Sequence record: ON529857.1 | Length of the DNA stretch: 64,000 nt | Reading direction: 5' to 3' (one strand) | Notes under the pieces: generated by a model | Told to the model about the DNA's origin: nothing | Databases searched by the model: none | The model's input: only the letters and a program-made list of their open reading frames with translations | Translations under genes and position numbers: made by a program | In this document: one piece after another, positions 1 to 64,000 of the stretch | How positions within the stretch are numbered: position 1 is the stretch's first letter | How the letters are laid out: each line of letters starts with the position of its first letter

Positions 1-66
1 GGGCGCCAGCGTGAAGGCACCTATTTCATGAAACCGGAAGACCTGGACGGTATGCTTGACGACTGA
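1..66 (+). CDS. 3' end of a gene entering from upstream (partial)
   Basis: Open frame GRQREGTYFMKPEDLDGMLDD ending in TGA at 64-66. Confidence 0.5.
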   Translation, partial: GRQREGTYFMKPEDLDGMLDD

Positions 67-89
67 AGAATTTCTTTACAGGAGCAATC

Positions 90-545
90 GTGGCGCTTGA
101 CAGCCGGATATACCGGCAGCTATTGACGTCCTTCATGACACCCGACGAAACACCCCTTGAGATTTACGCGAAGCAGCCGTGGCGGGAGGAGCAAGATTCC
201 GTCACGACGTTCGACGGCGTTCGATTGGAATGGACCGAACAGGACGAAGACGGCGCCTTTGTGGAGCGGGTTCACGAGAACCCCAACCTTGGCAGCGCGA
301 TCGCCTGGGGACGCCGTCGCCTGTTTCGGCATGACATCGTCGGACGTTCGATTACCCTTCGGTTCATCGAGCGCAAACAAAACCCTCACACCCAACGCAG
401 CTTCGCTGACGACAAGGCGGCTTATGAGATGAGCCTCGCCGGTTTCCGTCGGTGGCGCACGGGCGACCATCACTACGGCCTCTCGCGCGGACAGTCCGCT
501 CTGGATCGCTTGCAGCGCCGCATCTATCTGAAGGATCACGAATGA
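90..545 (+). CDS. hypothetical protein
   Basis: 151 aa ORF with GGAG RBS; stop overlaps the next ATG. Confidence 0.75.
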   Translation: MALDSRIYRQLLTSFMTPDETPLEIYAKQPWREEQDSVTTFDGVRLEWTEQDEDGAFVERVHENPNLGSAIAWGRRRLFRHDIVGRSITLRFIERKQNPHTQRSFADDKAAYEMSLAGFRRWRTGDHHYGLSRGQSALDRLQRRIYLKDHE

Positions 546-1639
546 CCGCCAACCCTGATGTCATGGTCTTCATCGGCCGGTTCCAGCCGGTCCATAACGG
601 GCATCTGGATGTCATCGGCCAGGCGCTGGAGAAGGCGCAGCGGCTGATCATCCTGGTCGGCTCCGCCAACCTGGCGCGCGACACCCGCAACCCCTTCACC
701 TATGAAGAGCGCGCGGCGTTGATCCGGTCCGCCATCGTGGAGAAGTTCGGCGAGGACGCCCTGCTGCGCGTCGTCGTCAATGCGGTCCCCGACAGCCCCT
801 ATGACCTCCAGGAATGGATCGAAACGGTCCAGATGGCGGTCAAGATGAACACCTCTCCGTTCGTGCGTCCTTCGATCGCCCTGACCGGACACGACCGAGA
901 CGAGACGTCCTTCTATCTGAAACTGTTCCCGCAGTGGCCCTACTTGGGTTGCGGCGACACCACCGGCATCAATGCGTCGCACCTGCGCGCAGACTTCTTC
1001 GGCGGCGGGGTCCAGTTCTACAGCAACTACTGGCGCGATTCGGGTCCGATCTGGCCGCAGGCGGCGCCCAAGGCGACGATCGACTTCCTGCACGCCTTCC
1101 GCGATCGACCGGAATACGCCCGCCTGCTCGCCGAGGCGAAGGCGGAAGCCGCCTACATCAAGAAGTATGGACCGGGACCGCACACGACCCTGGACGCGGT
1201 GGTGATTCAGTCCGGACACGTCCTGGTCGGCCGGCGCAAGGGCGAATATGGTCAGGGCATGCTGGCTCTGCCGGGCGGCTTCCTGGAAGTCGAACGCGGC
1301 GAAACCCTGCTCGACGGCGCCGTGCGGGAGTGCTTCGAAGAAACCCGGCTGTATGACCACTTCGGCCCGGACAACCTGATCACCGACGAACGACGGCGCA
1401 TGCTGCACACCCACCTGCGTGGGCGTGATGTGTTCGGCGATCCCAACCGGTCGCGGCGCGGGCGCATCATCACCCACGCCCACCTCTTCAAGTTGCCCGA
1501 TGACTATAGCCTGCCGAACGTCGCCGAGTGGGACGATCTGGGGGATGTGCACTGGATGCCGATCTCCGACGTCCGCGCCGACGAGTTCTTCGAGGACCAT
1601 GCCTTCATCATCGAGAAGATGATTCGGCAGTTCCTGTAA
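542..1639 (+). CDS. nadM: bifunctional NMN adenylyltransferase / Nudix ADP-ribose pyrophosphatase (NadM-Nudix)
   Basis: N-terminal GRFQPVHNGH (HxGH) and GSAN motifs; C-terminal Nudix box ALPGGF..E..ETLLDGAVRECFEET; start placed at ATG 542. Confidence 0.93.
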   Translation: MTANPDVMVFIGRFQPVHNGHLDVIGQALEKAQRLIILVGSANLARDTRNPFTYEERAALIRSAIVEKFGEDALLRVVVNAVPDSPYDLQEWIETVQMAVKMNTSPFVRPSIALTGHDRDETSFYLKLFPQWPYLGCGDTTGINASHLRADFFGGGVQFYSNYWRDSGPIWPQAAPKATIDFLHAFRDRPEYARLLAEAKAEAAYIKKYGPGPHTTLDAVVIQSGHVLVGRRKGEYGQGMLALPGGFLEVERGETLLDGAVRECFEETRLYDHFGPDNLITDERRRMLHTHLRGRDVFGDPNRSRRGRIITHAHLFKLPDDYSLPNVAEWDDLGDVHWMPISDVRADEFFEDHAFIIEKMIRQFL

Positions 1640-1674
1640 TCACGCAACATCAACTTCCTACGGGGGATACCTTC

Positions 1675-3105
1675 ATGACCATGCCGCACGATAGCGACAA
1701 CCTGCCGAACTACCTGGCGCCGCTGCCCTACAACCTGATCGCCGACACCGACAGCTACAAGCTGGGTCACTGGCGCCTGTATCGGAAGGGCACGACCACC
1801 GTCTACAGCTACATCGAGAGCCGGGGCGGCCGCTACGGCGAGGTGATGTTCGCCGGCCTCCAGCAGCTGCTCTATGAAAAGCTGGGTCAGCCGATCACCC
1901 GCGAACAGGTTGAGGAAATGGCGGCGTTCGTCCCCGCCCACGGCCTGCCCTTCAACCGCGAAGGCTGGGAGATCATTCTGAACGAATACGGCGGCCGCCT
2001 GCCGCTGCTGATCAAGTCGGTCCCCGAGGGCCTGGTGGTCCCGACGAAGAACGCCCTGTTCTCGATCGAGAACCTGGACCCGCGTCTGCCGTGGTTGACC
2101 TCCTACCTGGAGACGATGATCCTGCGCGACCTGTGGACGGCCTGCACGATTGCGACGCGCATCTTCTTCATGACGCGCCGCATCAACACCCACTGGGGAC
2201 AGTTCTCGGACAATCCGATGAGCCCGTTCGCCCTGCTCGACTTCTCGTCGCGCGGCACCATGGGCTATGACCACTCCGAGATCGGCGGCATCGCCTATCT
2301 GTTCCACTTCATGGGTTCGGACAACGTCCCGGCGGTCCGTGCCGCCAACTACTACTACTTCGACACCATGAGCGGTCATTCTGTCATGGCGGGCGAGCAT
2401 TCGATCTCCTGCTCCTTCGGCCGCGACAACGACGACGACTACATCCGCAACTCGCTGGAAGTGGTCGACCCCAAGACGCCGCTGTCGCTGGTCGGCGATT
2501 CCTGGGACATCTTCAAGTTCGCGCAGAAGGTCGTCACCAACCACAAGGAGCTGATCATCAACAAGGAGATCAGCTTCGTCACCCGCCCGGATTCCGGCGA
2601 CATTCCGACGGTGCTGCCGCCGGTGTTCCAGACCCTGGCGGCGGGCTTCGGCACCGACCGTAACGCCAAGGGCAGGGACGTCATCCGCTACGGCGCCAAG
2701 GTGCTGCAAGGCGACGGGATGAACGAAGACACCCACATGCAGCCGTTCGAGCTGGCGGACGCGCTCGGCATCGCTCCGGACAGCGTGATCACCGCCGCCG
2801 GCGGTGGTCTGATGACGGCGGACCTGGACCGCGACGTCAACAAGTGGGCGATGAAGGCGTCCGAGATGATCATCGACGGCGAACGCGTCGACATCTACAA
2901 GGACCCGATCACCGATCCGGGCAAGAAGTCCAAGCGTGGTCGCTTCGGCCTCGTCCGCGATGAGAACGGCGCGTTCCAGACGATCAACCGCGTCAATGAC
3001 GCCGAAGACCGCGCTGATCTGATCGAAGCGCGCTTCTACAAAGGCGACGTGATCAACGCCTCCACCCTGGCCCAGGTGCGCGAACGCGTCTCGGCCCAAC
3101 TCTGA
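1675..3105 (+). CDS. nadV: nicotinamide phosphoribosyltransferase (NAMPT)
   Basis: Motifs DTDSYKLGH, YSYIESRGG, LLDFSSRG, AGEHS, VTRPDSGD, VLQGDG, KDPITDPGKKSKRG. Confidence 0.93.
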   Translation: MTMPHDSDNLPNYLAPLPYNLIADTDSYKLGHWRLYRKGTTTVYSYIESRGGRYGEVMFAGLQQLLYEKLGQPITREQVEEMAAFVPAHGLPFNREGWEIILNEYGGRLPLLIKSVPEGLVVPTKNALFSIENLDPRLPWLTSYLETMILRDLWTACTIATRIFFMTRRINTHWGQFSDNPMSPFALLDFSSRGTMGYDHSEIGGIAYLFHFMGSDNVPAVRAANYYYFDTMSGHSVMAGEHSISCSFGRDNDDDYIRNSLEVVDPKTPLSLVGDSWDIFKFAQKVVTNHKELIINKEISFVTRPDSGDIPTVLPPVFQTLAAGFGTDRNAKGRDVIRYGAKVLQGDGMNEDTHMQPFELADALGIAPDSVITAAGGGLMTADLDRDVNKWAMKASEMIIDGERVDIYKDPITDPGKKSKRGRFGLVRDENGAFQTINRVNDAEDRADLIEARFYKGDVINASTLAQVRERVSAQL

Positions 3106-3113
3106 AGGACCCT

Positions 3114-3488
3114 ATGAGCATCATCAAAGGCACCGCCACGGTCAATCCGCCGCCGCTGGCTCCGCTGAAAGCAACCTGGACCGTGGACGTGAAAGCTAAG
3201 ACTTCCACGGCCTCCGTTCTGGGCGGCGAGGCGGTCATCACCCGGCGAGAAGACGGGCGTTTCGGCGCCGTTTTCACTCTGGAGATGACCGACGACAAGG
3301 GCGTCAAGACGGGAGAAATCACGCAACGCCTGCGGCTGGACGACTGCACGTCGCTGGATGTGGCGCAGCAGCGTTGTGAGACCCTGATCCGCGAGACGCT
3401 GCACAAGACCAATCCGGACCTGCTCGCGAAACAGATCGCGCTGGAAACCGCCGAGACGGTCGCCAAGGCCGCGCCTGATCCTTTCTAA
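3114..3488 (+). CDS. hypothetical protein
   Basis: 124 aa ORF with AAGGA RBS. Confidence 0.75.
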   Translation: MSIIKGTATVNPPPLAPLKATWTVDVKAKTSTASVLGGEAVITRREDGRFGAVFTLEMTDDKGVKTGEITQRLRLDDCTSLDVAQQRCETLIRETLHKTNPDLLAKQIALETAETVAKAAPDPF

Positions 3489-3494
3489 CACTGC

Positions 3495-3518
3495 GGGCGG
3501 CTTCGGCCGCCCGTCTTC
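3495..3518 (+). terminator. hairpin, possible terminator or processing site
   Basis: GGGCGGC-TTCG-GCCGCCC followed by a short GTCTTC tail. Confidence 0.45.
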
Positions 3519-3531
3519 TACGGGGGCTTCG

Positions 3532-3861
3532 ATGCGCCATCTTTTGATGATTCTGGGCCTGGGCGCGCTGGCGTTGACGGGATGCCGGGACGCCTCTTCT
3601 CCGGCGGAACGTCGCGCGGCGGCTGAGGCCCGCGCGGCCCGCGACCATGCCAATGAGCTGAAGGCGCAGCAGCACGAAGCGGCTCGCACCTATTACGCAA
3701 CGATGCAGCTGGTTCGGGTCTGCGCCGGTGGCGCTTCAACCTCCTTTGTTCATCAGGGGCGCGATGGGCGTCTGTGGCTGTCGCCCTACATGGACCCTGG
3801 AACCGACCCGCGATACTACTACGCCGTCGCCCCGGCGATCCGCATCAGCGAGGTCTGCTGA
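3532..3861 (+). CDS. putative lipoprotein
   Basis: Signal peptide ending in lipobox ALTGC. Confidence 0.75.
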   Translation: MRHLLMILGLGALALTGCRDASSPAERRAAAEARAARDHANELKAQQHEAARTYYATMQLVRVCAGGASTSFVHQGRDGRLWLSPYMDPGTDPRYYYAVAPAIRISEVC

Positions 3862-4172
3862 TGGCCCTGCCCGGCGCCCCTGAAGAACGTCTCGCCCGTG
3901 CTCGGCAGTATGGCTACATGGTCGATGACAGTCTCGACGGCTATCCGATCGACCACAACATGCGCTTCCAGGCCCAGACGTTCAGCCTCGATTACGGCTG
4001 GGTCAACATCTGGAGCCTAAACGGTGAATTCCGCTCCGACGACGCGTCGAAGTTGATCCCGATCTGCGAGGAATTCGTCAAAGAGCGCCAACTGCGTGCT
4101 CGGATCGTCGAACTCGTCCCCACCATTCATCAGACCTTTGAGGTCCAGGAGCCCGCGCATGCGCAAGTTTGA
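3861..4172 (+). CDS. hypothetical protein
   Basis: ATG coupled to the previous TGA; host-like codon usage. Confidence 0.7.
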   Translation: MALPGAPEERLARARQYGYMVDDSLDGYPIDHNMRFQAQTFSLDYGWVNIWSLNGEFRSDDASKLIPICEEFVKERQLRARIVELVPTIHQTFEVQEPAHAQV

Positions 4173-4464
4173 AGCCAGGGTCAGCGCCGAGTTTGAGATC
4201 GAGATCGATCCGACCAAGATCACGCCCGAAGTTCTGGAATCTTTTTCCAGTATGATCACCAGCGTGGGCAGCCTGGAAGAGCTGGCGGAATACCTCGCCG
4301 ACACCTATGCACGGGGCGTCTACACCAACGGCTCCTTCATTGAAGGGCTGGGCGACTCCAAGGAGATGGGCATCCGGTTCATCGGCACCAACGGGGCCGG
4401 AGATTTCGGCCTGAATCGGGTCTGGGTCGAAGTCGATGACGTCACGCCGGCGGAGGCCGTCTGA
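4159..4464 (+). CDS. hypothetical protein
   Basis: GGAG RBS before ATG 4159; acidic 101 aa protein. Confidence 0.7.
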   Translation: MRKFEARVSAEFEIEIDPTKITPEVLESFSSMITSVGSLEELAEYLADTYARGVYTNGSFIEGLGDSKEMGIRFIGTNGAGDFGLNRVWVEVDDVTPAEAV

Positions 4465-4973
4465 TGGGCTGGGCCAACTGTGGTGAAGATTCCAAGGGCC
4501 GTCCGATCGGATACGCTCATGCGGCGAAGTGCGATCATGAGGGCTGTAAGGCGACGATTGATCGCGGACTGAGTTACGCCTGCGGCGGCATGCACGGCGA
4601 AGGCGAGACCTGCGAAGGTTACTTCTGCGGCGCGCACATGACGACCCGCCACCTGCCGGGTGAAGGGCATTGGGCGCATGTCTGCATGGCGTGCGCCGCC
4701 CAGCTGGACGAAGCCGAATCGCGCGACTACGCGGAGGCTCTGATTGATGTGGCCCGCACCTTACTGGCGATCGAGCTGGACGAACCCGCCGCCGCCCAGG
4801 GCTTGCTGGAAAAGGCGCTCTACGCGCTCTACGAGGTGAAGAGGACCTGGGGCGAGACCGACACCATGCCGATCGATTCGCGGTTCATGCTCGACAGCGA
4901 ACTGGCCCGCGCCGAGAACACCCAGATGTTCATCGCGGAAATGCAGGCGAAGCGTGACGCTCCGGTGGACTGA
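4464..4973 (+). CDS. hypothetical Cys/His-rich (zinc-finger-like) protein
   Basis: CDHEGC, YACGGMH, CEGYFC and CMAC clusters; start coupled to the previous stop. Confidence 0.7.
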   Translation: MGWANCGEDSKGRPIGYAHAAKCDHEGCKATIDRGLSYACGGMHGEGETCEGYFCGAHMTTRHLPGEGHWAHVCMACAAQLDEAESRDYAEALIDVARTLLAIELDEPAAAQGLLEKALYALYEVKRTWGETDTMPIDSRFMLDSELARAENTQMFIAEMQAKRDAPVD

Positions 4974-5226
4974 TTCGGTCGCCGACCGCGCCTTGTCGGA
5001 CCAGAGGATCGAATCGGCGCCCGCCGAGGTGCGGGCGCTTTTCCACGAATTCCAGGAAAACTGGGTCTATGACGCCTTGTCGATGGCGGGGATCAACGGA
5101 CCGCCCGAGAACTACACCCCCGAGCAGATCGCCGAGGGTGTCGAGATCGCCCGCAAGCTGTTGGAGACGCAACGCCGGCGGGACCAGGAGGCGTTGCTGG
5201 CCTCTTACAAAGGAACAACGCGATGA
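4954..5226 (+). CDS. hypothetical protein
   Basis: 90 aa ORF in a tight operon. Confidence 0.6.
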   Translation: MTLRWTDSVADRALSDQRIESAPAEVRALFHEFQENWVYDALSMAGINGPPENYTPEQIAEGVEIARKLLETQRRRDQEALLASYKGTTR

Positions 5227-5429
5227 ACGGCGAATCACTGGTGGGCAGGCTGATGACGCACCGATTTCGCAATCAGAAAGACATTGTGCCCTGCGCGCGT
5301 TGGCTGGCCGCGAGAGGCGTCACCGTTGAGGAATACCGCGCAAGACGAAAAGCGGCCTTGGAACGCTTTGAGAAGCGACATCCCGAAGTGGTCACGGCCG
5401 TCGACGCCATCCTACACGGGAACCGTTGA
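5223..5429 (+). CDS. hypothetical protein
   Basis: 68 aa; ATGA overlap; AAGGA RBS. Confidence 0.65.
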   Translation: MNGESLVGRLMTHRFRNQKDIVPCARWLAARGVTVEEYRARRKAALERFEKRHPEVVTAVDAILHGNR

Positions 5430-5451
5430 CAGTCAGGATTCCTGAAGGTAG

Positions 5452-5985
5452 GTGTCAGTCATGGAAACCCTCCACACTGACGCCATTCTTTCAGGCGAGA
5501 CGCCGCCCCTCTACCGCTACTGGCTGGAACGATGCTGGGACGACCAGCGGCCGGTCATGGTCTGGGTGATGCTGAACCCTTCGACGGCCGACCATACGGT
5601 GAACGACCCCACCATCCTGGCCTGTATGGATTTCGCCCGGCGTACCGGGTGCGGGTCGATCGTGGTGGTCAACCTCTACGCCTTCCGTTCACCCCATCCC
5701 AAGGTGATGAAGGCGGCGGAAAACCCTGTCGGACCGCTGAACTACGACTATCTGCGCCGTGCGATGCAGCTGGTCCGCGACCGTCCGGGGTCGCTGGCGA
5801 TCTGCGGTTGGGGTCGCGGCGACTTCAACTACATGGCCCTGGGCCTGCGGCGCCACGCTCAGGAGGCCGGCGTATCGCTGCATTGCTTCGGCGTCACGAA
5901 GGATGGGCATCCGAAACACCCGCTGGCGCGAGGGCTGCACCGCATCCCGCGCGATACGGCGCCGATTGCCTATGAGGTGATGTGA
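5452..5985 (+). CDS. DUF1643 family protein
   Basis: YRYWLERCWD, VMLNPSTAD..NDPTI, VVNLYAFRSPHP and HPKHPL match the family signature. Confidence 0.88.
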   Translation: MSVMETLHTDAILSGETPPLYRYWLERCWDDQRPVMVWVMLNPSTADHTVNDPTILACMDFARRTGCGSIVVVNLYAFRSPHPKVMKAAENPVGPLNYDYLRRAMQLVRDRPGSLAICGWGRGDFNYMALGLRRHAQEAGVSLHCFGVTKDGHPKHPLARGLHRIPRDTAPIAYEVM

Positions 5986-6497
5986 TGGTTAGCGCCCTGA
6001 TCCGGAGTTACGACGACTACATGACCCAGCCGTGGGCGGACATACCGAGCGCTCGGCGACATGAGCAGGAAGCGAACGACCTGCTTCAAGCCCTGGAGGC
6101 TGCGCTCTCTGAGACTTCCTCTCGGTGGCTGATGCCGATCGGAAGCACGCTGGACTACTGGGGTGATTGGAATTGGGTGGCTAACACCTATCCGAAAGAT
6201 TTCCTTGAAGCCTGGGTTTGGGGTCCCTTGGGAGAATTTGTCGGAATTCCGAGAACGCCCGACGTTAATCGCGAAGTTCAGGAATTCCAAAACCACTACG
6301 GCCGAGATCGTCGTTTCAGTTCGAGCGGATTCTGTAAAGGTCCGTTTCCGATGAGAAATGGCATGCTCGTATATTGTAGCGATCGCGGTGTTTATGACCA
6401 CAACTCCACCATACTGCTGGGGTTCAAAGATTATAATTCGTTGGACCGTCATCTGATTAGATTCGCTCAACTTGCGGGGATTGACCATGGCCGCTGA
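5985..6497 (+). CDS. hypothetical protein with lower GC than its neighbours
   Basis: Coupled ORF with visibly more A/T-ending codons. Confidence 0.6.
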   Translation: MVSALIRSYDDYMTQPWADIPSARRHEQEANDLLQALEAALSETSSRWLMPIGSTLDYWGDWNWVANTYPKDFLEAWVWGPLGEFVGIPRTPDVNREVQEFQNHYGRDRRFSSSGFCKGPFPMRNGMLVYCSDRGVYDHNSTILLGFKDYNSLDRHLIRFAQLAGIDHGR

Positions 6498-7005
6498 ACT
6501 TCATTTGACGATCAATCCGGTGAACATGGGCTTGCTGCGTATCGCGGCGGATCAGGACGCTTTGGAGCGGTGGGCCGGCGCCCTGGTCTCGGGCGCCTAC
6601 AAGCTCGGCAACGACACCTTGCGCACCGGGGATGACGTCTTTGACGCCTTCGGCGTCCTGGCGGACCTCCATCACGCCGAATGGGTTTGGGATGAGTTTG
6701 AAGACGCCTGGACGTTGGTAGGCGACGCCTACATCCCGCGTGTGGGTGACGTGCGCCGCTGGTTGGGCGTGTCGCCCTCGGTTCCAGACTCGCGGGTGAA
6801 CGAATTCATCCGCCGTGTGCAGGCGGTATCCCTCACCGACGGCGGCAAGAGCCTCGCGGGCCTGCTGCCGCAGATGTTGGAAAAGGAATCCCTCTTCACC
6901 GAAATGGATCGGATGCTTCATCGTCTTCGGCGAGAAGAACCGCGATACCTTCGCATCGACAACACGATACCCCTGAGGGGTTCTAAGTCGAGGTGGATGG
7001 TGTGA
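6487..7005 (+). CDS. hypothetical protein
   Basis: GGGGA RBS before ATG 6487. Confidence 0.7.
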   Translation: MAAELHLTINPVNMGLLRIAADQDALERWAGALVSGAYKLGNDTLRTGDDVFDAFGVLADLHHAEWVWDEFEDAWTLVGDAYIPRVGDVRRWLGVSPSVPDSRVNEFIRRVQAVSLTDGGKSLAGLLPQMLEKESLFTEMDRMLHRLRREEPRYLRIDNTIPLRGSKSRWMV

Positions 7006-7412
7006 CCGCGAATATCATAGTGTGCGGTGGTCGGGTGGGTAGAAACCTGACGCGTAATCGGGTCTGGGCGGTTCTGGATCATTTGCGACCCAACTGGCCG
7101 GAATCGTTCCGTATCGTTCAAGGGGCGGCGGACTTCACGGATCGGTGGGCCGGGGGCTGGGCGGTGTCACGCCGCGTCCCGATGCAACCGGTGCCGATAG
7201 ACGCCGTGTTTGACGGCGATCTAGGCGATGCCCCGTTCAACCGCAATCAACGAATGGCGGACCATTTTCCGCCCTACGCCTGCGTCGGATTTCCCGGCGG
7301 AGGCGGCACCCTCCACATGATGAAAATCTGTCACGAACTCGGCTGTCCCGTCGCCGATGTCGAGCTGGAGCATGACGGGACGTTCAAGGTTCATTGGTGG
7401 CCTCAAAAATGA
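7002..7412 (+). CDS. SLOG-family protein (DUF2493/YspA-related)
   Basis: IIVCGGR, IVQGAA..TDRWAGGWA and CVGFPGGGGTLHM motifs. Confidence 0.8.
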   Translation: MTANIIVCGGRVGRNLTRNRVWAVLDHLRPNWPESFRIVQGAADFTDRWAGGWAVSRRVPMQPVPIDAVFDGDLGDAPFNRNQRMADHFPPYACVGFPGGGGTLHMMKICHELGCPVADVELEHDGTFKVHWWPQK

Positions 7413-8692
7413 CGGCAATGGAAAACGAAGACATCGTCTGGCTGGATACGGCGCCAGGTCCGACCCTGGTCATGACCAACGATGGCGCGGTGTGGCGCTA
7501 TCGCACGCTCTACAAGATCGACGCGCTCGGCAAGGTGCGAGCCTGGTTCATGGAACGTCAGGATGAGAAGCATCGCGTGGTCGCCGGCCACGACGGGGGC
7601 TCTCTGGTCAAGAACGGCTGGACGGTCTGTCGTTCGAAGGGCAAGGGCAAGGCGCAGACGACGCCGATCCAGCAATGCCTGAAGGAGATCGAGGCCCTCT
7701 ACAAGAAGGCGCTCGATCGCGACTATTACGAAACGCCGGAAGAGGCCGCCGGCCCGCAGCGCAACTATTTGCCGATGCTGGCGGAGAAGTGGGACGACAC
7801 CACCTGGGAGAAATGGCTGGCGCGGGTGGCGAAGGCCGGCGTCACGCCGCCCGAAGGACAGACAGGAGCCTACTTCCAGCCCAAACTGGATGGATACTGC
7901 TGCATAAGTCGGGACGCGACGTTGCAGTCTCGTGAGGGCTTGCCGATCCTGACGGCGGATCACATCGTCCGGGCCTTGCAACCTTTCTATGACATGTTCC
8001 CTGGCCGCCCGCTCCATGGTGAGCTCTATAATCACGATCTGCGCGACGAATTCGAAGAGCTGAACTCCCTGTTGAAAAAGCAGAAGGGAATCACCGCCGA
8101 ACATCGCGCCGAGGTCGAAGCGAAGGTCCAGTATCACCTCTACGACTACCCCGGCGCCGGTGAACACTTGCCGTTCGGCGAGCGTTTCGCTGCTCTGGAG
8201 CGCGATCTGCGGCTGGCCGGCGTGGACCTGTCGACGGGCGTCATCCAGATCGTCGTCACCACGCCTGTGCGCGATGAAGCCCATCTGCTGGAGCTGACCG
8301 ACCAGGCGATCGACGATGAATACGAGGGTGGCATCGGGCGCCTGGACCTGCCCTACGAGAAGGCGAAGCGTTCCTGGGGCGTCATCAAGATCAAGTTCTT
8401 CGACGACGACGAATTCGACTTCATCCGCGCTGAATCGGGTGTCGGCAACTACGCCGGTTACGCCAAGCGTGCGATCTGCTGGTTGCCGGGGGCCGATCGT
8501 TCCATGGGTGAGACGAAACACAACACCTTCGAATCCGGTATTCGCGGCAAGCGGAATCAGAAACTGCGCGATCTGCTGGAGGAGCCGCCCGGCGTCGTCA
8601 CGATCCGATATTTCGGCTACACCAAGGGCGGCAAGGGTAAGCCGCGCTTCGGGGTGGTGACCAAGTGGCACGGCGAAGCGAGGGTGCTGTGA
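7409..8692 (+). CDS. lig: ATP-dependent DNA ligase with an N-terminal WGR-like extension
   Basis: Motif I QPKLDG; LHGELY; YHLYDY; YEGGIGR; YEKAKRS..VIKIK; C-terminal OB fold TIRYFGYT..KPRF. Confidence 0.92.
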   Translation: MTAMENEDIVWLDTAPGPTLVMTNDGAVWRYRTLYKIDALGKVRAWFMERQDEKHRVVAGHDGGSLVKNGWTVCRSKGKGKAQTTPIQQCLKEIEALYKKALDRDYYETPEEAAGPQRNYLPMLAEKWDDTTWEKWLARVAKAGVTPPEGQTGAYFQPKLDGYCCISRDATLQSREGLPILTADHIVRALQPFYDMFPGRPLHGELYNHDLRDEFEELNSLLKKQKGITAEHRAEVEAKVQYHLYDYPGAGEHLPFGERFAALERDLRLAGVDLSTGVIQIVVTTPVRDEAHLLELTDQAIDDEYEGGIGRLDLPYEKAKRSWGVIKIKFFDDDEFDFIRAESGVGNYAGYAKRAICWLPGADRSMGETKHNTFESGIRGKRNQKLRDLLEEPPGVVTIRYFGYTKGGKGKPRFGVVTKWHGEARVL

Positions 8693-8958
8693 TGGACCCG
8701 TTTTCGAAAACGCTCGCGATCGGATTCGCGGTCCTGGCGGTGATCGGCTTCATCGCCTTCCTTGTCCATGAAAGTCTGCGCGTGGTGAAAGCGATTCGGG
8801 CGGGGCAGTTCTTGGCTTTTGTCCGGCAAGTGTTGACAAACGCACGAAGCGAAGCGATAGCCTGGGTCTTCATCCTGGTGATTCTCTTCATCCTCTTCTG
8901 CGGCGTCTATGCGGTCGGATTCCTGGCCGAAACCATCGTCGCCGCGCTCGGCTTTTAA
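8692..8958 (+). CDS. hypothetical membrane protein
   Basis: Two hydrophobic segments; start coupled to the ligase stop. Confidence 0.7.
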   Translation: MDPFSKTLAIGFAVLAVIGFIAFLVHESLRVVKAIRAGQFLAFVRQVLTNARSEAIAWVFILVILFILFCGVYAVGFLAETIVAALGF

Positions 8959-8971
8959 ACGAAAGGCTTCT

Positions 8972-9448
8972 ATGTTTCTCCTTCAATCCTTGAAAGACCT
9001 GGCGTTGGAACGCCGCAAGGCTTCCATGAAGGGCGAAGGCGGGGAGCACGCTCCCTTCCTGTCCATGCTTCTGTCTGACGTCTACGCCCTAGCGAAGATG
9101 CAGCAGCGCGATCCCACGGACACGGACGCTGAGAAGGTTCTGCGCCTGTCGCTGTCCAGCCTGTCGAAATCTATCGACGGGGACGAGGCGCGCGGCATCC
9201 AAGCGCTTCCGGCCGATGATCCATTCACGCAAAACCTGGTCGCCCAGCGCGGCTTGATCGAGGGTCTGCTGCCGGCCAAACTGACGCTGGATGAGCACCG
9301 AATGGCGGTGCGCGACGCGGCTCAGGCCAAGGAGCTGGAAATCGCTCCGGGGTCGATCGGCCCGATCATGAAGGCGCTGAAGGCAGAGTTCGGGGAGCGC
9401 ATCGACGGGGCGATCGTCAAGACGCTCCTGGCGACCGGCGACTGCTGA
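8972..9448 (+). CDS. GatB/YqeY-like domain protein
   Basis: All-helical pattern ending IGPIMKALKAEFGERIDGAIVKTLL resembles the YqeY C-terminus. Confidence 0.6.
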   Translation: MFLLQSLKDLALERRKASMKGEGGEHAPFLSMLLSDVYALAKMQQRDPTDTDAEKVLRLSLSSLSKSIDGDEARGIQALPADDPFTQNLVAQRGLIEGLLPAKLTLDEHRMAVRDAAQAKELEIAPGSIGPIMKALKAEFGERIDGAIVKTLLATGDC

Positions 9449-9467
9449 ACACGCTGCACTACTCTAA

Positions 9468-9507
9468 AAGAAGAGCCCCGCCGGAACACCGGCGGGGCTT
9501 TTTGTTT
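9468..9507. terminator. bidirectional intrinsic terminator
   Basis: AGCCCCGCCGG-AACA-CCGGCGGGGCT with A-rich and T-rich flanks between convergent genes. Confidence 0.85.
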
Positions 9508-9989
9508 CATAGCCTGGCGTGAAGGTGATCCAGGGCGTCGTAGAGATCGGTATGCAGCGCGACGCCGATCCGGTCACACATGACCTCGACATTGCCTCGG
9601 CGCCAGAACTGAGGCGCGCAGCTGACCACCACCTGCTCGGGCCTTGTCGCCAGCATCCAGTAAAGTTCGCCCAAGGTGATGGGGCTCTTAGAATCCCCTT
9701 CGAAATGAATGAAGACCAGGTCCGACGCCTGGATCATGTCCATTTCCCAGTTGACCTGCTCACGGAACTCCATGTTGTCCAGGCGTTGCTCCCACGACGA
9801 ATCCCAATCCGGCCGGCGCGGGTTGTAGATCACGCTGGCGGCGCCCTCCAGTGACCGCCGGGCGATCGCCTGCCAATCCTGCGAAAGCCCCATGTCGATG
9901 GTGCCGGCCAGAAAGATGGAGGGACGTCGATCGTCTTCCGGACGCAACACCCGCTTTGGCGGCGTGACGTGCAGGGTCTTTCTTCGCAT
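9507..9989 (-). CDS. nucleoside 2-deoxyribosyltransferase-like protein
   Basis: SIFLAGTI...DWQ, IYNPRR.DWDSSW, QVNWE, SPITLGEL and FWRRGNVEV signature. Confidence 0.85.
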   Translation of the reverse strand: MRRKTLHVTPPKRVLRPEDDRRPSIFLAGTIDMGLSQDWQAIARRSLEGAASVIYNPRRPDWDSSWEQRLDNMEFREQVNWEMDMIQASDLVFIHFEGDSKSPITLGELYWMLATRPEQVVVSCAPQFWRRGNVEVMCDRIGVALHTDLYDALDHLHARL

Positions 9990-9996
9990 ATTGGGC

Positions 9997-10413
9997 TCAG
10001 GCCTTTTGTTGTTGCAGTTCGTCGCAGACGGTCAGGATGGTGCGGATAGCGTCCTGGGTCTCGACCGCTTCGGCGTTCGGCATGCCCTCCATTTCCAGGA
10101 GCGCCGCCAGTTCCGCGATCCGATCCAGGAGGATTTCGCGCATCTGCCTGGCGACCAGGGGCGTCAATCCCCGAGACTTGTTCAGATACCGCGTCACCTG
10201 GGACTTGGAGCAAAGGAGAAGTTTGGCGATGTCCGCCTGCCAATGCGTTCCGTTCAGAGCCTCACCGATCGTGCGGAAGTCTTCCGGGGTCAGAATTGCC
10301 GGCGTGGCGGGAACGGCAACTTCCGTAGAACGGCTATCGCTCTCTGCTCGCGCAGGCCCTCGGACGATGTTGGCGGGGGCAGCCTTGGCCCTGGCGGCGG
10401 CGGTCTTCGCCAT
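9997..10413 (-). CDS. putative HTH DNA-binding protein
   Basis: WQADIAKLLLCSKSQVTRYLNK helix-turn-helix pattern. Confidence 0.7.
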   Translation of the reverse strand: MAKTAAARAKAAPANIVRGPARAESDSRSTEVAVPATPAILTPEDFRTIGEALNGTHWQADIAKLLLCSKSQVTRYLNKSRGLTPLVARQMREILLDRIAELAALLEMEGMPNAEAVETQDAIRTILTVCDELQQQKA

Positions 10414-10432
10414 GTCATTGGACTTTCACTGA

Positions 10433-11023
10433 TTAGAGAAGCTGGGCGTGTTCAAACACGGAACGGGGTTCGTCCTGGGCGCGATTCTTCCAGGCGGCGC
10501 GCGTCCGGCCGACCTGGACAAAGGACCCGTCACCCAGGACTTCAGCCAGGGCGAGGATTTCGACGCCCTCGCTGGTCGGGTAGTAGTGCATGCGAATCGC
10601 GCGAAAGCCGACGTGTTGCTGCACCGACCGAACCGCACGAGATCGCACCAGGGCGCGCATGGCGGACGTCACGGAGGAAGCAGCGGTCGGGCCGACGTTC
10701 TCTTCCATCCAGGCGCGCATTTCCGCCTGGGTGACGCCGGGATCAGGTTCGCCTGTGATTCGCTTGGCGCTCCACAGTTGCCACAAGCCCTTGAAGAAGA
10801 CGGCGTGGGGCAGATACAGGCGCGCGGCGGGGCGTCCGACCTTGCGCAGGATCACGAAGTCCGTGCGGTGCGCCGTGCCCGCTTCGCTCATCGCCTTCAT
10901 ACGCCCGCCTGCCGGCTTTGCGGCGATCTCCTGAGGCGTTTTCGGCGTCGTGACGCGGCGGCTGGGGCGATCCTTGACGATCGCCGAAGCGCCGTCTTCA
11001 TCGGTCAGGAACGGGTCTACCAT
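10433..11023 (-). CDS. hypothetical protein, possible winged helix
   Basis: SSVTSAMRALVRSRAV...HYYPTSEGVEIL resembles a wHTH. Confidence 0.6.
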   Translation of the reverse strand: MVDPFLTDEDGASAIVKDRPSRRVTTPKTPQEIAAKPAGGRMKAMSEAGTAHRTDFVILRKVGRPAARLYLPHAVFFKGLWQLWSAKRITGEPDPGVTQAEMRAWMEENVGPTAASSVTSAMRALVRSRAVRSVQQHVGFRAIRMHYYPTSEGVEILALAEVLGDGSFVQVGRTRAAWKNRAQDEPRSVFEHAQLL

Positions 11024-11098
11024 GGTTCATCCAGTGTGCGCCGGGCACCCTAGTCGGGGGTGTTTCGTGTGTCAACGATCGAAGTCTGACGACACGCA

Positions 11099-11127
11099 TT
11101 GACGGCTTTTATGGTATGCCATAGTCC
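11099..11127 (+). promoter_or_regulatory. sigma70-type promoter
   Basis: TTGACG, 17-nt spacer, GCCATAGT -10-like element upstream of a small ORF. Confidence 0.5.
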
Positions 11128-11164
11128 AGCTTGGCTCGCAACAAACCAGAGGACACCCTGACAT

Positions 11165-11341
11165 ATGATTGATTGGGATACGCTGCTGAACGGCGCCCCC
11201 GAAACCGAGGCGGAACCTCCGCGTCTTCAACCGGGAAAAACCCTTGAGGCCCAGTATGGCCCTTTGATCAAGGCCGGCCTGGTGCGGGTCGTGCGTAAGA
11301 AGGGTCGGCCGCCCAAGGTGATCTTCCTCACCCCCAAATGA
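11165..11341 (+). CDS. small hypothetical protein (58 aa), absent from the ORF track
   Basis: AGAGGA RBS; MIDWDTLLNG...KKGRPPKVIFLTPK*; upstream promoter. Confidence 0.6.
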   Translation: MIDWDTLLNGAPETEAEPPRLQPGKTLEAQYGPLIKAGLVRVVRKKGRPPKVIFLTPK

Positions 11342-11372
11342 AAAAGTCCCCCGGAGCATGCTCCGGGGGACC
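11340..11372 (-). terminator. intrinsic terminator after the primase gene
   Basis: GTCCCCCGGAGCATGCTCCGGGGGAC hairpin followed by TTTTT on the minus strand. Confidence 0.8.
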
Positions 11373-11418
11373 TCCATCCAAGCGTCCCATCCGCCTGGAT
11401 TGTCCACGAACGACCCAA

Positions 11419-14400
11419 TCAGGCAGCGTCTTGGGTCGGCTCCGTGTGTTCGTCGTGCCGCGACAGGTTGTAAACCGGGTCGCCTTCGGCGTCCGAGCCC
11501 GAGCGGATCACATACTGGATGTTGTTGAACACGAAGACGCGGCCGTTCAGGGCATGCAGCTTCTTCGGGAAGCGCTGCTTCTTCTGGTCGTCGTTGTTGC
11601 CTTCGATGATGTCCATCTCCATCGCCATGGCGTGCTCGAACAGCTTCGAGGGCGAGACCTTCTCGAAGGTGAACTTGCGCAGCCATTCGCGGACGAACGC
11701 CTTGTTGGCGGATTCTTCCATGTCGGCGGCGGCCGGAGGACGGTTGTTCAGGAACCCTTCGACGCCCGCGCACATCAGCACGCCGCCGACCTTACGCGAC
11801 CAGTCCTCGAACGAGGCCCGACGACGCTCCTCGAACATCGGCATACCCGAATCGATCCAATACTGGATCAGGGTCAGGATGTGGCCGATGATGATGGCGC
11901 GGTTGTCGGTCACGAACCCGGCGAAGTTGTCGTGCTTGAACTTGCGTTTCTGGATGTCCGGCGTCAGGGCGTTCAGACGCACCCAGCAGATGCGCCGTTC
12001 CATTTCGGAGCGGACGTGCGGGTTGTTGCCGGTGGCGACCCAGTTGAACAGGTTCGGCCGGCTGACGTTACGCGACACCCCCAACATACGCCCGCCGATC
12101 TCCTGGGCGGTGATCGACTGGAGCAGGGAGCGGTTGTTGAAATCGACGACGTCGTCGAAGAACAGGTGCGAACGGGTTTCGATGATCGCCGCCAGCAGCG
12201 CCTTCTGCATCTCCTCCTCGTTCTGCGTGTAGCGCATCGGCGCGCTCTCGGCGCCGTCGAAGATCAGCATCGGCAGCTTGCCCAGCAGGGTGCCGCCGGT
12301 TCCCGGCGTCGGCTTGGCGACGAAGAAGACCGGGGTGCAGCCGTTGATCATGCGCCGCATGAAGGGCGTGATGATCATGGCGAGACAATTGGCCTCGCTG
12401 GGCGCCCGGCTTTCGACGTCGTTCAGGTCGTAGTCGAGGAAGGGGAAGTCGACCAGAACTTCATTGCGCAGGAAGTTGATGGCGTCTTCTACGTCCTGGG
12501 CGTTCGGCTGCACGGGGACGTCGACGCTGAACTTGGTATTCGCCATCAGCAGGTTGAGCTCCGGCTTGTAGCCCGGCGTCACCACCAGCGATCCATCGGC
12601 GGTGAACAGCGGCGTATAGATGATCTCCGGCGACTGAGGCAGTTCGGTATAGGCCTGCTCCAGCACGTATTTCGACACCGCTTCGGGCACCGGATCGCGC
12701 GTACCGTCTCCCTGGTCGGTGCGGCGCATGAAGGTCATGCGGCGGTTCAGCTCCGCCCACAGGCCATCCTTGTCCAGGGTGTCGAAGGAGATACGACCGG
12801 CCTGGTTGCGGGTCAGCCGCACCAGTTGATCCTGCACGCAACTGAACACCGGTTCTTGATCCCGCTCATTGGTCTTGAGCAGGGTCTTGAAGCAGGCGTC
12901 GAACGCTTCGTCGAAGTTGAAGTCATTCTCATAGGCGAACACGAAGCGACCCTTGGGGTCCTTGATGTCCGCCTTGATGTTGCTCTCCTTGGTCATCTCA
13001 CGCTGCTCAAGCTTGAGCATCTTCTTCAGATTCGGCTCGGTGACGCCGAGCTTCTTCTTCAGTTTGGCGTGGATCAGGGTGGCGGCGCGGGGGTTCAAAT
13101 TGGCGTTGATGACCGCCCGCATCGCCTCCGAGACCTGGGCGTCGCTGGAGGTCTCTTCCAGGGCGTCGACCAGATGCTCATAATCCGCGCGGGCGTCTTC
13201 TTCCTGGATGATCTTGGCCGCTTCTGGCGACGCCGGTTCGGCGCCCTCTTCCAGCAGGGCGTTATAAGCCTCGTCGTGGATCAGCTCTTCGTCGAACCAG
13301 CCGTCCTCGATCATCTTGCCGAGGAAGTCCAGGTTGGTGCGTTCCGCGCACGAATCGTGCTGGCACTTCAGGGTGAAGATGTCGCTGGGGCCGTCACCGG
13401 CGTTGACCGCGAAGCATGCACGGTCTTCCGGATCACCCGCATTGGAGTGTTCGTCATCGAACGGGCATTCGATGTCGATCTTGTTCGCTCCGTTGGTGCG
13501 GATGCGGTCCTCGGCGTGATCGCGAATCAGGTCGACGATCTGGAAACCACCGGCGCACTTGATCGACCACTTGCCCAGCTTGCGGCCCTTCTCGGTCGTC
13601 GATTTGGACTTGGTCTTCGCCTTGTCCTCGCCTTCCGAGACGTCGTTCAGCAATTGGGCTTCATAGGAGCCGGGGTCCAGGGCCTCGCCCTCTCCGTTCA
13701 GCTCCAGATCGCGCCAGTTCAGCAGCGGCCCGCCGACGAAGCTCGTATCGAACGGCAGTCCGGCGGGGTGGCGGGGGAAGTAGAACAGGCGCGACGGGTC
13801 GACCGCCGACTTATCCATCACCAGGCCCAGCGAACGGGCCAAGGCGCGGCAGAGGTCGCCCCACTTGCGCATGCCTTCTTCATGCGTCCGCGCATCAAAA
13901 GCCGGCGCGAAGGGCTCCGCCAGCGGCAGAACGATGCGGTGCTTGGGGAAGGGGTCGTGACTGAAGAAGGCCATCAAGCCTTCGGGCAGCTGTTCATCGC
14001 CGATGTATTCGACCGACGCGATCAGGGCCTCGTCCCAGTGCTCCTCTTCACGCAGGAAGCGCGCCAGGTCCTCCGGATCGGAGACGTCCGCATTGTTCTT
14101 GTCGGCCCATTTGACCAGGCGGTTCTTGGGGAATCGGCTCTTGGTCTTGCCGTTGCTGTGAGTGGTGTAGCGCACCGCCAGGCAGCCCAGCTCCTTCAGC
14201 GCCGCGTCGATGACCGCTCCGGTCACGCCGACGTCGATGTCCAGGCCGATGCCGTAGCACTTCGACACAGCGGTCTTCTTGCGCTGGTCGCCCAGGATTT
14301 CGGCCAGAACGAAAGCGAAGCCGTCCTTGTGCGGACTGACGTGGTGTTCGCTGAGCAGCCCCAGGAAGTTGGCGACCGTCATGGTCTTGGGCGCCCACTT

Positions 14401-15027
14401 CTTGGAATCCACCCCGGCGCCGATGGAGATCACCATCTCCTGGGCGTAGGCAGGGTCTTCCAGGTCCAGCGGCGTGAGCAGCCGCGCGTCCTTGATCTGC
14501 CCGTAGTCTTCGGATTCCCACGGCGCGGCGGCGTCCGCCGTGACCGGCTGAATCGCTTCAGGCAGCTCCGCCGGCGCATAGAGTTCGTCGATCTCCTGAA
14601 CGGTGGTGAAGACGTCAGGATCGCAGTAGAGCATGTCCCAACCGTTGGCGCCGGGCGTCGGGATAGGATCGTTCAGGTCGACGCCCATGTCCGCCGCCAG
14701 CGCGTCCAGATTCTCGCTGTGCGCGGCCGGTTCTTGCAGGGCGTAGACCAGAATCATCGTCCCATCCTTGAACAGGACGGCGGTCGGCTTCAGGCGTTCG
14801 TCTTGCCACTGGTCCTCGACCGCATTATCCATGACGGTGTAGAGGAAGGGGGCCTCGCCGCTCAGCGTGAGCGGGGCCAGGTAGATCGGTTCTTCAGCGG
14901 CGTCTTCGACCGCACGGGAAAGGTCTTCAGGCCCGTCCAGATCGACGGTTCTGTCACCGTAAACAAGGCGAATAGGGTCTTGGGAGCCGGCGAACAGGGC
15001 CGACAGGAAATCGTTCAGGGCTGCCAT
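11419..15027 (-). CDS. large primase-polymerase / helicase-like replication protein (about 1200 aa)
   Basis: AEP-like motifs (GIGLDID, YTTHS, KHRIVLPL, DPSRLFY), Zn-binding CPFDDEH..C..CQHDSC, C-terminal P-loop-like region PTPGTGGTLL and LFFDDV. Confidence 0.75.
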   Translation of the reverse strand: MAALNDFLSALFAGSQDPIRLVYGDRTVDLDGPEDLSRAVEDAAEEPIYLAPLTLSGEAPFLYTVMDNAVEDQWQDERLKPTAVLFKDGTMILVYALQEPAAHSENLDALAADMGVDLNDPIPTPGANGWDMLYCDPDVFTTVQEIDELYAPAELPEAIQPVTADAAAPWESEDYGQIKDARLLTPLDLEDPAYAQEMVISIGAGVDSKKWAPKTMTVANFLGLLSEHHVSPHKDGFAFVLAEILGDQRKKTAVSKCYGIGLDIDVGVTGAVIDAALKELGCLAVRYTTHSNGKTKSRFPKNRLVKWADKNNADVSDPEDLARFLREEEHWDEALIASVEYIGDEQLPEGLMAFFSHDPFPKHRIVLPLAEPFAPAFDARTHEEGMRKWGDLCRALARSLGLVMDKSAVDPSRLFYFPRHPAGLPFDTSFVGGPLLNWRDLELNGEGEALDPGSYEAQLLNDVSEGEDKAKTKSKSTTEKGRKLGKWSIKCAGGFQIVDLIRDHAEDRIRTNGANKIDIECPFDDEHSNAGDPEDRACFAVNAGDGPSDIFTLKCQHDSCAERTNLDFLGKMIEDGWFDEELIHDEAYNALLEEGAEPASPEAAKIIQEEDARADYEHLVDALEETSSDAQVSEAMRAVINANLNPRAATLIHAKLKKKLGVTEPNLKKMLKLEQREMTKESNIKADIKDPKGRFVFAYENDFNFDEAFDACFKTLLKTNERDQEPVFSCVQDQLVRLTRNQAGRISFDTLDKDGLWAELNRRMTFMRRTDQGDGTRDPVPEAVSKYVLEQAYTELPQSPEIIYTPLFTADGSLVVTPGYKPELNLLMANTKFSVDVPVQPNAQDVEDAINFLRNEVLVDFPFLDYDLNDVESRAPSEANCLAMIITPFMRRMINGCTPVFFVAKPTPGTGGTLLGKLPMLIFDGAESAPMRYTQNEEEMQKALLAAIIETRSHLFFDDVVDFNNRSLLQSITAQEIGGRMLGVSRNVSRPNLFNWVATGNNPHVRSEMERRICWVRLNALTPDIQKRKFKHDNFAGFVTDNRAIIIGHILTLIQYWIDSGMPMFEERRRASFEDWSRKVGGVLMCAGVEGFLNNRPPAAADMEESANKAFVREWLRKFTFEKVSPSKLFEHAMAMEMDIIEGNNDDQKKQRFPKKLHALNGRVFVFNNIQYVIRSGSDAEGDPVYNLSRHDEHTEPTQDAA

Positions 15028-15136
15028 ACACGGATCGGGGTAAAGGGGACGAACAAGGGTGGGGCCTCGTGTGTGAGGCCGCACCCTCGTCCATATTCAT
15101 CCCTTTGTCAAGTTTTCCAACGGTGTATGTCAGGAT

Positions 15137-15817
15137 TTACGCCCAGGCTTCGACCAGGCTCCGCTGCGCCTTGCTCGGCTCGATATAGGCGGCGGTGGTT
15201 TCCAGGCTCTTGTGCCCCGCCATCATCTGCACGTCACGCAAGGAACAGCCGTGATTGTTGGCGACCTGGGCGCGCGAAGTGATGAAGGTGCGGCGCCCGC
15301 TGTGCGAGGTCGCCCCGTTCATTCCAGCCGTGGCGTAGAGGCGGCGGAAGAACTGCACCACCGCATTGGCCGAGACCGAGCCTTCGACGTAGTTTTCGTC
15401 GACGGTGCGAATGACCTGATCCGTGTCGGCCGATTGCAGGACCGCGCCGGATTCAGCCTTGACCGGCACGGTACGGCGCTGGTTGTTGTGCAGGGCGTAG
15501 AAGACGTATTCGGCTTCGGGGCGCGCCCGGCGCAGACGACGCAGCAGTTTGACGGTTTCGCCGTCCAGCGGAACGACCCGTTCCACCGCGCGCTTGCCGA
15601 CGTCGCTGGTGATGTGGACTTCGCCGCGCACGGCGCCCGAGGCGTCCAGGATGTTGTTGGCCCAGCGCAGCCCGGCGATTTCTTTCGCGCGTAGACCGGC
15701 GTAGAACGACAGGCGCAGCGCCACTTCATCACGCAGGGCGTGTTCGTTGCGTCGCACGACGTCGACGACCTTCTTGTATTGGGCCGGGGTCAAGGTTTTT
15801 GCGCGTTTGACAGCCAT
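15137..15817 (-). CDS. tyrosine recombinase (catalytic domain only)
   Basis: YAGLRAKEI, HSGRRTF, GHKSLETTAAY catalytic residues. Confidence 0.9.
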   Translation of the reverse strand: MAVKRAKTLTPAQYKKVVDVVRRNEHALRDEVALRLSFYAGLRAKEIAGLRWANNILDASGAVRGEVHITSDVGKRAVERVVPLDGETVKLLRRLRRARPEAEYVFYALHNNQRRTVPVKAESGAVLQSADTDQVIRTVDENYVEGSVSANAVVQFFRRLYATAGMNGATSHSGRRTFITSRAQVANNHGCSLRDVQMMAGHKSLETTAAYIEPSKAQRSLVEAWA

Positions 15818-15894
15818 TGGTGTCCTCCATGTCTAATCGTCATGGAGTCACATAAAGCGGTTTTAGGTGACTGTCAACACTCTCGCGCCAAAAC

Positions 15895-16281
15895 TCACCC
15901 GGTGTAGACGACGCCTTCACCAGGCCCGTCGATCGTCACGGTCGCGGCCGCTTCCACGCCGGTTACACCATCACGGAACTTTCGACGATGTTCCGCCTTG
16001 GCGCTTTTCAGCGCGCGCGGCAGTTTGGCGATCGCCTCGCCCGAGAAGGTCTTGTCGAAATGGGCGGTGAAATGGGCGATGGCGGCTTCCAGCCGCATGT
16101 CCGTCTTAACCTGGAAGATCGGCACGTCTTCATGGACGAACTGGGTCCATTTGATTCGCCGCTGCCCCTGAATGTCGTATCCTGGCCGGATGACGTGGAA
16201 CATCTCTCCGCCCATGATGAAACCGCCGACCTTATGGGCCTTGATGGCCCCGTCGTAAAGTGGGATGGTCTTGGCGCTCAT
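15895..16281 (-). CDS. hypothetical protein
   Basis: 128 aa; overlaps the upstream gene's stop. Confidence 0.65.
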   Translation of the reverse strand: MSAKTIPLYDGAIKAHKVGGFIMGGEMFHVIRPGYDIQGQRRIKWTQFVHEDVPIFQVKTDMRLEAAIAHFTAHFDKTFSGEAIAKLPRALKSAKAEHRRKFRDGVTGVEAAATVTIDGPGEGVVYTG

Positions 16282-16724
16282 TGCAGGGTCCGCGAATCAG
16301 GCACCACCGTGCCGTTCTCCCGCAGGTGCAGTTTCCGGTGGAAGGCCTGCGCCCAATGCTCCGCCTCGGCGTGTTGGCGCCAGGCGTCGCCTTGTCGCAG
16401 GGCCGGCTCCTCACGGAACAGGCTGACGAAGAATCGACGGCGCAATTCGCACAGGTAGAGGCCTGCGTAGAGCTTGGAGGCGTCGTCGCTGACCATCCAG
16501 TCTTCAACCGTAAAAGGCATGTCCAGATGGATCAGCTCCGGATCGAGACCCAGAGCGACGCCGATGAAGCGCACCTTGCCGGCGTTGCTGATCCCCGTCG
16601 TGAAGGCTTCGTCGGCGTTTTCATCCTGGATCAGCTTGGCGTGGAGATCGCCATAGCGATGGGCGAAACTGAGCGGCATGGCGGGGCCTTGCGGTTTCGT
16701 TTTTCGCGGTTCAGACACAGTCAC
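16278..16724 (-). CDS. hypothetical protein
   Basis: GAGGTG RBS; 148 aa. Confidence 0.65.
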   Translation of the reverse strand: MTVSEPRKTKPQGPAMPLSFAHRYGDLHAKLIQDENADEAFTTGISNAGKVRFIGVALGLDPELIHLDMPFTVEDWMVSDDASKLYAGLYLCELRRRFFVSLFREEPALRQGDAWRQHAEAEHWAQAFHRKLHLRENGTVVPDSRTLQ

Positions 16725-16769
16725 CTCAAATCAGTCAGAAGCCTGCGACGCACGCGACTTCTTTCTGAC

Positions 16770-16870
16770 AGAGTGTGGCGATGGACGCCGGATACGTCAA
16801 GAAATCCGTTGGTGAATGTGGCGATGCCTGACGTTCACCGTTGACAGACCGACGCGAGAAAGCGTATCGC
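16770..16870. promoter_or_regulatory. divergent sigma70-type promoter pair
   Basis: Plus strand TTGACA-17-GTATCG toward rIIA; minus strand TTGACG-17-CACACT. Confidence 0.5.
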
Positions 16871-16914
16871 TGACGCTCACTGACACCTGTTCGCCTTACA
16901 TCCCGGAGTAGGCC

Positions 16915-19065
16915 TTGCTCTTCCCCAATTCGACCGCGCAGCTTATCGCCGACGGCGTCCTCGAAGTTCATCGGTCTTCGACCAAGACGTCCCGCAAGAC
17001 CCTGCGGATGCAGATCGACGAAATTTACTCCAACAAAATCGAATCGATCGTGCGGGAAATCACGGCGAATGCGTTCGATTCCCATCTGCGCGCCAAACAG
17101 CTTTCCCGCGCCTTCTTCGTACATGCGCCGACGGCGACCCGTCCGGAATTCTATGTGCGCGATTACGGCGTCGGCATGACCCATCAGGTCATGACCCAGG
17201 GATATATCGTCATCGGCCACTCCGATAAGGATCAGTCGAACGACGAGGTGGGAATGTGGGGCCTGGGGTCCAAGGTGCCGTTCGCCTACAGCGACCACTA
17301 TACCATCGCCTGTTACGACGGTGAGCGCGTCCGCCATTACGGTTATGCGATCGCCGAAGACGGCGTGCCCGACCTGATGTTGATGAGCGACGAACCCTGC
17401 GACGAGCCGGCTGGAGTGCGAATCGGCCTGGCGGTGGAGACCAAGGATTTCGAAGCCTTCGCCAAGGCGGTGCGCCGGATTCACATGGCGCACAAGGGCG
17501 GTTTCGAGACCAATGTGCAGGACCTGAACGGCGGCAAGGCGATCTTCAACGGCGCGGACTGGACGGCCTATTCCGACCTGGGCGATATGATGTCGGGGTG
17601 GCAGACGCCGCGTGTGTTCGCTCGCCAGGGCTGCGTTCTCTACCCGGTTCAGCACGACAAGATCACCTTGATGTCGTCCTCGACCCGTGAGCATCGCTTC
17701 ATTCTGGATTGCCCCATCGGATCGATCCGCATGACGCCGTCGCGGGAAGCGATCCAATATGACGACGCGGTGGTGAGCTACCTCAACGACCGGCTTCAGC
17801 GCGTGCATGACGAGACGGCGGACGCCGTCTGGGAGAAGATCAAGGACATCCCCACGGCGCCGGCCTTCTTCGCCGCCTTGGCGACCATCAAGCCGGATTA
17901 CGTGAAGCGGGACTATGAACATCCCGCGAGCGGGCTGTCCAGCGCGGCTCTGACGGTCGACGGTCATCAGTCCATCATGGATGTGACCTACAACCCCAAC
18001 TCCGATCAGTGGACGTTCAAGCACCTCCGAACGAAGGCGTTGGCGCAGTTCAGTAAGGCGCAAGTGATCCTGCTCAACGACATCAGTCCCCTGCTCGATC
18101 CCTCGCGTAACGAGAACACGCAAGGAGACGACGGAAGCTGGATGACGCGCAGCGAAGATCGACGTCTTGCCCGTTTCCTGCGCGCCTACCTGACCCGAGA
18201 GGTCAAGGAAGAACGGGTGACGTCCATGTTCACCGGTGAAAAACCCTTCATCGTTCTGTTGAACATGGCCTATACGCCGGAACAACAGAAAGCCATCTTT
18301 GGCGACGCCCTGGTCTCGGCGGTGACGTTTGACGACTTGCGCGAGGCCCTGCCCAAGCGTGCTCTGCCCCCGCAAACGTCGAGTCTTCCGCCGATCAAGG
18401 GACTGGCGTTGGCGAAGGCGGCGGGGGAACAGCGCCCTGTCTTCACGCTGGAGCCGGCGCAGGCTGGGCAAGCCTGGATCAAGGGTGAAGTCTATCGCCA
18501 CCACGCCAGCGCGCTTTTTAAGGTCGCCCGGACGTTCGACATCACCCATCTCTACATTGTCGGGGGTGATGAGGTCGAACAGAAAATGATCGCACATGGC
18601 GTGCCGCCGCTGGCGGATGCTGTGCATGACTTCTTCGCCAAACAGGGTTTGACGATCGGCGACTGGCACGGTTTGCGCGATATGTCGCACTCGCTGAAAA
18701 ACTATCGCACCTGGCTGCGCGAAGCCCACAAGGCGGCCCCGGCGGCGGTGAAGTCCTTGATGAAGCGCGAGGGGCTTGTGAGCGACATCACCGGCGGGCT
18801 GATGCGGTCCTTGCATGTTGAACTGCCGTCCATGACGCCGGAACAGGAAAAGGCGACCAATGCGCTTCTGGGCGTGTCGAAAGCGTCTTCGGAAGACCTG
18901 CGACTGGCGGAGGCCGCCTGGAGCAAGGCCACGCAGGACTACTACCACCCAAGCGGCGCCTTCCTGAAAGCGCTTCAGGCCGGGCACGGTAAGGAGCATC
19001 ACGCCGCCACCTTGTCCTTGCTGGGCACCTTGCAATCCAAACTCCCCTTTGACGTCAAGTTCTGA
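16915..19065 (+). CDS. rIIA: rIIA-like protein (GHKL ATPase domain)
   Basis: IYSNKIESIVREITANAFDSH, VRDYGVGM, GMWGLGSKVPFAY; followed by rIIB. Confidence 0.88.
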   Translation: MLFPNSTAQLIADGVLEVHRSSTKTSRKTLRMQIDEIYSNKIESIVREITANAFDSHLRAKQLSRAFFVHAPTATRPEFYVRDYGVGMTHQVMTQGYIVIGHSDKDQSNDEVGMWGLGSKVPFAYSDHYTIACYDGERVRHYGYAIAEDGVPDLMLMSDEPCDEPAGVRIGLAVETKDFEAFAKAVRRIHMAHKGGFETNVQDLNGGKAIFNGADWTAYSDLGDMMSGWQTPRVFARQGCVLYPVQHDKITLMSSSTREHRFILDCPIGSIRMTPSREAIQYDDAVVSYLNDRLQRVHDETADAVWEKIKDIPTAPAFFAALATIKPDYVKRDYEHPASGLSSAALTVDGHQSIMDVTYNPNSDQWTFKHLRTKALAQFSKAQVILLNDISPLLDPSRNENTQGDDGSWMTRSEDRRLARFLRAYLTREVKEERVTSMFTGEKPFIVLLNMAYTPEQQKAIFGDALVSAVTFDDLREALPKRALPPQTSSLPPIKGLALAKAAGEQRPVFTLEPAQAGQAWIKGEVYRHHASALFKVARTFDITHLYIVGGDEVEQKMIAHGVPPLADAVHDFFAKQGLTIGDWHGLRDMSHSLKNYRTWLREAHKAAPAAVKSLMKREGLVSDITGGLMRSLHVELPSMTPEQEKATNALLGVSKASSEDLRLAEAAWSKATQDYYHPSGAFLKALQAGHGKEHHAATLSLLGTLQSKLPFDVKF

Positions 19066-19072
19066 GATCGAC

Positions 19073-20608
19073 ATGACCCAACCCCCTTCGAAACTTCGCC
19101 TGGCGTCGATGATCAGCGCCGACCGCGTCAGCATCCTGTTGAACGGCCAATGGCGCGGCTTCCACCGCCATTCGCAACAGGGCGCCGCCCTGGCTGAACT
19201 GCTGCGGCAAGACCCCCAGCCGATCGACCAGATCGCGCAGCTGGCGGACGTCATCACTTGGGTCGCCAAGCAGTCCAACGGCCGGGTCACGGTCGATGAA
19301 CAGGATCGTCTGTATCTGGACAAGAAGCCGATCGACTATGGTCTGTCGGGCCGCGTGGCGCTGCTGATCGAACAGGGCATGTCGTTCAACGCCCTGGCGC
19401 GGTTCATCGAAAACGTGGCGGAAAATCCGGACAAGTCCGTCGCCGAAGACCTTTACCGATTCCTCGAAAAGGGCTCGATGCCGATTGATGAGGATGGCTA
19501 CTTCTTCGTCTTCAAGAAGGTCGATGAAGGCTACCGCTCCTACGCCAGCGGCGTGGAGCAGGTGCGCGTGACCTTGGCTAACGGCGAAGTGGTCGTGGAG
19601 AAGGGGCGCATCCTCTATCCGGTCGGCGGCGTGGTCGAGATGAATCGCGAGGACTGCGATCCCAACCGCCAACAAACCTGCTCGCGTGGTCTGCACGGCT
19701 GTTCGCCGAAATACCTGAACTTCTGGTATCGCCAGTCTGGTCGGGTCCTGGTCGGCCGCGTCAACCCCGCGCACGTCACCTCCATTCCGGCAGATCACGA
19801 CGATCAAAAGCTGCGCTGCTGCCGGATGGAGGTCCTGGCGGAGATCGACGAGGCGGAAGCCGCCGCCCACTTCCCGACCGCCGTGGAAGCGCGCTACGCC
19901 CCGACCTACCCGTCCTGGAACCTGTCGGACGCGGGGCGACTGGCAGGCGGTCCGCCGCTGGATGAGAAGGGCCGCAAGTTGGGATGGGTCAATCTCGCCG
20001 AGATCGACGCGGCTCCGAACATGGTCTGGGCCGCCCTGGAGCCGGAAGCGGTTCAAGATGATGAAGGTCATTTCGAGAAAGTCGACGGCCCGCTGGTTTT
20101 CGTGAAGATGGCGGACGAAGAAGAAGACGAGGCGCCGTTTGATCCGCGCCGGTGCGGCTACGATGAAGGGTTCACCTTCGGCCGACAGGACAAGGCGAAC
20201 GGCTATGATGCGGATTCGTCGATCCTGCGGGAGCCGGGGAACCTGACGGCGGACCAGCTGCTGGCCTATCGCGATGGTTACAGCGAAGGTTATGTGCGCG
20301 GCTACGGCGAACCCGCCGATGACATCTATGCGGATGGGGACGGCGAAGGGCGTTGGACCCTGGCGCGCGCGCTCCAGGTAGGCCGCGAAAACGGCGAGGC
20401 GGAAGGCATCAGCGACCATTCGGACGGGATTTACTACAACAATTCCTGGGATCGCGCCGACCCGCGTTCCAATCTGCACGACTGGTTGGTGAATTTCACT
20501 GGATCGGTCGAAGCGGCGGACGTTCATGCGTTCGCCTCGGCCTATGACCGCGCCTACCGGACGGCTTATCACACGGCCTGGTATGCGCAGGAAGACGGCG
20601 CCGCCTGA
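19073..20608 (+). CDS. rIIB: rIIB-like protein with an acidic C-terminal extension
   Basis: LYRFLEKGSMPIDEDGYFFVFKKV, CDPNRQQTCSRGLH, KLRCCRMEV. Confidence 0.85.
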   Translation: MTQPPSKLRLASMISADRVSILLNGQWRGFHRHSQQGAALAELLRQDPQPIDQIAQLADVITWVAKQSNGRVTVDEQDRLYLDKKPIDYGLSGRVALLIEQGMSFNALARFIENVAENPDKSVAEDLYRFLEKGSMPIDEDGYFFVFKKVDEGYRSYASGVEQVRVTLANGEVVVEKGRILYPVGGVVEMNREDCDPNRQQTCSRGLHGCSPKYLNFWYRQSGRVLVGRVNPAHVTSIPADHDDQKLRCCRMEVLAEIDEAEAAAHFPTAVEARYAPTYPSWNLSDAGRLAGGPPLDEKGRKLGWVNLAEIDAAPNMVWAALEPEAVQDDEGHFEKVDGPLVFVKMADEEEDEAPFDPRRCGYDEGFTFGRQDKANGYDADSSILREPGNLTADQLLAYRDGYSEGYVRGYGEPADDIYADGDGEGRWTLARALQVGRENGEAEGISDHSDGIYYNNSWDRADPRSNLHDWLVNFTGSVEAADVHAFASAYDRAYRTAYHTAWYAQEDGAA

Positions 20609-21027
20609 TGCCGGTCCTGTTCCAGACGATCATCAAGAGGACGGACCTGGTGCGCAATCGCGACGTCCTCTACGTCTTCGGCGACAACGTGCAGCGTCGC
20701 GGATTCGGGGGCCAGGCGCGAGAGATGCGCCGAGAACCCAATGCGGTCGGCATCGTCACCAAGCTGACGCCCGAGCTCTACTTCGGCGACACCCCGGAAG
20801 AGGTGGTGGCGCAGAACCGGATGATAGACGAAGACATGAAGCCCCTGTTCGCCAAGGTGAAGGCGGGCGGGGTGGTGGTCTGGCCGGCGGACGGCGTCGG
20901 CACCGGACTGGCGCAGCTGTCCGTCCGGGCGCCGCGCACGTTCGACTATCTCTCTCACAAGCTGGCGGCGCTTTTGAAGGCCGCCGATCTCTTCAATCAG
21001 GAGACGCCCGATGGCGCAGGTCACTGA
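20608..21027 (+). CDS. conserved phage hypothetical protein
   Basis: YVFGDN...GGQA...PNAVGIVTK motif, a pattern I recall from other phage proteins; function unknown. Confidence 0.75.
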   Translation: MPVLFQTIIKRTDLVRNRDVLYVFGDNVQRRGFGGQAREMRREPNAVGIVTKLTPELYFGDTPEEVVAQNRMIDEDMKPLFAKVKAGGVVVWPADGVGTGLAQLSVRAPRTFDYLSHKLAALLKAADLFNQETPDGAGH

Positions 21028-21310
21028 AGAACAAAGGGCGCATTACGGCCGCAGCGTCACCCGTGCGAAAGCGCTCCTGCGCCGTGGGGACAAGGTGCGT
21101 CTTACGATCTGCGGCGGAGGGGAGGCGACCTATGTGTTCGACTGCTGGGACGGAGAATGGATGATCTCCAAGTCCGGGATCGACGAGCTGCATCCCTACA
21201 ATGTTGTCAGACTGAACGGCAAGCCGCTCAGTTTCCGTGACGAACACCATCGTGTCGTTTCGGCGATGATCCTGGAACGCAAGGCGGAGGCGGCGCATGT
21301 CGAGGCCTGA
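21011..21310 (+). CDS. hypothetical protein
   Basis: GGAG RBS; operonic. Confidence 0.65.
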   Translation: MAQVTEEQRAHYGRSVTRAKALLRRGDKVRLTICGGGEATYVFDCWDGEWMISKSGIDELHPYNVVRLNGKPLSFRDEHHRVVSAMILERKAEAAHVEA

Positions 21311-21539
21311 GCCGGAAGAAAATCCGTTCGAATCGATCGCCACCGCCATCGCCTTCTCTCCGCACGACTGGTCGCAGCATCACCGGTTGGCTTGGATTTA
21401 CGGCATCGTCCATGGCTGGGAAGGCGAAGCCCTGGACGAAATGCGGAAGGACCACGGATGGGATGCCGCCACCGTCGCCCGGCTGCAACGCCTGCATGCC
21501 CGCTATCGTGAACTGTGCCGGAAAAGGCCTTACGAATGA
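21297..21539 (+). CDS. hypothetical protein
   Basis: GGAGG RBS; operonic. Confidence 0.65.
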   Translation: MSRPEPEENPFESIATAIAFSPHDWSQHHRLAWIYGIVHGWEGEALDEMRKDHGWDAATVARLQRLHARYRELCRKRPYE

Positions 21540-22024
21540 CCGTCACCACCTACACCTTCCGCGCCTACAAGGGTTCGGCGTCCTATACCTGCACCTGCCG
21601 TGAATGCGGCAAGGTCGTGAAGCGCACCGTCAGCACGGAGATGACCGTCAATCCGTTCAACAAGAACGAGGACGGCACGGTGCGCACGCCGGCCGAAGTG
21701 CAGCACCGGGCCTATGCCGAGGCGAAGGAACAGGCGCAGAAGCTGGAAGGGACCGACACCACTTGCCGTGAGTGCGTTGAGACACCGCGCCGGGAGCTGT
21801 TGCTGACGATGGCGGCGGAACCGGATCGGGTTTTCCCGAAGCCGGAGAAATACTGGAATTCGCCGATGCACTACCTGGCGGACCGCAAGCAGGTCAGCGA
21901 GGTCCATGAACGCTGCGAATGTCAGTCCGACTGCTGCTCCGGATGGAAGAAGAGTCCCGGCTTCCGAATCACCAAGGCGGGCTTGGAGCGCGCCGCTAAA
22001 TTCAGGGCGAAGGTCGCGGCGTGA
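21536..22024 (+). CDS. hypothetical zinc-finger protein
   Basis: CTCRECG, CRECVE and CECQSDCC. Confidence 0.7.
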   Translation: MTVTTYTFRAYKGSASYTCTCRECGKVVKRTVSTEMTVNPFNKNEDGTVRTPAEVQHRAYAEAKEQAQKLEGTDTTCRECVETPRRELLLTMAAEPDRVFPKPEKYWNSPMHYLADRKQVSEVHERCECQSDCCSGWKKSPGFRITKAGLERAAKFRAKVAA

Positions 22025-22347
22025 ACCACCTGATCTACGCTCTGACAGCGCCGGCGGATAAGACGGTGTTCGATCGGATCAGTTCGGCCCGGACTAACTT
22101 CTTGGCGTGGAGCGAGAGCCTGCGTGAGAAGAAGATCGACGTCGAACATATGGTCGCCACCTATCGACAGCTGCAACATGCCGAGGATAGGCTAGAGCAG
22201 GTCCATGCCCTCGGCGCAGAACCCAGCGACCGGCTATATCACGAACTGCGCGCAAAACGCATCTATTTCCGTGTGCTGCTGCTAGACCTATTGAACCAAG
22301 AAGACGCCTGGCTGGCGTCGGAAGACGCCAAGAGAAAGACCCGATGA
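22021..22347 (+). CDS. hypothetical protein
   Basis: GTGA overlap with the previous stop; 108 aa. Confidence 0.65.
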   Translation: MNHLIYALTAPADKTVFDRISSARTNFLAWSESLREKKIDVEHMVATYRQLQHAEDRLEQVHALGAEPSDRLYHELRAKRIYFRVLLLDLLNQEDAWLASEDAKRKTR

Positions 22348-22736
22348 CCGATACTCCCGAACGCGATCCCGATCCGCTGCGCCTCTACTGCATCATGTCG
22401 ATGGAGGCGGTGAAGAAGATGAACGGCTCGCGCGGCAAGCTGGGCACCCAGGCGGGTCATGCCTATCTTCACGCTTTCTGGAACGCCGCGAAGGACTTCC
22501 CGGAAGAGGCTGCCGCCTATTACGACAGTCCGGCCGCCTACAAGATCACGCTTCGCGTCGAGACCGACGAAGAGCTGCTGGCGATCTACGCCGCTCACGA
22601 AGACGTTTGCGGCCGCACCAAGGTCGAGGACGCCGGCTACACCGTCTTTGACGGCAAGACGCTGACCTGCATCGGCCTGGGGCCGATCCGTCGTTCCCAG
22701 CTGCGCGGCGGCGCCGGCGAACTGAAAGGGCTCTGA
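22344..22736 (+). CDS. peptidyl-tRNA hydrolase, Pth2 family
   Basis: GKLGTQAGHA, KITLRV...EEL, VEDAGYTVF...TLTCIGLGP. Confidence 0.85.
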   Translation: MTDTPERDPDPLRLYCIMSMEAVKKMNGSRGKLGTQAGHAYLHAFWNAAKDFPEEAAAYYDSPAAYKITLRVETDEELLAIYAAHEDVCGRTKVEDAGYTVFDGKTLTCIGLGPIRRSQLRGGAGELKGL

Positions 22737-22738
22737 GC

Positions 22739-23596
22739 ATGTCGTTCATCGCCCCCACTCTTCCGCTCGACGTTTACGGCGAGGCCAACATCCGCCTGGG
22801 CAAGATCGAGGCGGAGGAAAACGTAACCATCCTGTTCGCCGTTGAATCCGGTTCGCGCGCCTGGGGCTTCCCGTCGCCGGACAGCGACAACGACGTGCGC
22901 TTCTTCTACGTGCGGCCGTTGAGCCATTACCTGGGGTTGGACGCGCCGCGCGACGTGATCGAGCGTCCGATCGAAGAGCCCTGGGACCTGAACGGATGGG
23001 ACCTGGGCAAGGCTCTGCGTCTGCTGGTCAAGGGCAACGCCACCGCTATGGAATGGCTGTCGAGCCCGCTCATCTACCGCGAACACGGACCGTTCCCGGC
23101 TCGACTGCGCGACCTGATCAAACGTCACGCCTCGGCCGAAACCAGCGCGCGCCACTACTATGGCCTGGCGCAGCAATGCTACATGGGCGAGATCGCCAAT
23201 CGCCCCACGGCAGCGGAGAACGCCAGCAATCGCGATCTGGGGGTGATCGTCAAGGGTCTGACCACGGTTAACCTGAAGAAGTATCTCTATGCCGTGCGCG
23301 CCGCCATGTCGATCGCCTGGATCGCGCGTTACAAAGAGGTGCCGCCGATGACCATGCCGGCGCTGATGAGCCATGCCGTGGCGCCTGAGGACGTGGCGGC
23401 TGAGATCACCACCCTGCTGCGCCGCAAATCCACCATGGGCGAGTTCGGACACGGCGACCGGATCGCGGTTCTGGACGAATTTATCGAGGCGCAGCTCGCC
23501 TGGGTGAAGGCGCAAGGATTCGATCGCCTGCCGGTCAACGAAGCGCTGAAGGCGGAAGCCAATCAGATGCTGCTCGACGCCTTGGGGATCGGCTGA
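22739..23596 (+). CDS. Pol-beta-family nucleotidyltransferase (YcgL/RlaP-like)
   Basis: LFAVESGSRAWGFPSPDSDNDVRFFY, DLNGWDLGKALRLL.KGN, EWLSSPLIY, KKYLYAVR. Confidence 0.9.
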   Translation: MSFIAPTLPLDVYGEANIRLGKIEAEENVTILFAVESGSRAWGFPSPDSDNDVRFFYVRPLSHYLGLDAPRDVIERPIEEPWDLNGWDLGKALRLLVKGNATAMEWLSSPLIYREHGPFPARLRDLIKRHASAETSARHYYGLAQQCYMGEIANRPTAAENASNRDLGVIVKGLTTVNLKKYLYAVRAAMSIAWIARYKEVPPMTMPALMSHAVAPEDVAAEITTLLRRKSTMGEFGHGDRIAVLDEFIEAQLAWVKAQGFDRLPVNEALKAEANQMLLDALGIG

Positions 23597-23811
23597 TGCA
23601 CGCGATCTCGCTGCGAATCGTCCGCGTGGGCTACGCCGGTTTCCTGGTCGAACGTCGCCGGTGGTTCGGATGGCGAGCGGTCGCGGCGCGGAGCTCCTAC
23701 GACGCAGCCGTGGAAGAGGTCGAGCAGTTGATGCTCCTGCACAAACTCACCAACCCCGCGCTCAAGACGCCGAGAAGCGTCGTGCGCGCCGATTCAATGA
23801 GCACGTCGTGA
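23596..23811 (+). CDS. hypothetical protein
   Basis: Coupled small ORF. Confidence 0.55.
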   Translation: MHAISLRIVRVGYAGFLVERRRWFGWRAVAARSSYDAAVEEVEQLMLLHKLTNPALKTPRSVVRADSMSTS

Positions 23812-24059
23812 ACGCCCAATCGATCCATATCCTGGCGTTGCTGATTCTGCTGCCCGGCGCCATCGCCTCCGCCGCCTGGTTTGTCCTGGCGTGTCGATTT
23901 CGCGGCGGATTCGGCGTGACCTGGAGGAGCGTGGCCTTGTCCGGGGCCGCCTTCGTCTCCGTTACGGCGGCGCTCGTCTATGTCCTCTATCACCCGAACG
24001 CGCTACCGGCGCTGTTGGGCCACATCGCCATGCCGCCCAATCCCTTCCAGGTATCCTGA
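23808..24059 (+). CDS. hypothetical membrane protein
   Basis: Two transmembrane-like segments; GTGA overlap. Confidence 0.6.
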   Translation: MNAQSIHILALLILLPGAIASAAWFVLACRFRGGFGVTWRSVALSGAAFVSVTAALVYVLYHPNALPALLGHIAMPPNPFQVS

Positions 24060-24410
24060 ATGACTGTCGAGATCATCAAGGCTTTCGCGGCCTACGCCAC
24101 GACCGACGAATACGGCCGCCTCGGCGGCGTGCACGGTTTCTATAAATCCGACGCGGCCGCGAGCGTCGCGGCCAGAGGGATCGGGTGGTGGGGTGGTGAT
24201 GGGCGCGTTGTCCCTTACACCCTCATTGTGGTCGACGGTCGGTGCTACCCCGTCGCCTCTGGGTACGAAGAGGGTTTCAATGCGGCGCTTCTCGATAAGA
24301 ACATGATCGAAGAGGCCCAAAAAACCAGAGCGGGGGCCTGGAGGAAAATCCAGGAGACGCTGACGCCGGAAGAGATCGAAGAACTCGGCCTGAAGGAGCC
24401 CAAGCAATGA
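24060..24410 (+). CDS. hypothetical protein
   Basis: 116 aa; operonic. Confidence 0.65.
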   Translation: MTVEIIKAFAAYATTDEYGRLGGVHGFYKSDAAASVAARGIGWWGGDGRVVPYTLIVVDGRCYPVASGYEEGFNAALLDKNMIEEAQKTRAGAWRKIQETLTPEEIEELGLKEPKQ

Positions 24411-24772
24411 CCCAACCTCTGCTGCTGATCGTCGAGGAAACCGTTCAACGCGTCTATGAGCTGGACGGGGAAAACCCGCATCATGCCGCGCTGGTTCAAC
24501 GGGTGATCAATGCGCCGCTGGAGCGGGAGCGTCTGCCCTACGAGCCCAAGCCGAAGCTTCCGCCTCGGCTGGGAAAGCGCGCGACGAAGGGGAACCCGGC
24601 GCCCGTGATCGGCGCCCCTAACGCCAAGGGCGCGTTCGAGGCGCTCGATCCGGTGGAGGCGCACGCGGTAAACTCCATGATGACCCTGCTGCATCTCGAT
24701 GAGGGCGGCAAGCCCTTCTACCAGTTCAAGGTCAAACGCACGACCGTGGAGCGAGGGCCTGTCAAGTCGTGA
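24407..24772 (+). CDS. hypothetical protein
   Basis: AAGGAG RBS; ATGA overlap. Confidence 0.7.
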   Translation: MTQPLLLIVEETVQRVYELDGENPHHAALVQRVINAPLERERLPYEPKPKLPPRLGKRATKGNPAPVIGAPNAKGAFEALDPVEAHAVNSMMTLLHLDEGGKPFYQFKVKRTTVERGPVKS

Positions 24773-25017
24773 CGCCGTTTCCCTATGGCGTCGAAGGGCT
24801 GTCGACGGGTCAGCGTGGGCTCGTGGTTCACATTGACCAACCGTGGCTGAAAGAATCGGTCCGACGCGCCCTGGCCCATGCGGAGGCGGAGTTCGCCGGC
24901 ATGGCGCGACCGCAACATTCCAATACCCCCTATCACACGCGGTGGTCGTCTCTGCGTCACGACCTGCGCATCCTCCAGGAGACCATGACTTGGCTCGAAA
25001 CCCTTCCGACTCGTTGA
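24769..25017 (+). CDS. hypothetical protein
   Basis: 82 aa; GTGA overlap. Confidence 0.6.
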   Translation: MTPFPYGVEGLSTGQRGLVVHIDQPWLKESVRRALAHAEAEFAGMARPQHSNTPYHTRWSSLRHDLRILQETMTWLETLPTR

Positions 25018-25304
25018 TGACGGTGGTCGGCATCCCGAACGCCGCCTACGAATCGACTCTCGTGATGCGAACCCAAGGGGCGCACTACGCCCAGGCGGTG
25101 CAGCACCTTCTTGACGAAACCGCGTTCGACTTGATGGACGATCTCGACGACGACGAGGCGGACGATCCCCAGGCGCAGGCGGAGGTTGAGCGAGACGCCT
25201 TTCACCGCGCCTGCGACCATTACAAGTCGATCACGGTCTACGCCGGGCATCCGCCGGCCGAAAGCGACGACGTGTCGAAGCTGGTGAAGATTCACGAGGA
25301 GTGA
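25017..25304 (+). CDS. hypothetical acidic protein
   Basis: ATG coupled to the previous TGA. Confidence 0.6.
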   Translation: MTVVGIPNAAYESTLVMRTQGAHYAQAVQHLLDETAFDLMDDLDDDEADDPQAQAEVERDAFHRACDHYKSITVYAGHPPAESDDVSKLVKIHEE

Positions 25305-25308
25305 CGCC

Positions 25309-25509
25309 ATGACTTTTGCGACGCGCCGCATCGTCAGAGACCCCAAAGGCTTCGTGGTTGAACGTCGGTCGTGGCTGTGGCCGTTCTGGACCCGCCGCAA
25401 GTCCGAGGTGAGCTACGGCAATGAGGCTGCGGCAAGGTGTGTGGTCGACGCTGAACTCGCGGTCGATGCCTACATCCGACGCGATCCCCTGGAGGTCTGG
25501 CGTGGTTGA
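25309..25509 (+). CDS. hypothetical protein
   Basis: GAGGAG RBS; resembles the 23596-23811 ORF (IVR..GF.VERR.W). Confidence 0.6.
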   Translation: MTFATRRIVRDPKGFVVERRSWLWPFWTRRKSEVSYGNEAAARCVVDAELAVDAYIRRDPLEVWRG

Positions 25510-25717
25510 ACCGCTGACGCCGTCCGAAATCGAAGAAGGCTGGATCGCGGAGCCTTGCGGCTGCGCCTACCATCCTGGGTCCAATGTCGAGCGCTATATC
25601 GGTGACGGCATGACCATCGTCAGCGAGGGTTTTCGTAAGCGTCATTGTCAGGCGCATCTTGATGAGATCATGGTAGATCGCGCGGCGCTGCGTGAACGCC
25701 TGTTCGGCGCCGACTGA
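25502..25717 (+). CDS. hypothetical protein
   Basis: GGAGG RBS before GTG; CGCAYH...HC. Confidence 0.55.
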   Translation: MVEPLTPSEIEEGWIAEPCGCAYHPGSNVERYIGDGMTIVSEGFRKRHCQAHLDEIMVDRAALRERLFGAD

Positions 25718-26187
25718 TGGCGACGTATGACATCGGCTCCTGGAAGCCCTACCCTTCCTGCGCGCTGTCCAACTTCGCCGCACATTCGTTTGTGTTCGAC
25801 GGGGTCTCGTGTCGGTCGATGGAGGGCTTGGTCCAGGCGTTCAAGTTTGATGAGTCCTACAAGCAGGTCCAGGCCTGCGCCCTGACCGGGGAGGATGCGA
25901 AGAATTTCGGACGCCGGCGAAACCTGCACTGGCAGCGCGGTCAGACCCTGTGGTGGAAGGGGAAGGTCTATGATCGTCATGGCCCGGAATACCAGAAGCT
26001 TCTGGACCGCGCCTTCGACGCCTTGGCGACCAATGCGAACTTCCGCCGGGCGCTGATCGACACGGGCGTCGACATGCTGACCCACTCGATCGGATCGCGT
26101 GATCCCTATGAAACCGTCTTGACCGAAGCGGAACTCTGCCTGCGGCTGATGAGCCTCCGCGAGCGAATCCATCAGTGGCTCATTTGA
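25717..26187 (+). CDS. NADAR-superfamily protein (T4 gp30.3-like)
   Basis: LSNFAAHSFVFDG...SMEGLVQAFKF, QTLWWKG, YQKLLDRAF, FRRALIDTG..LTHSIG. Confidence 0.82.
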   Translation: MATYDIGSWKPYPSCALSNFAAHSFVFDGVSCRSMEGLVQAFKFDESYKQVQACALTGEDAKNFGRRRNLHWQRGQTLWWKGKVYDRHGPEYQKLLDRAFDALATNANFRRALIDTGVDMLTHSIGSRDPYETVLTEAELCLRLMSLRERIHQWLI

Positions 26188-26208
26188 CGGGAAATCCGAC
26201 AAATCAGG

Positions 26209-26237
26209 TTGACATTTCTGACAGGACGCGCTTAAAA
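26209..26237 (+). promoter_or_regulatory. sigma70-type promoter
   Basis: TTGACA-17-TTAAAA. Confidence 0.55.
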
Positions 26238-26262
26238 GGGCCTCCGCATTTAAGGGCGCCCC

Positions 26263-26520
26263 ATGACTGAAGAAGCCTGCATCTACCTGACGGCGCCCGA
26301 AGAGCACCTGGAACGATCCTCTTTGACCGGCCAATGGCGTCCTGTCGTGGAGCCGGAGCGGTTTCTCTGCGCCTGGGCCACCTACCATCCGGATTCCATC
26401 GCCGCCTTGCAGAATGCGCCGCCCTGGCTGGTGACGAACGCCCTGGCGGGACATCTCGTCCGCCGCGAGAAGGACTGCCCCCGGTGCCCCTTTTACAAAG
26501 CGGGAGACCCGGTGGAATGA
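26263..26520 (+). CDS. hypothetical Cys-rich protein
   Basis: 85 aa with C-terminal CPRCPFY. Confidence 0.65.
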   Translation: MTEEACIYLTAPEEHLERSSLTGQWRPVVEPERFLCAWATYHPDSIAALQNAPPWLVTNALAGHLVRREKDCPRCPFYKAGDPVE

Positions 26521-26825
26521 CGCACCCCGTCGATCTTGGCGATCTTCTCGACGCCTACGCTATCACGGGGCGGGGTTTCATCGTCGCGGTCACCTCGCCG
26601 CAGGACCCGCCGGCGGCCTGGCCCGGCCTCAGGATCGCCTTCAACACCCGCACCGGACGTCGAACGGCGACCGTCCTGGGCGAGGAACGCATCCATTCCT
26701 GCCTGAAACCGCGCGCGCAGAACGACATCGTCTATCTCTTCGTGACGATCGACGGGATCGAAGCCAAGGACGTGGTCCGGGATATGGTTGTCCATAATCC
26801 TGACACTACCGGCCATTTTTCTTGA
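26517..26825 (+). CDS. hypothetical protein
   Basis: ATGA overlap; 102 aa. Confidence 0.6.
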   Translation: MTHPVDLGDLLDAYAITGRGFIVAVTSPQDPPAAWPGLRIAFNTRTGRRTATVLGEERIHSCLKPRAQNDIVYLFVTIDGIEAKDVVRDMVVHNPDTTGHFS

Positions 26826-26870
26826 CTTTTTGACCCGTTAACCCTATTCCTTGAGGAATTATTTCCTCAG
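26822..26870 (+). promoter_or_regulatory. promoter with a leader hairpin
   Basis: TTGACT-17-TATTCC, then TGAGGAA-TTAT-TTCCTCA. Confidence 0.5.
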
Positions 26871-26879
26871 GATTATGCC

Positions 26880-27416
26880 ATGCACCTGGTCATGTCGCCC
26901 GTCATTGACGGCGCGCTCCAGAGCGCCATTTCACGCGCGCCCTCCCCCTACACCTCTGATGACATCGTCACCGTGACCGACCGGCCCGAAGGCGCCTATG
27001 TCCGCCTGGTTTACCGCAACGGCTCCGTCACCACTCACGCCGATGAGAGCGCCGCGCCCCTGTCGTTGAACCAGGACCATCGCCTCTTGAGGGCGACGGA
27101 GACCATTTGGGAGCGCTTTGCCGATGCTTGCGAGACGGACGCGCCGGGCCAGAACGTGCATCTGATCGGCGTCGTCGACCGCGCCGGCGCCTTCTACGCT
27201 GAAGACGTCTACATCGGCGGGTTCCTGGACGAACGGGAGAAGGACATCGCCTGCATCGCCTTCGGGGTTGAGCGGGTCGAGGTGCTGTTCGAGGGATTCT
27301 GGGACGACGATCTGATGGCGCACTTCGCCGGCGGACGGACCGCGATCGCCTATTTGACCGAGGCGGACGACCTGCGTCCCCGCGCCGTCTACCTGAGCGC
27401 GGAGGCCGCCGGCTAA
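26880..27416 (+). CDS. hypothetical protein, probable degenerate RNA-ligase fold
   Basis: VTVTDRPEGAYVRL aligns by eye with ligase motif I (TEKxDG); AFYAEDV and FGVERVEVLFEG resemble later Rnl motifs. Confidence 0.55.
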   Translation: MHLVMSPVIDGALQSAISRAPSPYTSDDIVTVTDRPEGAYVRLVYRNGSVTTHADESAAPLSLNQDHRLLRATETIWERFADACETDAPGQNVHLIGVVDRAGAFYAEDVYIGGFLDEREKDIACIAFGVERVEVLFEGFWDDDLMAHFAGGRTAIAYLTEADDLRPRAVYLSAEAAG

Positions 27417-27420
27417 AGCC

Positions 27421-29355
27421 GTGGCCCACATCGACTTCAAGAACAACCTCTTCCTGGGGCGCGGCACCTGGGAAGAGCGCGAGATTTTCCGAGACGTCTT
27501 CGGTAAGAACTCCGGCTTCACCTGGTCTCGTGAGCTGCGCTGCTGGGTGACGGGCGACGTCAAGACCGCCCAGGCGGTCCAGGGCGTGGTGTGGACCACC
27601 CGCGCGCAGGAACACCTGGAGCGCCTGCTCGAAGTCGCGCAGATCAGCCAGGAAATGTCCTGGAAGGCGGACACCGACTATGTTCCGCCTTCCCCGCCGG
27701 GACTGACCTACCTGCCTTACCAGCGCGCCGGCATCGAATACGCCTTGATGCGTAAGGACACCCTGATCGCGGATCAGCCGGGACTGGGCAAGACGATCCA
27801 GGCGATCGGCGTCCTGAATGCGGACGAAACGATCAACAGCGCCATCTTCATCGTCCCCGCCTCGCTGAAGGTCAACTGGTATCGCGAGATCGACAAATGG
27901 ATGCTGCCCAACCTGTCGTTCGGGATCGCGGAAGCCAAACGCATCGACAAGGTCCCCGACGGGTTCACCAAGGCGTATGAATACGTCGAAGACGGCGTCT
28001 ACAAGTCAGGACAAAAAGCCGGTCAGCCCAAGTTCAAGAAGGTCGAGGTCCAGGGCAAGCCCAAGTTCCGCAATGTCGAAACTCCGGACTATTGGCCGAA
28101 CACGGATGTCGTCATCATCAACTACGACATCCTGGATCGCTTCACGCACCTGATCAAGGAGCGGTCCTGGGACCTGGTGGTCTGCGACGAGTGCCACGCG
28201 CTGAAGACGCCGGATAGCGGCCGCACCCTGTTCATCCTCGGCGGCAAGAAGACGTTCAACCGCGAGCAGCGAGAGAAGCGCAAGGCGGCCGGCGAATCGA
28301 CGGCGCCGATCTTCTTCCGCGCGATTGAAGCCAACCGCCGCGTCTTCCTGTCGGGAACGCCGCTGATGTCGCGGCCGGTGGAACTGTGGCCGATCGCCAA
28401 GGCGTTCAATCCGTCCGGCCTGGGCCGAGACTGGGACGCCTACACCACCCGCTACTGCGACGCCCATTATACGGGCCACGGTCTGGATACGTCGGGCGCC
28501 TCCAACCTGGAAGAGCTCGGGATCAAGGCCCGCGAAGCCTTCATGGTGCGGCGCCTGAAACGTGAAGTCTTGCCCGAGCTGCCGCCGAAGCGGCGGTCGG
28601 TGGTGACGATGGACAGCCCTGAAATCCGCGAACTCGTCGCCCGTGAGGACGAACTGGCCCAGGCGCTGCGCCTCTATGAAGCGATGGCCCAGGGCAAGGC
28701 GTCGACGCTGGAGGAAGCCGCCCAGGGCGCCGCCATCGTGCAGCAGATGGCGGCCTATGGCGTCACCGATGAGCTGGACCCGGACAAACCGAACTGGCGG
28801 TCGCTCAACCTGGACTACGCCGCCTCGGTCGCCGGGCTGGAACCGCCGGCTGTCGCCATCCTGTTCGAGGAAATGGCGCGGGTGCGTCGTGAGTTGGGTC
28901 TGGCGAAACTGTCGTGCATCACGCCCTGGGTCAACGATTTCCTGATCGGCGGTGAAAAGCTGCTGCTGTTCGCCTACCACTCGGACGTGGTCAAGGCGTT
29001 GGCGGAATCTCTCGCCAAATGGGAGCCCGCCGTGATCTGGGGCGGCACGCCGATGCACCGCCGCCAGCTGGAAGTCGACCGCCTGCAAGAGGATGAGAAC
29101 TGCCGCATCTTCATCGGCAACATCGCCGCCGCCGGCGTGGGCTTCACGATGACCCGCGCCCATGACGTCGCCTTCGCCGAGGGCGACTGGGTGCCGTCTA
29201 TGATCGAACAATGTGAGGACCGCGCCTGCCGAATCGGGCAGACGGCGGAGAAGATCAACAGCTACTTCCTGGTCGCGAACGGGTCGCTGGATTCGCGAAT
29301 CGCCCAGGCGGCGCAGGTGAAGGAAGAGAATATTCAGCGCGCGCTTGGAGCGTGA
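27421..29355 (+). CDS. SNF2-family helicase
   Basis: YQRAG, ADQPGLGKTIQ, VPASLKVNW, CDECH, LSGTPL, MVRRLKREVLPELP, AGVGFTMT, QCEDRACRIGQ. Confidence 0.93.
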   Translation: MAHIDFKNNLFLGRGTWEEREIFRDVFGKNSGFTWSRELRCWVTGDVKTAQAVQGVVWTTRAQEHLERLLEVAQISQEMSWKADTDYVPPSPPGLTYLPYQRAGIEYALMRKDTLIADQPGLGKTIQAIGVLNADETINSAIFIVPASLKVNWYREIDKWMLPNLSFGIAEAKRIDKVPDGFTKAYEYVEDGVYKSGQKAGQPKFKKVEVQGKPKFRNVETPDYWPNTDVVIINYDILDRFTHLIKERSWDLVVCDECHALKTPDSGRTLFILGGKKTFNREQREKRKAAGESTAPIFFRAIEANRRVFLSGTPLMSRPVELWPIAKAFNPSGLGRDWDAYTTRYCDAHYTGHGLDTSGASNLEELGIKAREAFMVRRLKREVLPELPPKRRSVVTMDSPEIRELVAREDELAQALRLYEAMAQGKASTLEEAAQGAAIVQQMAAYGVTDELDPDKPNWRSLNLDYAASVAGLEPPAVAILFEEMARVRRELGLAKLSCITPWVNDFLIGGEKLLLFAYHSDVVKALAESLAKWEPAVIWGGTPMHRRQLEVDRLQEDENCRIFIGNIAAAGVGFTMTRAHDVAFAEGDWVPSMIEQCEDRACRIGQTAEKINSYFLVANGSLDSRIAQAAQVKEENIQRALGA

Positions 29356-29430
29356 CGAAAATTGCAACTGGGAAATGGATACTTTTTCGTGATCGACCGT
29401 TTGACCGAAAGAGCTTCGAGTTTACCCGCC

Positions 29431-29754
29431 ATGCACAATCACCGCCCTGAAGAGTTCGCCCGCGTCCTGGACGCCGCCGCCGACTACATCGCCGCCCAAC
29501 CACTTCATCCCGGCCAGACCATGCCGGGAATCTGGGAACTGGATGACGGCGACAAGGAGCCGGCCCGACTGATCGGGGTGATCGTCACCCTGGCGATCGC
29601 CCAGGTGTGCCAACATCTGGAGTGCGAGCTCCAGAGCGCCATGGAAAGCTACGCCGAAGTGGCGCGAAATGTCCGGTTGAAACCCCTGGGCGCCCCAGAC
29701 CTGATGGCGGCCCAGCACTTACGCGACGCGGCCGCCGAACTGCGCGCGAAATAG
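29431..29754 (+). CDS. hypothetical protein
   Basis: 107 aa from ATG 29431, ending at a terminator. Confidence 0.6.
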   Translation: MHNHRPEEFARVLDAAADYIAAQPLHPGQTMPGIWELDDGDKEPARLIGVIVTLAIAQVCQHLECELQSAMESYAEVARNVRLKPLGAPDLMAAQHLRDAAAELRAK

Positions 29755-29787
29755 AAAAGGCCGGCGAAGAGATTCGCCGGCCTTTCA
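29755..29787. terminator. bidirectional intrinsic terminator
   Basis: AAAAGGCCGGCGAA-GAGA-TTCGCCGGCCTTTC. Confidence 0.85.
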
Positions 29788-29790
29788 ACA

Positions 29791-29879
29791 TGGGGGTACG
29801 ACCTGGATTCGAACCAGGATGAAGGCTTTCGCCTTACGGGTTATGAGCCCGCTGCCTATTCCAACCGAGCCACCGTACC
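29791..29879 (-). tRNA. tRNA with CAT anticodon, long variable arm and C73 (Met/Ile2 identity uncertain)
   Basis: Acceptor GGTACGG/TCGTACC, anticodon arm GCGGG-CTCATAA-CCCGT, variable arm AAGGC-GAAA-GCCTT, T arm CCTGG-TTCGAAT-CCAGG, encoded CCA. Confidence 0.85.
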
Positions 29880-29890
29880 GTGAGGTGATG

Positions 29891-30004
29891 CCGGACGTGC
29901 TGCCGTTACACTAAATCGACCGATGCGCGCGCACATCGTCATGTCGACTGCGGAGTTGAACCGCTCTATCCGTTTATCCAGCGCCGCCACCAAGACAGCT
30001 CCGG
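29891..30004 (-). ncRNA. circularly permuted tRNA-like (YrlA-type) element
   Basis: Order is CCGGA, T arm GCGG-TTCAACT-CCGC, AGTCGAC, insert hairpin, GTCGATT, D arm TAGTGTAACGGCAGCAC, TCCGG. Confidence 0.65.
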
Positions 30005-30047
30005 CCGCTAAACCGAAACCTGAGGAGTTGAACCCCTGCACTGAAGT

Positions 30048-30124
30048 TGGGAGCGGGGGAAGGATTCGCACCTCCGACCTTCGGATTATGAGTCCGACGC
30101 GCTACTGGACTGCGCTACCCCGCG
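30048..30124 (-). tRNA. tRNA-Met(CAT), initiator-like variant
   Basis: CGCGGGG 5' strand with a C1:U72 mismatch, CTCATAA loop, T loop TGCGAAT, encoded CCA. Confidence 0.85.
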
Positions 30125-30129
30125 TTAAA

Positions 30130-30495
30130 CGTGAAACCCACACCCTGGTCGCCGGCGAGTGCTAATCGCCACGATGGTCCAGAATGACGGGGCCAGGCTC
30201 CACAGGCATACCCCGCATTTCCGAACGGCTTCCGGGGTAGCAACCCTTCCACCGCCCAGCTGATCTTCGACCGGAGGGAGTGGGACAAGTTATCCCGTCT
30301 CCGGCCCGGTGAACTACTCAGCCTGCCCTTGACCTGGGCTTCCCCAGACCGCCGGCACGACCTTTCGCCAACCAATCTCTGTTCACGAAGGCGGACGAAG
30401 CACCCGGCGTGGATCGGAGCTGGTAGGCCCCTTTCCTGGACGGGCCGCCGTGCTCAGGTCGGTTTGCCGTCGTCATCGCCGCCGGCGTCCGCCTG
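30130..30495 (-). ncRNA. putative structured ncRNA between the tmRNA and tRNA-Met
   Basis: No credible ORF; stems GGCGGACG/CGTCCGCC, CTGGG-GAAG-CCCAG, GCCGGAG/CTCCGGT, GGCGA..TCGCC. Confidence 0.45.
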
Positions 30496-30722
30496 CGTGA
30501 AGAGAGTGGGGAACTTTCTGTTCCAAGGCCCGGCAAGCCGGGGTTCCCCATACCCGTGGTCGCCCTTAGGCGGCCAGGAGGACTCGTTCGCCAGCGGCGA
30601 AGTTGTCGTTGGAAGCTTCGACAGTTGTCAAAGTTGGATCGTGAGCAGCCGTAACCGCCATGCAGACCCTAGCACCCGTCATTCAATCCCGTCACCAACG
30701 TCAATCGATACTATTCGGCCCC
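30496..30722 (-). ncRNA. ssrA: two-piece tmRNA, coding piece; tag (A)SNDNFAAGERVLLAA*
   Basis: 5' GGGGCCG pairs with CGGCTCC of the acceptor piece with a G3:U70 pair; tag frame at 30613-30566; 3' end approximate. Confidence 0.85.
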
Positions 30723-30848
30723 CTAACAGGATGTCCACCCTAGCTTTCGGCGCACACAGGAAACCTGCATGCTTCGCCGGGAACTAGCCTCATTCCCTGA
30801 CGCCGGCATGGGGTAGGCCATGTCTGACGCGCCGGATGGGCACCCTGT

Positions 30849-30930
30849 TGGTGGAGCCGACGGGATTCGCACCCGTGTCTTGTCCGTCTGTTTCGTTCTC
30901 TCTGCTTTGGACCGGAGTCCGCTGCGCGAC
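30849..30930 (-). ncRNA. ssrA: two-piece tmRNA, acceptor piece
   Basis: ACGGG-TGCGAAT-CCCGT-CGGCTCC-A-CCA lies upstream of the coding piece (permuted order); 5' end approximate. Confidence 0.85.
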
Positions 30931-30938
30931 GAAATGCC

Positions 30939-30967
30939 TGTATAGCGAGGCCGTTCGGACGAGTCAA
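30939..30967 (-). promoter_or_regulatory. promoter of the tmRNA/tRNA operon
   Basis: TTGACT-17-TATACA. Confidence 0.75.
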
Positions 30968-31022
30968 GGATTACGTCAAATATTTTTCGGAAGAGCCAGG
31001 ATTTTCTACGACGAAGTGTAGA

Positions 31023-31109
31023 TGGAGGGGACAGTCGGGATCGAACCGACGATACGCTTTCGCGAGCCGGGGTTGCAATCCGGCGCCTTACCACTCGGTC
31101 CATGTCCCC
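31023..31109 (-). tRNA. tRNA-Cys(GCA) with a long variable arm
   Basis: Acceptor GGGGACA/TGTCCCC, U73 and CCA, loop TTGCAAC, variable region CTCGCGAAAGCGTATC, T arm GTCGG-TTCGATC-CCGAC. Confidence 0.85.
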
Positions 31110-31267
31110 CGAGCGCGACGCTCGTCCTTGCTCCTGACGGTCCCGTGGGTCGGTCCCAACAGCAGCAGGGTTGCACGGCCCCATGCCGCTCCGCTCCCGT
31201 GCTAGAGGCGCGATACGATGAGGACGAGACGTCGCCAGTCGGGGTCTTGAGTCCCAACCGAACCGAT

Positions 31268-31296
31268 ATTCTGCCCAATGACGGCCTTCCTGTCAA
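31268..31296 (-). promoter_or_regulatory. promoter upstream of the tRNA-Cys leader
   Basis: TTGACA-17-CAGAAT. Confidence 0.55.
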
Positions 31297-31350
31297 CGAT
31301 TGTCGAGGGGCGCAAGTTTAACGGGCCTCAAACCCTGTCAGAATAAGGGT

Positions 31351-31379
31351 TTGACAGGCTTGTTAAGGGTTGCTATACG
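31351..31379 (+). promoter_or_regulatory. sigma70-type promoter
   Basis: TTGACA-17-TATACG; the -35 lies inside the inverted repeat CCTGTCA-N11-TGACAGG. Confidence 0.75.
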
Positions 31380-31407
31380 TAGGTCGTTGAAACGGAGACA
31401 CCTGAAA

Positions 31408-32112
31408 ATGCTGCAACCTGTGCACGGCTACATCCCCGATCGCACCCGATGGTGTGGACCCACCGCCCTGGCGGCGATCACCGGCCTGCCCTACGCCGAT
31501 TGCCTGGAACGGTTTCGTCAGCTCCGGAGAAACCGTGGGCGCCGGGCGGTCGTCAAGGGGGTTGCGCAAAAGGACATGCGCGCCGTTTTGATCGATCTGG
31601 GGTTCCGAATCCAGGACGTCACGCCTGCGGCGGGTCCCACCCTGGCGCGGTGGCTGGACAACCGCTCAGGCGCCGACGCCTTGTCGACCTTCCTGATCGT
31701 CGCCGGAAACCACTATATCACGGTGCGCGGCGATGAAGGTCTCTGCTCCTTGACCCACGGAAATCCCGTCCCCCTGGCGCAGCTGAAGAAGCGCCGCGCC
31801 GCCGTGACCGACGCCTGGCGGATCATGAAGCCGGCCCAGCTGACCCTCACGCCCCTGCCTAAGCCCAAGCCCTGCCCGATCAAGCGGATGGACCAGCAGC
31901 ACTATCAGGCGTTTCGCGCTTTCGCCCGCGCCCAGGGGTTCACCTACCGACGCTACGATGAAGCCGGCCTACCCTATATCCAAACCTCGCCCTTCGGCCC
32001 GTTCCCGAAAGGGATCGACACCATGCACCACGGCTGGGACGAGACCCTGGAGCGGCTTCGCACCTGTGTCGCCCATCCGGACGAAGTTCACAACGGCTAC
32101 TATTCCGAATGA
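31408..32112 (+). CDS. papain-like (C39-like) cysteine protease/hydrolase domain protein
   Basis: WCGPTALAAITG (Cys) and AGNHYITVRGD (His...Asp); GGAG RBS. Confidence 0.7.
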   Translation: MLQPVHGYIPDRTRWCGPTALAAITGLPYADCLERFRQLRRNRGRRAVVKGVAQKDMRAVLIDLGFRIQDVTPAAGPTLARWLDNRSGADALSTFLIVAGNHYITVRGDEGLCSLTHGNPVPLAQLKKRRAAVTDAWRIMKPAQLTLTPLPKPKPCPIKRMDQQHYQAFRAFARAQGFTYRRYDEAGLPYIQTSPFGPFPKGIDTMHHGWDETLERLRTCVAHPDEVHNGYYSE

Positions 32113-32113
32113 C

Positions 32114-32147
32114 AAAACCCCCGGCGGATCAACCGCCGGGGGTTTTT
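32114..32147. terminator. bidirectional intrinsic terminator
   Basis: AAAACCCCCGGCGG-ATCAA-CCGCCGGGGGTTTTT. Confidence 0.9.
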
Positions 32148-32369
32148 ACGTCGAATTCCGTCTTGGCCGACGTCGCCTCAAGCGCTCCCTTCTGGGGACC
32201 CGCGCCATGGTTTGTCCGAGGGGCTAGGTGCTCGATCCTCCCCGGCTCACGATCGTTAACCCCGGCAGAACAGGGTAGACAAGCACGAACGCGATGAAAT
32301 CGCCCCGATCCGCAAGAGACTTGCTGACCAGATCGGGATCATATTGACGGGATTCGTGTCGGTGTCAAG

Positions 32370-32840
32370 TGGGACCTCTGGTCCCCGTCACGCCTGGAGC
32401 TGATTTCTCGGCCGGCGTTCGCCTCAGATGAATCGGCCTTTCACTTCACCGCGAAGTTCCGTGTCATCATCACGGTGCTCAGCCGACCTGCCCCATGTGT
32501 GAGGCCGAGCATTTTCCAGACAGGACCCTTTCCGGGCCACGGGGGCAGTGAAACCAAAATCCGCGCCGCCTCTGGCGACCGTCAAGCCTGCTTTGCGATC
32601 TCGGGGGGCTTTCCCCTCACCATCCGACCAGCCGAGCGGATGTGCCCGTCAGTCTTGGAGTGGGAAGTCCCCAAGGCTGAAATGCGTTGCCGGCGCTTGT
32701 CGCACTCCGACCTTCCAGACGCTCACCGACCCGACTTCGTCGCCTCGAAGCTGAGGGGCCGTACTTACTCCCGACGACCTGCTTCAACGGCGCGACACGC
32801 ATCCCGCAGGTTTCGACGATCTTCGCCGTTCTGTAAGTCG
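32370..32840 (-). ncRNA. putative large structured ncRNA (about 470 nt)
   Basis: Own promoter TTGACA-17-GTAAAT just after the Ro60 terminator; no credible ORF; many GNRA/UUCG-capped hairpins. Confidence 0.55.
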
Positions 32841-32873
32841 CCATTTACGTCGGTATTCGACAGGCTGTCAAAC

Positions 32874-32907
32874 AAAAAGCCCCACGTCCTGCGACGCGGG
32901 GCTCTTT
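32874..32907 (-). terminator. terminator after the Ro60 gene
   Basis: AGCCCCGCGTC-GCAG-GACGTGGGGCT-TTTTG on the minus strand. Confidence 0.8.
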
Positions 32908-32925
32908 CGCTCGGGGAAACGTCCG

Positions 32926-34296
32926 TCAGTCGGCGGTGACGCCGTCCAGCTGGATCGCCTCGCTCTCGGCGATGTAGCGCAGCACGTTCTCGGAGAACCC
33001 GTCGATGTGGGTCCAGCCGTTGCCGTAGCCGACGCCGTTCTTGGCCGAGGCGACGTTGATCATGTAGGCGCGCGACGCCTTGGGCGCCGGCATGCCGCGA
33101 TTTTCAGCCTGCGCCTGTTCGTCGGTGATGACGATCAGGCGATCCGCCTGGACGTTCTCGTTGATCGCCCGGATCGCCGAAGCCAGGGCCGTGCCATGCC
33201 ACGGCTGCGACTTGCGGATCGCATCCACTCCCGCCATGCCCTTGCGGGCCGGCGTTTCGACCAGGGCGTTGGAGAAGGTGAAGACGCGCACGTCATCACC
33301 CGGTACGATCGACGCCAGGGTGGCGCCGGCGTCCATCCGGGTCAGATCGGATTTGGCGGACAGACGGGCGTTCATCGAACCCGAGACGTCCACCAGCACC
33401 ACGGTCGACCCCTTCAGCGGCTGCGCCGCCTTGATCGATTCCACCAGGGCCTGGTCCAGAGCCGGCTCGAAGGACGGCGCATAGCGAGCCGCCGCCGTGT
33501 AGCGGAACGGCAGCACACGGTCGGCGCCCTTGCGCGCCCGGATCGCGGCGTTGACCAAGGTGCGGTCGACGCCCGCCTGCTCCATGTTACGCAGGTTGCG
33601 CAGCAGGGCCAGGTAGCCGAGCTTATTCTCGCGCAGGAGCCGCTCGAAGGTTTCCTTCTTGTCGGCGCCGCCCGACAGGGCGACCTCCCAGGTGTCCGGC
33701 GCTTCCAGAGCGTTCTCGACCAGGCGGCCGAGCAGCTCGCCCTGTTCTGCCGACTTCGGCTTGACGTGCGCCAGGAAGAGCACGTCGCGCAGTCGCACAT
33801 CCTTGGCGCGGTCGTATTTGGCGATCTGATAGGGGTCGAACTTCACGAAGGCAGCGGCCAGGCCCTTCTTGACCTGCGCCGACAGGGGCGCCTTGCGACG
33901 CGCATCGCGCGGCGGATTCATCGCCCAGTAGAGCGCCAGGAACTCCGACAGTTCATCCGCACGCTGGATGACGCGCTCGATGGTGCTCGACACCAGGGCC
34001 GAACCCGAGCCGCGCTTCGCCAGCACGACCAGAAGCAGCAGCGGCGCATGGCGCAGCTTGGCGACTTCACGCGCTTCGATCGCCAGGGCCGCCAGCGAAT
34101 CCACCGGCACTTCCTGGGCCAGGGCCTGAATGCGGTCGGCGATGGTGACGCCGTCTTCGTAGAATTCGCCCTCCCAGAGCATGCAGGAAAGCACCGACCG
34201 GCGCAGCGCCTGGATCGGCGTCATGCGCGCCGCGACGGCGCCCTCATGGGTGCGTTCGTTGAACGTCTTGCGGGTATTGGCGTTGATCGCGCCCAT
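32926..34296 (-). CDS. rsr: Ro60/Rsr TROVE-domain RNA-binding protein with a C-terminal vWA domain
   Basis: THEGA, EAREVAKLRHAPL, KYDR...LRDVLFLAHVKP, PDTWEVALS, LGYLALLRNLRNM, RVLPFRY, vWA LVDVSGSM and IVITDEQ. Confidence 0.93.
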   Translation of the reverse strand: MGAINANTRKTFNERTHEGAVAARMTPIQALRRSVLSCMLWEGEFYEDGVTIADRIQALAQEVPVDSLAALAIEAREVAKLRHAPLLLLVVLAKRGSGSALVSSTIERVIQRADELSEFLALYWAMNPPRDARRKAPLSAQVKKGLAAAFVKFDPYQIAKYDRAKDVRLRDVLFLAHVKPKSAEQGELLGRLVENALEAPDTWEVALSGGADKKETFERLLRENKLGYLALLRNLRNMEQAGVDRTLVNAAIRARKGADRVLPFRYTAAARYAPSFEPALDQALVESIKAAQPLKGSTVVLVDVSGSMNARLSAKSDLTRMDAGATLASIVPGDDVRVFTFSNALVETPARKGMAGVDAIRKSQPWHGTALASAIRAINENVQADRLIVITDEQAQAENRGMPAPKASRAYMINVASAKNGVGYGNGWTHIDGFSENVLRYIAESEAIQLDGVTAD

Positions 34297-34341
34297 GGGT
34301 GCCTCCTTCAGGACTGGTCAAATAGGGCGCGCCGGACCAGT

Positions 34342-34493
34342 CGAGGCGGGGTTGGGGAGGATCAATCGGCGACGCCTCATGGCGCTCTATCCAACTGAGC
34401 TACCGCCGGAAAACCGGCGAGCGGAACTCGAATCCGCGACCTCCCGATTAGCAGTCGAAGAATGCGTCTCCTGCGCCATCCCCAACCCCCTCG
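34342..34493 (-). ncRNA. Y-RNA-like unit with a YrlA-type tRNA-like domain (closest to Ro60)
   Basis: Closing stem GGGGTTGGGGA/TCCCCAACCCC; TGGCGCAG motif; T arm GCGGA-TTCGAGT-TCCGC; TCGCCGG-TTTT-CCGGCGG; D arm TAGCTCAGTTGGATAGAGC. Confidence 0.8.
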
Positions 34494-34500
34494 GTCTGAT

Positions 34501-34634
34501 CCGGCGCGCTGGTAGGCAGGCGGGGGATTAAGCGAAGACGGGCGGGTTCGAACCGCAGGACCGGCACCAAGAGCCGGGCTTCAACCAAGAAGTATCCGTC
34601 GTCTACGCCACCCGCCCGCCAACCAGCGCGCCGG
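34501..34634 (-). ncRNA. Y-RNA-like unit with a T-arm-like hairpin only
   Basis: Closing stem CCGGCGCGCTGGT/ACCAGCGCGCCGG; GTGGCGTAG-ACGACGG-ATACTTC motif; CCGTC partner; 3' TTAATCCCC. Confidence 0.7.
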
Positions 34635-34638
34635 AGAC

Positions 34639-34790
34639 CAACAGGGCGACGGGGGATCAATCGACCCCACCGACGTTTGACCGTGCTACCCCTACACTAA
34701 AAGCGCGCAGTGCGCTTCCCAGGAGTTGAACCTGGCCTTGCCGCTCCCATAGCGATGAAAGTGACGTCTACGCCACCCGTCGCCCTGTTG
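34639..34790 (-). ncRNA. Y-RNA-like unit with a YrlA-type tRNA-like domain
   Basis: Closing stem CAACAGGGCGACGGG/CCCGTCGCCCTGTTG; GTGGCGTAG; CCAGG-TTCAACT-CCTGG; GAAGCGC-ACTGC-GCGCTTT; D arm TAGTGTAGGGGTAGCAC; 3' TTGATCCCC. Confidence 0.8.
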
Positions 34791-34798
34791 TTCAACCG

Positions 34799-34968
34799 AA
34801 AGACGTAAGGTAGGCCGTCAGGGGTTTGAGCGACAAGGCATTGCGTTGTCTAATGCTCTACCAGCTGAGCTACCGCCGGCCGAAACCAACGAGCGGGAGT
34901 TGAACCCGCGACCACCAGATGAGAAGTAGTCCTTGCCTACGCCACCTGACGGCCTGCCTTACGTCTTT
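34799..34968 (-). ncRNA. Y-RNA-like unit with a YrlA-type tRNA-like domain
   Basis: Closing stem AAAGACGTAAGGCAGGCCGTCAGG/CCTGACGGCCTACCTTACGTCTTT; GTGGCGTAG..TACTTC; GCGGG-TTCAACT-CCCGC; D arm TAGCTCAGCTGGTAGAGC. Confidence 0.8.
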
Positions 34969-35091
34969 CCGTCGATCCCTGGCGGGATCATCCCGAAGTC
35001 CTATATGCCGCCGAGGTTCAGTCGATTCCGGAGTTGAGTGCCCTAGAGGTGGACATTTTACCGAAGTAGCCGAAACCTACGCCATCGACGG
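34969..35091 (-). ncRNA. Y-RNA-like unit without a tRNA-like domain
   Basis: Closing stem CCGTCGAT/ATCGACGG; ATGGCGTAG-GTTTCGG-CTACTTC motif. Confidence 0.6.
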
Positions 35092-35101
35092 CGAATAGGG
35101 C

Positions 35102-35185
35102 GTCCGGGATTAGGCGGAACCGAGAGCGGGGGCTAGGCCCCCAGACGTACCAAAAACGAAGAACTCGGTCCCTGTCGCCACGGAC
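35102..35185 (-). ncRNA. short Y-RNA-like unit (first transcribed)
   Basis: GTCCG/CGGAC ends; GTGGCGACAG; GGACCGAG/CTCGGTTCC stem; TTCTTC; 3' CTAATCC. Confidence 0.65.
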
Positions 35186-35191
35186 AATGCG

Positions 35192-35220
35192 CTTATGCCC
35201 GAGGCGGACTCTGCTGTCAA
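35192..35220 (-). promoter_or_regulatory. promoter of the Y-RNA array and rsr operon
   Basis: TTGACA-17-CATAAG ending 6 nt before the first unit. Confidence 0.75.
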
Positions 35221-35255
35221 CACGGCTGTCGGAAAAAGTTGCGATTTACGGCAAG

Positions 35256-35283
35256 AAAAAAGCCCCCGGCGAACCGGGGGCTT
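35256..35283 (-). terminator. terminator after the regulator gene
   Basis: AAGCCCCCGG-TTCG-CCGGGGGCT-TTTTT on the minus strand. Confidence 0.85.
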
Positions 35284-35307
35284 AGAACGTCAGTAAATCA
35301 AAGGGAT

Positions 35308-36123
35308 TTAGAGCGCCCCCATGGCGCCGACCACACGGCCGAGGATTTTGATCGACGTCGGGGCGACCTCCTCGTAGTGTCGCAGGTCGGCGTCGTAGAT
35401 GCGGATCATCTTGGAGCGCGGCGGCGTGGTCAACTGCGCCACCACCAGGGCGCCGTCGCGGGCGAAGGCGAACGCCGCCGCCGAAGCCGTCGGCACCTGA
35501 TCCTTTGCGACGAAGACCATATCGCCGGGTTTGGCCCGATCGCTGAAGTCGTCGACCATGATCAGCACCATGTCCGAACCCGGAACGGCGAAACGGTCTT
35601 CCATCCAGGCTTCGTCCAGCGACCAGGTTCCGACCGTTTGGAACGAGACGTCGCGCGCGGTCTTCTTGAGGGCGACTTCTGCGATCGTGCCGCGCGAGCC
35701 GATGCCGAAGGTCAGCCATTCGGGCGTGCATTTCAGCGCGGTCGCCAGGCTCTTGATCTTCTCCAGATCAGGCACGACGTCGCCGGTCTCATACATGCAG
35801 TAGCCGGAACGGGACAGCGTCTTCCAGGTGCCGCCGTTCTTGTTATAGAAGGTGACCTGGGACGACACATCATCCTGAGACAGGTTCAGCTCCAGCCGGC
35901 GGGCCACCAGGCGATCGCCCAAGGTGGTGGGGTTGTCGACGGTCACGGTGGTCGAGCCCTTGCGGTGCATCGGCGAGCGGGTCTTGACGTCTTGAACGTC
36001 CGGCACGGGGTCCGGCTTGACGCGGGTCTTGGCGGCGGGCGCCGCAGTCTTGCGGGCCTGAGTCTTGACGGCAGCCGGTTTGGCGGCCTTGGTCGAGCGT
36101 TCCTTAACGAGGGCTTGCCCCAT
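35308..36123 (-). CDS. XRE-family HTH regulator with a C-terminal S24-like domain (CI-like)
   Basis: LGDRLVARRLELNLSQDDV...YCMYETGDVVPDLEKIKSLATALKCTPEWLTFG; C-terminal KPGDMVFV. Confidence 0.8.
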   Translation of the reverse strand: MGQALVKERSTKAAKPAAVKTQARKTAAPAAKTRVKPDPVPDVQDVKTRSPMHRKGSTTVTVDNPTTLGDRLVARRLELNLSQDDVSSQVTFYNKNGGTWKTLSRSGYCMYETGDVVPDLEKIKSLATALKCTPEWLTFGIGSRGTIAEVALKKTARDVSFQTVGTWSLDEAWMEDRFAVPGSDMVLIMVDDFSDRAKPGDMVFVAKDQVPTASAAAFAFARDGALVVAQLTTPPRSKMIRIYDADLRHYEEVAPTSIKILGRVVGAMGAL

Positions 36124-36429
36124 GATGTTACTCCTCTCTTTCTGTGACCGGCCTCCCGGTCAACGGCGCCATGTCGTCACGGATAACCGTGAATGACAGG
36201 ATTGGTTGCAAGAGATGTAGAGTTTTCCGCGAACCCTTGCAACCTGAAAATTGGAAAACGGCCCATTTCGCAAGGGTTTGAGGGGGTTGTGAAGTTTACA
36301 CATGCGTAAAGAAAATCCCGTCAGAAACCGCTAAGTCTCTGACGGGATTGGTATTTCAGGTTCGGATTTCAGTGAGTGACAGAACTTCTGGCACCCACAT
36401 TCAAATCGAAAATTCTTGACTCGGTCGAA

Positions 36430-37065
36430 TCATCCGACGCCGGTGGAGCCGAATCCGCCGACCCCGCGCTGGGTGGCGCTCAGCGTCTTAACGGACACCC
36501 AGCGCCCCTGAACCACAGGCGAAACGACCGCCTGGGCGATGCGATCGCCGCGCTCGACCAGGAAAGGCTCGGCGCCGGCATTGTGCAAGATCACCTTGAT
36601 TTCGCCGCGATAATCCGCGTCGATCGTCCCAGGGGCGTTCATCACGAAGACACTCCGCTTCGCCGCCAGTCCCGAACGCGAGCGCACCTGAAGTTCGTAG
36701 CCCGCTGGGACAGCGACGTTGAATCCGGTCGGCACCAGGGCGGCGCGCCCCGGTTCGATCAGGATCGTCGTATCAAGCGCCGCGCGCAGGTCCATGCCGG
36801 CGGCCTGCTCGGACTCGTAGGCCGGCATAGGCAGGCCTTCGCCGTGCGGCAAGGTGACGTATTCGATCGGCACGGCGTTCTCGATGCCGTGGAGAAACTG
36901 ACGGGCTTCCGAAAACGACAGCCTGACACCGGACGGCATGTCCACGCCTTCGAAGGTATTGAAAGCGACCTGGACATTCTCGAAACCGGCCGCCGAGAAC
37001 AGCCGACGCAATGCGTCGGCCGCCTCATGCTGGGTGGCGCGGGAGTAGTGGATGAGGACCGACAT
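36430..37065 (-). CDS. dut: dUTPase with an N-terminal extension
   Basis: AAGMDL, QVRSRSGLA, NAPGTIDADYRGE, RIAQAV, RGVGGFGSTG. Confidence 0.95.
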   Translation of the reverse strand: MSVLIHYSRATQHEAADALRRLFSAAGFENVQVAFNTFEGVDMPSGVRLSFSEARQFLHGIENAVPIEYVTLPHGEGLPMPAYESEQAAGMDLRAALDTTILIEPGRAALVPTGFNVAVPAGYELQVRSRSGLAAKRSVFVMNAPGTIDADYRGEIKVILHNAGAEPFLVERGDRIAQAVVSPVVQGRWVSVKTLSATQRGVGGFGSTGVG

Positions 37066-38393
37066 CAGACCTTTTCCTGCTCCAGGACGTCGCGCAGATC
37101 ACTGGCGCCGCCGATGAAGGTCGCCTCACGGAAGAACGAGTCTTCACCGGGATAGACGTCGTCGGAGACGGCCGAGTCCTCGAACACCAGGGGGAAGGTG
37201 CGCCAGCCCGGCTTGGCGGCTTCCTTCAGGCGCTTACGCTCCTCAGCGTCTTCGACCAGGAGGAACTCCACCTTGTGATCGGAGCCCAGCAACATCGCCT
37301 TGGCCTCTTCGCAGTAGGGGCAGTTCGGCATGGTGAAGACGACGAACGACTTGACCGGCTTCGCCAGCTCCTTGACGATCTTGCCGGCGCCGCCCTCGAC
37401 CAGAAGCGGGCCGCGCTTCAGGAAGGCGAAGGCGTTGTCCCAACCTTGGGTCTCGCCCTTGCCGTAGTCGGTCGAACGCTGCTCGAAGAAGTTGGTGTGG
37501 GTCGGCGCGTTCATGATCCAGTCGAGCCAGTCGAACGGATTGTCCCGCACGCCGTAGTTCGGCTTCAGGCCCAACTGAAGCAGACGGCGGTCGGCGATGT
37601 AACGGATGTATTGTTTGGCCGATTCCGGCGTCACGCCTTCGACCGGGCCAAGGGAGAAGGCCTGGTCGATGAAGGCGTCTTCCAGGTCCACCATCGAGCG
37701 GCAGGCGTCATAGATGCGGCGCTTGGTCTCGTCGTTCCAGATGCGCGGATGCTCCTTGATCAGCTCATGGAACAGCTTGATCATGGATTCGACGTGGTGC
37801 GACTCGTCACGGATCGACCATTCGATGATGGTGGTCATGCCCTTCATCAGGCGCCGGCGCTGGAAGCTCATCAGCAGGGCGAAAGACGAGAACAACTGCA
37901 TGCCTTCGCCGAAGGCCGAGAAGACCGCGATGTCGACCGCCAGATCAGCGATACCCTTGCCGCTCTCGCGCTCGAACATGTATTCGTGCTTTTCGCGCAT
38001 GGCGGCGTAGGACTGGAACGCCTTGAACTCGATCTCGGGCAGGCCCAGGGTGTCGATCAAGGTGGCGTAGGCGTCGATGTGGTTGGCCTCGGCCGCGATG
38101 AAGCTGCCGATCATCATCCGCAGCTCAGGATGCTGGAACCGAAGCGCGTATTTCTCGAAGTAACCGCGCGCCACGTCGACGTCGGCTTGAGTGAAGAATC
38201 TGAAGAGCTGAGTAAGCAGAGACTTCTCATTCTCCGTCAACTTAGTCTTCCAATCCTTGATGTCTTCAGCCATCGGCGCTTCATGCGGCAGCCAATGCAG
38301 GGATTGCATGACCTTATAGGCCTGATAGGCCCACGGATACACGAACGGCTTGTAGTAATCGCGAGGTTCGAGCAGGGAAGGAGTGGCGGACAT
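37065..38393 (-). CDS. nrdB: class I ribonucleotide reductase beta subunit fused to a C-terminal glutaredoxin
   Basis: FFTQADVDV, EANHIDAY, FGEGMQLFSSF, RDESHH, NFFEQR; C-terminal FTMPNCPYCEEAK...WRTFPLVF. Confidence 0.93.
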   Translation of the reverse strand: MSATPSLLEPRDYYKPFVYPWAYQAYKVMQSLHWLPHEAPMAEDIKDWKTKLTENEKSLLTQLFRFFTQADVDVARGYFEKYALRFQHPELRMMIGSFIAAEANHIDAYATLIDTLGLPEIEFKAFQSYAAMREKHEYMFERESGKGIADLAVDIAVFSAFGEGMQLFSSFALLMSFQRRRLMKGMTTIIEWSIRDESHHVESMIKLFHELIKEHPRIWNDETKRRIYDACRSMVDLEDAFIDQAFSLGPVEGVTPESAKQYIRYIADRRLLQLGLKPNYGVRDNPFDWLDWIMNAPTHTNFFEQRSTDYGKGETQGWDNAFAFLKRGPLLVEGGAGKIVKELAKPVKSFVVFTMPNCPYCEEAKAMLLGSDHKVEFLLVEDAEERKRLKEAAKPGWRTFPLVFEDSAVSDDVYPGEDSFFREATFIGGASDLRDVLEQEKV

Positions 38394-38395
38394 TC

Positions 38396-38989
38396 TTACA
38401 GCGTCTCAGTATTCATAGGATTCAGTGGAAGAGGTTCAGGAGCTTGATTGCCCCACAGCGCCCAGCCAGGGCGGGCGCGCCTCGCGAACAGTTCGATCTT
38501 GCTCGCCTCGGGGTAGAGGTCTTCGATGCGTGCATGGATGTCGTCGGGCTTGCGGGAGTGCTCGGCGCGCGGCGCAAAGACGGTCTGAACCACCTTTTCG
38601 CTCGCCAGCTTCATCGGCCGCCCCTTGGCGACCGGACTGGCGACCAGCACCAGTTCGGTCAGGGGCTTGATGATGGACGGGCGAACCCCCTGGGCGCCGA
38701 TCGGGCTGCCGTCGGTGCGGGTCTTGACCCAGACGAAGGCGATGCCGCGATAGTGGAGGCCCCAGGCGCGCAGGCAGTCGATGGCGAAATCCATGCGGGG
38801 CGAAGTGACCCACACGAACAACACGCCCCGATCGGTAAGCAGCTGGCGCATGGGAAACGCCAGCAACTCCTCATCGGTCATGGTCGGGTAGTGATTCGCC
38901 GCCGCGCCCATCTTGTCCTGCTGCCCGTAATAGGCCCACGGCGGGTCGGCGAGGACCACGTCGTAGGCCTGTTCCGGCAGGGGGATCAT
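38396..38989 (-). CDS. MT-A70-family adenine methyltransferase
   Basis: YDVVLADPPW, LFVWVT, WGLHY..FVWVK, EHSRKP, KIELFARR..GWALWGNQ. Confidence 0.92.
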   Translation of the reverse strand: MIPLPEQAYDVVLADPPWAYYGQQDKMGAAANHYPTMTDEELLAFPMRQLLTDRGVLFVWVTSPRMDFAIDCLRAWGLHYRGIAFVWVKTRTDGSPIGAQGVRPSIIKPLTELVLVASPVAKGRPMKLASEKVVQTVFAPRAEHSRKPDDIHARIEDLYPEASKIELFARRARPGWALWGNQAPEPLPLNPMNTETL

Positions 38990-38993
38990 CCGA

Positions 38994-41825
38994 TCAGCCC
39001 TCGCAGGCGACGCAGGTGCTGTCGTCCATCGGGTTGGCGCTCAGCCCGTTCGACGGCAGAACCGGCTTCTCCTCCATCGCGCGACGCTCCACCTTATCGT
39101 TGGTGTTTTCAGCGCGGCGCGGCGTGGTGGAGCGGAAGTAGTAGAGGCTCTTGAGCGGCTGCCCCTCTCCTTCCGGGTCCCAGGCCAGGTAGTGGACTTC
39201 CGACATGTATCCGGCGTCGGCGTCATGCGGGAAGGCCAGGTTGATCGACTGGGCCTGATCGATTTCGACCTGACGGTCGCGGGCGTGCTGCACCACCCAA
39301 CGCATGTCCAGTTCCGTGAAGGTCTTGAACACGCGGCACAGGTGTTCCCAATCATCCGCGTCCACCTCGACGTCGCCGATGACATAGACCGGCGTCTTAC
39401 CGGCGACCTCCACCTTCATGCCCAGGTTCTGAACCGAACCTTCGTCGGCGACGATGGCCTTCCACACCTCGGGGGTGTCCAGGTTCCGCTTCGCCAGCTC
39501 ACGCACCAGATAGGGGTTCTTGACCGGGAAGGAGCCCGACAAGGTCTTCTGGAGGTAGGCGTTGGCGCGCCACGGCTCGACCGACGGCGAGGTATTGCCG
39601 CACAGGATTGACGAAGAGGCGTTCGGGGCGATCGCCAACTTATGAGCGAACCGTTCCCCGGTCCCCGCCATGTCAGGGGCTTCGCCCCGCTCGGCGCCCA
39701 ACGCCAGGGAGGCGGCGTCGGCGTCGGCGCGGATGTGGCGGAAGATCATCTTGTTGATCTCGCGCGCCTCATTCGATTCAAAGGCGACCATCTGCTTTTG
39801 CAGCAGGGCGTGGAAGCCCAGCAGGCCCAGACCGATCGAGCGTTCCTGGGTCGCGGAGTAGACGGCATAGGCCAGCTCCGCCGGAGCGTTTTCGATGAAG
39901 GTCGTCAGGCAGTTGTCCAGCATGCGCATCAGGTCCGGAATGAATTCCGGCACTTCGCACCATTCAGGGAACTTCTCGCCGTTGACCGACGACAGGCAGC
40001 ACACGGCGGTGCGCTTCTTGTTCTGATCGTCACGCCCCGTCGCCAGGGTGATCTCGGTGCAGTTCCCCGTCAGGACGCCGTTGAACACGCCGCGATGGCG
40101 CTTGTCCTCGGTGAAGCAATAGGTGTCGCTCTTGCGCGGCAGCGGATGGACGTCAGCGACCTGCATCAGCGGGGTGAAGTGCCCGACGCCCTCGATGTCG
40201 CTGAGGCGCGCCTTATGACGCAGCAGGTATCCCCGGTCCGCCAGCTTCTTGACGTCATAGACGTTCAGCATGAATCCGCAGCCGGTGTCGGTGATGCGGA
40301 TGCGCGGATTGAGTCCTGCTTCCAGCGCCGCCAGCCGCATCTCGCGCACCAGGCTCGGGTCTTGCGAGGCGATCGACAGATAGCCGTGCTTGTCGAAGAA
40401 GCCGTTGCCTTCCACCTCGACCCACTCCGACGCCGCATCCAGGGCGCCGGCGAACCAGGCCAGACGCGAATGCTGACGCCAACGCAGCGGCGGGCGACCC
40501 GTCGGCACGCTGAGCGGCTCGTAACGGATATAGACGCCTTCGGCCACGGTGTCGTAGCTCGGGTCCACCGAATGACGCATCAGACGACGCACCAGATCAG
40601 GATCGCCCTCATTGACGAAGACCGTCAGACGGTTGGCGTCTTCGAACCCGGCGAAGGTCGCAAAGCCGGCGGTGTAGGCCAGGTCATCCTCGTACTCAGC
40701 GTCGTCCTTCAGCTCGACGACCGGATGGGACACCGGCTCCAGACGCACGCCCGCCGTCAAGGCCCCCGCACGATGCTCCGCACCGTCGGCGTCGTAGAAC
40801 TTGTGATAGGGCGTGCAGTCCAGATAGGAGCCGTCTTCGAACCAGACGCGCACCAGCTCTTGATCCTCGCCGGTCTTCTCGATCGTGACCTGGCTCCACT
40901 CCTGGCCGTTCCACACCTCGACCTGACGCCCTTCCAGAGCGCCGATCGGCATGTAGCCGTTGCGCGTCAGCACTTCCGTCTCGGGCGCCACGCACAGGTT
41001 CGATTGACGCACCTTCAGGCCCTTGGCCTTCTGGGCCTCGGGCAGGTGACGGTTGGCCTCGTCGACGAAGAAGAAATAAGGCTCGCCGGTCTGCTTGCGC
41101 GTCTCCAGCGCCAGGCGCCACAGTTCACGCGCGTTCAGCGTCTCCGTGACCGCCTTGGTCTTCGGATCGATCAGGTCGAACGACGTATCGTCGCGCACCG
41201 CCCGCATGAACTTGTCGGTGATGCACAGGGCGTTGTGCAGGTTGGTGAACTTGCGGTTCTCGTCGCCGCCGGTCGGTTTGCGGCCGGTGATGAACTCCAC
41301 CACTTCAGGGTGATCGACGTCGAGATAGGCGGCGTAGGAGCCACGACGGGTTCCGCCCTGGCTGACCGACAGGATCAGGCGGTCCACGGTCGCGATGAAC
41401 GGGACGACACCGGTCGAAGCCGAGCCGCGACTGGTCTTGGCGCCGTTCGAGCGCAGGTCGCCCCAATAGCCGCCCACGCCGCCGCCGACCGACGACAGCC
41501 AGCCGGTTTCGGCCCAGTGATCGAAGATGCCTTCACGACTGTCTTCGGCGGTGGTCAAAAAGCAGGAGATCGGCAGGCCGCGATCCGTGCCGCCATTCGA
41601 CAGCAGGGGCGTGGCGAACATGAACCAGCCCTTCGAGACATAGTCGTAGAGGCGCTGGGCGTGCTCGGCGTCGTCGGCGAAAGCCGCCGAGGCGCGGGCG
41701 AAGGCATGCTGGGGCGAGGTTTCGCCCGGAACCAGGTAGCGATCGCGGAAAGTCTGGAGGGTGAACTCATCGAAAACCTCGTCCCGAGTGAGATTGAGAC
41801 GAATGGATGAGGCATCGACGCGCAT
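38994..41825 (-). CDS. nrdA: class I ribonucleotide reductase alpha subunit containing an intein
   Basis: FATPLLSNGG, PISCF, SQGGTRRGSYAAY, QSNL-C(intein)TEI, VCCLSS, AIAPNASSS, QAQSINL, SLYYFRS. Confidence 0.95.
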   Translation of the reverse strand: MRVDASSIRLNLTRDEVFDEFTLQTFRDRYLVPGETSPQHAFARASAAFADDAEHAQRLYDYVSKGWFMFATPLLSNGGTDRGLPISCFLTTAEDSREGIFDHWAETGWLSSVGGGVGGYWGDLRSNGAKTSRGSASTGVVPFIATVDRLILSVSQGGTRRGSYAAYLDVDHPEVVEFITGRKPTGGDENRKFTNLHNALCITDKFMRAVRDDTSFDLIDPKTKAVTETLNARELWRLALETRKQTGEPYFFFVDEANRHLPEAQKAKGLKVRQSNLCVAPETEVLTRNGYMPIGALEGRQVEVWNGQEWSQVTIEKTGEDQELVRVWFEDGSYLDCTPYHKFYDADGAEHRAGALTAGVRLEPVSHPVVELKDDAEYEDDLAYTAGFATFAGFEDANRLTVFVNEGDPDLVRRLMRHSVDPSYDTVAEGVYIRYEPLSVPTGRPPLRWRQHSRLAWFAGALDAASEWVEVEGNGFFDKHGYLSIASQDPSLVREMRLAALEAGLNPRIRITDTGCGFMLNVYDVKKLADRGYLLRHKARLSDIEGVGHFTPLMQVADVHPLPRKSDTYCFTEDKRHRGVFNGVLTGNCTEITLATGRDDQNKKRTAVCCLSSVNGEKFPEWCEVPEFIPDLMRMLDNCLTTFIENAPAELAYAVYSATQERSIGLGLLGFHALLQKQMVAFESNEAREINKMIFRHIRADADAASLALGAERGEAPDMAGTGERFAHKLAIAPNASSSILCGNTSPSVEPWRANAYLQKTLSGSFPVKNPYLVRELAKRNLDTPEVWKAIVADEGSVQNLGMKVEVAGKTPVYVIGDVEVDADDWEHLCRVFKTFTELDMRWVVQHARDRQVEIDQAQSINLAFPHDADAGYMSEVHYLAWDPEGEGQPLKSLYYFRSTTPRRAENTNDKVERRAMEEKPVLPSNGLSANPMDDSTCVACEG
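40062..40994 (-). mobile_element. intein (311 aa) in NrdA with degenerate LAGLIDADG-like blocks
   Basis: Begins CVAPETEVLTRNG and ends HRGVFNGVLTGN before the active-site Cys; internal LAYTAGF and LAWFAGALDA. Confidence 0.92.
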
Positions 41826-41911
41826 AGTCAAACGGTGTCCGTGAAAAAGGCTCTGCCCAGCAAAAACCGCTGTCAAAACAGAGCCTTAGAGGTATTGAGA
41901 AAGGGTTGTCA

Positions 41912-41951
41912 CTGTAACTAAATCAGGCGCGAACGTCAAGAATTACAACAG
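41912..41951 (-). promoter_or_regulatory. promoter of the nrdA-dut operon with an upstream 17-bp motif
   Basis: TTGACG-17-TACAGT; TGTTGTAATTCTTGACG is repeated identically at 57180-57196. Confidence 0.6.
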
Positions 41952-42000
41952 TCAATGTTGAAGATTGATTCCTTGACATCCGCCCTGAAAATTATGTGAC

Positions 42001-42246
42001 TCAACGCTCGTCGGGGAACTTCAGGTTGGCGGCCTTCAGGATGTCTCTGACATTGCAGAGCTTTCCATCCAGGGTGAACCCCAGCTTGGTCTCTTTCATG
42101 CGCGGCCCGAGAATGGCCTGAGCCTGCTCCATCAGCGGCGGCGGATCGTCGAAGGGGACGACCGGATGGTTGTCTTCGCGGGGGAGACGGAACTTGAGGT
42201 TCGGGTTTTTACCGTCGGCGTCCGCCGCTTGGGGTTTACGGGCCAC
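42001..42246 (-). CDS. hypothetical protein
   Basis: 81 aa; coupled to the upstream stop. Confidence 0.65.
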   Translation of the reverse strand: MARKPQAADADGKNPNLKFRLPREDNHPVVPFDDPPPLMEQAQAILGPRMKETKLGFTLDGKLCNVRDILKAANLKFPDER

Positions 42247-42381
42247 TCAGAAGGCCTCCAGATAGGCAGGAGCTGTGACAGGCGCGCCGCCGCCGCACTG
42301 CATCAGCAGCAGGCCGGCGCCCATGAGGATCGCCAGAAGCGCCAATCGGCGGCGAGGCGGGGTCGAATAGGTCGAGACCAT
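42247..42381 (-). CDS. small membrane or lipoprotein-like peptide (44 aa), absent from the ORF track
   Basis: GAGGGG RBS; MVSTYSTPPRRRLALLAILMGAGLLLMQCGGG...; fills the gap exactly. Confidence 0.6.
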   Translation of the reverse strand: MVSTYSTPPRRRLALLAILMGAGLLLMQCGGGAPVTAPAYLEAF

Positions 42382-42382
42382 C

Positions 42383-42760
42383 TCAGGCACCCCTCACACG
42401 GTCGGGATAGGCAGACGTCTGCCCCGACGCACACACCTTGAGGATGCGGTGCGGCGGATAATGCGTCAGCACGCCGTCGCGCACCGAGCGATAACCGGTC
42501 GAGACGATCGCTGAGACGTGCTCACGCACCTTCTCTCCAGCCACGACGTCGTATTCAAAGACGACGCCGTTATCGAGGTAGACCGAAATCACGACGGTCG
42601 TGACCGCCGGCTGGGCGACAGACGTCGTGTCCTTGAGAGTCAGAGGCGGCTGAACCCAAGGGGCGCCGCCGCCGATATTCGGGTAACCGCCTCCGCCCAG
42701 ATAGGGCGGCCAGCCGTGCCAGAGCGCACCCGTCGTTTCGTAACGACAGTGGCTCATCAT
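42383..42760 (-). CDS. hypothetical protein
   Basis: 125 aa; conserved-looking VFEYDV...KVREHVSAIVSTGYR. Confidence 0.7.
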   Translation of the reverse strand: MMSHCRYETTGALWHGWPPYLGGGGYPNIGGGAPWVQPPLTLKDTTSVAQPAVTTVVISVYLDNGVVFEYDVVAGEKVREHVSAIVSTGYRSVRDGVLTHYPPHRILKVCASGQTSAYPDRVRGA

Positions 42761-43152
42761 TCGGCGGCCTTTTCTTCGGCGATGTCGGCGAAGGCGCCGG
42801 CGAGCGCTTCATTGCCGGCCGCCACAGCGGCGTCGACGTCTTCACCAGCGTCGATCTGGGCGTTGACGTTGCGCAGGGTCTCGCTGACCAGGCTCATGGC
42901 TTCGATCAGGGCCGGATGTTCGCCGCGCACCAGGGTGTTCAGCGCCAGGGCGACGACGTCGACGATGGACAGAGGATGCGACTTGCCCGGATCGAGCGCT
43001 TCCATGCGGGCGCCATGCAGGCCCATGTTGACGGTGAAGCCGCCGTTCTCGCCTTCGGTGAAGGAGATGATGGACGTGGGGCGGTCAGGCAGGGTCACGG
43101 CGCTGCGGGCCGCCTTACGACGTTCGATACGCGATTTGGACGCGGTGGTCAT
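42757..43152 (-). CDS. hypothetical protein
   Basis: 131 aa; operonic. Confidence 0.7.
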   Translation of the reverse strand: MTTASKSRIERRKAARSAVTLPDRPTSIISFTEGENGGFTVNMGLHGARMEALDPGKSHPLSIVDVVALALNTLVRGEHPALIEAMSLVSETLRNVNAQIDAGEDVDAAVAAGNEALAGAFADIAEEKAAE

Positions 43153-43176
43153 GGGTGTTTACTCGTGATGCGCCGG

Positions 43177-43473
43177 TCAGCTCTGAGTCTGATCCAGCAA
43201 GGTGGTGATGCGATTGCAGGCGTCGATTTCGGAGATCGGCCCCGTCTTGAGCAGCTCATCCATCCGGCGGCTGATGGTGCCGTCTTCATCCAGCGTCATG
43301 ACCGCCAGGATGAAGAGTCCCGCCAGAGAAACGGTTTTACGGATTTCCGGTTTTTGCGGCAGGTCGACGATCAACTCGACGTCTTCAGCGCCGTCAGCGC
43401 CTATGTCGTAGGCCTGCAAGGCGAACCGACGAAGCAGCTCAGGATCAAACGTCAGTTCGGTCGGGGAAGGCAT
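43177..43473 (-). CDS. hypothetical protein
   Basis: GGAG RBS before ATG 43473. Confidence 0.6.
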   Translation of the reverse strand: MPSPTELTFDPELLRRFALQAYDIGADGAEDVELIVDLPQKPEIRKTVSLAGLFILAVMTLDEDGTISRRMDELLKTGPISEIDACNRITTLLDQTQS

Positions 43474-43591
43474 AATGCGGCTCCGAAGGGATTGCCGTGA
43501 ACTTTGACAATCAGTGTCATGGAAACTGTTAGAGGTCAACCGAAAAATCGAAAAAGTCTAACAGTTTCCGTAACATAACCTGAGGTTACGA

Positions 43592-43885
43592 TTACCGCTC
43601 CGGGCGGCTCTGGGGTTCCGGATCGCGCGGCGACTGGGTCTCGAAAACAAAAGGCGGCGTCGGAAGCGGCGTCCACCACTCGTGGTATCCAGGCCAGCCG
43701 CCCAGATTGATGTCCTGTTCGAAATCGCCGATCGACAGGACATAGCCTCGGCCCAGATCGAGCGGCGTCCCCACATAGGGCGCCTCCGTCACCGGACAGG
43801 TCCACCACAGGACGTCGCCCATGTCCTCATGCCATTCACTGATATGGCGCGCCGTCCCTGCGGCGGGGCGCTCCATCACAGGCAC
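43592..43885 (-). CDS. hypothetical protein
   Basis: Trp/Pro-rich, EWHEDMGDVLWW...GTPLD...WPGYHEWWTPLP. Confidence 0.65.
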   Translation of the reverse strand: MPVMERPAAGTARHISEWHEDMGDVLWWTCPVTEAPYVGTPLDLGRGYVLSIGDFEQDINLGGWPGYHEWWTPLPTPPFVFETQSPRDPEPQSRPER

Positions 43886-44811
43886 TCGTTCGGCACGAAC
43901 TTGCGGAACTGTGCGAAGCCCTGGAAGTTGCCCTGGACCCAGTCCGGCTCATCCAGCATGACGATGCGCGCCTGGTGTTCCAGCGGCGAGGCGTGCAGGG
44001 GCTCCGCGCCGGCCAGGCGCAGGTAGAGCTCCAGATCGGTGTCGATCTCGGGGCGTTTGCCGTCATGCTTGGAGTAGCTGACGCGGCAGCAGCGCGCCGT
44101 CGAGATCGCCAGGAGCAGCGCCGTTTCCGGCGTCACGCGCTCGAACAGGCCGTTCATGTTGTCGACCGAGCACAGCGTGTCAATGATGGTGACCGCGAAG
44201 TCGCTGAAGCGACGGCGATTGACCAGCTCGGCGACATCGGCGCGGTCCTGTTCCGTCACATAGGGCAGGTGCCATTCGCCCTCGCCCAGCAACTTCGGCT
44301 GCGCTTCGGCGCGGGCCTGCTTGATCGCCTGGGCCAGGTGCATGATTTCGTCCTGAGCGTCAGTGTGATCGCGCAGGGCGTCGAAGTTCGACCAGTTGGT
44401 GGCGGTGACCACCACCTCGATATAGCCGAACCATTCCAGAGGACGATTGACCCACTGTTTGTGGATGTTCAGCCCGTCCTTGGCGGCGAGAAGGCGCGTC
44501 TTCTCCAAAATGAAGTCGGCCATTTCGCGCCAGATCAGCTCCGCCTCGGCCTGCTTTTCGGCCGTCAGGAAACCGCCCGGCTGCATGCCCGGCTGGTTGA
44601 CGCGAAACTGCGGCACGTAAATGTCGGCGTCGCGCACCGTCAAGGAGGTGTGCGGGATGGCGCGGCTGGAAGAAGCGTTGCGCGAGAAGACCCGGTGGGT
44701 CATGAAGTCGGCATGCACCATGCGCGGATAACGCAGCTGCAAGGTGTCGATGCGATCGCCGTCCTCGGTCATGGAGGAAGCGATGGATTTGGCGGTGATT
44801 TGCGGGATCAT
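43876..44811 (-). CDS. thyX: FAD-dependent thymidylate synthase
   Basis: HADFMTHRVFSRNASSSRAIP, HKQWVNRPLE, ARCCRVSY, HASPLEHQA. Confidence 0.88.
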   Translation of the reverse strand: MIPQITAKSIASSMTEDGDRIDTLQLRYPRMVHADFMTHRVFSRNASSSRAIPHTSLTVRDADIYVPQFRVNQPGMQPGGFLTAEKQAEAELIWREMADFILEKTRLLAAKDGLNIHKQWVNRPLEWFGYIEVVVTATNWSNFDALRDHTDAQDEIMHLAQAIKQARAEAQPKLLGEGEWHLPYVTEQDRADVAELVNRRRFSDFAVTIIDTLCSVDNMNGLFERVTPETALLLAISTARCCRVSYSKHDGKRPEIDTDLELYLRLAGAEPLHASPLEHQARIVMLDEPDWVQGNFQGFAQFRKFVPNECL

Positions 44812-44819
44812 GTCCTGCC

Positions 44820-45380
44820 TCAGTAAGAAATGGCGTCGAGCAGGAGCGCCTCGCCGGCCTGGTGAAGGTCCGCGACGGTGCGCTCGTTGTAGATGGTCCA
44901 GTCCGCTTCGACCTGATCGATCTCAATCTCGGACTGGTGCAGCGAGTAGAGGTCGTTGCGCGTGCGGCGCGGATCGACCACCTTGATGATCCGCCCGCCC
45001 ATGGCGCGGATCATCGCCGCCTCATTGACGAACCGGCAATCCGAGCACACTACGCCCGGCGCCCCGGCCTGGATCGCCGCATCGGCCGAACGCCGGAAGG
45101 CCTCGACCCAGGTGTCGTCCAGGTAGGCCCGGAACATCTCGGTGCCGATGCGTTGCATCAGCTCGCGCGGCGACTTGTAGGGATAACGCTGAAGCGGCGT
45201 TTCCTTCAGGACCGGGTCCAGCATCTCCTTCATCGACACGCCATAGACGGTGGTGCACGCCTCCCGCAGCGGATCAGCGAAGTTGACATGGGCGTAGCCG
45301 CGCCGGGTCAGCACTTCAGCCAGGGTGGATTTGCCGTGGCCGCGTTTGCCGGTGATCGCCACGAGGGGGTAGGGACGCAT
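44820..45380 (-). CDS. deoxynucleoside monophosphate kinase
   Basis: ITGKRGHGKST, FADPLR, SPRELMQRIGTE, SDCRFVNEA, HQSE. Confidence 0.9.
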   Translation of the reverse strand: MRPYPLVAITGKRGHGKSTLAEVLTRRGYAHVNFADPLREACTTVYGVSMKEMLDPVLKETPLQRYPYKSPRELMQRIGTEMFRAYLDDTWVEAFRRSADAAIQAGAPGVVCSDCRFVNEAAMIRAMGGRIIKVVDPRRTRNDLYSLHQSEIEIDQVEADWTIYNERTVADLHQAGEALLLDAISY

Positions 45381-45395
45381 GTGATCGCACTCGCA

Positions 45396-46742
45396 CTAGA
45401 TGAGGATTTTGATGGTTTCGGCCGCGCGGGTGATGCCGGTGTAGAGGTGCTTGTCCGCGTCCTCGCGGAAGCTGCTCGACTCGTCGATCAAGACGATATG
45501 GTCCGACTGCGACCCCTGATAGTTGTGCACCGTCAAGGCGGCGGCGAAGTCCAGCTGGATCAGACGCTGCTTGGCCTTGTAGGCGCTGCGGCTGTCGGTG
45601 GTGAAGCTGTTCTTCTTGGTCGTGTAGTGCTCTTCGAACAGGCCCTGGAACACGGCCTTGTCCTGATAGGTGGCGCCGTCTTCATCCGTGAAGGACATCC
45701 GACAGGCGGTCTGTCCGGGTCGAAGCGTGACTTCTTCGGTCAGGCACGTCACCAGGGCGCCGTTCACCAGGGCCGGGTGTTCCTTGGAGTTCTTGCGCAC
45801 GATCAGTGGCTCGCCGCCGATCGGTCCGACCGGCAGGCCTTCACGCACCATGCGGGTCACCTTCCAACGCGTCTTGTTGGTGCCGCACAGCACCTGAGGC
45901 GCCTCGGCTTCGGGGTCTTTCAGGCGTCCGTGGTAGGAATCGACCACCCAGTCGACGTCATAGTCGGAGCGGTACGCCACCTCGGCGCGGAGCACGCCCG
46001 CCGGATCACGGTATTCACCGCGCGGCAGGTCCTTGCCCTGGCGCGCCAGGGTGGCGAGATGGATGATCGGGTTGTCGGCCGCCTGACGATGGATTTCCGT
46101 CAGGAAGAAGTCCGGGTCCCCCGCCGTCAGACCCGGCTTGTCGCCGACCGGCGGCAGCTGCCCAGGGTCGCCCATGGCGATGACCGGAACGCCAAACGAC
46201 AACAGGTCTTGCGCCATCTGCCAGCCGACCATGGACGATTCATCGACCACGATGACTTCAGCCAGGGCGATGGGGCTGTCGACGTTCAGTTGGAAGTTGA
46301 TCTTGTCTTCGATGTAGACGTTCTCAAGGTCCGCTTCCAGGCGCTGGATCGCCCGCATGATCCGCTCCAGGGCCGCCGCGTCGCCGCCCTGTTTGATCAG
46401 TTTGTCTCGGTCCACCTGGTGGGCGTAGAGCTCGCTTTCCAGCTGAGCGACCGGGGCGGGTTTTGCGCGATAGATGGCCGAGTGGATCGTGGTCGCGATC
46501 GAATTCGGATAGTGCTGCGCCCGCAGCTTGTTGCGCATGATCTTGGCCGCCTTGCCGGTCGGCGCGCAGAAGGCGACCTTGTGGGGATCAAACCCCAGGT
46601 CTTCCAGAATGAACGGAAGAATGGTCGACTTACCCGTCCCGGCGTATCCGCCGATATAGGTCAATTTCTCAGGGTATGCGCCGCGCAGTCGCGACACCAC
46701 GGTGCGCACCGCATCGCCCTGGTGTTCGGAAAGAGTGGTCAT
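45396..46742 (-). CDS. RecD/Dda-like SF1B helicase
   Basis: GGYAGTGKST, CAPTGKAA, TIHSAIY, VDESSMV, GDPGQLPPV, TEIHRQ, TVHNYQGSQ, LYTGITRA. Confidence 0.92.
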   Translation of the reverse strand: MTTLSEHQGDAVRTVVSRLRGAYPEKLTYIGGYAGTGKSTILPFILEDLGFDPHKVAFCAPTGKAAKIMRNKLRAQHYPNSIATTIHSAIYRAKPAPVAQLESELYAHQVDRDKLIKQGGDAAALERIMRAIQRLEADLENVYIEDKINFQLNVDSPIALAEVIVVDESSMVGWQMAQDLLSFGVPVIAMGDPGQLPPVGDKPGLTAGDPDFFLTEIHRQAADNPIIHLATLARQGKDLPRGEYRDPAGVLRAEVAYRSDYDVDWVVDSYHGRLKDPEAEAPQVLCGTNKTRWKVTRMVREGLPVGPIGGEPLIVRKNSKEHPALVNGALVTCLTEEVTLRPGQTACRMSFTDEDGATYQDKAVFQGLFEEHYTTKKNSFTTDSRSAYKAKQRLIQLDFAAALTVHNYQGSQSDHIVLIDESSSFREDADKHLYTGITRAAETIKILI

Positions 46743-46812
46743 ATCCGGGCGTGTTCATCTTGACATCCGACGCCGTCGATCTTGGCGATCGGTTCCGTCA
46801 GGATTGGAATCG

Positions 46813-46844
46813 AAAAGAAAGCCCCGCCGCCGAAGCGGCGGGGC
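46813..46844 (-). terminator. terminator after the putative ssb gene
   Basis: GCCCCGCCGC-TTCG-GCGGCGGGGC-TTTCTTTT on the minus strand. Confidence 0.85.
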
Positions 46845-46860
46845 GTTCACTCAAGGTCGC

Positions 46861-47709
46861 TTAGAAGCGGCGACCACGAGGCGCAGCGGCGGGAGCCGCA
46901 GCCGCCGGGGCGGGCTTGGGCTCTTCAGCCGGCGCGGCGTTCGCCGCGCGGCCGGCGCCGGTCGACAGCGGCGCTTCACGACGTCCGCCTCGACGGACCG
47001 GCTCAGCCGGCACTTCTTCAACGACGGCTTCTTCGATTTCCGGAGCCGGCAGAGCCGCACGCTCTTCGACGGCGCCGCCCAGGGCGTCTTCATAGTCGTC
47101 CGGAGCACCTTCCTGATAGGAGAGGAACTCCTCGCGGGTGATCCAGCCGACGATGCGGAATTCCGGAGCGTGCTTGCGCAGCTTGCGGCCGCCTTCCTTC
47201 GGCGTGAACTCGAAGGTGGTCGAGCCCATCGACACGACCGGGACCATGCCGGGGTTCAGCTTGAACTGGCGACCGAAGTCCTTGATCACCGCTTCGAGCG
47301 CGCGGCTCTTGGACTTGTTGTTCGCCTGGAACAGCAGGGTCAGGGCTTCGCCTTCGATCGTGGTGAACTCGATCGTCTTCTGCTCCGACCAGCCGTCGTC
47401 CGGGCCGTAGGGACCGTGATCGGGCAGGTGGCCTTCCACCGGCGGCTTGCCTTCGGCGATGCCCAGCATGATCTCTTCCTGGACCTTGCCGCCCTTCCAG
47501 CAAATCCAGCCGCGCTTGAAGCTGTCGAGGTCCATGGCGGCCTGGGTGCCCGCCTCGAACGGCGTGTCGTCGGCGCCGTAGACGTAGGTGCCGTCGTTGC
47601 CGCTGAATTTCAGGAACAGCTTGTTGCTGCCGCCGCCGCTGTAGCTCTGGGCCTCAGCGGCCAGCGCGGCGTAGTAATCCTCGTGAGAGGTGATGAGAGC
47701 ATTGCTCAT
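46861..47709 (-). CDS. putative single-stranded DNA-binding protein
   Basis: Lies in the polymerase/nuclease/helicase module; aromatic-rich beta core; long acidic Ala/Pro tail; SSB role inferred from context. Confidence 0.55.
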   Translation of the reverse strand: MSNALITSHEDYYAALAAEAQSYSGGGSNKLFLKFSGNDGTYVYGADDTPFEAGTQAAMDLDSFKRGWICWKGGKVQEEIMLGIAEGKPPVEGHLPDHGPYGPDDGWSEQKTIEFTTIEGEALTLLFQANNKSKSRALEAVIKDFGRQFKLNPGMVPVVSMGSTTFEFTPKEGGRKLRKHAPEFRIVGWITREEFLSYQEGAPDDYEDALGGAVEERAALPAPEIEEAVVEEVPAEPVRRGGRREAPLSTGAGRAANAAPAEEPKPAPAAAAPAAAPRGRRF

Positions 47710-47983
47710 GTGGGGTCTGACTCTAACTCTAAACCTAACTACTAGGTCTATTTCTAAGGGGTGCCCGGCCAGTAATCCGGCCGGGCATGCTAAGGCTTCG
47801 TCTATGCCTAACTGCTAGTCGCTGCTTCTTATTACTATCGGCTAACTGACTAAAACTAAACTACTACACTACTCGACACTTTTCAACTAACTTCTACACC
47901 TAACCAGAACTATTATTCTAACTCTAGGTTACTACTCTACTAACCGCTAACCACTAAATACTAACTGACTTCTAGGTTACGCT
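47710..47983 (-). other. strand-skewed, AT-rich non-coding leader with CTAA/CTA(C) repeats and one GC hairpin
   Basis: Plus strand nearly devoid of G over about 270 nt; hairpin GTGCCCGGCC-N8-GGCCGGGCAT near 47760-47790. Confidence 0.85.
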
Positions 47984-49078
47984 TTACTCTTCAGGGCCTT
48001 TTGGACCGTTCTCCCGGAACGTGAGGCGATCGTGACCGTCCGACGTCTTGGTGAATTCCTCCACCGGAAGCCCAGCGACCCGCATAGCTTCGACATCGTA
48101 AGTCGTCCTGCCCTTGATCCAGGAGAGGGACACCTTGGCGAATCCCGGAACCTCCGCTCTTCGCACCCCTGTTTGCCGGAACCATTCCTTCAACCTTTCG
48201 GTCGCTTTCCTGTGTTCCGTCTCCGAGGCCTTGCGAGCGTCGGCGGCCGCACGTTCATCCCGCAGGATGGCCTCGAATTCTTCCATGATCGGCAGCGGCG
48301 TATTCTCGAAGTTGGCGTGACCGCTCGTCGGGGTCGCCGCCGCCGTGGCCTTGGCGCACGCGCTGGTGAAGGGGCAGTAGTCGCAACCGCCCTCCACCTT
48401 ACCTTCGGGAAAAATGTCGCTGGCGTTCTTGATAGTGTAGACGGATCGCGCTCTTTCCTTCGCGGCGTCGTAGGTCCTCTGGTCGAACGGGACCACGAAG
48501 ATTTCGATGTCGTCAAAGAAAGAAGCGTCGATGTAAACGATCACAGCATAGGCGGGCTTATACTGCGTTGTTTCACGCGTAATACCCATCTGGATCATCA
48601 CTTGCCCCCGGTGAATGCTTTTCTCTTCGCGTAGATTTACGCGGGGGTCGATGGATTTGATCTCGAAATTGAAGCACCCCGCACCGCCCAGGCTGGGAAC
48701 GCCGTAGAGCGCCAGGGCGTCGTCGTCGGCGTCGATCACCAGCCCGTCCGGCGTGGCGGTCAGGGGGGCGTCCGGCGCCTTGAGCGTCTGCTGATTGTCG
48801 CCGCCCCAGATCAGGCGCGTGTCGTAGTAGTAGTTCTCCAGGAACCACTTCACGCCCGGCTCGGCGAAATACTGTTCGATCAGGTCACCGCGTTGCAGGG
48901 CGCCCCAGCTGTCCTTGTAGTCCGAATTCTTCTCGCCGCCGTTCTTGGCGAACCAGGCCTTACGCAGACAACCGAATGCCTCGGAAGCCCCCATGGTCTT
49001 GGAGCGGTCGTGCGCCCAGACCTTCTGGTGACCCTTGACAAAGGTGTCGTAGGCTTCCTTGAAGTCGATAACGGCCAT
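47984..49078 (-). CDS. PD-(D/E)XK / Cas4-like exonuclease
   Basis: GASEAFGCLRK, GDLIE, ATPDGL, FEIKS, HRGQVMIQM, CDYCPFTSAC. Confidence 0.82.
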   Translation of the reverse strand: MAVIDFKEAYDTFVKGHQKVWAHDRSKTMGASEAFGCLRKAWFAKNGGEKNSDYKDSWGALQRGDLIEQYFAEPGVKWFLENYYYDTRLIWGGDNQQTLKAPDAPLTATPDGLVIDADDDALALYGVPSLGGAGCFNFEIKSIDPRVNLREEKSIHRGQVMIQMGITRETTQYKPAYAVIVYIDASFFDDIEIFVVPFDQRTYDAAKERARSVYTIKNASDIFPEGKVEGGCDYCPFTSACAKATAAATPTSGHANFENTPLPIMEEFEAILRDERAAADARKASETEHRKATERLKEWFRQTGVRRAEVPGFAKVSLSWIKGRTTYDVEAMRVAGLPVEEFTKTSDGHDRLTFRENGPKGPEE

Positions 49079-49107
49079 AAAATTACGTGACTCAATACCC
49101 GGCCCGA

Positions 49108-49695
49108 TTAAGCTGCGCGGGCAAAATCCTGGAGGTAGTAGAAGAGATCGCGGCAATCCTTGACGTCGCCCACAGCGCGGTGAGCGGCCGTCGGCGCGCG
49201 ATCCAGAAGATGCGGGATCGCCAATTCCAGCTTGGGCCAAGCATAGCCCTTCTTGCCGAACTTGGAGGGGAACTTGCAGACCGGAACCGCAGCCAGCATG
49301 GTGCAGAACGGCTTCTTGCCGGCGAACACGTCAATCTTGGGATTGCCCGAGATGAGCCGCGCCGCATTGTTGATCACGTTGACATCGAACTCGATATTGT
49401 GCGCCACCATCAATTCGGCTGCCATGACCATGTCGCAGAACACGTCCAGCGCGGCGTTCTCGCCGACGCCGATCGCCTGAGACTTCTCCGTCGTGGTGCC
49501 GTGCACCTTGGCGGAGGCATCCGGGATCGGCTGATCCCGATACACGATCAAGTCGATGCGCATGACCTCTTCACGCGCCTCCAGGTCTTCCAGGATGGCG
49601 GCGATCTGAACGATGCGCGGTTGATCTTCATGGCCGCATGGAAGATTCTTGTCCCACAGGCCGGTGGTCTCGGTGTCGAAGAACAGCCCCAACAT
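49108..49695 (-). CDS. DEDDh 3'-5' exonuclease (DnaQ-like)
   Basis: FFDTETTG, VAHNIEFD, PKLELA, AHRAVGDV. Confidence 0.9.
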   Translation of the reverse strand: MLGLFFDTETTGLWDKNLPCGHEDQPRIVQIAAILEDLEAREEVMRIDLIVYRDQPIPDASAKVHGTTTEKSQAIGVGENAALDVFCDMVMAAELMVAHNIEFDVNVINNAARLISGNPKIDVFAGKKPFCTMLAAVPVCKFPSKFGKKGYAWPKLELAIPHLLDRAPTAAHRAVGDVKDCRDLFYYLQDFARAA

Positions 49696-50168
49696 CAGGC
49701 GTTGTCCTCTTCACTGCGCTTGCGGATCATATCGTGCAGGTAGGAGACGCTGGAGGCGATGTCGCTCTGAACCTTCGGGTCAGGTTTGTGCGCGTCTTCA
49801 GCCGCCTTGGCTGCGCCTTGCAGGGCCAGCTGCGCGTAGAGCGCCAGGAACTGGACCGCATCCATGAGGCGCTGGGTCTTCAGCGCCGATCGCGCCGTCA
49901 GGTAGTCAAGCATCAGGGCGCGGATGCCCATGAACAGGAACCAATAGACGCCGAAACCGATGACGGCCCAGCGCAGACCTTCGGAGACCGGCTTCACCCA
50001 GCCGAACCCGGCCAAAACCAGCCAGGCAGTGAAGATGAGGCCGCCGCCCATCATGATCAGGGAGATCGTGGCGCGGAACTGGTCGCTGATCGAACGAAAA
50101 GCCACACCGAGGTGCACAGTGGGCTGCGCGTCTTCCGCCGGTTTTTCGGGAGTGGAGGTGTCAGTCAT
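49695..50168 (-). CDS. hypothetical membrane protein
   Basis: Two hydrophobic helices; GAGAG RBS; promoter TTGACA-17-TTAACA upstream. Confidence 0.7.
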   Translation of the reverse strand: MTDTSTPEKPAEDAQPTVHLGVAFRSISDQFRATISLIMMGGGLIFTAWLVLAGFGWVKPVSEGLRWAVIGFGVYWFLFMGIRALMLDYLTARSALKTQRLMDAVQFLALYAQLALQGAAKAAEDAHKPDPKVQSDIASSVSYLHDMIRKRSEEDNA

Positions 50169-50238
50169 GTCGCTCTCAAAGGGGACGGTAGTTGTTAACC
50201 ATTTCTGGCAGTGATTGTCAATATTTCCCACACTCGGA

Positions 50239-52710
50239 TTAGTGGGTCTCGGACCACCTACGTCCGAACTTGACGTCGACGTCGACGGGGCAGCGGAAGC
50301 CGAACTGCATCCCGGCGTCATAGGCCGCCGCTTCGATGTTGCGTTCGCAGATTTCCCGGATACGGGGATCGTCGCGAACCGCCACCTGAAGTTCGTCGTG
50401 AATCCAGGCGACGATCGCGAAATCGCCGTCCCAGCCGTGAGTGAGGCCGTCTTCCAGGCAGTATTCGTGGAAGTTCACGCACCACTGCTTGGCGATGGTC
50501 GCCCCAGCGCCTTGCAGCAGGGTGTTGAGCGCGGCGTGCTGGGCGCGCACGAACAGCTTGCGCCCGTCCAGCGCATCCAGCATGCCCGACCGGGACTGAC
50601 GCTGGATGTTCTTGACCACCTGGCCCAGAGCGGGAATTCGCGTCATGAGGCGACGGCGCATTTCGGCACCGACCGACTTGGCCTGGGTCGGCTTCAGCGC
50701 CAGCGCCGGATCAATGACCGTGCCCAGCTTGAAGTCCTGGGCGCCGTAGATCAGGGCGTAGATGAAGGTCTTGGCGGTGTCGCGGTTGTTCAGCTCCAGA
50801 ACCGAGGTATGCAGGTCGTGCGGGTCGGCGTCGACCACCAGGCGGGCATAGACTCCGTCATCGTACTCGGCCATGAAGTGACCGAGCGCACGCAGTTCGA
50901 TGCCCTTCTGGTCGGCGCCCATCAGCACCCACCCTTCCGGCACGATGAAGAGATTCCGGCTGTTCCAGCCGTGGTCCCCGCAACGTCCCTTCAGCATCTG
51001 CTTCTTGGTCGCCACCTTGCCGTCTTCGATTTCGTAGACGCCTTCGCGACCATCCAGCTGGATGATTTGGCGGTAGACGCCCTTCTCGTCGGTATAACCG
51101 TCAAGCAGCTGCCCATCAGCGTCGAAGAGCGGTTCGTTGGTTCGCACCTTCTTGGGCGTTCCGGCGATCTGATCTCCCGTCAGCGGGTCGAGCAGCGGCG
51201 TGAGATCGGTGCGCTGATCGAAGCGTCGAACGCCGCCCTCCTCGACCCAATAGCCGTAGACGATCTTGCCCTGGACAAAGTCGATCTCGACACCGGGATC
51301 GACCCACTGCTTCAGCTTCTTGAAGACGACGCGAGGGACCTGGGCGATGTTCGGGTTGGCGTGCGAGGCGCGGTTGGTGACGGTCCCGCCGACGTTGAAC
51401 GTGGCGTGAATCTTCCCGTCGCCGCGCTCCATCGCCTTGCCGATCCAGCCGTTCTTGCCGTCGACAAGCTGGCCCAGGCGCTTCTTGTAATAGAAGAGCT
51501 CCGCCAGTTCGTCGCAGATCGGAATGGTCTGGGCGAGGTCGCGCAGGATTTCATCGTTAACCGCGATGCCTCCGGTCTCGGTCCGATCCCGATCGTCGTG
51601 GTCCCAGCCGTAGATTTTCTCCAGGCGGTCGATGATCTGGGGGCGCGACGAAGGGTTGAACTCCTTGAGCTCCACCGGGCAATAGGCGCACCCGGCCTCC
51701 TTGTCCGCCTTGCCCGATCCAGGCTTGAACTTCATCGACTTCTTGGGGACGGTGATCTCGCCCCAGTTGTGTCGCCCAGCGTCCTCGCCGTGCTCGCCGC
51801 GCGGTTCGAACTCCTTCTTGGTCTTGACGATCTTGCCGGCGTCATCCAGCTGCGGCTTGCCCGTCTCAGGATCGATGACCTCGACGGTATAGGCCTTGCC
51901 GATCGTCTTCCACTTGGACGGCACCCACCAGCTGCCGAAGTGCGCGATCGCCTTGGCTTCCTTCTCCGCCACGACCGCACGCAGCTCCGCCTCCAGGGCG
52001 TAGGCCTGCTCCATGTCGAAGGGGAAGCCGTTGTTGGTGACCTCCTCCATCAGGGCGTGGATGCGGTGTTCCAGCGTGATCGACTGATCCGAATGGCGGC
52101 GCGGGTTGGCCTCCATCAGACGCCAGAGCGCCTCGTTGACATTCAAGTCCTGAACGCAGTAGTCCTCCATCTCCTGGTTCCATTCGGACCAGACGAGTCG
52201 GATGATTTCCTGCTTATCGGCGTCGGGGTAGAGTTTCTTCAGCTCTTCGGCGCGGGTCTTAGAGTAGTCGCCCTTGTGATGGCCCAGGCGCTGACCCCAG
52301 GCCTCCAAGCCGTGACGACCGATTTCCTTGCCCTCGATTTCCCCGCGTTGGAAGCGCCTAAAGTCGCGCTCCTTTTCATCAGCGAAGAAAACTCGACTGA
52401 GGACGAGAGTATCGCGAACAAGAGCGTTGCACTGATACTCAGGGTAAAGAAGTTCAATCACCGGAATATCGAATCCGATGATGTTGTGCCCAACAAGAAC
52501 GTCAGCTTCCGCCAACATCTTTACACCACGGGCGATCGAATCTTGCCGCTTATTCTTGCGGAAGACATGCGTGACCCCCGTGTCGAGGTCTCGAATAGCC
52601 AGAAGGTGGATGCGGCTCAGAACATCGTTACCTTTATGCTGCTTCAGGTAAGGCAGCAGTCCGGTGGTTTCGATGTCGAAGAGATACGTCTTGCCGGGGG
52701 GCAGCAGCAT
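50239..52710 (-). CDS. polA: family A DNA polymerase (T7-like) with a 3'-5' exonuclease domain
   Basis: FDIETTG, GHNIIGFD, TVTNRASHANPN, motif A GADQKGIELR, motif B RDTAKTFIYALIYG, motif C WIHDE. Confidence 0.95.
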   Translation of the reverse strand: MLLPPGKTYLFDIETTGLLPYLKQHKGNDVLSRIHLLAIRDLDTGVTHVFRKNKRQDSIARGVKMLAEADVLVGHNIIGFDIPVIELLYPEYQCNALVRDTLVLSRVFFADEKERDFRRFQRGEIEGKEIGRHGLEAWGQRLGHHKGDYSKTRAEELKKLYPDADKQEIIRLVWSEWNQEMEDYCVQDLNVNEALWRLMEANPRRHSDQSITLEHRIHALMEEVTNNGFPFDMEQAYALEAELRAVVAEKEAKAIAHFGSWWVPSKWKTIGKAYTVEVIDPETGKPQLDDAGKIVKTKKEFEPRGEHGEDAGRHNWGEITVPKKSMKFKPGSGKADKEAGCAYCPVELKEFNPSSRPQIIDRLEKIYGWDHDDRDRTETGGIAVNDEILRDLAQTIPICDELAELFYYKKRLGQLVDGKNGWIGKAMERGDGKIHATFNVGGTVTNRASHANPNIAQVPRVVFKKLKQWVDPGVEIDFVQGKIVYGYWVEEGGVRRFDQRTDLTPLLDPLTGDQIAGTPKKVRTNEPLFDADGQLLDGYTDEKGVYRQIIQLDGREGVYEIEDGKVATKKQMLKGRCGDHGWNSRNLFIVPEGWVLMGADQKGIELRALGHFMAEYDDGVYARLVVDADPHDLHTSVLELNNRDTAKTFIYALIYGAQDFKLGTVIDPALALKPTQAKSVGAEMRRRLMTRIPALGQVVKNIQRQSRSGMLDALDGRKLFVRAQHAALNTLLQGAGATIAKQWCVNFHEYCLEDGLTHGWDGDFAIVAWIHDELQVAVRDDPRIREICERNIEAAAYDAGMQFGFRCPVDVDVKFGRRWSETH

Positions 52711-52791
52711 GGGTCGTCAGCCGGATAGAAAGGAAGTCTTAGGCCGCAAGGCCTGGGCGCATGGAGGACGGGTTCGCCGTCCTCCGCTCAG

Positions 52792-53808
52792 TCACGTTCC
52801 CTCCGGTTTCATGACTTGCACGATACGCTCGCCGATGAAGCGCACGCAGGGAACCGCCAGGGAGTTGCCGATGGCGTGAAGCCGCTGGCTGACCGAGGCG
52901 CCGGGAATCAAGGACCAATCGTCCGGCATTCCCATCAGTCGTTCGCATTCGACCGGGGTCAGGGCGCGCACATCCCAACGTCCCGACTCGCGGGTCAGCA
53001 CGAACGCCTTGTCCGATCCGCCCTGGGACGCGCGAAGGCAGTTGGAAATCTCGCCGCCCTGCTCGATCTGGGACAGGTTGACCGGACCGCCGCCGCGCAG
53101 TTTCCGACCCCGAATCGCTACGGCGTAGGCGGGACCGTGAGGGCCTCGGTCATCTCCGGCGTCAAGGGCCGCTCCGCCCGCCGGGCATTGAGCAGCAGGG
53201 TCCTCTTGCGCGAGTCGCTCAAAGAGGATTTCGCGCGGGTCGGGTCCTGATCGAGGACACGCGACAAGAAAGACCCGCCGGCGTTGTTGGGGGAGTCGGA
53301 AATGTTGAGCGTCGAGCACGCGCCAGGCGATGGCGCGGCGGGGACCAAGCACATAACCTGCGTCCGTCCACCCAGTCCCTGGCGGGAGCAGGGGTCCGAA
53401 CTCGCCGCACAGGGCTCCGAGGAATTGTCCGAAGGCGTTTTTGGGGTCATTGAGCAGGCCGGTGACATTCTCGAAACAGAAGACTTTTGGGTCGATTTCA
53501 TCCACCACGCGGATGCCCGCCAAGGTCAGGGAGCCGCGCGCGCCATCCACGCCGCGACCCTTGCCCGCTTCGGAGAAATCCTGACACGGGAAGGACGCCC
53601 ACAGGACATCGACCTTGTGGGTGTATTGAGTCCCGTCGATCTTCAGGAGATCGCCGAGATTGGGAACATCGGGGAACCGATGAGCCAGGAAACGCGTGGG
53701 GAACGAGGCGTTGTCGGCGAAGAAAACCGGGCTCATGCCCAGTTCGTCCCACGCCAGAGACACCGCTTCGATACCACTGCACAGAGTGGCGTAGGACAGG
53801 GTGGTCAT
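52792..53808 (-). CDS. C5 cytosine DNA methyltransferase
   Basis: LCSGIEA, ASFPCQDFS, FENV, LDAQHF..PQQRRRVF, LTPVECERLMG, IGNSLAV. Confidence 0.93.
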   Translation of the reverse strand: MTTLSYATLCSGIEAVSLAWDELGMSPVFFADNASFPTRFLAHRFPDVPNLGDLLKIDGTQYTHKVDVLWASFPCQDFSEAGKGRGVDGARGSLTLAGIRVVDEIDPKVFCFENVTGLLNDPKNAFGQFLGALCGEFGPLLPPGTGWTDAGYVLGPRRAIAWRVLDAQHFRLPQQRRRVFLVACPRSGPDPREILFERLAQEDPAAQCPAGGAALDAGDDRGPHGPAYAVAIRGRKLRGGGPVNLSQIEQGGEISNCLRASQGGSDKAFVLTRESGRWDVRALTPVECERLMGMPDDWSLIPGASVSQRLHAIGNSLAVPCVRFIGERIVQVMKPEGT

Positions 53809-53821
53809 GAGGGCGGTATGG

Positions 53822-54682
53822 TTAACGGTTGTTGTCGTTGGAGTCAAGATATGCCGGGATTTCCAACACATCCTCGGCGTCTTCGTCGAACTGACGAACC
53901 GCCGCCTCCATCTGCCCCGGCCACACCTTGTCCGCCCAGCCATACAACGCGAGCGACGCCTTGCGGCAATCTTCACCGTGCAGGCCCTTAGGCAGGCCGG
54001 TGGGCCAGCGCGGCGGGAACGCCATGAAGGGCACGTAGGTCGGCTCGGGCTGTCCCAAGCGGGCGCCAAAGGCGATCGCCTCCAGCATATTCACCGCATA
54101 GGACGGATCGCCGTATTGCCGCACGTTGGCGGCGTCGTAGAAGCCCATGCCGATCCGGATTTTCTCAAGGTCGGCGTCGTAGGACATCCAGACGAACCGA
54201 CCATCGCCGAGCTCGACATAGTGCAGTTCCCAGTGCAGCGGATGGCTGAAGGCGTCGATGCGCGCGCGCGCCACCGCTTCGGCCATCTCCGACACCGGCA
54301 TGGCTTCGATCCCTTCCGCCAGCGGCAGGAACCGCCCCGCCGCCAGCACCAGTTCATCCTGGGTCTCCAGGAAATCCGCGTATTCGCCGGCCGTCTGTCC
54401 TTGACTGGACAGAGGATGACGCGGACTGTCCAGACGCTCCACGAACCTCACCTGGGTCGGTTTCAGCCGCTCCAGCCAGCGCGTGAAGGCGTCCAGGTGC
54501 AGCTCATGCACCTGGGGGCCGGTGATGTGCGCCCTTTGGAGTTCGTTGTGCGTCTCCATGCCGGCACCGACATGGAGACTGTTGCACTCGCCCATGTGCA
54601 GGGCGAAGAAGAAGAACTGGGCGGCGGCGGTCCGTGACAGGGTCACGCGTTCATAGACGTTGAGGTCGCTCACAGACGCCAC
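53822..54682 (-). CDS. hypothetical protein
   Basis: 286 aa; GGAG RBS; coupled to neighbours. Confidence 0.7.
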   Translation of the reverse strand: MASVSDLNVYERVTLSRTAAAQFFFFALHMGECNSLHVGAGMETHNELQRAHITGPQVHELHLDAFTRWLERLKPTQVRFVERLDSPRHPLSSQGQTAGEYADFLETQDELVLAAGRFLPLAEGIEAMPVSEMAEAVARARIDAFSHPLHWELHYVELGDGRFVWMSYDADLEKIRIGMGFYDAANVRQYGDPSYAVNMLEAIAFGARLGQPEPTYVPFMAFPPRWPTGLPKGLHGEDCRKASLALYGWADKVWPGQMEAAVRQFDEDAEDVLEIPAYLDSNDNNR

Positions 54683-56361
54683 TTATCTCCTTGCATGGTG
54701 ATGATCTGCCGCTTGCCGTTGGCGAGCGTCACGACATGGCTGTGAGACCAGGACGACAGGCCCTTGTTGTAGCCCAGGTCCAGCTTGGAGGTGGTCCCGG
54801 CCACATAGGCCCCGTCGGTGATCTGCGCCGAGTGAGTGTGTCCGGTGGTCGACTTCGGCCCCATACGGGTGAACTGTCGCGGATTCCCCCGCGCGCCGTT
54901 GGCGCCCAGGTGCCCGTGCATGCCCTTCTCGATGTCCATCACCATGAAGGATTCATCTTCACGAAGGAACCGCACGCCTTCGCACTTCACATCCGCGAAG
55001 TGTTCGGTCAGAACGTACTCGAAAATGGAGAAGTCATGGTCCCGTTCACGAATCGCCTGATAGGAGCGCCGCTGGCAGGCCAGGAAGAATTCAGCATTGA
55101 CGGGATCGTGCCGGTAATCAGCCTCCTTCAACCAACGCCGCAGCGCCAGGTCATGGTTGGATTCCACCACCACGGTCTGACAGAAATCCCGCTGGGTCTT
55201 CTCGATGAAGACCCCGACCTCGTGCAACTCATCTTCCACCGTATCTGCGCCCTGGCAGAAAAGCTGGAACATGTGATGGGGGTCGCGCAGGTTGTGGTGA
55301 TTCCGCGCCTGGAAATCCGACACATCGTGGAAGAACTGATAGGTCGGCCGCAGCGTGTCAAGGATGGTCGGGCCATCCCACGTCGACCAGGTTTTCTTCC
55401 CGTCGCGCTCGACCGGGAACCAGCCGAAGCAGGCGCGCGACACGTCCGAATCGATCTGGGATGCGTGAAGATCGCCCCAGTTCATCGCCACCACCCCCAG
55501 GCCGGTAGTGATTTTCGGGGTATTGCCGCGCGGCGAGTTGTCCTTCCAGGTCTGCACCCGGATGTCCAGGTCGATGAATGAGCCATCATCCTCCGCCTGG
55601 AGATGGCGCGCAAACTGACGCCCCTCGCCATCGATCTCGACGAGCACGGCGCCGATCGTATGGTGAACCGCCGCTGTGATGCCGGCGCGTTTCAGCACGT
55701 AGTTCGGCAGCGTCACCGACCCCGTCGTCATCAGCATCTTGGCCGGCGAACCCTTCATCGTCGGGATCGACACCTGTTGCACCTTGGCGTGAGGGATCAC
55801 GCCCCAGCGGTGTTTGGTGTGAGTCTCGAACCCGGTCAGAGGCGTCTTGGCCGTCGGCAAGGTGTTCATCTCGCCGCAGAATTCCATCATCTCGCCCAAA
55901 CGGACTCGCTTGTTCGTCAGATAGGGCGTGATGCGGTAGTGCCAGGACGGATCGCGTTCGGCGCGGGCCGATTCATTGCGATCCTTCTCGTGCCCCCAGT
56001 AGAGGCGCTTGTTGTAGACATAGCCCGAGACCATGATCTCGCAGGGACCATCCTTGCGCAGATAGTCCCGATAGGCTTCCAGATTGGTCAGGAAGTCCTC
56101 ATGAATCGCCGTTTCATCCTGGGCCGACGTCAGCAGAAAACGCCGAATGCCCTGGTTGATCTCGATCACATGAGGTTCAGGCGCCGGGCGGAAGCTGTAG
56201 GGATCACGCGTGACCTTGTTCAGCCGCAGCTGCAAGGTCGAACGCGCGACGCCGTAGGCGCGGGAGAAGGCGCGTTGGCCGCCCATCTCGGTGACGATCC
56301 GATCCAGCTCTTCCGGCGTGACCGAATCCAGATCAAAATGGCCTTTGGGCTCAACCGGCAT
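54670..56361 (-). CDS. T5 A1-like metallophosphoesterase-fold protein
   Basis: WGDLH, ESNHD, GMHGHLGANGARG, TGHTHS, GTTSKLDLGYNKGLSSW, GKRQII. Confidence 0.8.
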   Translation of the reverse strand: MPVEPKGHFDLDSVTPEELDRIVTEMGGQRAFSRAYGVARSTLQLRLNKVTRDPYSFRPAPEPHVIEINQGIRRFLLTSAQDETAIHEDFLTNLEAYRDYLRKDGPCEIMVSGYVYNKRLYWGHEKDRNESARAERDPSWHYRITPYLTNKRVRLGEMMEFCGEMNTLPTAKTPLTGFETHTKHRWGVIPHAKVQQVSIPTMKGSPAKMLMTTGSVTLPNYVLKRAGITAAVHHTIGAVLVEIDGEGRQFARHLQAEDDGSFIDLDIRVQTWKDNSPRGNTPKITTGLGVVAMNWGDLHASQIDSDVSRACFGWFPVERDGKKTWSTWDGPTILDTLRPTYQFFHDVSDFQARNHHNLRDPHHMFQLFCQGADTVEDELHEVGVFIEKTQRDFCQTVVVESNHDLALRRWLKEADYRHDPVNAEFFLACQRRSYQAIRERDHDFSIFEYVLTEHFADVKCEGVRFLREDESFMVMDIEKGMHGHLGANGARGNPRQFTRMGPKSTTGHTHSAQITDGAYVAGTTSKLDLGYNKGLSSWSHSHVVTLANGKRQIITMQGDKWRL

Positions 56362-57100
56362 AGTAGAGCTCCGCCTTGGCGTGAGGCGCCGTGATCGCCT
56401 TGCGCCAGTCCCAGACATACCAGGCGTAGGAGAAGCGCGGGCTCTTGGACTCTTCGCCTTCCTTCTTCTCCACCCACACCGGACGGAAACGCAGGGTGAT
56501 CTTGGCGATGAAGGCCGGATGGTCGATCAGATGGGCGCGGCCCTTGGCGGCGTCCCATTCATGACGCATGAGCATAGCGACGTAGCCCTGCTCCGCCTCC
56601 ATCAACTCCAGCGCCTTTTCGACCGCCAGAACCGCTTCCTTACCGTAAGGCGGGTTGGTGATGATGCAGTCCGGTCGGAACCCGAACGCCTCCTCGACAT
56701 CCGACATGGAGATCGGGCGTTCCGGAGCCGTTCCACCGGCGCCGTCGTCATAGACGCCCTCGGCGTTGGTCGCCTTGTCGATCGCCCGCTCCCAGGCGGC
56801 GACCGCAATTTCGTGACTGTCCCCATCCGGGTAGATGTTGAAGAAGTCCAGCATCGCCGTCGGGTCGTGGCCCTCATAACGATGGATGTCGCTGGTCGCC
56901 GCCAGGCGGCACAAAGGACCGATCAGGTTAGCGATGGCCGCGTTGCCGGCGAAGGGCTCCCAAAACGCCATCTGCTCCAGGTCGTCTTCGACGACCGAGA
57001 TATAGGCTTGGGTGGCGCGGGGAGGTGTAGGGTAGAAGTCCAGCGGATTGCGGGGGTAGTTCGTCCCGCCAAGCATGGCGGGGTCGCTTCGCGTGGTCAT
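56351..57100 (-). CDS. amino (N6A/N4C) DNA methyltransferase-like protein
   Basis: DFYPTP, WEPFAGN, ATSDI, IITNPPY. Confidence 0.82.
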   Translation of the reverse strand: MTTRSDPAMLGGTNYPRNPLDFYPTPPRATQAYISVVEDDLEQMAFWEPFAGNAAIANLIGPLCRLAATSDIHRYEGHDPTAMLDFFNIYPDGDSHEIAVAAWERAIDKATNAEGVYDDGAGGTAPERPISMSDVEEAFGFRPDCIITNPPYGKEAVLAVEKALELMEAEQGYVAMLMRHEWDAAKGRAHLIDHPAFIAKITLRFRPVWVEKKEGEESKSPRFSYAWYVWDWRKAITAPHAKAELYYAG

Positions 57101-57304
57101 GTGAAACCGGGGTAACGAGGAACAGGGCGACGCACGGGGCGCGTCGATCGACACCGTTCCTGTCACGAAATCCGAAGACCGTCAAGAATTACAACATTCC
57201 TAGTCAGGTATGACGGCACTCCATTCGCGTCCAATCCCTTTCTTGCACGGCTTCGCATTGCCAGCCATACTGACGGTGGGCCTATGAGCCTGTGAAACCT
57301 AGTA

Positions 57305-58150
57305 GTGAAAATGCAAAAGACCAAAACCCTGGAACACCTGTTGTTCAGCTCCAGCGACAGCGGCTTGACGCTGCGTGTCCTTGAAAAGCGACCCGGCTGG
57401 GCGCCGGAACAAACCGACTACCGCGCCGAAATCTCGCATGGCGCCTTCGGTCAGAACTCCGTCATGTCCTTCCCGCTCGGGACGCCGCGCATGGCGCGCT
57501 ATATCGCCGAAGCCCTGATGAGGACGGCCGACCACATGGAGAGGCAGCCTCTCGCGGGCGGGAAACACTCGCCTTTCCGCCGCCTGGAGCCGAGTGACGT
57601 CCTTCAGGTGCGCGCTGGCCTGACGGCCCGGCGTGTCTATCAGAAAGAAACCATCAGCAGCCGCTACAGCACTACGCGGACCTTCCTCGGCCTTGACTGG
57701 CTGGACGAGGATGATCAGGTGGTTCGGTTCGAACCTGGACGTGAATCCGCCTCGGAGAATGGCGGAGGCGTCCACGGCAGCGAACCGCTCTACGATGAAA
57801 GCGACATCGGCCTGACGGTTGAGCAGGCAAAGGCCGTGCGGCGTGCGCGCGGTCAATCCTGCGAATGGCTGTCGCGATCTCTGGAAGTCACGACGTTGGA
57901 CTATCGTTATGTCGAGCCTGGCGCTGATCCTGAAATCATCCCGGTCCTGGACGAAACCCAGACCATCATCGACCGGCTGCATCCGGACCTGGGCACGTTC
58001 GAAGTGCGCCGGTTGATCCAGACCTTTTACAGGCTTCCGGTGATCCGCAAAGACCCGGCGGCGCGGCGTGTCTTCGCTGAGGCGGTCTCGGCGAAGATGA
58101 ACTGGAGCGTGGAAGAGACCCAGGCGGCGATCCGCGCCGCTAAGGCCTGA
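57305..58150 (+). CDS. hypothetical protein
   Basis: 281 aa; sole plus-strand gene in the block; followed by a terminator. Confidence 0.7.
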   Translation: MKMQKTKTLEHLLFSSSDSGLTLRVLEKRPGWAPEQTDYRAEISHGAFGQNSVMSFPLGTPRMARYIAEALMRTADHMERQPLAGGKHSPFRRLEPSDVLQVRAGLTARRVYQKETISSRYSTTRTFLGLDWLDEDDQVVRFEPGRESASENGGGVHGSEPLYDESDIGLTVEQAKAVRRARGQSCEWLSRSLEVTTLDYRYVEPGADPEIIPVLDETQTIIDRLHPDLGTFEVRRLIQTFYRLPVIRKDPAARRVFAEAVSAKMNWSVEETQAAIRAAKA

Positions 58151-58190
58151 AAGAAGAAAGGCCCCGATCGAGAGATCGGGGCCTTTTTCC
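58151..58190. terminator. bidirectional intrinsic terminator
   Basis: AAGGCCCCGATC-GAGA-GATCGGGGCCTT with TTT and AAAGAAG flanks. Confidence 0.9.
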
Positions 58191-58740
58191 ATCGTGGCGG
58201 GGTCCTCGGTTTTCATCGCGCCGCTAACGGTCACGATCCCGCATCTCTTCGCACCGGGCGGACCCGGACTACTTTACCGCCGGCCCCCATACGGTGAACC
58301 TCGGAGGCAGGGCCTCAAGCGCATCCTACCAGCGCCTCAGCGGTGTGTGAGGAAGGGCTTCTCACCTCACGACGAACAGTTCGGGCAGAACAGCGGTGCA
58401 CCGCTGTTCTGCCCTGGCAACGCCAGAAGGCGCTGGGCGTGAGGAGAAGCGTCACGCCGGTCCCCGCGCCCCGGCATTACGCCGGCTTGTCAACGAAACG
58501 GCCGGTGGGGACTTGCCCGACCGGCCGCTCTTGATCAGGGGAGTGGCGTACCTGTCCCGATGATCGGTGTCGACGACGCGTGATCGAAGATCAGAGGAGC
58601 CGGTCGACTGCTAAACTAAACGCCCCGGCGTTCCAGCTGGGGCCTGCGTGTGGCCTTACGGTCCATACCGCCTTGGTCCGTTCCAGGAGCCATCCCGCAT
58701 GTCGCGGTTGTCAGGGTAAAACGCACCTGACTGCGAAGGT
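58160..58740 (-). ncRNA. putative large structured ncRNA (about 580 nt)
   Basis: Bounded by a consensus promoter and a terminator; no credible ORF; nested stems around a perfect 32-nt palindrome. Confidence 0.55.
58383..58414. repeat. perfect 32-bp palindrome
   Basis: GGGCAGAACAGCGGTG|CACCGCTGTTCTGCCC. Confidence 0.97.
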
Positions 58741-58744
58741 GTGT

Positions 58745-58772
58745 ATTATAATGACACAACGATCGCTGTCAA
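58745..58772 (-). promoter_or_regulatory. consensus sigma70 promoter
   Basis: TTGACA-16-TATAAT. Confidence 0.8.
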
Positions 58773-58784
58773 GTTTTGAATCGA

Positions 58785-58958
58785 TCAGTCCTCGGCCGGC
58801 GCGCATCGACGCCAGAGCCAGGTCTTGACGTTGTCGTCGCTCTCGTAGAGCCCGTGAACCGGGCAATCCTGGCGCACATAGTCCAGGACCGTCCCGTCCG
58901 GCGCGTGCAGGGTGATCAAGAGGTGGTTTCCCGCCACCTGGCAATTACAGTCTTCCAT
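58785..58958 (-). CDS. small Cys-containing protein (57 aa), absent from the ORF track
   Basis: ATG overlaps the o-spanin TGA; MEDCNCQ...QDCPVHG... Confidence 0.55.
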   Translation of the reverse strand: MEDCNCQVAGNHLLITLHAPDGTVLDYVRQDCPVHGLYESDDNVKTWLWRRCAPAED

Positions 58959-59332
58959 CAGTCCCGCCCAAAACGGAAAAAGCGCCGCAAGGTCGATTCG
59001 GTCTCACGTCGATACCACTCCGCATAGTCAGCCTTACGCTTGCGCGTTTCACCCACCGTGTCGTAGCAATCCGCCCACGATCCATGCAGTTTTTCAGTGT
59101 AGTCGGCCTTGTCAGCGTCAGGGCGAGGCAAGCCCGGACCCGGTCGGGCCGGCACGGCCGGCTGATCACGGCATTCCGTGATCGACGTCGGGTAGAGGCT
59201 GTCAGGGGACAACAACGACGTCGGACGGCTTGCGCACGCGGTCAACGCCAGGCTCATCAGCAACAGCGCCACCAGCAGGCGCCGGTTGGGCTTTTTTGGA
59301 GCGTCGGTCGAGGACGGCATCTTCATCTCCAT
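58958..59332 (-). CDS. o-spanin (Rz1-like lipoprotein)
   Basis: Lipobox ALTAC; Pro-rich; overlaps the 3' part of the i-spanin. Confidence 0.75.
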   Translation of the reverse strand: MEMKMPSSTDAPKKPNRRLLVALLLMSLALTACASRPTSLLSPDSLYPTSITECRDQPAVPARPGPGLPRPDADKADYTEKLHGSWADCYDTVGETRKRKADYAEWYRRETESTLRRFFRFGRD

Positions 59333-59735
59333 GATCGGGGTTTTCCGCCGCAATAGCGTCGAGGGCGGCGTCGAGTTTCTCACCTTCGGGGGCGGCGTCG
59401 ATCCGCTCGCGAATACGTTCTTGCTGGGTGCGCCGCGTCTCGCGCTGCGCGGCGCGACGTTCCTGCGAAGCCTGAGCCTGCTTGTCGGCCGTTTGCTGCT
59501 GAGCGGCAGCGTCCAACTTACGCTCCAGCGTCTTGGCGCGGTCTTCAGAATGGGCGAAAGCCATCACCGCCATCACCAGGCCGGCGATGAACCAGAGCCG
59601 GATGTCCCCGGCGAGCTTGAACGCGCGTTCCGGCCCCAGGGTGAAATAGATCAGCGCGAAAAGCCCGCAGAGCCCCGCGATCGTCCACAAGGTTCCGGGA
59701 TTGAACAGCAGCGCCAGAAGGATGGAGCCCATCAA
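59202..59735 (-). CDS. i-spanin (Rz-like)
   Basis: N-terminal TM helices followed by an Ala/Gln/Arg coiled coil; lies downstream of the endolysins. Confidence 0.7.
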   Translation of the reverse strand: MMGSILLALLFNPGTLWTIAGLCGLFALIYFTLGPERAFKLAGDIRLWFIAGLVMAVMAFAHSEDRAKTLERKLDAAAQQQTADKQAQASQERRAAQRETRRTQQERIRERIDAAPEGEKLDAALDAIAAENPDHGDEDAVLDRRSKKAQPAPAGGAVADEPGVDRVRKPSDVVVVP

Positions 59736-60199
59736 CGCCCCCCGCCGAAGTTGACCGGATGAATCCCAGGGATGTAGCGTGTCCCGTTATAGGTCAGGCA
59801 TTGACGACGCATGCGCGGATCGAACGAAATATGGACCCACCAGGACCCGTTCGGCTTACGCTCGTGAATCAGCTGGTCGAAGTTCAGCGAAGAGCGCTCG
59901 ATCTCCCGGCAGATAGCCAAAGGATCGCCGAAGCTGGGGCAGACGAAGTCAATCGCCCAGCCCAGCGCATGCGCCGAGTTGGACACGCCGCCGACGGCGC
60001 GGTTGACGGCAGGGTTGCGATAAGCGCTGGTGACGGTGATAGGGTTGTCTCCCAGGACCCAACGCACCTGCTCCATATGCTGGGCGGTGCGGCGCAGGTT
60101 CTCCTGGTGCGCGGGAGTAGGCATGTTGTTGTTCTTCAGGCGGGCGGCGGTGTCCGACCGGATGAACTCAGCAAGGGTGAAATGGTCGGACAGTCGCAT
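59732..60199 (-). CDS. peptidase M15-family endolysin
   Basis: LSDHFTLAEF, ITVTSAYRN...NRAVGG...SAHALGWAIDF, WVHISF. Confidence 0.9.
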   Translation of the reverse strand: MRLSDHFTLAEFIRSDTAARLKNNNMPTPAHQENLRRTAQHMEQVRWVLGDNPITVTSAYRNPAVNRAVGGVSNSAHALGWAIDFVCPSFGDPLAICREIERSSLNFDQLIHERKPNGSWWVHISFDPRMRRQCLTYNGTRYIPGIHPVNFGGGR

Positions 60200-60747
60200 C
60201 AATCCGTCACCTCCGTGGTTTCAGATTTGGTATAATCGAGGGAAGGCATGGGCCGCCCTCCCCGATAGTCATTGCGTCCGCCGTATCCTCCGTAGCCTCC
60301 GCTGAAATCGTCATCGCCGCCCTTTCCCCCGCCGCCGCCGTAATCGACGTTGCGCGTCGTGGTGGGATCAACGTCTGGGTCGTCAGCGGTGGTGACCAGG
60401 TGCAGACCCGCGCCGCCCGGCCCTCTCAGCGACAGGCCCTTGATGGTTCCCAGCATGGAGATGATCACGAGGGCGAACAGGCCCAGGAAGATGTAGCCGT
60501 AGTTGATCAGGCCACCGATGATCTGCCGCTGATTGTCCGTGTAGAGGACTGCGAACACCACCAGGATGATGATCATGCCGATGAACAGAGGGTAAAGCGA
60601 AACCCCCGCCATAATGATCGACACGCGCTGAAGATGATCCGGCCGATCGCACAAGACGTCCATCGTCTGGCGCAGCCACAGGAAGAAACGCGACATGTTC
60701 TTGCGCACGCGCAGAGGCGACGGCGTTCCAGGCCAACCGCCGAACAT
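60199..60747 (-). CDS. putative holin or membrane protein with a Gly/Tyr-rich tail
   Basis: Two to three TM segments; lies between the two endolysins; start may be 60696. Confidence 0.55.
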   Translation of the reverse strand: MFGGWPGTPSPLRVRKNMSRFFLWLRQTMDVLCDRPDHLQRVSIIMAGVSLYPLFIGMIIILVVFAVLYTDNQRQIIGGLINYGYIFLGLFALVIISMLGTIKGLSLRGPGGAGLHLVTTADDPDVDPTTTRNVDYGGGGGKGGDDDFSGGYGGYGGRNDYRGGRPMPSLDYTKSETTEVTD

Positions 60748-61355
60748 CAGCCGTAGCTCCAGGCCAAGGCGAGTGCGGACTTGGCGTCCTTGCCTCCATA
60801 GACCATCAGTTCAGCCAGCCGGCGACGATACAGCCCCAGGGTCCATCGGCCGTTGGAGTTCGACCAGCGCGCAAAAGCCAGCTGGATGTTGACGGGCGGC
60901 GCCTTGGCCTTCGACTGAGCCGCCAATCCCGACATGGAGATGGTGCCGACCTTGCGCTCGCCGGCGGCGTGCAGGCGAGCGACCGCGCTCGTGCGGAACC
61001 CGCTGACGCCGATGTTAAAACACATCGACACCATGGCGTCGAATTCACATTGATAGGTGCGGGAGTCTGCAACGCGGTTGACCTCGGCGACATAACGCGC
61101 CAGGTCCTGAGTCAGTAGCGCATCCGCCTCCGCCACCGTGATGCGCTGCTTGCCGAACATCCGGTGCATCGCCTGACGCGCCAATTCGTCGGAGCGGGCG
61201 CGGCCAAAGATGTCGTAGTCGATGATCTGGCCCGTCGGCGTCGTCAAGGCGTGACCCCAACCGACGGTGGCGACGTGGGCGGTGCAGTAATAGACCTCCG
61301 GCTCGAATTGCTCCGTGGACTGAATGAGTTTCAGCCCTTCAGGGGAAATCTGCAT
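60747..61355 (-). CDS. GH24 lysozyme-type endolysin
   Basis: GLKLIQSTEQF...YYC....TVGWGH, EFDAMVSMCFNIG, FARW...GLYRRRLAE. Confidence 0.88.
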   Translation of the reverse strand: MQISPEGLKLIQSTEQFEPEVYYCTAHVATVGWGHALTTPTGQIIDYDIFGRARSDELARQAMHRMFGKQRITVAEADALLTQDLARYVAEVNRVADSRTYQCEFDAMVSMCFNIGVSGFRTSAVARLHAAGERKVGTISMSGLAAQSKAKAPPVNIQLAFARWSNSNGRWTLGLYRRRLAELMVYGGKDAKSALALAWSYG

Positions 61356-61393
61356 GGAAGTCGGGCGCCGCTGGTAGTCAAAAATACCGACAT

Positions 61394-61422
61394 ATTATGC
61401 CAGAACAGTTGACAACGGTCAA
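61394..61422 (-). promoter_or_regulatory. promoter of the lysis cassette
   Basis: TTGACC-17-CATAAT. Confidence 0.7.
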
Positions 61423-61430
61423 GGAATCGT

Positions 61431-62258
61431 CTAACGGCGCGCCGCCAGCGCGCGGTGCATTTCCAGCGCCTGGGTGAATCGGGGAAGCGCCAAACCCGTC
61501 CCATAGGACCACAGATGATCCTGGTATCGACGCCAGCCGAACGACCCGATCTCGATGCCGGCCAGCGTCAAGTCGAACCCCTCTTCGGTCTTCTCGCTCT
61601 CCAGACCGTCCTCAGGCGCGCCCAGACGCACCGCCAAGGCGTAGGCGTCCGCCAGCATCGTCTTCCACCCGATGTCGGTGGTCGCTGTGTTGTCGTAAAG
61701 CTCGACCTTCATGAAGGTCGGGAAATGCAGCGCGTCATAGTCGTCCCCCAGACGGAAGCAGGGCGTGCAGGCGACGAACCGCCCTTTCCCCAGCTGCCTG
61801 GAAAGGTCCAGATGAAGGAAGGACTGTTCCGATGAGCCGACCAAGGCGCCCAGCCCTTCTACCTTCGCCGTGAACTCGGGCTTAGGGCAGGTGATAGCGA
61901 CGCTTTCCTCCGACACCGCCCACGGCGCCTCGACATAGCGATAGCCGGCGTCCTTATAGAAGGCGATCGCCTGGCCCAACCAGGCGTAGTCGATAGGCGG
62001 CAGGATCGGCAGATCACGATGCGTGTCCCGCACCGGGTGCTGCATCTGGGCTTCCGCCACCAACCACTCCGCCTTCGCCGCCAGTTCGGTGTTATAGAAC
62101 CACGGCTTAGGGTGGTGTTTCACCAGATCACCCAGTTTCACCGTCGGGTGAAAATAGGCGGAAAAGATCGTCGCCTTCTCCCCTTCGGTGAAGTCCAGGT
62201 CGTAAAGATAAAGCTCACGCCAGTCAGCGACGACGACCATTGCGAAACGCCCTTTCAT
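61431..62258 (-). CDS. minimal class II aminoacyl-tRNA-synthetase-like catalytic domain protein
   Basis: Motif 1-like YKDAGYRYVEAPW, LVGSSEQSF, motif 2 PCFR..HFPTFMKVEL, IEIGS, motif 3 GTGLALPR. Confidence 0.8.
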   Translation of the reverse strand: MKGRFAMVVVADWRELYLYDLDFTEGEKATIFSAYFHPTVKLGDLVKHHPKPWFYNTELAAKAEWLVAEAQMQHPVRDTHRDLPILPPIDYAWLGQAIAFYKDAGYRYVEAPWAVSEESVAITCPKPEFTAKVEGLGALVGSSEQSFLHLDLSRQLGKGRFVACTPCFRLGDDYDALHFPTFMKVELYDNTATTDIGWKTMLADAYALAVRLGAPEDGLESEKTEEGFDLTLAGIEIGSFGWRRYQDHLWSYGTGLALPRFTQALEMHRALAARR

Positions 62259-62490
62259 TGATATCCGCCATGATCTCCAGGTCTCGCATGATCAGGGTCG
62301 GATGATGGTGCGCCAGATAGGCGCGCATCGCGCCGTAGAGGTCGGCCAGCTCCACCAGGGCCATCACACGGCAGTCCTGGGCGCAGGCGTCTATGAACTC
62401 GGCGCACTCTTCAGCGATCTTGGACGGTTGACCCAATTCGCCTTTGACGATGGGGGTCAGGTGATAGCCGGGGAGGAGTTCCGTATCCAT
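62224..62490 (-). CDS. MazG-like / HisE-type NTP pyrophosphohydrolase
   Basis: KIAEECAEF...VELADLYGA. Confidence 0.75.
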   Translation of the reverse strand: MDTELLPGYHLTPIVKGELGQPSKIAEECAEFIDACAQDCRVMALVELADLYGAMRAYLAHHHPTLIMRDLEIMADINERAFRNGRRR

Positions 62491-62548
62491 ACTCCTCCCT
62501 AACCATTTCAATATCATCCGTCAATAATCCCAACGCACTTTGTTGGGA

Positions 62549-63631
62549 TTACTGGGTGACCTTCCACCCAAACTCAGCGGCGTTGACTTCCGCGATCGTC
62601 CAGTTGCCGCCGCCAGGGCGCGGCACGATGGACTGCTCGGCCCGGTAAGCCGTCGTCATATCGATCATGACCGCTCGGGGCGTGCCGTCCGCTTCCGTGC
62701 CCGACAGGCGTGCGACAGGCGCCACCTTGCGCGGCGACATGCCGGTGGTCTTCATCGTCGTCACCGCGACAACCGCATGCACCGTCGCTGACGTGGCCGT
62801 CGAATCCGCGAAGACATAGGTGTCCTTATTGCCCACCGTGTTGATCGCCGTATAGGAGGTGTTACCGTTCGGGGCGACTTCCGACACCGCCTGCCAGGGC
62901 GTCGCCGCCCCCGTCGCGGTCGACTGCGTCGTGGTGCCCGGCCCGGTCGGCCGCAGGGTCTCCATCACGATGTCGCCCAGGAAACCGTTCATCGTCGATC
63001 CCGATGAATCCAGAATCAGGAAGTCATCCAGCCGCCAGTGCGTGCTGGTGTGATACCCTACAGTATAGACTGTCTTGGCTCCCGCCGTATAAAGGTCACC
63101 CGTGAAACTGATCACGGTTTCGCCATTGACGCGGATTTCCGCCGTCGCTCCGACATCGTCAATGTTCGCGACACGCATCTCAATCCGCTTCCACTCCGTC
63201 AAGGGCAGCGGCGTGGTGGCGGTCGCCATAAGGGTGCCGGTTCGATAAAGAGAGATGCAGTTGTTCGTGTCGATCGATGCGGTGATCCACGTCTCCGTCG
63301 CCACCGCCCAGGGACCACTACCCGAAGTCGGCGCTTGAGGTCCGATATTGTAGACGCTCATCACAGGCCGTACAACAGCTGGAGTATTATCCAGGTAGAC
63401 GCTCACGCTACAGATCACAGCGTCCTGCCCCACCCCCGCCAAGGGCGTCGGAAGCATCTTGGACAACATCCCCTGGTTCGAGCTCGTGCGGTTGATGCAG
63501 GGTCCACCCAGCCTTCCACCGGTCGCAAGAATCGCCATGTAACTGGAGCTAGACGTATAGGCGTCCCAGCGGTAAGTCAGGTCCGCAATAGCGGTGACAG
63601 AATCCATAGGGTCGCTAAAAATATGAGCCAT
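62549..63631 (-). CDS. virion or tail protein with a concanavalin-like beta-sandwich
   Basis: Thr/Ser-rich; WKRIEMRV..IRVNG; LDDFLILD; follows another tail-like gene. Confidence 0.65.
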   Translation of the reverse strand: MAHIFSDPMDSVTAIADLTYRWDAYTSSSSYMAILATGGRLGGPCINRTSSNQGMLSKMLPTPLAGVGQDAVICSVSVYLDNTPAVVRPVMSVYNIGPQAPTSGSGPWAVATETWITASIDTNNCISLYRTGTLMATATTPLPLTEWKRIEMRVANIDDVGATAEIRVNGETVISFTGDLYTAGAKTVYTVGYHTSTHWRLDDFLILDSSGSTMNGFLGDIVMETLRPTGPGTTTQSTATGAATPWQAVSEVAPNGNTSYTAINTVGNKDTYVFADSTATSATVHAVVAVTTMKTTGMSPRKVAPVARLSGTEADGTPRAVMIDMTTAYRAEQSIVPRPGGGNWTIAEVNAAEFGWKVTQ

Positions 63632-63999
63632 TAAGTTGGACTCCGAATGATAGTGATGTCTTGATGTGACGTTAGGACGGAATCCGCCAATCGATACTGC
63701 ACACAACTGATGTTAAAATGTGTAACCCTGGCCGCAGCCGCAGCGCGTTGCGCGATGACGTTGACGTATTCCTGGGTCAATCGAATGGGCTGAGGATCAT
63801 CCGGGTAAGCGTGAATCACCAAAGCGCCCGGATATCCCGCAACCCCACGCGCCCCGCCATAGCCGATAGAATTTCCAGGGTAGTCTGAATCAGTAATATT
63901 GGCAGGCACCGTTGTGACATCATCGCTGGCGAACTTGGGCGGCTGATGGAACGCGTCCGAAGGGACGATGTAGGATGACCCTCCACCGCCATGCCCCGT
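63631..63999 (-). CDS. C-terminal part of a tail-type protein (partial)
   Basis: Open frame from the window edge with GHGGGGSSY and GYGGARGVAGYPGALVI Gly-rich motifs. Confidence 0.65.
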   Translation of the reverse strand, partial: TGHGGGGSSYIVPSDAFHQPPKFASDDVTTVPANITDSDYPGNSIGYGGARGVAGYPGALVIHAYPDDPQPIRLTQEYVNVIAQRAAAAARVTHFNISCVQYRLADSVLTSHQDITIIRSPT

Positions 64000-64000
64000 A

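Follow-up and report, generated by a model that had tools for sequence, protein, structure and literature searches.

Tandem circularly permuted tRNA-like modules conserved among the tRNA genes of Brevundimonas and Caulobacter jumbo phages

Y RNAs with tRNA-like domains are already known. YrlA genes neighbouring Ro60 have been described in over 250 bacteria and in 22 phages (Chen et al. 2014, PMC4201824). The YrlA RNA of M. smegmatis, which has an acceptor stem of 7 bp, is a substrate of RNase P and of CCA addition (PMC4201824). CcrColossus is listed, in a later paper that cites earlier work, among phages that have Ro60 homologues and Y-RNA-like RNAs, and a review of jumbo phages mentions TROVE with a tRNA-like partner. 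The element that we describe here is such a tRNA-like domain on its own. In our literature search, no paper described permuted tRNA mimics, whether standing alone or in tandem, within the tRNA operons of phages. What is new, as read from the sequence, is a predicted YrlA-type tRNA mimic that is doubled, is without the Ro60 handle and resides in a tRNA operon.

Non-tRNA molecules are also encoded among the tRNA genes of phage T4, in which species 1 and species 2 (rnaC and rnaD) are small stable RNAs matured by the tRNA-processing machinery. In algae, permuted tRNA genes give rise to complete decoding tRNAs with an anticodon loop by way of a circular intermediate at a bulge-helix-bulge motif. 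Those of Cyanidioschyzon merolae, and likewise of other algae, reportedly carry the 3' half before the 5' half, with an intervening sequence between positions 76 and 1 and CCA not encoded, as Soma et al. are said to have described in 2007.

Two modules in an island of RNA genes

The window, the whole stretch of 64,000 nucleotides that we analysed, is identical to the corresponding part of the record of Brevundimonas phage vB_BpoS-Kikimora (ON529857.1), a jumbo phage of 312.6 kb; window positions equal record positions minus 124,000. The element lies in an island of RNA genes on the minus strand, which Table 1 lists in order of transcription. A promoter-like match is a candidate start for an operon of tRNA-Cys, tmRNA, tRNA-Met, the element and tRNA(CAU), and the candidate end of this operon is a terminator-like hairpin that is absent from the output of the consensus scan. 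In the public annotation of these genomes, the tmRNA, the Y RNAs and the present element are wrong or missing; the paper on the Brevundimonas phages identified tRNAs by ARAGORN only and does not report the tmRNA. ARAGORN makes 29 calls in the Kikimora genome, one of which is a Y-RNA unit miscalled as tRNA-Ser. The phage also encodes a nucleotidyltransferase of the CCA-adding family and RtcB. Public runs that match the region contain only metagenomic contigs of relatives, and the so-called RNA-Seq libraries among them are probably DNA.

Two tandem modules, both in the order known from YrlA, fill the whole spacer between the two CAU tRNAs (30045–29892, minus strand); in Kikimora, 2 unpaired nucleotides separate the 3' end of tRNA-Met(CAU) from the start of Module 1. 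The closing stem of Module 2 is open-ended, with the 4-nt linker on one side and a 12-nt trailer on the other, and has no loop. A preliminary description of this DNA, made from the letters alone, had instead seen a single 114-nt unit with a long 'extra sequence'; that unit is in fact the second of the two modules. Its placement of the T arm, the two acceptor strands (7 bp, one G:U), the 22-nt insert and the D arm agrees with Table 1, and the permuted order that it proposed (T arm, closed acceptor arm, D arm) is borne out by the consensus fold and by covariation, but its outer stem and boundaries had to be redrawn. The outer stem, CCGGA with TCCGG, appears only in a fold of the 126-nt piece by itself. 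When the full spacer is folded, and also when the nine phages are compared, CCGGA pairs within the acceptor-like hairpin of Module 1. We rejected CCGGA/TCCGG as a closing stem, since neither the Papperlapapp nor the Bambus group conserves it and the alternative pairing covaries.

Table 1. The RNA-gene island and the parts of the element, in window positions and in order of transcription.
Feature	Position	Strand	Remarks
Ro60 gene (TROVE + vWA)	32926–34296	minus	first in island; preceded by YrlA-like units
Sigma-70-like promoter match, TTGACA-17-CAGAAT	31268–31296	minus	upstream of tRNA-Cys; consensus match only
tRNA-Cys, long variable arm	31023–31109	minus	second in island, after Ro60
Permuted tmRNA	30566–30911	minus	Rfam RF04321, 57.7 bits; 560 nt upstream of element
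Upstream tRNA-Met(CAU), encoded CCA	30048–30124	minus	ARAGORN and Rfam, 59.7 bits
Spacer with element, ~168–169 nt	between tRNA-Met and tRNA(CAU)	minus	62% GC
Module 1, upstream permuted tRNA-like module	29977–30045	minus	RNAalifold consensus; Kikimora MFE fold agrees; compensatory changes in helices 1–4
Module 1 closing stem, 9 bp	30045–30037 with 29985–29977	minus	consensus fold
Module 1 T arm, GGGG-UUCAACU-CCUC	30022–30036	minus	stem covaries (G:U / A:U / G:C; G:C to A:U)
Module 1 acceptor-like hairpin, ~10 bp, UAGC loop	29997–30020	minus	contains CCGGA (30004–30000)
Module 1 D-like segment, 11 nt, 2–3 bp mini-hairpin	29986–29996	minus	2-bp helix covaries
Inter-module linker UAAA, 4 nt	29973–29976	minus	unpaired in consensus
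Module 2, permuted tRNA body	29892–29972	minus	order: closing stem, AGA, T arm, acceptor stem with insert, UA, D arm
Module 2 closing stem, CGGAU/GUCCG, 5 bp	29972–29968 with 29896–29892	minus	covaries: G:C to A:U, A:U to G:C
Module 2 T arm, GCGG-UUCAACU-CCGC	29950–29964	minus	invariant in Brevundimonas phages; G:C to C:G in Caulobacter phages
Module 2 acceptor 3' strand, AGUCGAC	29943–29949	minus	partner 29920–29914
Module 2 insert, 22 nt (4-nt bulge, 18-nt hairpin)	29921–29942	minus	6–7 bp hairpin runs straight into acceptor position 1
Module 2 acceptor 5' strand, GUCGAUU	29914–29920	minus	7 bp, one G:U; then UA
Module 2 D arm, GUGU-AACGGCA-GCAC	29897–29911	minus	preceded by U8 A9 (29913–29912)
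Downstream tRNA(CAU), 89 nt, long variable arm capped by GAAA	29791–29879	minus	12 nt past Module 2
Terminator-like hairpin, 13-bp G+C-rich stem, U-rich tail	29749–29785	minus	read directly from the letters; candidate RNA-operon end

Conservation and covariation

The preliminary description had set conservation in relatives as a condition beforehand, and both modules are found, with compensatory changes, in nine phages: seven Brevundimonas phages and the Caulobacter phages CcrColossus and CcrPW. We aligned the whole spacers of Kikimora, Gurke, Papperlapapp, Domovoi, Kabachok, Bambus and Marchewka (n = 7; the sequences were model-aligned). In this alignment 99% of cells are paired and 18 of the 50 pairs have compensatory changes, that is, changes on both sides; none of 500 shuffles reached the observed values, and sliding the partner by 1–3 columns left 0–2 compensatory pairs. 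The covariance model of the spacer then gave full-length matches in two IMG/VR contigs, which are CcrPW and CcrColossus. An alignment of eight sequences that includes these two has 96% of cells paired and 27 of 50 pairs compensatory (no shuffle in 500 as good; 1–6 compensatory pairs in the slid controls), with the covariation stemming from only about five independent lineages.

The folding check proposed at the outset gave a divided answer, as the 126-nt piece folded alone adopts the proposed shape but its energy is not better than that of shuffles (z = −0.78). The same holds for the whole spacer (z = −0.70), in DNA of 62% GC. Because folding energy alone does not separate the element from shuffles, we take the covariation as the evidence. 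The predicted fold of the minus strand is more stable than that of the plus strand by 17 kcal/mol.

Compensatory changes extend across both modules. The acceptor-like hairpin of Module 1 has changes on both sides in 4 of the 9 pairs scored, including G:C to C:G. The T-loop consensus UUCRANY of the Module 1 T arm is kept in 9/9 phages, and the UGG of its D-like segment is invariant in the 7 Brevundimonas phages, the aligned triplet of CcrPW being AGG. The T and D stems of Module 2 are invariant among the Brevundimonas phages and covary once CcrColossus and CcrPW are added, and between clades its acceptor stem changes from U:A to C:G at 2:71 and from A:U to G:C at 5:68. The insert hairpin has a clade-specific sequence, with pairing retained (4–5 compensatory pairs) and an asymmetry of 4 nt against 0 nt that is fixed in the seven phages. 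The bulge at tRNA positions 73–76 reads AUGA in Kikimora, in which all 28 remaining ARAGORN tRNA genes encode CCA, and GCCC or GUCC in relatives; across the seven Brevundimonas phages, positions 74–76 are UGA, CCC or UCC and the 3:70 pair is C:G.

The element is single-copy: beyond this one locus and weak matches to the Y-RNA array, the Kikimora, Papperlapapp and Bambus genomes contain none, and it was not found in the phiCbK-like CcrRogue genome. It is a conserved structured RNA maintained by compensatory evolution. That this RNA is real and consists of two permuted tRNA-like modules, whatever it does, we regard as highly probable.

tRNA likeness and a wider family

To compare Module 2 with ordinary tRNAs, we put its halves back into normal order, linked them by an artificial loop of 7 nt and added CCA. 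ARAGORN at default settings calls a 70-nt tRNA in the un-permuted module of all seven Brevundimonas phages and in none of 300 shuffles; it makes no call on the un-permuted module of CcrColossus or CcrPW. Module 1 is a weak tRNA mimic, with a call in one of eight un-permuted sequences. In native order, neither ARAGORN nor Rfam finds a tRNA in the spacer, and the covariance-model check suggested in the preliminary description gave no match to any Rfam family: scanned alone, the spacer matches none of the tRNA, YrlA and tmRNA models at E ≤ 10.

The core and elbow of Module 2 are complete (U8, A14, G18–G19, A21, the T loop UUCAACU, and a 7-bp acceptor stem stacked on the T stem), with a T stem of only 4 bp. 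The element has no contiguous cloverleaf with a 7-nt anticodon loop. It had been noted from the start that a Ro-binding module, an anticodon loop and CCA are lacking, and all three are indeed absent; the Ro60 motif GNCGAA(N)G, which defines YrlA and is located close to its 5' end, cannot be present because CGAA occurs nowhere in the spacer. Having no anticodon loop, Module 2 is predicted to be non-decoding. A parent tRNA in the same phage was sought and rejected, as none of the 28 Kikimora tRNAs shares the D arm or the T arm of Module 2. By itself, the D arm also matches ordinary tRNA-Trp(CCA) genes in other phages.

We searched IMG/VR with separate exact patterns for the D arm and the T arm of Module 2; a combined T-arm and D-arm pattern gave no matches. 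The family motifs, which are defined in the present analysis and not in the literature, are AGAGCGGUUCRANYCCGCAG for the T arm and UAGUGUAAYGGNAGCAC for the D arm, and Module 2 carries both without a canonical anticodon loop. The D arm accompanies the T arm at 19 of 21 distinct T-arm sites, which lie on unrelated phage contigs of 32–58% GC. Thirteen of these co-occurrence sites are in normal order only, five are permuted and one is a tandem with a D arm on both sides. As an exact motif served to select these loci, model scores on them are not independent. ARAGORN makes a tRNA call at 3/21 sites, in two cases with an abnormal anticodon of two bases, and no call at the other 18. Where normal-order sites could be parsed, a hairpin with a loop of 4–6 nt, a linker or a longer insert replaces the anticodon arm; open ends also take its place among the parsed sites. 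The acceptor hairpins of permuted sites are ~5–10 bp long and capped by GNRA or UUCG loops, and acceptor arms range from ~5 to 8 bp at T-arm sites and up to ~10 bp in loci found by the D-arm pattern. Some sites lie within Y-RNA-like frames, and the contigs of two such sites encode a TROVE protein.

What these sites have in common is the core and elbow of a tRNA, not its acceptor end or its anticodon, and this shared part seems to be the functional one. These sites may belong to an undescribed class of phage RNAs, spread over varied GC contents and hosts: tRNA bodies without an anticodon, with nearly fixed T and D arms, that occur permuted, in normal order or in Y-RNA frames and that would work without Ro60, as decoys or adaptors for a single conserved elbow-recognizing factor such as RNase P or a tRNA nuclease of the host's defence against phages. 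The element of Kikimora and CcrColossus would be the tandem stand-alone version, which in the Brevundimonas clade would also be cut by RNase P and CCA-tailed as a two-piece RNA. We offer this broad proposal tentatively, as one that we doubt more than we believe.

Linkage, function and comparison with known systems

The resemblance to the Y RNAs of the same phages lies in Module 2. The corresponding part of the covariance model matches tRNA-like modules in the Y-RNA arrays, with 31.2 bits (E = 2.5 × 10−6) in the Papperlapapp and Bambus groups and 18.9 bits (E = 0.003) at positions 34671–34807 of the window. The likeness of the D arm to that of the array unit at 34639–34790, remarked on in the preliminary description, extends to identical stems. 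The Rfam YrlA model, which has a gathering score of 69 bits, gives array units scores of 38.8 and 31.3 bits. Ro60 is 2.9 kb upstream of the element, and on its strand, in Kikimora as in the other Brevundimonas phages. In CcrColossus, the element is at ~133.4 kb, directly before a tRNA-Met (133537–133623) and beside a helicase, and the TROVE gene is at 107.0–108.5 kb on the opposite strand, 25 kb from the element; in CcrPW, judging by coordinates, the distance from Ro60 is likewise ~25 kb, on the other strand. The gap between the element and the long-armed tRNA(CAU) is 12 nt in Kikimora and Gurke and 11 nt in the five other Brevundimonas phages, and the two abut in CcrColossus and CcrPW. The gap from the upstream tRNA-Met to the element varies from 2 to ~330 nt. 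The conserved linkage is with the downstream long-armed tRNA(CAU), not with Ro60. A nearby RNA ligase was considered as a hint of end joining and dismissed: it is beside the locus in CcrColossus and elsewhere in Papperlapapp, and Kikimora has none of the Rnl type.

The reading that we prefer, with a probability of roughly 0.45, is that the spacer yields one conserved non-coding RNA of two tandem tRNA-body mimics, which is released from the operon and acts in trans, independently of Ro60, as a decoy or handle. The element would be co-transcribed with the phage tRNA-Cys, tmRNA, tRNA-Met and tRNA(CAU). A fragment of ~165 nt would be released when RNase P cuts at the 5' end of the downstream tRNA and the CCA end of the upstream tRNA is trimmed. 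The released RNA would then offer its two elbows to a factor that recognizes the shape of a tRNA and not the anticodon. This factor might be RNase P, a CCA-adding or modifying enzyme, an exoribonuclease (PNPase, for instance) or a host defence nuclease that targets tRNAs, and the RNA might serve it as competitor, decoy or handle. The decoy idea as such is plausible.

Cleavage could also occur within the element. RNase P might cut 5' of G1 of Module 2 (29920), the insert might be trimmed after position 73 and a host or phage enzyme might add CCA, giving a nicked, CCA-tailed tRNA body like the processed YrlA of M. smegmatis or the two-piece tmRNA of the host's order. The perfect 7-bp acceptor stem and the fixed bulge in 7/7 Brevundimonas phages are consistent with this, as are the GCCC of four of them, possibly a relic of NCCA, and the precedent of an RNA with the same stem length that is cut by RNase P and receives CCA (Chen et al., PMC4201824). 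The phage has its own nucleotidyltransferase and RtcB, though all of its tRNA genes encode CCA, and the permuted tmRNA gene 560 nt upstream means that the host must process precursors of this kind. However, the acceptor arm of CcrColossus and CcrPW is an irregular closed hairpin of ~8–9 bp with a bulge and a mismatch, so that cleavage cannot be the conserved function, and unrelated phages have a tetraloop-capped hairpin of 5–10 bp in its place. Neither the discriminator (A/G) nor positions 74–76 are conserved, and position −1 is paired within the insert hairpin, which is usually unfavourable for RNase P. With C:G at 3:70 and no long variable arm, no anticodon-independent charging identity is evident. 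We consider a two-piece tRNA-like RNA unlikely. We find it rather less likely that the element is a cis-acting leader of the long-armed tRNA(CAU), recruiting RNase P or protecting the 5' side of the precursor and functionless once cut off. The end of the element 0–12 nt before that tRNA in 9/9 phages and the variable distance on the upstream side would fit a leader, as would the unrelated contig L039, on which two permuted modules flank a tRNA-Met(CAU). Against this, related modules elsewhere adjoin other tRNAs (Pro, Tyr) or follow whole arrays, the T and D arm sequences are conserved far beyond the needs of a generic structured leader, and synteny within one phage subfamily may simply be inherited.

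Less probable again is that the element is a seventh Y RNA, bound by Ro60 through a non-canonical site as part of the Ro60/Y-RNA system upstream. In Kikimora, the element and Ro60 share a strand and are less than 4 kb apart, as the criterion of Chen et al. requires, and the array matches of Module 2 point the same way. So does the heptamer GGCGCAG in the 3' part of Module 1 of Bambus and Marchewka, which recurs in the array unit at 34363–34490; this heptamer, however, is not conserved (GGCGGCG in Kikimora, GGGACAC in CcrColossus) and lies on the 3' strand of a covarying helix. The element has neither the GNCGAA(N)G motif nor a long terminal stem, the Rfam YrlA model does not match it, and in CcrColossus and CcrPW it is distant from Ro60 and on the other strand. 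Last, the element could be an inert leftover of one tRNA gene that was present in two tandem copies and lost the outer halves of both; the junction between such copies would give the order of T arm, complementary acceptor strands and D arm automatically. Tandem duplication of tRNA genes is an accepted route to permuted tRNA and tmRNA genes. The bulge and hairpin could be an old NCCA and spacer, and Chen et al. caution that dimeric tRNAs can score as YrlA (PMC4201824). Yet every helix is kept by compensatory changes across lineages with spacers only ~70% identical, and both modules are retained in three phage groups, which makes inertness very improbable. Tandem tRNA duplication may account for the origin of the element, not for its maintenance.

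The locus bears on Y RNAs in general. The element is kept by selection in nine jumbo phages and is uncoupled from the Ro60 gene in two of them, a natural case of separation of function; whatever binds it is a strong candidate for the partner that Y RNAs engage through their tRNA-like domain. Experiments are within reach, since CcrColossus infects Caulobacter crescentus CB15, a laboratory strain. The locus also indicates that phage tRNA clusters harbour conserved non-decoding RNAs that tRNA finders overlook.

Among known systems, the element resembles the two-piece tmRNA of Alphaproteobacteria (RF01849 and RF04321) in that the 3' acceptor strand precedes the 5' strand with an intervening segment between them. 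It differs in having no tag reading frame, no G3:U70 and no encoded CCA, in possessing a true D arm and in ending at the position of the anticodon stem. With the permuted tRNA genes of C. merolae it shares the swapped order of the halves, the insert between the acceptor ends and the absence of an encoded CCA; unlike them, it has no anticodon loop and no bulge-helix-bulge motif, and the host is a bacterium. The likeness to species 1 and 2 of phage T4, non-tRNA RNAs encoded among phage tRNA genes, is by description only. The closest counterpart is YrlA (Rfam RF02553), which has the same succession of T arm, closed acceptor-like arm, 2-nt joint and D arm enclosed by an end-to-end stem. The nucleotides that make tertiary contacts in tRNA are kept in the element as they are in YrlA, Kikimora also encodes Ro60 and YrlA-like RNAs, and the 7-bp form of the acceptor stem has its precedent in M. 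smegmatis. In contrast to YrlA, the element has no GNCGAA(N)G, closes with a stem of only 5–9 bp and does not match the Rfam model; it consists of two tandem modules within a tRNA operon and, in CcrColossus and CcrPW, is unlinked to Ro60.

Permuted tmRNA gene and neighbouring sequence

The Kikimora window carries a permuted (two-piece) tmRNA gene that matches RF04321 with 57.7 bits against a gathering score of 47; the Rfam alpha_tmRNA model gives 40 bits across the longer of the two intervals in the table. GenBank record ON529857.1 has no feature at this locus, and tmRNA was reported as not detected by the source paper on these phages (PMC10070969). At the syntenic place in the Caulobacter phage CcrPW, ARAGORN calls a permuted tmRNA (L021 7204-7619).

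The ~380 nt from tRNA-Met to the tmRNA (window 30125-30505, minus strand) contain no annotated gene and no Rfam match, and parts of this stretch are replaced in metagenomic relatives. Between tRNA-Met and Module 1, one of the two tandem permuted tRNA-like modules, five Brevundimonas phages (Papperlapapp, Domovoi, Kabachok, Bambus and Marchewka) each have 66 additional nt at the same site, which fold into two more conserved hairpins (columns 8-45 and 47-68 of the seven-phage spacer alignment, A2); in CcrColossus and CcrPW, ~280-330 nt are added.

Coordinates of RNA features and genes in Kikimora (ON529857.1) and of the addition in Papperlapapp (L003)
Feature	Location	Strand	Basis or remark
Permuted tmRNA gene, unannotated	window 30566-30911, possibly 30505-30971	-	Rfam
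tRNA(CAU), 89 nt	window 29791-29879	-	GAAA-capped extra arm
tRNA-Cys, 87 nt	window 31023-31109	-	GAAA-capped extra arm
tRNA-Asn, 84 nt	record 224223-224306		GAAA-capped extra arm
tRNA-Lys, 87 nt	record 230369-230455		GAAA-capped extra arm
CCA-adding-family nucleotidyltransferase	record 71888-72256	-	
RtcB RNA ligase	record 115782-116912	+	415 bits
Peptidyl-tRNA hydrolase	record 146344-146736	+	annotation
66 nt additional, tRNA-Met to Module 1	L003 2705-2769	-	same site in four other phages
'tRNA-Ser(GCT)' KIKIMORA_03050	window 34412-34486	-	annotation and ARAGORN call

Unusual tRNAs, tRNA-like genes and repair functions

Variable arms are normally short in tRNAs of the CAU, Cys, Asn and Lys types. 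Four Kikimora tRNAs of these types have an extra variable-arm hairpin with a GAAA cap, which might mark them for a phage factor or shield them from a host nuclease. The long-armed tRNA(CAU) and tRNA-Cys are kept in all relatives, and an 89-nt tRNA-Cys is also present in the phiCbK-like CcrRogue.

Genes in IMG/VR that combine the T and D arms of Module 2 in normal tRNA order (L060, L061, L062, L066, L067, L073, L078, L038 and others) appear to form a class of tRNA-like phage RNAs that lack an anticodon. A 4-6 nt loop or a linker replaces the anticodon loop, and true tRNA genes often lie on both sides; L066 has a tandem pair, with CCA after one member.

Together with Ro60, Y RNAs, the tmRNA and 28 tRNAs, the nucleotidyltransferase, RtcB and the annotated peptidyl-tRNA hydrolase constitute a large kit for RNA repair and translation rescue.

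Y-RNA array and a probable Ro60-binding motif

Within the array of YrlA-like Y-RNA units, the annotated KIKIMORA_03050 is probably a misannotated piece of one such unit, scoring 38.8 bits with the Rfam YrlA model (34363-34461) versus 20.8 bits with the tRNA model. Array units (window 34290-35220, minus strand) share the 5' frame GGUGGCGUAG...(C)UACUUC, probably the form taken locally by GNCGAA(N)G, the motif bound by Ro60. The frame is also present, with the Module 2 T and D arms, in L071, a complete IMG/VR phage that is not related to Kikimora and has a gene for a TROVE protein.

What the first reader, a model, noticed from the sequence alone, without database searches (positions are those of the whole stretch)
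32926..35220. Phage Ro60 (TROVE) gene preceded by a six-unit modular Y-RNA array
Seen in sequence: one promoter (TTGACA-17-CATAAG) drives six tandem non-coding units and then rsr. Each unit has its own unique closing stem and a shared module: 5' RTGGCGYAG, a short stem whose sequence differs between units but still pairs (GACGC/GCGTC, GACGG/CCGTC, CAAGG/CCTTG, GGACCGAG/CTCGGTTCC), TWCTTC, and a 3' element YT(G/A)ATCC or similar. The cargo varies: three units have a full permuted tRNA-like domain (T arm, acceptor stem closed by a short loop, D arm), one has only a T-arm-like hairpin, and two have none. Established: bacterial Rsr binds Y RNAs, YrlA RNAs mimic tRNA, and typically one or two lie beside rsr. 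Inference: this is a cassette of interchangeable Ro60 adaptor RNAs, possibly tRNA decoys against host anticodon nucleases or tethers that recruit different RNases or repair enzymes. I do not know of a described six-member array with variable cargo.
Basis: partly seen in the sequence, partly recalled or inferred. Interest (0 to 1): 0.9.

Follow-up and report, generated by a model that had tools for sequence, protein, structure and literature searches.

The report
Six-unit Y RNA array before phage Ro60
A jumbo Brevundimonas phage carries six small non-coding Y RNA genes in a row ahead of its Ro60 RNA-binding protein gene; the Ro60/Y RNA pairing is known, but such multi-unit arrays, found here in about 145 further phage and bacterial loci, were not described in any paper I could read.

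Summary
The window is Brevundimonas phage vB_BpoS-Kikimora. On the minus strand, a conserved TTGACA box is followed by six tandem structured units (35185-34348). Then comes a TROVE+vWA (Ro60/Rsr) gene (34296-32926) and a terminator.

All six units share one module: a closing helix, a bulged U, a GG:CC pair, an asymmetric internal loop (5' YGNA, 3' 7 nt), an 8-bp stem and UWCUUC. Units 3, 4 and 6 have a T arm, a closed acceptor stem and a D arm. Unit 5 has a T arm only. Units 1 and 2 have neither.

Covariation is strong: 94% of cells pair, against 62-64% after shuffling. A covariance model built only from other contigs finds exactly these six units in the 64 kb.

The 5' motif GGYGNA(N)G is a one-position variant of the published YrlA Ro60-binding motif. 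These are therefore Y RNAs (YrlA- and YrlB-like), not a new class.

Six units is not unique. CcrColossus and CcrPW have eight, Xanthomonas phage Sopo five, and 147 of 156 related loci have one to seven. The decoy idea is untested, and the anticodon loop such nucleases cut is absent. The best reading is a co-transcribed set of Ro60 adaptor RNAs. Novelty: a new variant of a known kind. Interest is moderate.

The parts
35260..35283 (-). Rho-independent terminator of the upstream HTH gene. It marks the start of the intergenic region.
   Evidence: 10-bp stem with 8 GC pairs, followed by a T-run. Conserved in relatives.
35192..35220 (-). Putative promoter: -35 TTGACA (35220-35215), a 17-nt spacer, and a weak -10 CATAAG (35197-35192). 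The predicted start falls at or near the first base of unit 1.
   Evidence: TTGACA is invariant and at a fixed distance from unit 1 in Kikimora, Gurke, Kabachok, Bambus, CcrColossus and CcrPW. The sigma-70 consensus scan did not call it. It is inferred, not shown.
35102..35185 (-). Y unit 1. It is minimal: a 5-bp closing stem, UGGCGACAG, a 9-bp stem 2, UUCUUC and two small hairpins. It has no tRNA-like arms.
   Evidence: R1 51.6 bits; R2 39.2 bits, E=5e-8. The MFE fold recovers the module. Orthologs: Kabachok u1 at 93% and CcrColossus u1 at 66%.
35007..35092 (-). Y unit 2. It is minimal: an 8-bp closing stem GCCGUCGA/UCGGCGGC, UGGCGUAG, an 8-bp stem 2, UACUUC and one hairpin with a 7-nt loop.
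   Evidence: R1 48.2 bits; R2 45.6 bits, E=1e-9; folds. It is the weakest unit: folding z-score -0.65, and no clear ortholog.
34965..35006 (-). 42-nt spacer between units 2 and 3, with a small GAUCCC/GGGAUC hairpin. It carries no Y module.
   Evidence: Read from the sequence and the global fold. No covariance-model hit.
34803..34964 (-). Y unit 3, YrlA-type. It has a 20-bp closing stem (24 bp allowing one mismatch), UGGCGUAG, stem 2, UACUUC, a T arm GCGGGUUCAACUCCCGC, a closed acceptor-like stem and a D arm GUAGCUCAGCUGGUAGAGC.
   Evidence: R1 81.7 bits and R2 76.0 bits. Rfam YrlA 31.3 bits, E=1.5e-4, below the gathering score of 69. Fold.
34642..34787 (-). Y unit 4, tRNA-like but with non-canonical arms. 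It has a 12-bp closing stem (17 bp allowing one mismatch), stem 2 with a conserved G-G mismatch, ACUUUCAUC in place of UACUUC, a T arm CCAGGUUCAACUCCUGG, a closed acceptor-like stem and a D arm with a 3-bp stem (GUG...CAC).
   Evidence: R1 74.8 bits and R2 57.3 bits. Ortholog Kabachok u3 at 80%. The unconstrained MFE prefers another fold.
34501..34634 (-). Y unit 5, T-arm-only (YrlB-like). It has a 24-bp closing stem, UGGCGUAG, stem 2, UACUUC, a hairpin with a 7-nt loop and a T arm GCGGUUCGAACCCGC. It has no acceptor stem or D arm.
   Evidence: R1 63.5 bits and R2 56.1 bits. Folds. Orthologs: Kabachok u4 and CcrColossus u5.
34348..34489 (-). Y unit 6, YrlA-type. It has an 11-bp closing stem, UGGCGCAG, stem 2, UUCUUC, a V hairpin CGACUGCUAAUCG, a T arm, a closed acceptor-like stem and a D arm GUAGCUCAGUUGGAUAGAGC. 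It contains the stretch annotated as 'tRNA-Ser' (34412-34486).
   Evidence: R1 93.2 bits and R2 86.1 bits. Rfam YrlA 38.8 bits, E=9.5e-7. Rfam tRNA only 20.8 bits, below the gathering score of 29. ARAGORN call.
34297..34347 (-). Leader of rsr: a hairpin GACUGGUC...GACCAGUC, then a Shine-Dalgarno GAAGGAGG (34309-34302). There is no terminator.
   Evidence: Read from the sequence. No terminator was called there.
32926..34296 (-). rsr: a Ro60 ortholog of 456 aa with a TROVE ring domain and a vWA domain carrying a MIDAS motif (DVSGS).
   Evidence: The MIDAS residues D303, S305 and S307 are invariant in the 5-phage alignment. GenBank names it 'RNA-binding protein'.
32870..32902 (-). Likely rho-independent terminator of the array-rsr transcript: GCCCCGCGUC-GCAG-GACGUGGGGC followed by UUUUUGUUU.
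   Evidence: Read directly from the sequence. The scan did not list it.

Best explanation
This is a phage-encoded Ro60/Y RNA operon. A single transcript probably starts about 30 nt downstream of a conserved TTGACA box. It carries six Y RNA paralogs and then the rsr (Ro60) mRNA.

Each unit folds so that its own 5' and 3' ends pair into a closing helix. Next comes the shared Ro60-docking module: a bulged U, a GG:CC pair, and an asymmetric internal loop with 5' YGNA(N)G. This motif is a one-position variant of the published YrlA motif GNCGAAN0-1G. Above the loop sits an 8-bp stem that corresponds to the anticodon-stem analog of YrlA. It is capped by a nearly invariant UACUUC.

The apical part differs between units:
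- Three units carry a permuted tRNA-like domain (YrlA type).
- One carries a T arm only (YrlB type).
- Two are minimal.

Inferred steps:
1. Host RNases release the units from the transcript.
2. Each unit binds the phage Ro60 on its outer surface.
3. The different apical modules gate the Ro60 cavity, or tether Ro60 to different host partners. Precedents are PNPase in Deinococcus, Salmonella and Thermus phage phiLo, and an unidentified partner that binds the tRNA elbow of YrlA.
4. The result is altered decay or quality control of structured RNA during infection.

Shown here: the anatomy, covariation, homology and distribution. Inferred: expression, processing, Ro60 binding and the partners.
For: **Protein.** It is a Ro60 ortholog.

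**Detection.** All six units are found by two covariance models, with no other hit in 64 kb.

**Covariation of both helices.**
- 32 distinct units: 94.1% of cells pair, against 64% when shuffled and 42-56% when slid. Cells changed on both sides number 148, against 45.
- 150 independent units: 94.5% against 62%, and 809 against 238.

**Conserved motif.** The 5' motif reads G129 G135 Y G150 N A145 G133 of 150. UACUUC reads U150 A144 C150 U141 U148 C147 of 150.

**Homology to YrlA.**
- Motif GNCGAAN0-1G (PMC4201824).
- Stem 2 corresponds to the AC stem, and the conserved UA to the UA at the variable loop (10.1101/312249).
- Rfam YrlA matches u6 at E=9.5e-7 and u3 at E=1.5e-4.

**Linkage to the gene.** All 225 hits in 80 IMG/VR loci are on the TROVE strand, as are all 251 hits in 76 genome loci. 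Nearly all are adjacent to the gene.

**Old paralogs.** Five of the six units are more similar to a unit in another phage than to any neighbour in their own array.

**Co-transcription.** No convincing terminator lies inside the array or before rsr. The single terminator-like call is the T arm of u3.

**Precedent.** The phiLo phage Ro60 binds two upstream Yrl RNAs and host PNPase in vitro (PMC12135203).
Against: - There are no expression, processing or binding data for this phage or any close relative.
- The Rfam YrlA scores are below the gathering threshold (38.8 and 31.3, against 69).
- Single-sequence folding z-scores are modest, from -0.65 to -2.6. For units 4 and 6 the unconstrained MFE disrupts stem 2 or a tRNA-like arm.
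- The promoter's -10 box is weak, and the consensus scan did not call it.
- Units 1 and 2 have no recognisable effector module, so 'adaptor' is a guess for them.
- The role of UACUUC is unknown.
- R2 is not fully independent. Its training sequences were collected with R1, which was built partly from the Kikimora units.
Confidence: 0.8

Rival explanations
1. Anti-defence decoys. The tRNA-like units would act as decoys or sponges for host tRNA-targeting defence nucleases, or for tRNA-sensing systems. Ro60 would only stabilise them.
For: - Three units mimic the tRNA elbow.
- Unit 6 carries a hairpin with an anticodon-loop-like 7-nt loop, CUGCUAA. It is conserved as CUGUUAA in CcrColossus u6, Sopo u5 and three IMG/VR units.
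- At least three different kinds of D and T arms occur across the related arrays.
- A Ro60-like protein of phage Bas63 was reported to counter the 'ppl' defence system (PMC11482910).
- The locus sits beside phage tRNA and tmRNA genes.
Against: - By homology to the YrlA structure, stem 2 replaces the anticodon stem, so the anticodon loop that such nucleases cut is absent (10.1101/312249).
- The acceptor stems are closed by loops, leaving no CCA end.
- Three of the six units, and about 110 of 261 units overall, have no tRNA-like arm yet keep the full Ro module.
- The same arrays sit next to close TROVE relatives on long bacterial contigs, including whole chromosomes. I did not check whether those loci lie in prophages.
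- No defence assay exists.
Confidence: 0.1
2. Cis-acting leader. The units would stay part of the rsr mRNA. They would serve as Ro60-binding sites that auto-regulate translation or stability of the message, rather than as free Y RNAs.
For: - No convincing terminator or obvious promoter lies between the array and rsr.
- The last unit ends 51 nt before the start codon.
- In most loci the array is immediately upstream of the gene.
Against: - In several loci the units lie downstream of the gene (L033, L049, L066, L081, L083, L086, L087) or about 1.3 kb away (the Acidobacteriaceae loci).
- In Salmonella and Deinococcus, Y RNAs co-transcribed with rsr accumulate as discrete Ro-bound RNAs (PMC4201824).
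- Six elaborate units with conserved tRNA-like cargo are more than a feedback site needs.
Confidence: 0.07
3. Decayed tRNA gene cluster with no function of its own. This would fit the GenBank 'tRNA-Ser' call.
For: - ARAGORN calls a tRNA-Ser inside unit 6.
- The T and D arms are tRNA-like.
- Phage tRNA genes lie nearby.
Against: - The Rfam tRNA score is 20.8, below the gathering score of 29.
- The arms are in permuted order: T, then acceptor, then D.
- The non-tRNA module is conserved, with compensatory changes, across more than 180 distinct units.
- The strand and position are strictly linked to TROVE genes.
Confidence: 0.02

Closest known systems
YrlA / YrlB Y RNAs of bacteria and mycobacteriophages (Chen et al. 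2014, PMC4201824; Rfam RF02553; structure 6CU1, 10.1101/312249)
   Same: - They are encoded next to a Ro60 ortholog on the same strand.
- A terminal helix carries a 5'-strand motif, GNCGAAN0-1G there and GGYGNA(N)G here.
- An internal loop leads to an anticodon-stem-like helix.
- The cargo is a permuted tRNA-like domain (T arm, closed acceptor stem, D arm) in YrlA and a T arm only in YrlB.
- The D and T arm sequences of units 3 and 6 are near the YrlA consensus.
   Different: - There are six units here, against one or two characterised per species.
- Two units have no tRNA-like arm at all.
- A UACUUC hexamer at a fixed 8-bp distance is nearly invariant in this subfamily. The Rfam YrlA consensus has only CUA there.
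- Position 5 of the motif is U, C or A rather than A.
- Scores are below the Rfam gathering threshold.
Thermus phage phiLo Ro60 with Yrl1 and Yrl2 (PMC12135203; PDB 9KOP, 9L5Y)
   Same: - It is a phage-encoded Ro60, and the best PDB relative of this protein (E=4e-21).
- Its Y-like RNAs are encoded directly upstream of the gene.
- In vitro they bind the phage Ro60 and host PNPase.
   Different: - Two RNAs were identified there, against six here.
- They were found through a CGAA motif and have no tRNA-like domain.
- The UACUUC module is not reported there.
Caulobacter phages CcrColossus and CcrPW: TROVE locus (gp139)
   Same: - The locus is syntenic: HTH gene, terminator, TTGACA, array, TROVE gene.
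- The same module is used.
- Units 1, 3, 4, 5 and 6 have counterparts in the same order. The link is weakest for unit 4, whose best match outside Kikimora is Kabachok u3.
- CcrColossus is cited as having Y RNA-like RNAs (PMC12135203, citing Chen et al. 2014).
   Different: - They have eight units, including two with class-II-like (Leu-type) D arms that Kikimora lacks.
- Kikimora unit 2 has no clear counterpart.
- The paper's supplementary table that lists what was reported for CcrColossus could not be read.
Deinococcus radiodurans rsr locus (Yrn1, Yrn2 and small RNAs a, b, d)
   Same: - Several small RNAs are encoded upstream of rsr and co-regulated with it.
- Yrn1 tethers Rsr to PNPase (the RYPER complex).
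   Different: - The Ro-binding helix is of a different, metazoan-like lineage.
- The arm order is different.
- There is no shared repeating module.

Membership tests
Ro60 / Rsr protein (TROVE + vWA) | TROVE (HEAT-repeat ring) domain | tested here: met
   Pfam PF05731, 48.3 bits against a cut-off of 23, although only a 50-residue stretch is matched. phmmer against the phage Ro60 structure 9KOP covers residues 13-396 at E=4e-21.
Ro60 / Rsr protein (TROVE + vWA) | C-terminal vWA domain with a MIDAS motif (DxSxS) | tested here: met
   VWA_2, 31 bits against a cut-off of 27. vWA_Ro60 scores 24.4, just under its cut-off of 27.7. D303, S305 and S307 are invariant in the alignment of five phage proteins.
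Bacterial/phage Y RNA (YrlA family) | Encoded within a few kb of a Ro60 ortholog, on the same strand | tested here: met
   All six units lie 51-890 nt upstream of rsr on the minus strand. All 476 hits in 156 related loci are on the gene strand.
Bacterial/phage Y RNA (YrlA family) | A helix formed by the 5' and 3' ends, carrying the 5'-strand motif GNCGAAN0-1G | tested here: inconclusive
   The helix is present and covaries. The motif reads GGCGUAG four times, GGCGCAG once and GGCGACAG once, so every unit differs from the published motif at one position. The subfamily consensus from 150 units is GGYGNAG. This looks like homology with a variant motif, but binding has not been tested.
Bacterial/phage Y RNA (YrlA family) | tRNA-like effector domain in the order T arm, closed acceptor stem, D arm | tested here: met
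   Met for units 3, 4 and 6 (Rfam alignments). Not met for unit 5 (T arm only, as in YrlB) or for units 1 and 2 (none).
Bacterial/phage Y RNA (YrlA family) | Score at or above the Rfam RF02553 gathering threshold (69 bits) | tested here: not met
   38.8 bits for unit 6 and 31.3 bits for unit 3; the other units give no hit. The YrlA-like region of mycobacteriophage Finnry also scores only 39.5 bits, and the units of CcrColossus and Sopo score 30-52 bits. The threshold therefore seems too strict for phage members.
Bacterial/phage Y RNA (YrlA family) | Accumulates as a discrete small RNA bound by Ro60 | not testable with these tools
   This needs RNA-seq or Northern blots and Ro60 immunoprecipitation from infected cells.
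tRNA gene (GenBank 'tRNA-Ser', 34412-34486) | Cloverleaf scoring above the Rfam tRNA threshold, with a free acceptor end | tested here: not met
   Rfam RF00005 gives 20.8 bits, below the threshold of 29. The stretch lies wholly inside unit 6, and its 'acceptor' strand is stem 2 of the Y module.

The most novel reading that the evidence does not exclude
The arrays would be evolving libraries of Ro60 adaptor RNAs. All units dock on one phage Ro60 through an extended common module: the bulged-U helix plus the invariant UACUUC, held eight base pairs apart. Each cargo class would direct the RNP to a different host tRNA-binding enzyme or RNA target, or would titrate a tRNA-sensing defence. The cargo classes are the canonical YrlA elbow, the variant elbow of unit 4, the Leu-type elbow, the T arm alone, the anticodon-loop-like V hairpin and the minimal hairpins. 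Units are gained and lost between lineages: 8 in CcrColossus, 6 in Kikimora and 5 in Kabachok.
Probability: 0.15. Interest if true: 0.8.

Novelty: new variant of a known kind. Interest (0 to 1): 0.5.

Why it matters
Y RNAs are thought to act as tethers that specialise Ro60. The partner of the tRNA-like YrlA module is still unknown, and only one or two Y RNAs per bacterium or phage have been studied.

This survey shows that a large clade of phage and bacterial Ro60 genes comes with tandem arrays of 2-8 Y RNAs. The units share one docking module and differ in cargo. That gives three things:

- **A natural set of matched RNAs.** They have the same Ro60 and the same module but different cargo. Pull-downs with them could find cargo-specific partners.
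- **Two new conserved features to mutate.** These are the bulged U with its 4x7 internal loop, and the invariant UACUUC.
- **A covariance model that finds the cargo-less units.** Earlier YrlA-based searches could not see them.

It also corrects annotation. The 'tRNA-Ser', 'tRNA-Gln', 'terminator' and small-ORF calls inside these arrays are parts of Y RNAs.

Tried and rejected
- **Rfam at gathering thresholds.** Nothing was found in the array. Only the E-value mode showed YrlA.
- **A loose regex-and-pairing scanner.** It gave about 30 false hits per strand in the 64 kb, so I dropped it for covariance models.
- **The sigma-70 consensus scan.** It found no promoter. The promoter claim rests on conservation of TTGACA alone.
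Rejected, because it does not leave CC in front of the closing strand. GCCGTCGA/TCGGCGGC does, and both models align to it.
- **UACUUC pairing with the 3' linker or with the GUA of GGCGUAG.** There is no complementarity in the first case. In the second there is no covariation, because N varies while UAC is invariant.
- **UACUUC pairing with the strand between the D arm and stem 2.** No consistent complement appears in units 6, CcrColossus u6 or Sopo u1 (sequences).
- **Single-sequence folding energy as evidence.** The z-scores are only -0.65 to -2.6.
- **First tRNA-arm regexes.** They were too strict and were rewritten.
- **Reading the supplement of Chen et al. 2014 and two Wolin reviews.** None is held. 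I therefore could not see how many YrlAs were listed for CcrColossus.
- **Neighbouring genes.** They gave no RNA-repair context: HTH regulator, dUTPase, RNR beta, MT-A70 methylase and one unknown protein.


Full report
**Origin of the window.** The window matches Brevundimonas phage vB_BpoS-Kikimora (ON529857.1) at 100%. This is a 312-kb member of the Dolichocephalovirinae isolated on B. pondensis LVF1. The finding spans the gene annotated 'RNA-binding protein' (KIKIMORA_03040) and the 1-kb intergenic stretch upstream of it. The record annotates only a 'tRNA-Ser' in that stretch.

**The protein.** ORF 32926-34296 (minus strand, 456 aa) matches Pfam TROVE at 48.3 bits (cut-off 23) and VWA_2 at 31 bits (cut-off 27). 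It matches PHROG 850 at 2e-62. Over residues 13-396 it matches the solved Ro60 of Thermus phage phiLo, 9KOP/9L5Y, at E=4e-21. The MIDAS residues DxSxS are invariant in an alignment with four other phage homologs. It is a Ro60/Rsr ortholog.

**The array.** I read the minus strand and searched for UGGYG followed downstream by CC and a complement of the flanking bases. This defines six units:

| Unit | Coordinates | Closing stem | Cargo |
|---|---|---|---|
| u1 | 35185-35102 | 5 bp | none |
| u2 | 35092-35007 | 8 bp | none |
| u3 | 34964-34803 | 20 bp (24 with one mismatch) | T arm, closed acceptor-like stem, D arm |
| u4 | 34787-34642 | 12 bp (17 with one mismatch) | T arm, closed acceptor-like stem, D arm |
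| u5 | 34634-34501 | 24 bp | T arm only |
| u6 | 34489-34348 | 11 bp | T arm, closed acceptor-like stem, D arm |

Each unit has the same parts, in this order:
- a closing helix of unit-specific sequence;
- a bulged U;
- a GG:CC pair;
- an internal loop, with 5' CGUA, CGCA or CGACA opposite a 7-nt 3' strand that begins with G;
- an 8-9-bp stem 2 whose sequence differs between units;
- the hexamer UWCUUC (ACUUUCAUC in u4).

Unit 2 closes with GCCGUCGA/UCGGCGGC. This leaves a 42-nt spacer before unit 3.

**Is it more than chance?**
- The composite pattern TGGCGNAG-N5-10-TWCTTC occurs four times in the 64 kb, all in the array. Chance expectation is 0.01.
- A covariance model built from 28 units of five phages (R1) hits the six units and nothing else at E<=1.
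- Those six units were training sequences. I therefore rebuilt a model from 150 units found on IMG/VR contigs only (R2). It finds the same six (86, 76, 57, 56, 46 and 39 bits; E 4e-20 to 5e-8) and nothing else.
- Folding energy alone is unimpressive, with z-scores from -0.65 to -2.6.
- Covariation is strong. On 32 distinct module sequences, 94.1% of cells pair. The figure is 64% after shuffling and 42-56% after sliding. Cells changed on both sides number 148 against 45, and 14 of 16 pairs show compensatory change.
- On the 150 independent units, 94.5% pair against 62%, cells changed on both sides number 809 against 238, and all 16 pairs show compensatory change. That alignment was fitted to the model, which favours the structure. 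The MAFFT-only alignment A3 gives the same answer.

**What it is.** Chen et al. 2014 (PMC4201824) defined bacterial YrlA RNAs by four features:
- adjacency to rsr;
- a terminal helix with the 5'-strand motif GNCGAAN0-1G;
- a tRNA-like domain in the order T arm, closed acceptor stem, D arm;
- companion RNAs (YrlB) that keep only a T arm.

The shared 5' element here (GGCGUAG, GGCGCAG, GGCGACAG) is that motif with one position changed. The subfamily consensus is GGYGNAG. The YrlA crystal structure paper (10.1101/312249) describes a short unpaired linker between the Ro60-binding helix and an 'anticodon stem'. It also describes a conserved UA at the start of the variable region. That matches the internal loop, stem 2 and the UA of UACUUC.

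Rfam's YrlA model aligns to unit 6 (38.8 bits, E=9.5e-7) and unit 3 (31.3 bits). Both are below the gathering score of 69. The YrlA-like region of a mycobacteriophage also reaches only 39.5 bits. The 'tRNA-Ser' of the GenBank record lies inside unit 6 and scores 20.8 bits on the tRNA model, below its threshold of 29.

The units are therefore Y RNAs. Three are YrlA-like, one is YrlB-like and two are minimal.

**Transcription unit.**
- A terminator closes the upstream HTH gene (35283-35260).
- A TTGACA box (35220-35215) is invariant and at a fixed distance from unit 1 in six phages.
- The -10 candidates are weak: CATAAG, CACACA and GACAAG. The consensus scan called no promoter.
- No convincing terminator lies inside the array or before rsr. 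The single call is the T arm of unit 3.
- A stem-loop with a U-run follows the rsr stop codon (32902-32870, read).

Co-transcription of the six units with rsr is thus likely but inferred.

**Relatives.**

| Phage | Units |
|---|---|
| Gurke (array 99% identical) | 6 |
| Kabachok, Papperlapapp, Domovoi | 5 |
| Bambus, Marchewka | 5 |
| CcrColossus, CcrPW | 8 |
| Xanthomonas phage Sopo (43 kb, unrelated) | 5 |

- Units 1 and 3-6 of Kikimora are each more similar to a unit in another phage (0.69-0.93) than to any neighbour in their own array (0.64-0.70). Unit 2 is the exception, at 0.56 against 0.59. The units are therefore old paralogs kept in order, with lineage-specific gain and loss.
- On 80 IMG/VR contigs that encode relatives of the protein, R1 finds 225 units, all on the gene strand. 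The count of loci by number of units is 0:2, 1:4, 2:29, 3:26, 4:12, 5:6 and 7:1.
- On 76 bacterial genome loci (Caulobacter, Asticcacaulis, Hyphomicrobiaceae, Acidobacteriaceae and others) it finds 251 units, again all on the gene strand. The count is 0:7, 1:6, 2:12, 3:11, 4:19, 5:14 and 6:7.
- These counts are lower bounds, because several arrays run off the 3-kb flank.
- Mixed cargo is the rule.
- Six units is therefore at the high end of a continuum. It is not unique.

**Conserved details worth noting.**
- In the 150 independent units, UACUUC reads U150 A144 C150 U141 U148 C147. It always sits directly after the 8-bp stem. It is more conserved than the Ro motif and is present whatever the cargo.
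- I found no conserved complement for it. Its fixed distance from the internal loop suggests that it is part of an extended docking site, or the site of a partner common to all units. This is unexplained.
- Closing stems have a median length of 8 bp across 476 units, and only 22 are 18 bp or longer. The 20-24-bp stems of units 3 and 5 are at that extreme and could be RNase III sites. That is speculation.

**How it most likely works.**
- In Deinococcus, the Y RNA tethers Rsr to PNPase. [quoted passage not shown] The YrlA elbow is thought to bind an unidentified tRNA-binding factor (10.1101/312249).
- For a phage Ro60, two upstream Yrl RNAs bind the protein and host PNPase in vitro (PMC12135203).
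- The best-supported reading is that Kikimora makes one Ro60 and six Y RNAs that all dock on it. The different apical modules then gate or redirect it, changing the decay or quality control of structured RNA during infection.
- The decoy idea is weaker. The anticodon loop is absent, the acceptor stems are closed, and half of the units have no tRNA-like part. The same arrays also occur next to TROVE relatives on long bacterial contigs, though I did not check whether those loci are prophages.
- A conserved anticodon-loop-like V hairpin, and a report that a Ro60-like protein of phage Bas63 counters a defence system (PMC11482910), keep the decoy idea alive at low probability.

**Novelty.**
- Ro60 with Y RNAs in phages is known, and CcrColossus is named in that context (PMC12135203, citing Chen et al. 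2014).
- I found no paper in the library that describes arrays of this size, the cargo-less units or the UACUUC element.
- The supplementary tables of Chen et al. 2014 and two reviews could not be read.
- I file it as a new variant of a known kind, of moderate interest.

Noticed in passing
window 34412-34486 (-); L004 2615-2689; L005 3898-3965 and 4023-4038: Several annotations fall inside Y RNA units and look like mis-calls of the tRNA-like cargo. They are the 'tRNA-Ser' of Kikimora and Gurke, the 'tRNA-Gln' of CcrColossus, and at least one of the CcrColossus 'predicted terminators'. The CcrPW ORF gp147 lies just beside its array, on the opposite strand. The Rfam tRNA score for the Kikimora call is 20.8, below the threshold of 29.
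   Followed up: partly
window 37065-38393 (-): KIKIMORA_03080 is annotated 'tape measure protein'. By Pfam it is a ribonucleotide reductase small subunit (242.9 bits) fused to a glutaredoxin domain. Relatives annotate it as RNR beta.
   Followed up: yes
window 30566-30911 (-): Rfam finds a permuted (two-piece) tmRNA at 57.7 bits, above the gathering score of 47. It lies between phage tRNA-Met and tRNA-Cys genes. It is not among the record's annotated features for this stretch, and ARAGORN did not call it.
   Followed up: no
window about 34456-34444 (-), in unit 6; also CcrColossus u6, Sopo u5, L021, L038, L041: A hairpin upstream of the T arm has a 7-nt loop, CUGCUAA or CUGUUAA. This has the form of an anticodon loop (Y-U-NNN-A-A; GCU or GUU). 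The flanking sequence UUCGACUGYUAAUCGRGAGGUC is conserved across unrelated phages.
   Followed up: partly
all units; alignment A4 columns 27-32: The hexamer UACUUC directly follows the 8-bp stem 2. It is nearly invariant in 150 independent units (U150 A144 C150 U141 U148 C147), whatever the cargo. No pairing partner was found.
   Followed up: partly
L008 2880-3180 (-), Mycobacterium phage Finnry: Downstream of its Ro gene are three tandem units with a different end module (GUGGAC...CAGCAA / GUCCAG). Only the middle one has a tRNA-like domain. They overlap the annotated 'gene 55 hypothetical protein'.
   Followed up: no
L114, L119, L121, L123-L130, L146 and other Acidobacteriaceae genome loci: The layout is conserved: four or five units in a fixed size order (about 69, 108-116, 90, 155-190 and 130-135 nt), then a gap of about 0.3-1.7 kb (about 1.3 kb in most), then one more unit just upstream of the TROVE gene. 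I did not examine what lies in the gap, or whether these loci are prophages.
   Followed up: no
window 35006-34965 (-): The 42-nt spacer between units 2 and 3 has a small GAUCCC/GGGAUC hairpin and no Y module. In the Kabachok and Bambus lineages, the position of unit 2 is taken by about 90 nt of unrelated structured sequence.
   Followed up: no

Follow-up and report, generated by a model that had tools for sequence, protein, structure and literature searches.

The spacer in front of a putative SSB gene in the Brevundimonas jumbo phage vB_BpoS-Kikimora (genome 312,615 bp) carries a dense array of UAG triplets on the sense strand, and we propose, with a probability of roughly 40%, that this stretch is an RNA leader controlling the output of the SSB, most likely by self-repression in the style of T4 gp32. 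By whatever route, the leader probably sets the amount of the putative SSB that is made. The window analyzed here is a 64,000-nucleotide stretch of the phage genome (record ON529857.1), in which a preliminary description had proposed a T4 gene 32-like autoregulatory leader. The 274-nt UAG-repeat stretch is real and turned out to be stronger than stated there. The parts of the locus, listed from the upstream gene downward, are as follows:

47984..49078, minus strand: upstream gene KIKIMORA_03210, Cas4/RecE-like PD-(D/E)XK exonuclease (ORF list, GenBank annotation)
47810..47983, minus strand: distal UAG array, C-poor and weakly folding (TAG counts, spacing, fold energy, uniqueness)
47793..47809, minus strand: small stem-loop, stem AGGC / GCCU, conserved loop AUAGACGAA (independent MFE folds of relatives)
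47762..47787, minus strand: GC hairpin with 9 perfect pairs (inverted repeat)
47758..47761, minus strand: CCCC run directly 3' of the GC hairpin (in most relatives, a C-rich tail follows the hairpin)
47710..47757, minus strand: proximal UAG lattice with 7 UAG, spanning the weak purine-rich ribosome-binding region
46861..47709, minus strand: KIKIMORA_03200 (P0001, 282 aa), putative SSB gene (translation, model, fold searches)
46821..46844, minus strand: canonical intrinsic terminator (terminator scan and hairpin survey)

Positions 47710-47983, where the element had been placed before, are exactly the entire spacer between the exonuclease gene and the 282-aa gene and run from the TAA stop codon of the former (47984-47986) to the ATG of the latter (47707-47709), both on the minus strand. 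The spacer sits in the replication module and adjoins the T7-like polymerase gene. KIKIMORA_03210 matches the RecE-like exonuclease family phrog_434 with an E-value of 2e-34, and a longer ORF of this gene extends to 49240. The putative SSB gene is the end of a co-directional minus-strand block that starts at the DNA polymerase gene and is closed by a strong terminator, which is located 17 nt 3' of the SSB stop codon and consists of 10 GC pairs with the loop TTCG followed by TTTCTTTT.

The GC content is 0.43 at 47701-48000 compared with 0.63 for the genome, and the spacer is both the second most AT-rich 250-nt window of all 312,615 bp and the site of the strongest GC skew genome-wide (-0.37 on the plus strand), in agreement with the AT-richness and extreme strand skew noted in the preliminary description. 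The repeats UAG, GUUAG and AGUAG, of which the mRNA-like strand was said to be built, were also recovered by counting: the 274 nt of the minus (sense) strand contain 31 TAG, 16 TTAG, 10 GTTAG and 5 AGTAG. Mononucleotide shuffling leads to an expectation of 6.2 +/- 2.3 TAG with a maximum of 15 in 5000 shuffles, and even dinucleotide-preserving shuffles reach only 22.5 +/- 2.2 (z = 3.9). The triplets are spread over all three frames and are regularly spaced, with gaps of 6 nt (8 times) and 7 nt (6 times) and a median of 6.5 nt; four GTTAG/TTTAG units in the distal array at 47940-47965 follow each other at exactly 7 nt. Most of the 24 triplets located 5' of the GC hairpin fall within 47810..47983, and the remaining 7 lie 3' of it. 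A comparison of 120-nt windows on both strands revealed a peak of 18 TAG in the spacer and at most 7 anywhere else in the genome. Similarly, 16 of the 18 genome-wide matches to the pattern TAG-N2-5-TAG-N2-5-TAG fall in this spacer, compared with 25-30 occurrences of the reversed control pattern on each strand, which indicates that TAG is otherwise avoided in the genome. Neither strand of 47500-48200 matched any Rfam 15 family up to E = 10, and we found no published description of this UAG-repeat leader in the literature.

Two terms used for this strand in the preliminary description have to be toned down. "Nearly C-free" is overstated, as C makes up 15% of the stretch overall, 13% once the hairpin is set aside and 10% over the 192 nt on its 5' side, and "unstructured" is better worded as weakly structured. 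The distal 192 nt fold at -35.5 kcal/mol, whereas 400 stretches of this length sampled from the genome average -73.4 +/- 9.8 kcal/mol and none of them folded more weakly; the energy of the distal part matches its own composition (shuffles: -37.7 +/- 3.7 kcal/mol). The proximal stretch folds at -8.3 kcal/mol versus a genome mean of -14.7 kcal/mol, and one GAGTC site is present in the proximal lattice at 47719-47723.

The stable GC hairpin, announced at about 50 nt before the start codon, was found to end 52 nt before the ATG and can be extended from 9 perfect pairs to 11 pairs including one G.U pair (47760-47789). There is no U tract on its 3' side and the terminator scan does not call it; unlike the GC hairpin, many true terminators of this genome have U tracts, and by the standard of this genome it is therefore no intrinsic terminator. 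The proposed pseudoknot fared less well. The complementarity exists, as the loop GAUUACU can pair with the downstream AGUAGUU over 7 pairs including two G.U pairs, but it lies within chance (P 0.055 to 0.19) and is not conserved, the best pairing between loop and downstream region being 2-4 pairs in 8 relatives. We therefore rejected a pseudoknot, which is seen in Kikimora only, as nucleation element and regard the structure as a plain hairpin. The small stem-loop upstream of it was recovered in relatives by separate MFE folds with differing stems (GGUCU/AGACC, GGACUU/AAGGUCC, AGGUC/GGCCU, GCCU/AGGC). The motif UAGACGAAG lies within it at 47796-47804 and was dismissed as a general phage signal, as it occurs only 3 times in the genome.

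A consensus scan did not detect a sigma-70-like promoter in the spacer, and the two promoter classes derived for this phage, TTGACAC-N14-CCTAGAA and TTGACA-N10-CGTTYCTTTACA, are absent from it. The -10 element of the early promoters, CCTAGAA, itself has TAG as its core. The proximal TAG could be taken as the -10 element of a leaderless transcript, but this reading fails because the distance from TAG to ATG varies between 0 and 12 nt among relatives.

The leader is conserved in kind. All 17 related loci inspected, which share between 42% and 98% identity, have the same order of array, GC hairpin, purine/UAG stretch and ATG, and most of them also have a C-rich tail between hairpin and purine/UAG stretch (for example CCCC, CAUCCCACC, AACUCC, UCCCCUCC or CAAUCCC). 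These loci include Gurke, Domovoi, CcrPW, Colossus, Karma, phiCbK, Bajun, BL10 and Rogue as well as L006, L007, L010, L012, L014 and L051-L053. The array unit is UAG in most lineages and UAAG in the CcrSC/BL9-like lineage. Triple-TAG matches fall in the equivalent spacer in 3 of 4 cases in Domovoi and 3 of 6 in phiCbK, L051 has 8 consecutive TAG at gaps of 6-7 nt, and TAG motifs are also found 3-25 nt from the ATG in the relatives. In every relative the motif is located on the sense strand and reaches the start codon. Judged from per-sequence folds and stem lists, the GC hairpin is present in 14 of 14 relatives with 9-13 pairs at 17-53 nt before the ATG, and in three further relatives from metagenomes. 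Its stem has at least 8 different sequences among the 14, some with G.U pairs, and pairing is kept despite the changes, as in the replacement of a U-A pair in phiCbK by C-G in BL10. RNAalifold on a MAFFT alignment of the hairpin gave no consensus structure because MAFFT misaligned stems that differ in sequence. Composition is less constant: C-poor leaders are restricted to Kikimora and Gurke, phiCbK-type leaders are C-rich and keep CCUAG repeats without being AU-rich, and the spacers of relatives can be as short as 111 nt and are not AT-rich. Outside the subfamily, UAG enrichment 5' of distant homologues is mixed and weak. More distant homologues of the protein mostly have plain promoters instead of an array, so the presence of the array does not go with the protein family in general. 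Taken as a group, the sense-strand position, the reach to the ATG, the variable but paired stems, the G.U pairs and the weak folding are signs of an element that acts at the RNA level.

These signs also bear on the possibility that the stretch acts as DNA, be it as an origin or unwinding element, as a priming or SSB-loading zone or as a row of -10-like elements (YTAGAA). Origins of the T7 and T4 type combine transcription with an AT-rich tract, and an origin at this site would be opened by transcription through such a tract, with an RNA that is G-rich relative to C and prone to form R-loops. A zone for SSB loading or priming would lie on the displaced strand, and the -10-like elements would make the host RNA polymerase pause or become trapped. 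In favor of a role as DNA, the spacer ranks second in AT-richness among the windows of the genome, shows the strongest strand skew and lies inside the replication module beside the T7-like polymerase gene, and since TAG is the core of the early-promoter -10 element CCTAGAA, a reading at the level of DNA or RNA polymerase keeps some weight; 4 of the 31 TAG stand in a TAGAA context (counted by eye). However, the cumulative GC skew reaches its extremes at other places (record positions 242,539 and 312,378), an unsystematic reading of the spacer by eye noticed no DnaA-box or CtrA-box (TTAA-N7-TTAA), and a -35 partner is absent. Furthermore, a period of 6-7 nt is unsuited to double-strand binding, the motif keeps to one strand up to the start codon in every relative, the G.U pairs of the stems would be A.C mismatches on the other strand, and the relatives do without AT-richness in spacers down to 111 nt. 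A replication origin had already been named as the alternative in the preliminary description; only AT-richness and strand skew speak for an origin, and the cumulative-skew extremes, the sense-strand motif and the G.U pairs speak against it. Overall, we consider a function as DNA quite unlikely.

The proposal of an SSB leader gains weight from the protein encoded downstream, which had been suggested as an SSB with structure prediction for an OB fold as the check. KIKIMORA_03200, which matches phrog_9528, is predicted to begin with a helix at the N-terminus, followed by an OB core at about residues 30-200; an acidic linker then leads to a disordered tail with a conserved RGRRF at its end. The C-terminal consensus is conserved, as are the aromatic residues F35, W71, W107 and W189. 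The AlphaFold2 model shows an OB domain with block-mean pLDDT values of at least 91 for residues 30-200. The closest solved structure is the recombination directionality factor (RDF) gp3 of phiC31 (Z 9.2 over 152 residues), and further matches were obtained with the OB folds of BRCA2 (Z 5.7) and with gp32 of T4 and RB69 (Z 4.4 and 4.1). With a fold like the phiC31 gp3 family and, after it, BRCA2 and gp32, the protein is a good SSB candidate, and we assume that it is likely the SSB of this phage, an assignment that rests on the predicted fold. A protein of the gp3 family from TG1 binds single-stranded but not double-stranded DNA in experiments and has a gp32-like core (PMC11795197).

Sequence searches were silent throughout. 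Pfam, NCBIfam and PDB gave no match with the single protein, nor did Pfam and PDB with its alignment or profile, and hhalign of the family alignment against phiC31 gp3 returned a probability of 0.4%. The Pfam profiles for SSB, gp32 and Enc34 matched nothing in the whole genome; the same holds for PF18897 (Gp3-like), which likewise found nothing in control genomes and is thus a weak search. In a protein atlas, the gp3-like family appeared as a low-score lead (0.83). The phiC31 gp3/TG1 gp25 family, in which the RDF of a serine integrase is also an SSB (PF18897), nevertheless remains the best structural counterpart. In phiC31, too, the gene belongs to the replication module and comes just after an exonuclease gene (gene 1 exonuclease, then gene 3), and in both families an N-terminal extension precedes the OB core. 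The similarity is confined to the fold, with none at the sequence level. Unlike the TG1 protein, for which a zinc site is predicted, KIKIMORA_03200 has a single Cys and we saw no Cys/His cluster, and the phiC31 gene 3 spacer differs from that of Kikimora in having no UAG array (one TAG in 181 nt examined).

How such a protein could act on its own leader is suggested by T4. The gp32 proteins of T4 and RB69 repress their own mRNA by means of a folded element together with UUAAA repeats that form a lattice across the ribosome-binding site (PMC535899), and the site size of gp32 is about 7 nt (PMC4627071). For Kikimora, we infer that the leader is transcribed and that KIKIMORA_03200 binds it. The RNA would form a weakly structured lattice with a UAG every 6-7 nt or so, which is broken by the small hairpin with the AGACGAA loop and by the stable GC hairpin and resumes over the ribosome-binding region up to the AUG. 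Once free SSB exceeds the available single-stranded DNA, monomers could occupy this lattice next to one another, each taking up 6-7 nt and thus near the site size of T4 gp32, with the GC hairpin as boundary or nucleation point. The bound protein would then cover the ribosome-binding site and shut off its own translation. It is also possible that the AU-rich array is a cut site of the polycistronic RNA and that the leader is processed to a message capped by the hairpin, comparable to the cut at -71 in T4 gene 32.

This proposal is in line with several features that the locus shares with the gene 32 operators of T4 and RB69. The element lies directly 5' of a (here putative) phage SSB gene, which encodes a protein with an OB core like that of gp32, a folded element is followed by weakly structured short repeats that cover the ribosome-binding site (7 UAG in 48 nt), the repeat period of 6-7 nt is close to the size of a gp32 site, and, as in T4, the gene closes a polycistronic block and is preceded by a long spacer. 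On the other hand, the repeat is UAG (UAAG in one lineage) instead of UUAAA, a GC hairpin and a small conserved stem-loop take the place of the pseudoknot, up to 31 units are present compared with a handful in T4, and three quarters of them are located 5' of the hairpin; there is no sequence homology to T4 gene 32 in protein or RNA. Of the T4-like plan put forward before, the folded element and the weak repeats reaching the ribosome-binding region thus hold, and the pseudoknot and the placement of the repeats do not. The 24 of 31 UAG 5' of the hairpin speak against self-repression, as a gp32-type operator needs nothing there. Furthermore, general SSBs bind without sequence preference and the T4 model therefore does not predict a strict UAG core, which could point to a different, sequence-specific binder.

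The position of the gene within its block also agrees with a leader that raises expression without any feedback by the SSB. The AU-rich, weakly folded array would let RNase E enter and separate the SSB cistron from the low-copy cistrons of the polymerase and exonuclease, the GC hairpin would cap and stabilize the new 5' end, the unstructured purine-rich stretch would offer ribosomes a standby site and the closely spaced stop codons would keep stray ones off this stretch, with far more SSB than operon partners as the outcome. The T4 gene 32 mRNA is a precedent, since RNase E cuts it at -71, after which it is unusually stable and becomes the most stable T4 message (PMC3014915). The SSB gene comes last and is followed by a strong terminator, the spacer has no promoter-like site, its hairpin lacks the U tract of the true terminators, the fold of the array is much weaker than the genome background and TAG stops occur in all three frames, all of which speak for such a leader. 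Composition alone, however, explains the weak structure but not the five-fold excess of one trinucleotide, and one stop per frame would suffice for ribosome release. The spacing of 6-7 nt and the replacement by UAAG in one lineage are left unexplained, and phiCbK-type leaders keep their CCUAG repeats although they are not AU-rich. We regard expression control by processing and stability alone as possible but doubtful.

A sequence-specific reader of the array has a well-described counterpart in Bacillus. The HutP sites of the Bacillus subtilis hut RNA are UAG triplets with 4-nt spacers (period 7) that flank a stable GC-rich stem, and HutP binds these two XAG-rich sites on either side of the terminator stem and pries it open (PMC2425495). 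By analogy, another RNA-binding protein of phage or host might wrap the UAG on both sides of the GC stem and thereby act as a timed switch during infection, be it for read-through, for the stability of the RNA or for translation of the SSB cistron. The layout resembles that of HutP, with triplets at a modal gap of 6-7 nt in two sets flanking a GC-rich stem, 24 on the 5' and 7 on the 3' side, and this flanking arrangement is found in all relatives; in addition, the strict UAG core suits a specific binder better than a general SSB. In RNAs bound by HutP or TRAP, a multi-subunit protein reads one triplet after the other. Unlike these systems, the Kikimora hairpin has no U tract and is thus no intrinsic terminator by the standard of this genome, and the array is much longer, with far more triplets than a hexamer or 11-mer ring would need. 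TRAP spacers are 2-3 nt, not 3-4 nt, and to our knowledge neither system is known in alphaproteobacteria, the group of the host. Profiles for HutP (PF09021) and TRAP (PF02081) had no match in the 312.6-kb genome, and no candidate binder was identified. Another RNA-binding regulator seems quite unlikely to us.

A variant of the self-repression proposal goes further. The SSB itself or a partner could read RNA or single-stranded DNA in register, with one monomer per UAG-centered heptad, and the long tandem lattice flanking the hairpin on either side would then be a graded sensor of free SSB. We consider this unlikely, but if it were true, an OB-fold SSB family regarded as non-specific would have evolved sequence-registered binding to its own leader, with a motif that co-varies by lineage (mostly UAG, UAAG in the CcrSC/BL9-like lineage), and jumbo phages would possess translational operators of a new class, built as a repeat lattice.

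Self-repression by gp32 is a classic case of a general nucleic-acid binder that selects its own message, and its mechanism is still debated. Should self-control apply to Kikimora, a second, independent and easily mutated system with a much longer and more regular lattice in front of a structurally related SSB would be at hand. Under one of the other explanations, the stretch would mark an origin-type element, the first to be mapped in this phage subfamily, or an RNA-binding regulator that is new there. The UAG lattice with its period of 6-7 nt is also a candidate for a portable regulatory part in GC-rich alphaproteobacteria. Caulobacter biology uses phages of the phiCbK group as standard tools, and with this locus the group gains a candidate SSB whose gene is preceded by a conserved and conspicuous control region. 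No SSB was found in the phiCbK phages, which carry a T7-like polymerase, in the analysis of Gill et al. 2012 (PMC3556154). At present, the candidate is labeled as "hypothetical" or "nucleotidyltransferase".

The UAG-array spacer of Brevundimonas phage vB_BpoS-Kikimora (ON529857.1, 312,615 bp; subfamily Dolichocephalovirinae, phiCbK group) sits within the replication module, where the surrounding genes are all on the minus strand, and runs exactly from the TAA of an exonuclease gene to the ATG of a 282-aa gene, as the preliminary description had placed it. Window position 1 corresponds to record position 124,001.

Order of genes and features around the spacer (all minus strand)
Cytosine methylase
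T7-like family A DNA polymerase
Small ORF
RNase T-like exonuclease
47984-49240 (-), ORF of the Cas4/RecE-like exonuclease
47710-47983 (-), 274-nt spacer
46861-47709 (-), KIKIMORA_03200, 282 aa, the putative SSB
46821-46844 (-), textbook terminator, 17 nt 3' of the stop codon of KIKIMORA_03200
Dda-like helicase, dNMP kinase and ThyX

The exonuclease ORF reaches a TTG at 49240 (418 aa), and the GenBank start at 49078 (364 aa) is probably right, because the PHROG match begins only at residue 60-61 of the 418-aa form.

On its sense strand the spacer contains 31 TAG, 16 TTAG, 10 GTTAG and 5 AGTAG, which bears out the UAG, GUUAG and AGUAG repeats noticed earlier; mononucleotide shuffles predict 6.2 ± 2.3 TAG (highest of 5000 shuffles, 15) and dinucleotide-preserving shuffles 22.5 ± 2.2 (z = 3.9 for the observed number). 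Neighbouring TAG are most often 6 or 7 nt apart (median 6.5), pair distances have further peaks at 13-14 and 19 nt, and four units at 47940-47965 follow each other with a period of exactly 7 nt. A scan of both strands of the whole genome, joined from the record pieces, gave a maximum of 18 TAG per 120-nt window in the spacer and at most 7 elsewhere, and 16 of the 18 genome matches to TAG-N2-5-TAG-N2-5-TAG fall inside it. The reversed control pattern occurs 25-30 times per strand, and TAG is therefore avoided in the rest of the genome. Among 250-nt windows across the genome the spacer ranks second for AT-richness, and its GC skew is stronger than anywhere else, in agreement with the preliminary description, which overstated matters in calling it nearly C-free (C content 10-15%).

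Parts of the putative leader, from the 5' end of the RNA-like strand (minus strand)
Distal UAG array
47793-47809 (-), small stem-loop with the loop AUAGACGAA
47762-47787 (-), GC hairpin of 9 perfect pairs
CCCC run, 3' of the GC hairpin
48-nt proximal stretch with 7 UAG over a weak purine-rich ribosome-binding region, followed by the AUG

The hairpin proposed about 50 nt 5' of the start codon is thus present, and the 192 nt 5' of it have a folding energy of -35.5 kcal/mol, whereas none of 400 equal-length stretches of the genome (-73.4 ± 9.8 kcal/mol) folds more weakly. Dozens of GC hairpins elsewhere in the genome are followed by a U tract; since the tract is absent here, the leader hairpin does not belong with these local terminators. 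A leader acting through RNA processing and stability alone would account for the hairpin, the weak folding and the placement at an operon end, but leaves the UAG motif and its period unexplained.

The same spacer was compared in 17 related loci, from nine GenBank phages (Gurke, Domovoi, CcrPW, Colossus, Karma, phiCbK, Bajun, BL10, Rogue), five viral contigs (L006, L007, L010, L012, L014) and three metagenome contigs (L051-L053; two of these loci are on contigs over 200 kb). All 17 keep the order of array, GC hairpin, usually a C-rich tail, purine-rich stretch and ATG, with 17-53 nt between hairpin and ATG and usually at least one TAG in the purine-rich stretch. The arrays comprise between about 5 and 31 units; in L051 eight consecutive TAG follow each other with gaps of 6-7 nt, and the L012 and L014 lineage has no TAG and 11-13 UAAG/CUAAG units instead. 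The triple-TAG pattern is concentrated in the spacers of Domovoi (3 of 4 genome matches) and phiCbK (3 of 6), and Gurke differs from Kikimora at 3 of 274 positions. The hairpin stems comprise at least eight different sequences with pairing kept in all: a U-A pair of phiCbK is C-G in BL10 and a G-C pair is G.U, and other stems contain G.U pairs as well. A small hairpin with variable stems around a conserved ...AGACGA... loop is also found in Domovoi, CcrPW, L007, L012 and L014. Beyond the subfamily, most homologues of the protein lack the array and have ordinary promoters. From this comparison the spacer emerges as a conserved, fast-evolving feature of Dolichocephalovirinae; it is real, unique in its own genome and conserved in kind, and the arrangement keeps to the sense strand and carries signs of RNA structure.

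The AT-richness and strand skew suggest a role in DNA, as an origin, priming zone or polymerase trap, and CCTAGAA, found in the present analysis to be the -10 element of the early promoters of the phage, points the same way. However, the motif is restricted to one strand and reaches the ATG, the stems contain G.U pairs, the spacers of relatives can be short and GC-normal, and the global skew extremes lie elsewhere. The 250-nt window with the highest AT content in the genome (record 312,259-312,508, GC 0.40) adjoins the cumulative GC skew maximum at record 312,378, and is therefore a more orthodox candidate than the putative SSB leader for an origin or the boundary of a terminal repeat.

KIKIMORA_03200 has no sequence match in Pfam, NCBIfam or PDB and matches phrog_9528, labelled 'nucleotidyltransferase'. 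An AlphaFold2 model built with 39 homologues (mean pLDDT at least 91 in each 10-residue block of residues 30-200) gave an OB fold, as the SSB assignment had required: its sole significant Foldseek match in the PDB is 9teh chain I, the phiC31 RDF gp3 (E 2.7e-4), with weak OB-fold matches ranking below. A second, independent structural aligner placed the same chain first (Z 9.2, 152 residues), followed by BRCA2 OB domains (5.7, 5.0), T4 gp32 (4.4), RB69 gp32 (4.1) and numerous SSB and RPA domains. MacDonald et al. give the same ranking for TG1 RDF, a gp3-family protein that binds ssDNA, not dsDNA (PMC11795197). As hhalign detected no sequence-level similarity to phiC31 gp3, the modeled link is structural only. 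The N-terminal helix preceding the core, the conserved aromatics (F35, W71, W107, W189), the acidic linker and the disordered tail with its conserved RGRRF end seem reminiscent of gp32 and other phage SSBs. We thus predict from the model that this family, annotated across Dolichocephalovirinae as 'hypothetical' or '(polyribo)nucleotide nucleotidyltransferase' (e.g., phiCbK gp119, L044:6846-7925), consists of OB-fold SSBs of the phiC31 gp3/gp32 structural type. The Pfam profiles SSB, gp32, Enc34 and Gp3-like found no match in the whole Kikimora genome, and Gill et al. detected no SSB in phiCbK phages despite a T7-like polymerase (PMC3556154), a gap in that 2012 genome paper which the family, if it is an SSB, would fill.

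Anatomy, conservation and analogy make an RNA leader controlling SSB output the best-supported reading, and we put the probability that it acts in cis as an RNA element at about 0.7. The nearest precedent is gene 32 of T4/RB69, where gp32 loads cooperatively onto a weakly structured stretch with UUAAA repeats that lies 3' of a folded element and spans the ribosome-binding site (PMC535899); gp32 has a site size of ~7 nt (PMC4627071), and an RNase E cut at -71 yields an unusually stable mRNA (PMC3014915). The proposed likeness to T4 holds for the layout and for the proximal UAG lattice, which overlies the ribosome-binding region, and the period of 6-7 nt would fit one SSB monomer per UAG unit. 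In contrast to T4, no conserved pseudoknot between the hairpin loop and downstream sequence was found, three quarters of the array units lie 5' of the hairpin, and the trinucleotide core is strict. Self-repression in the manner of gp32 is, by analogy, the leading specific mechanism, at somewhat less than even odds. Because a general SSB would not need a strict core of this kind, the array may alternatively be read by an RNA-binding protein of the HutP kind; HutP recognizes UAG triplets, separated by 4-nt spacers, that flank a GC-rich stem on either side (PMC2425495), but no HutP or TRAP homologue was found in the phage genome. Our literature search found no paper describing this array, and the feature is most likely a new form of leader control of an SSB gene. 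In phiC31, as in phiCbK-type phages, an exonuclease gene is soon followed by a gp3-type SSB gene (NC_001978 genes 1-3; L050:1821-3833), which may point to an ancient recombination pair of exonuclease and SSB.

Outside the window, about 25 near-identical early-gene spacers (record 273,000-304,000) consist of a GC hairpin terminator, the possibly CtrA-type box GTTAACCTTAAC, an A-rich tract, TTGACAC, 14 nt, CCTAGAA or CCCCTACAC, and a final GGAGACACCC-ATG. A second promoter class, TTGACA-N10-CGTTYCTTTACA, is scattered across record 7,000-98,000. The replication-module spacers at 49080-49111, 41827-42004 and 46744-46864 (-) share two short motifs that fall outside both of these sigma-70-like classes:

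TTGAGTCAC(G/A)TAATTT (-), including a GANTC methylation site
GGATGTCAAG (-)

These may be control sites of middle genes; Kikimora encodes GcrA-like and MotA-like proteins.
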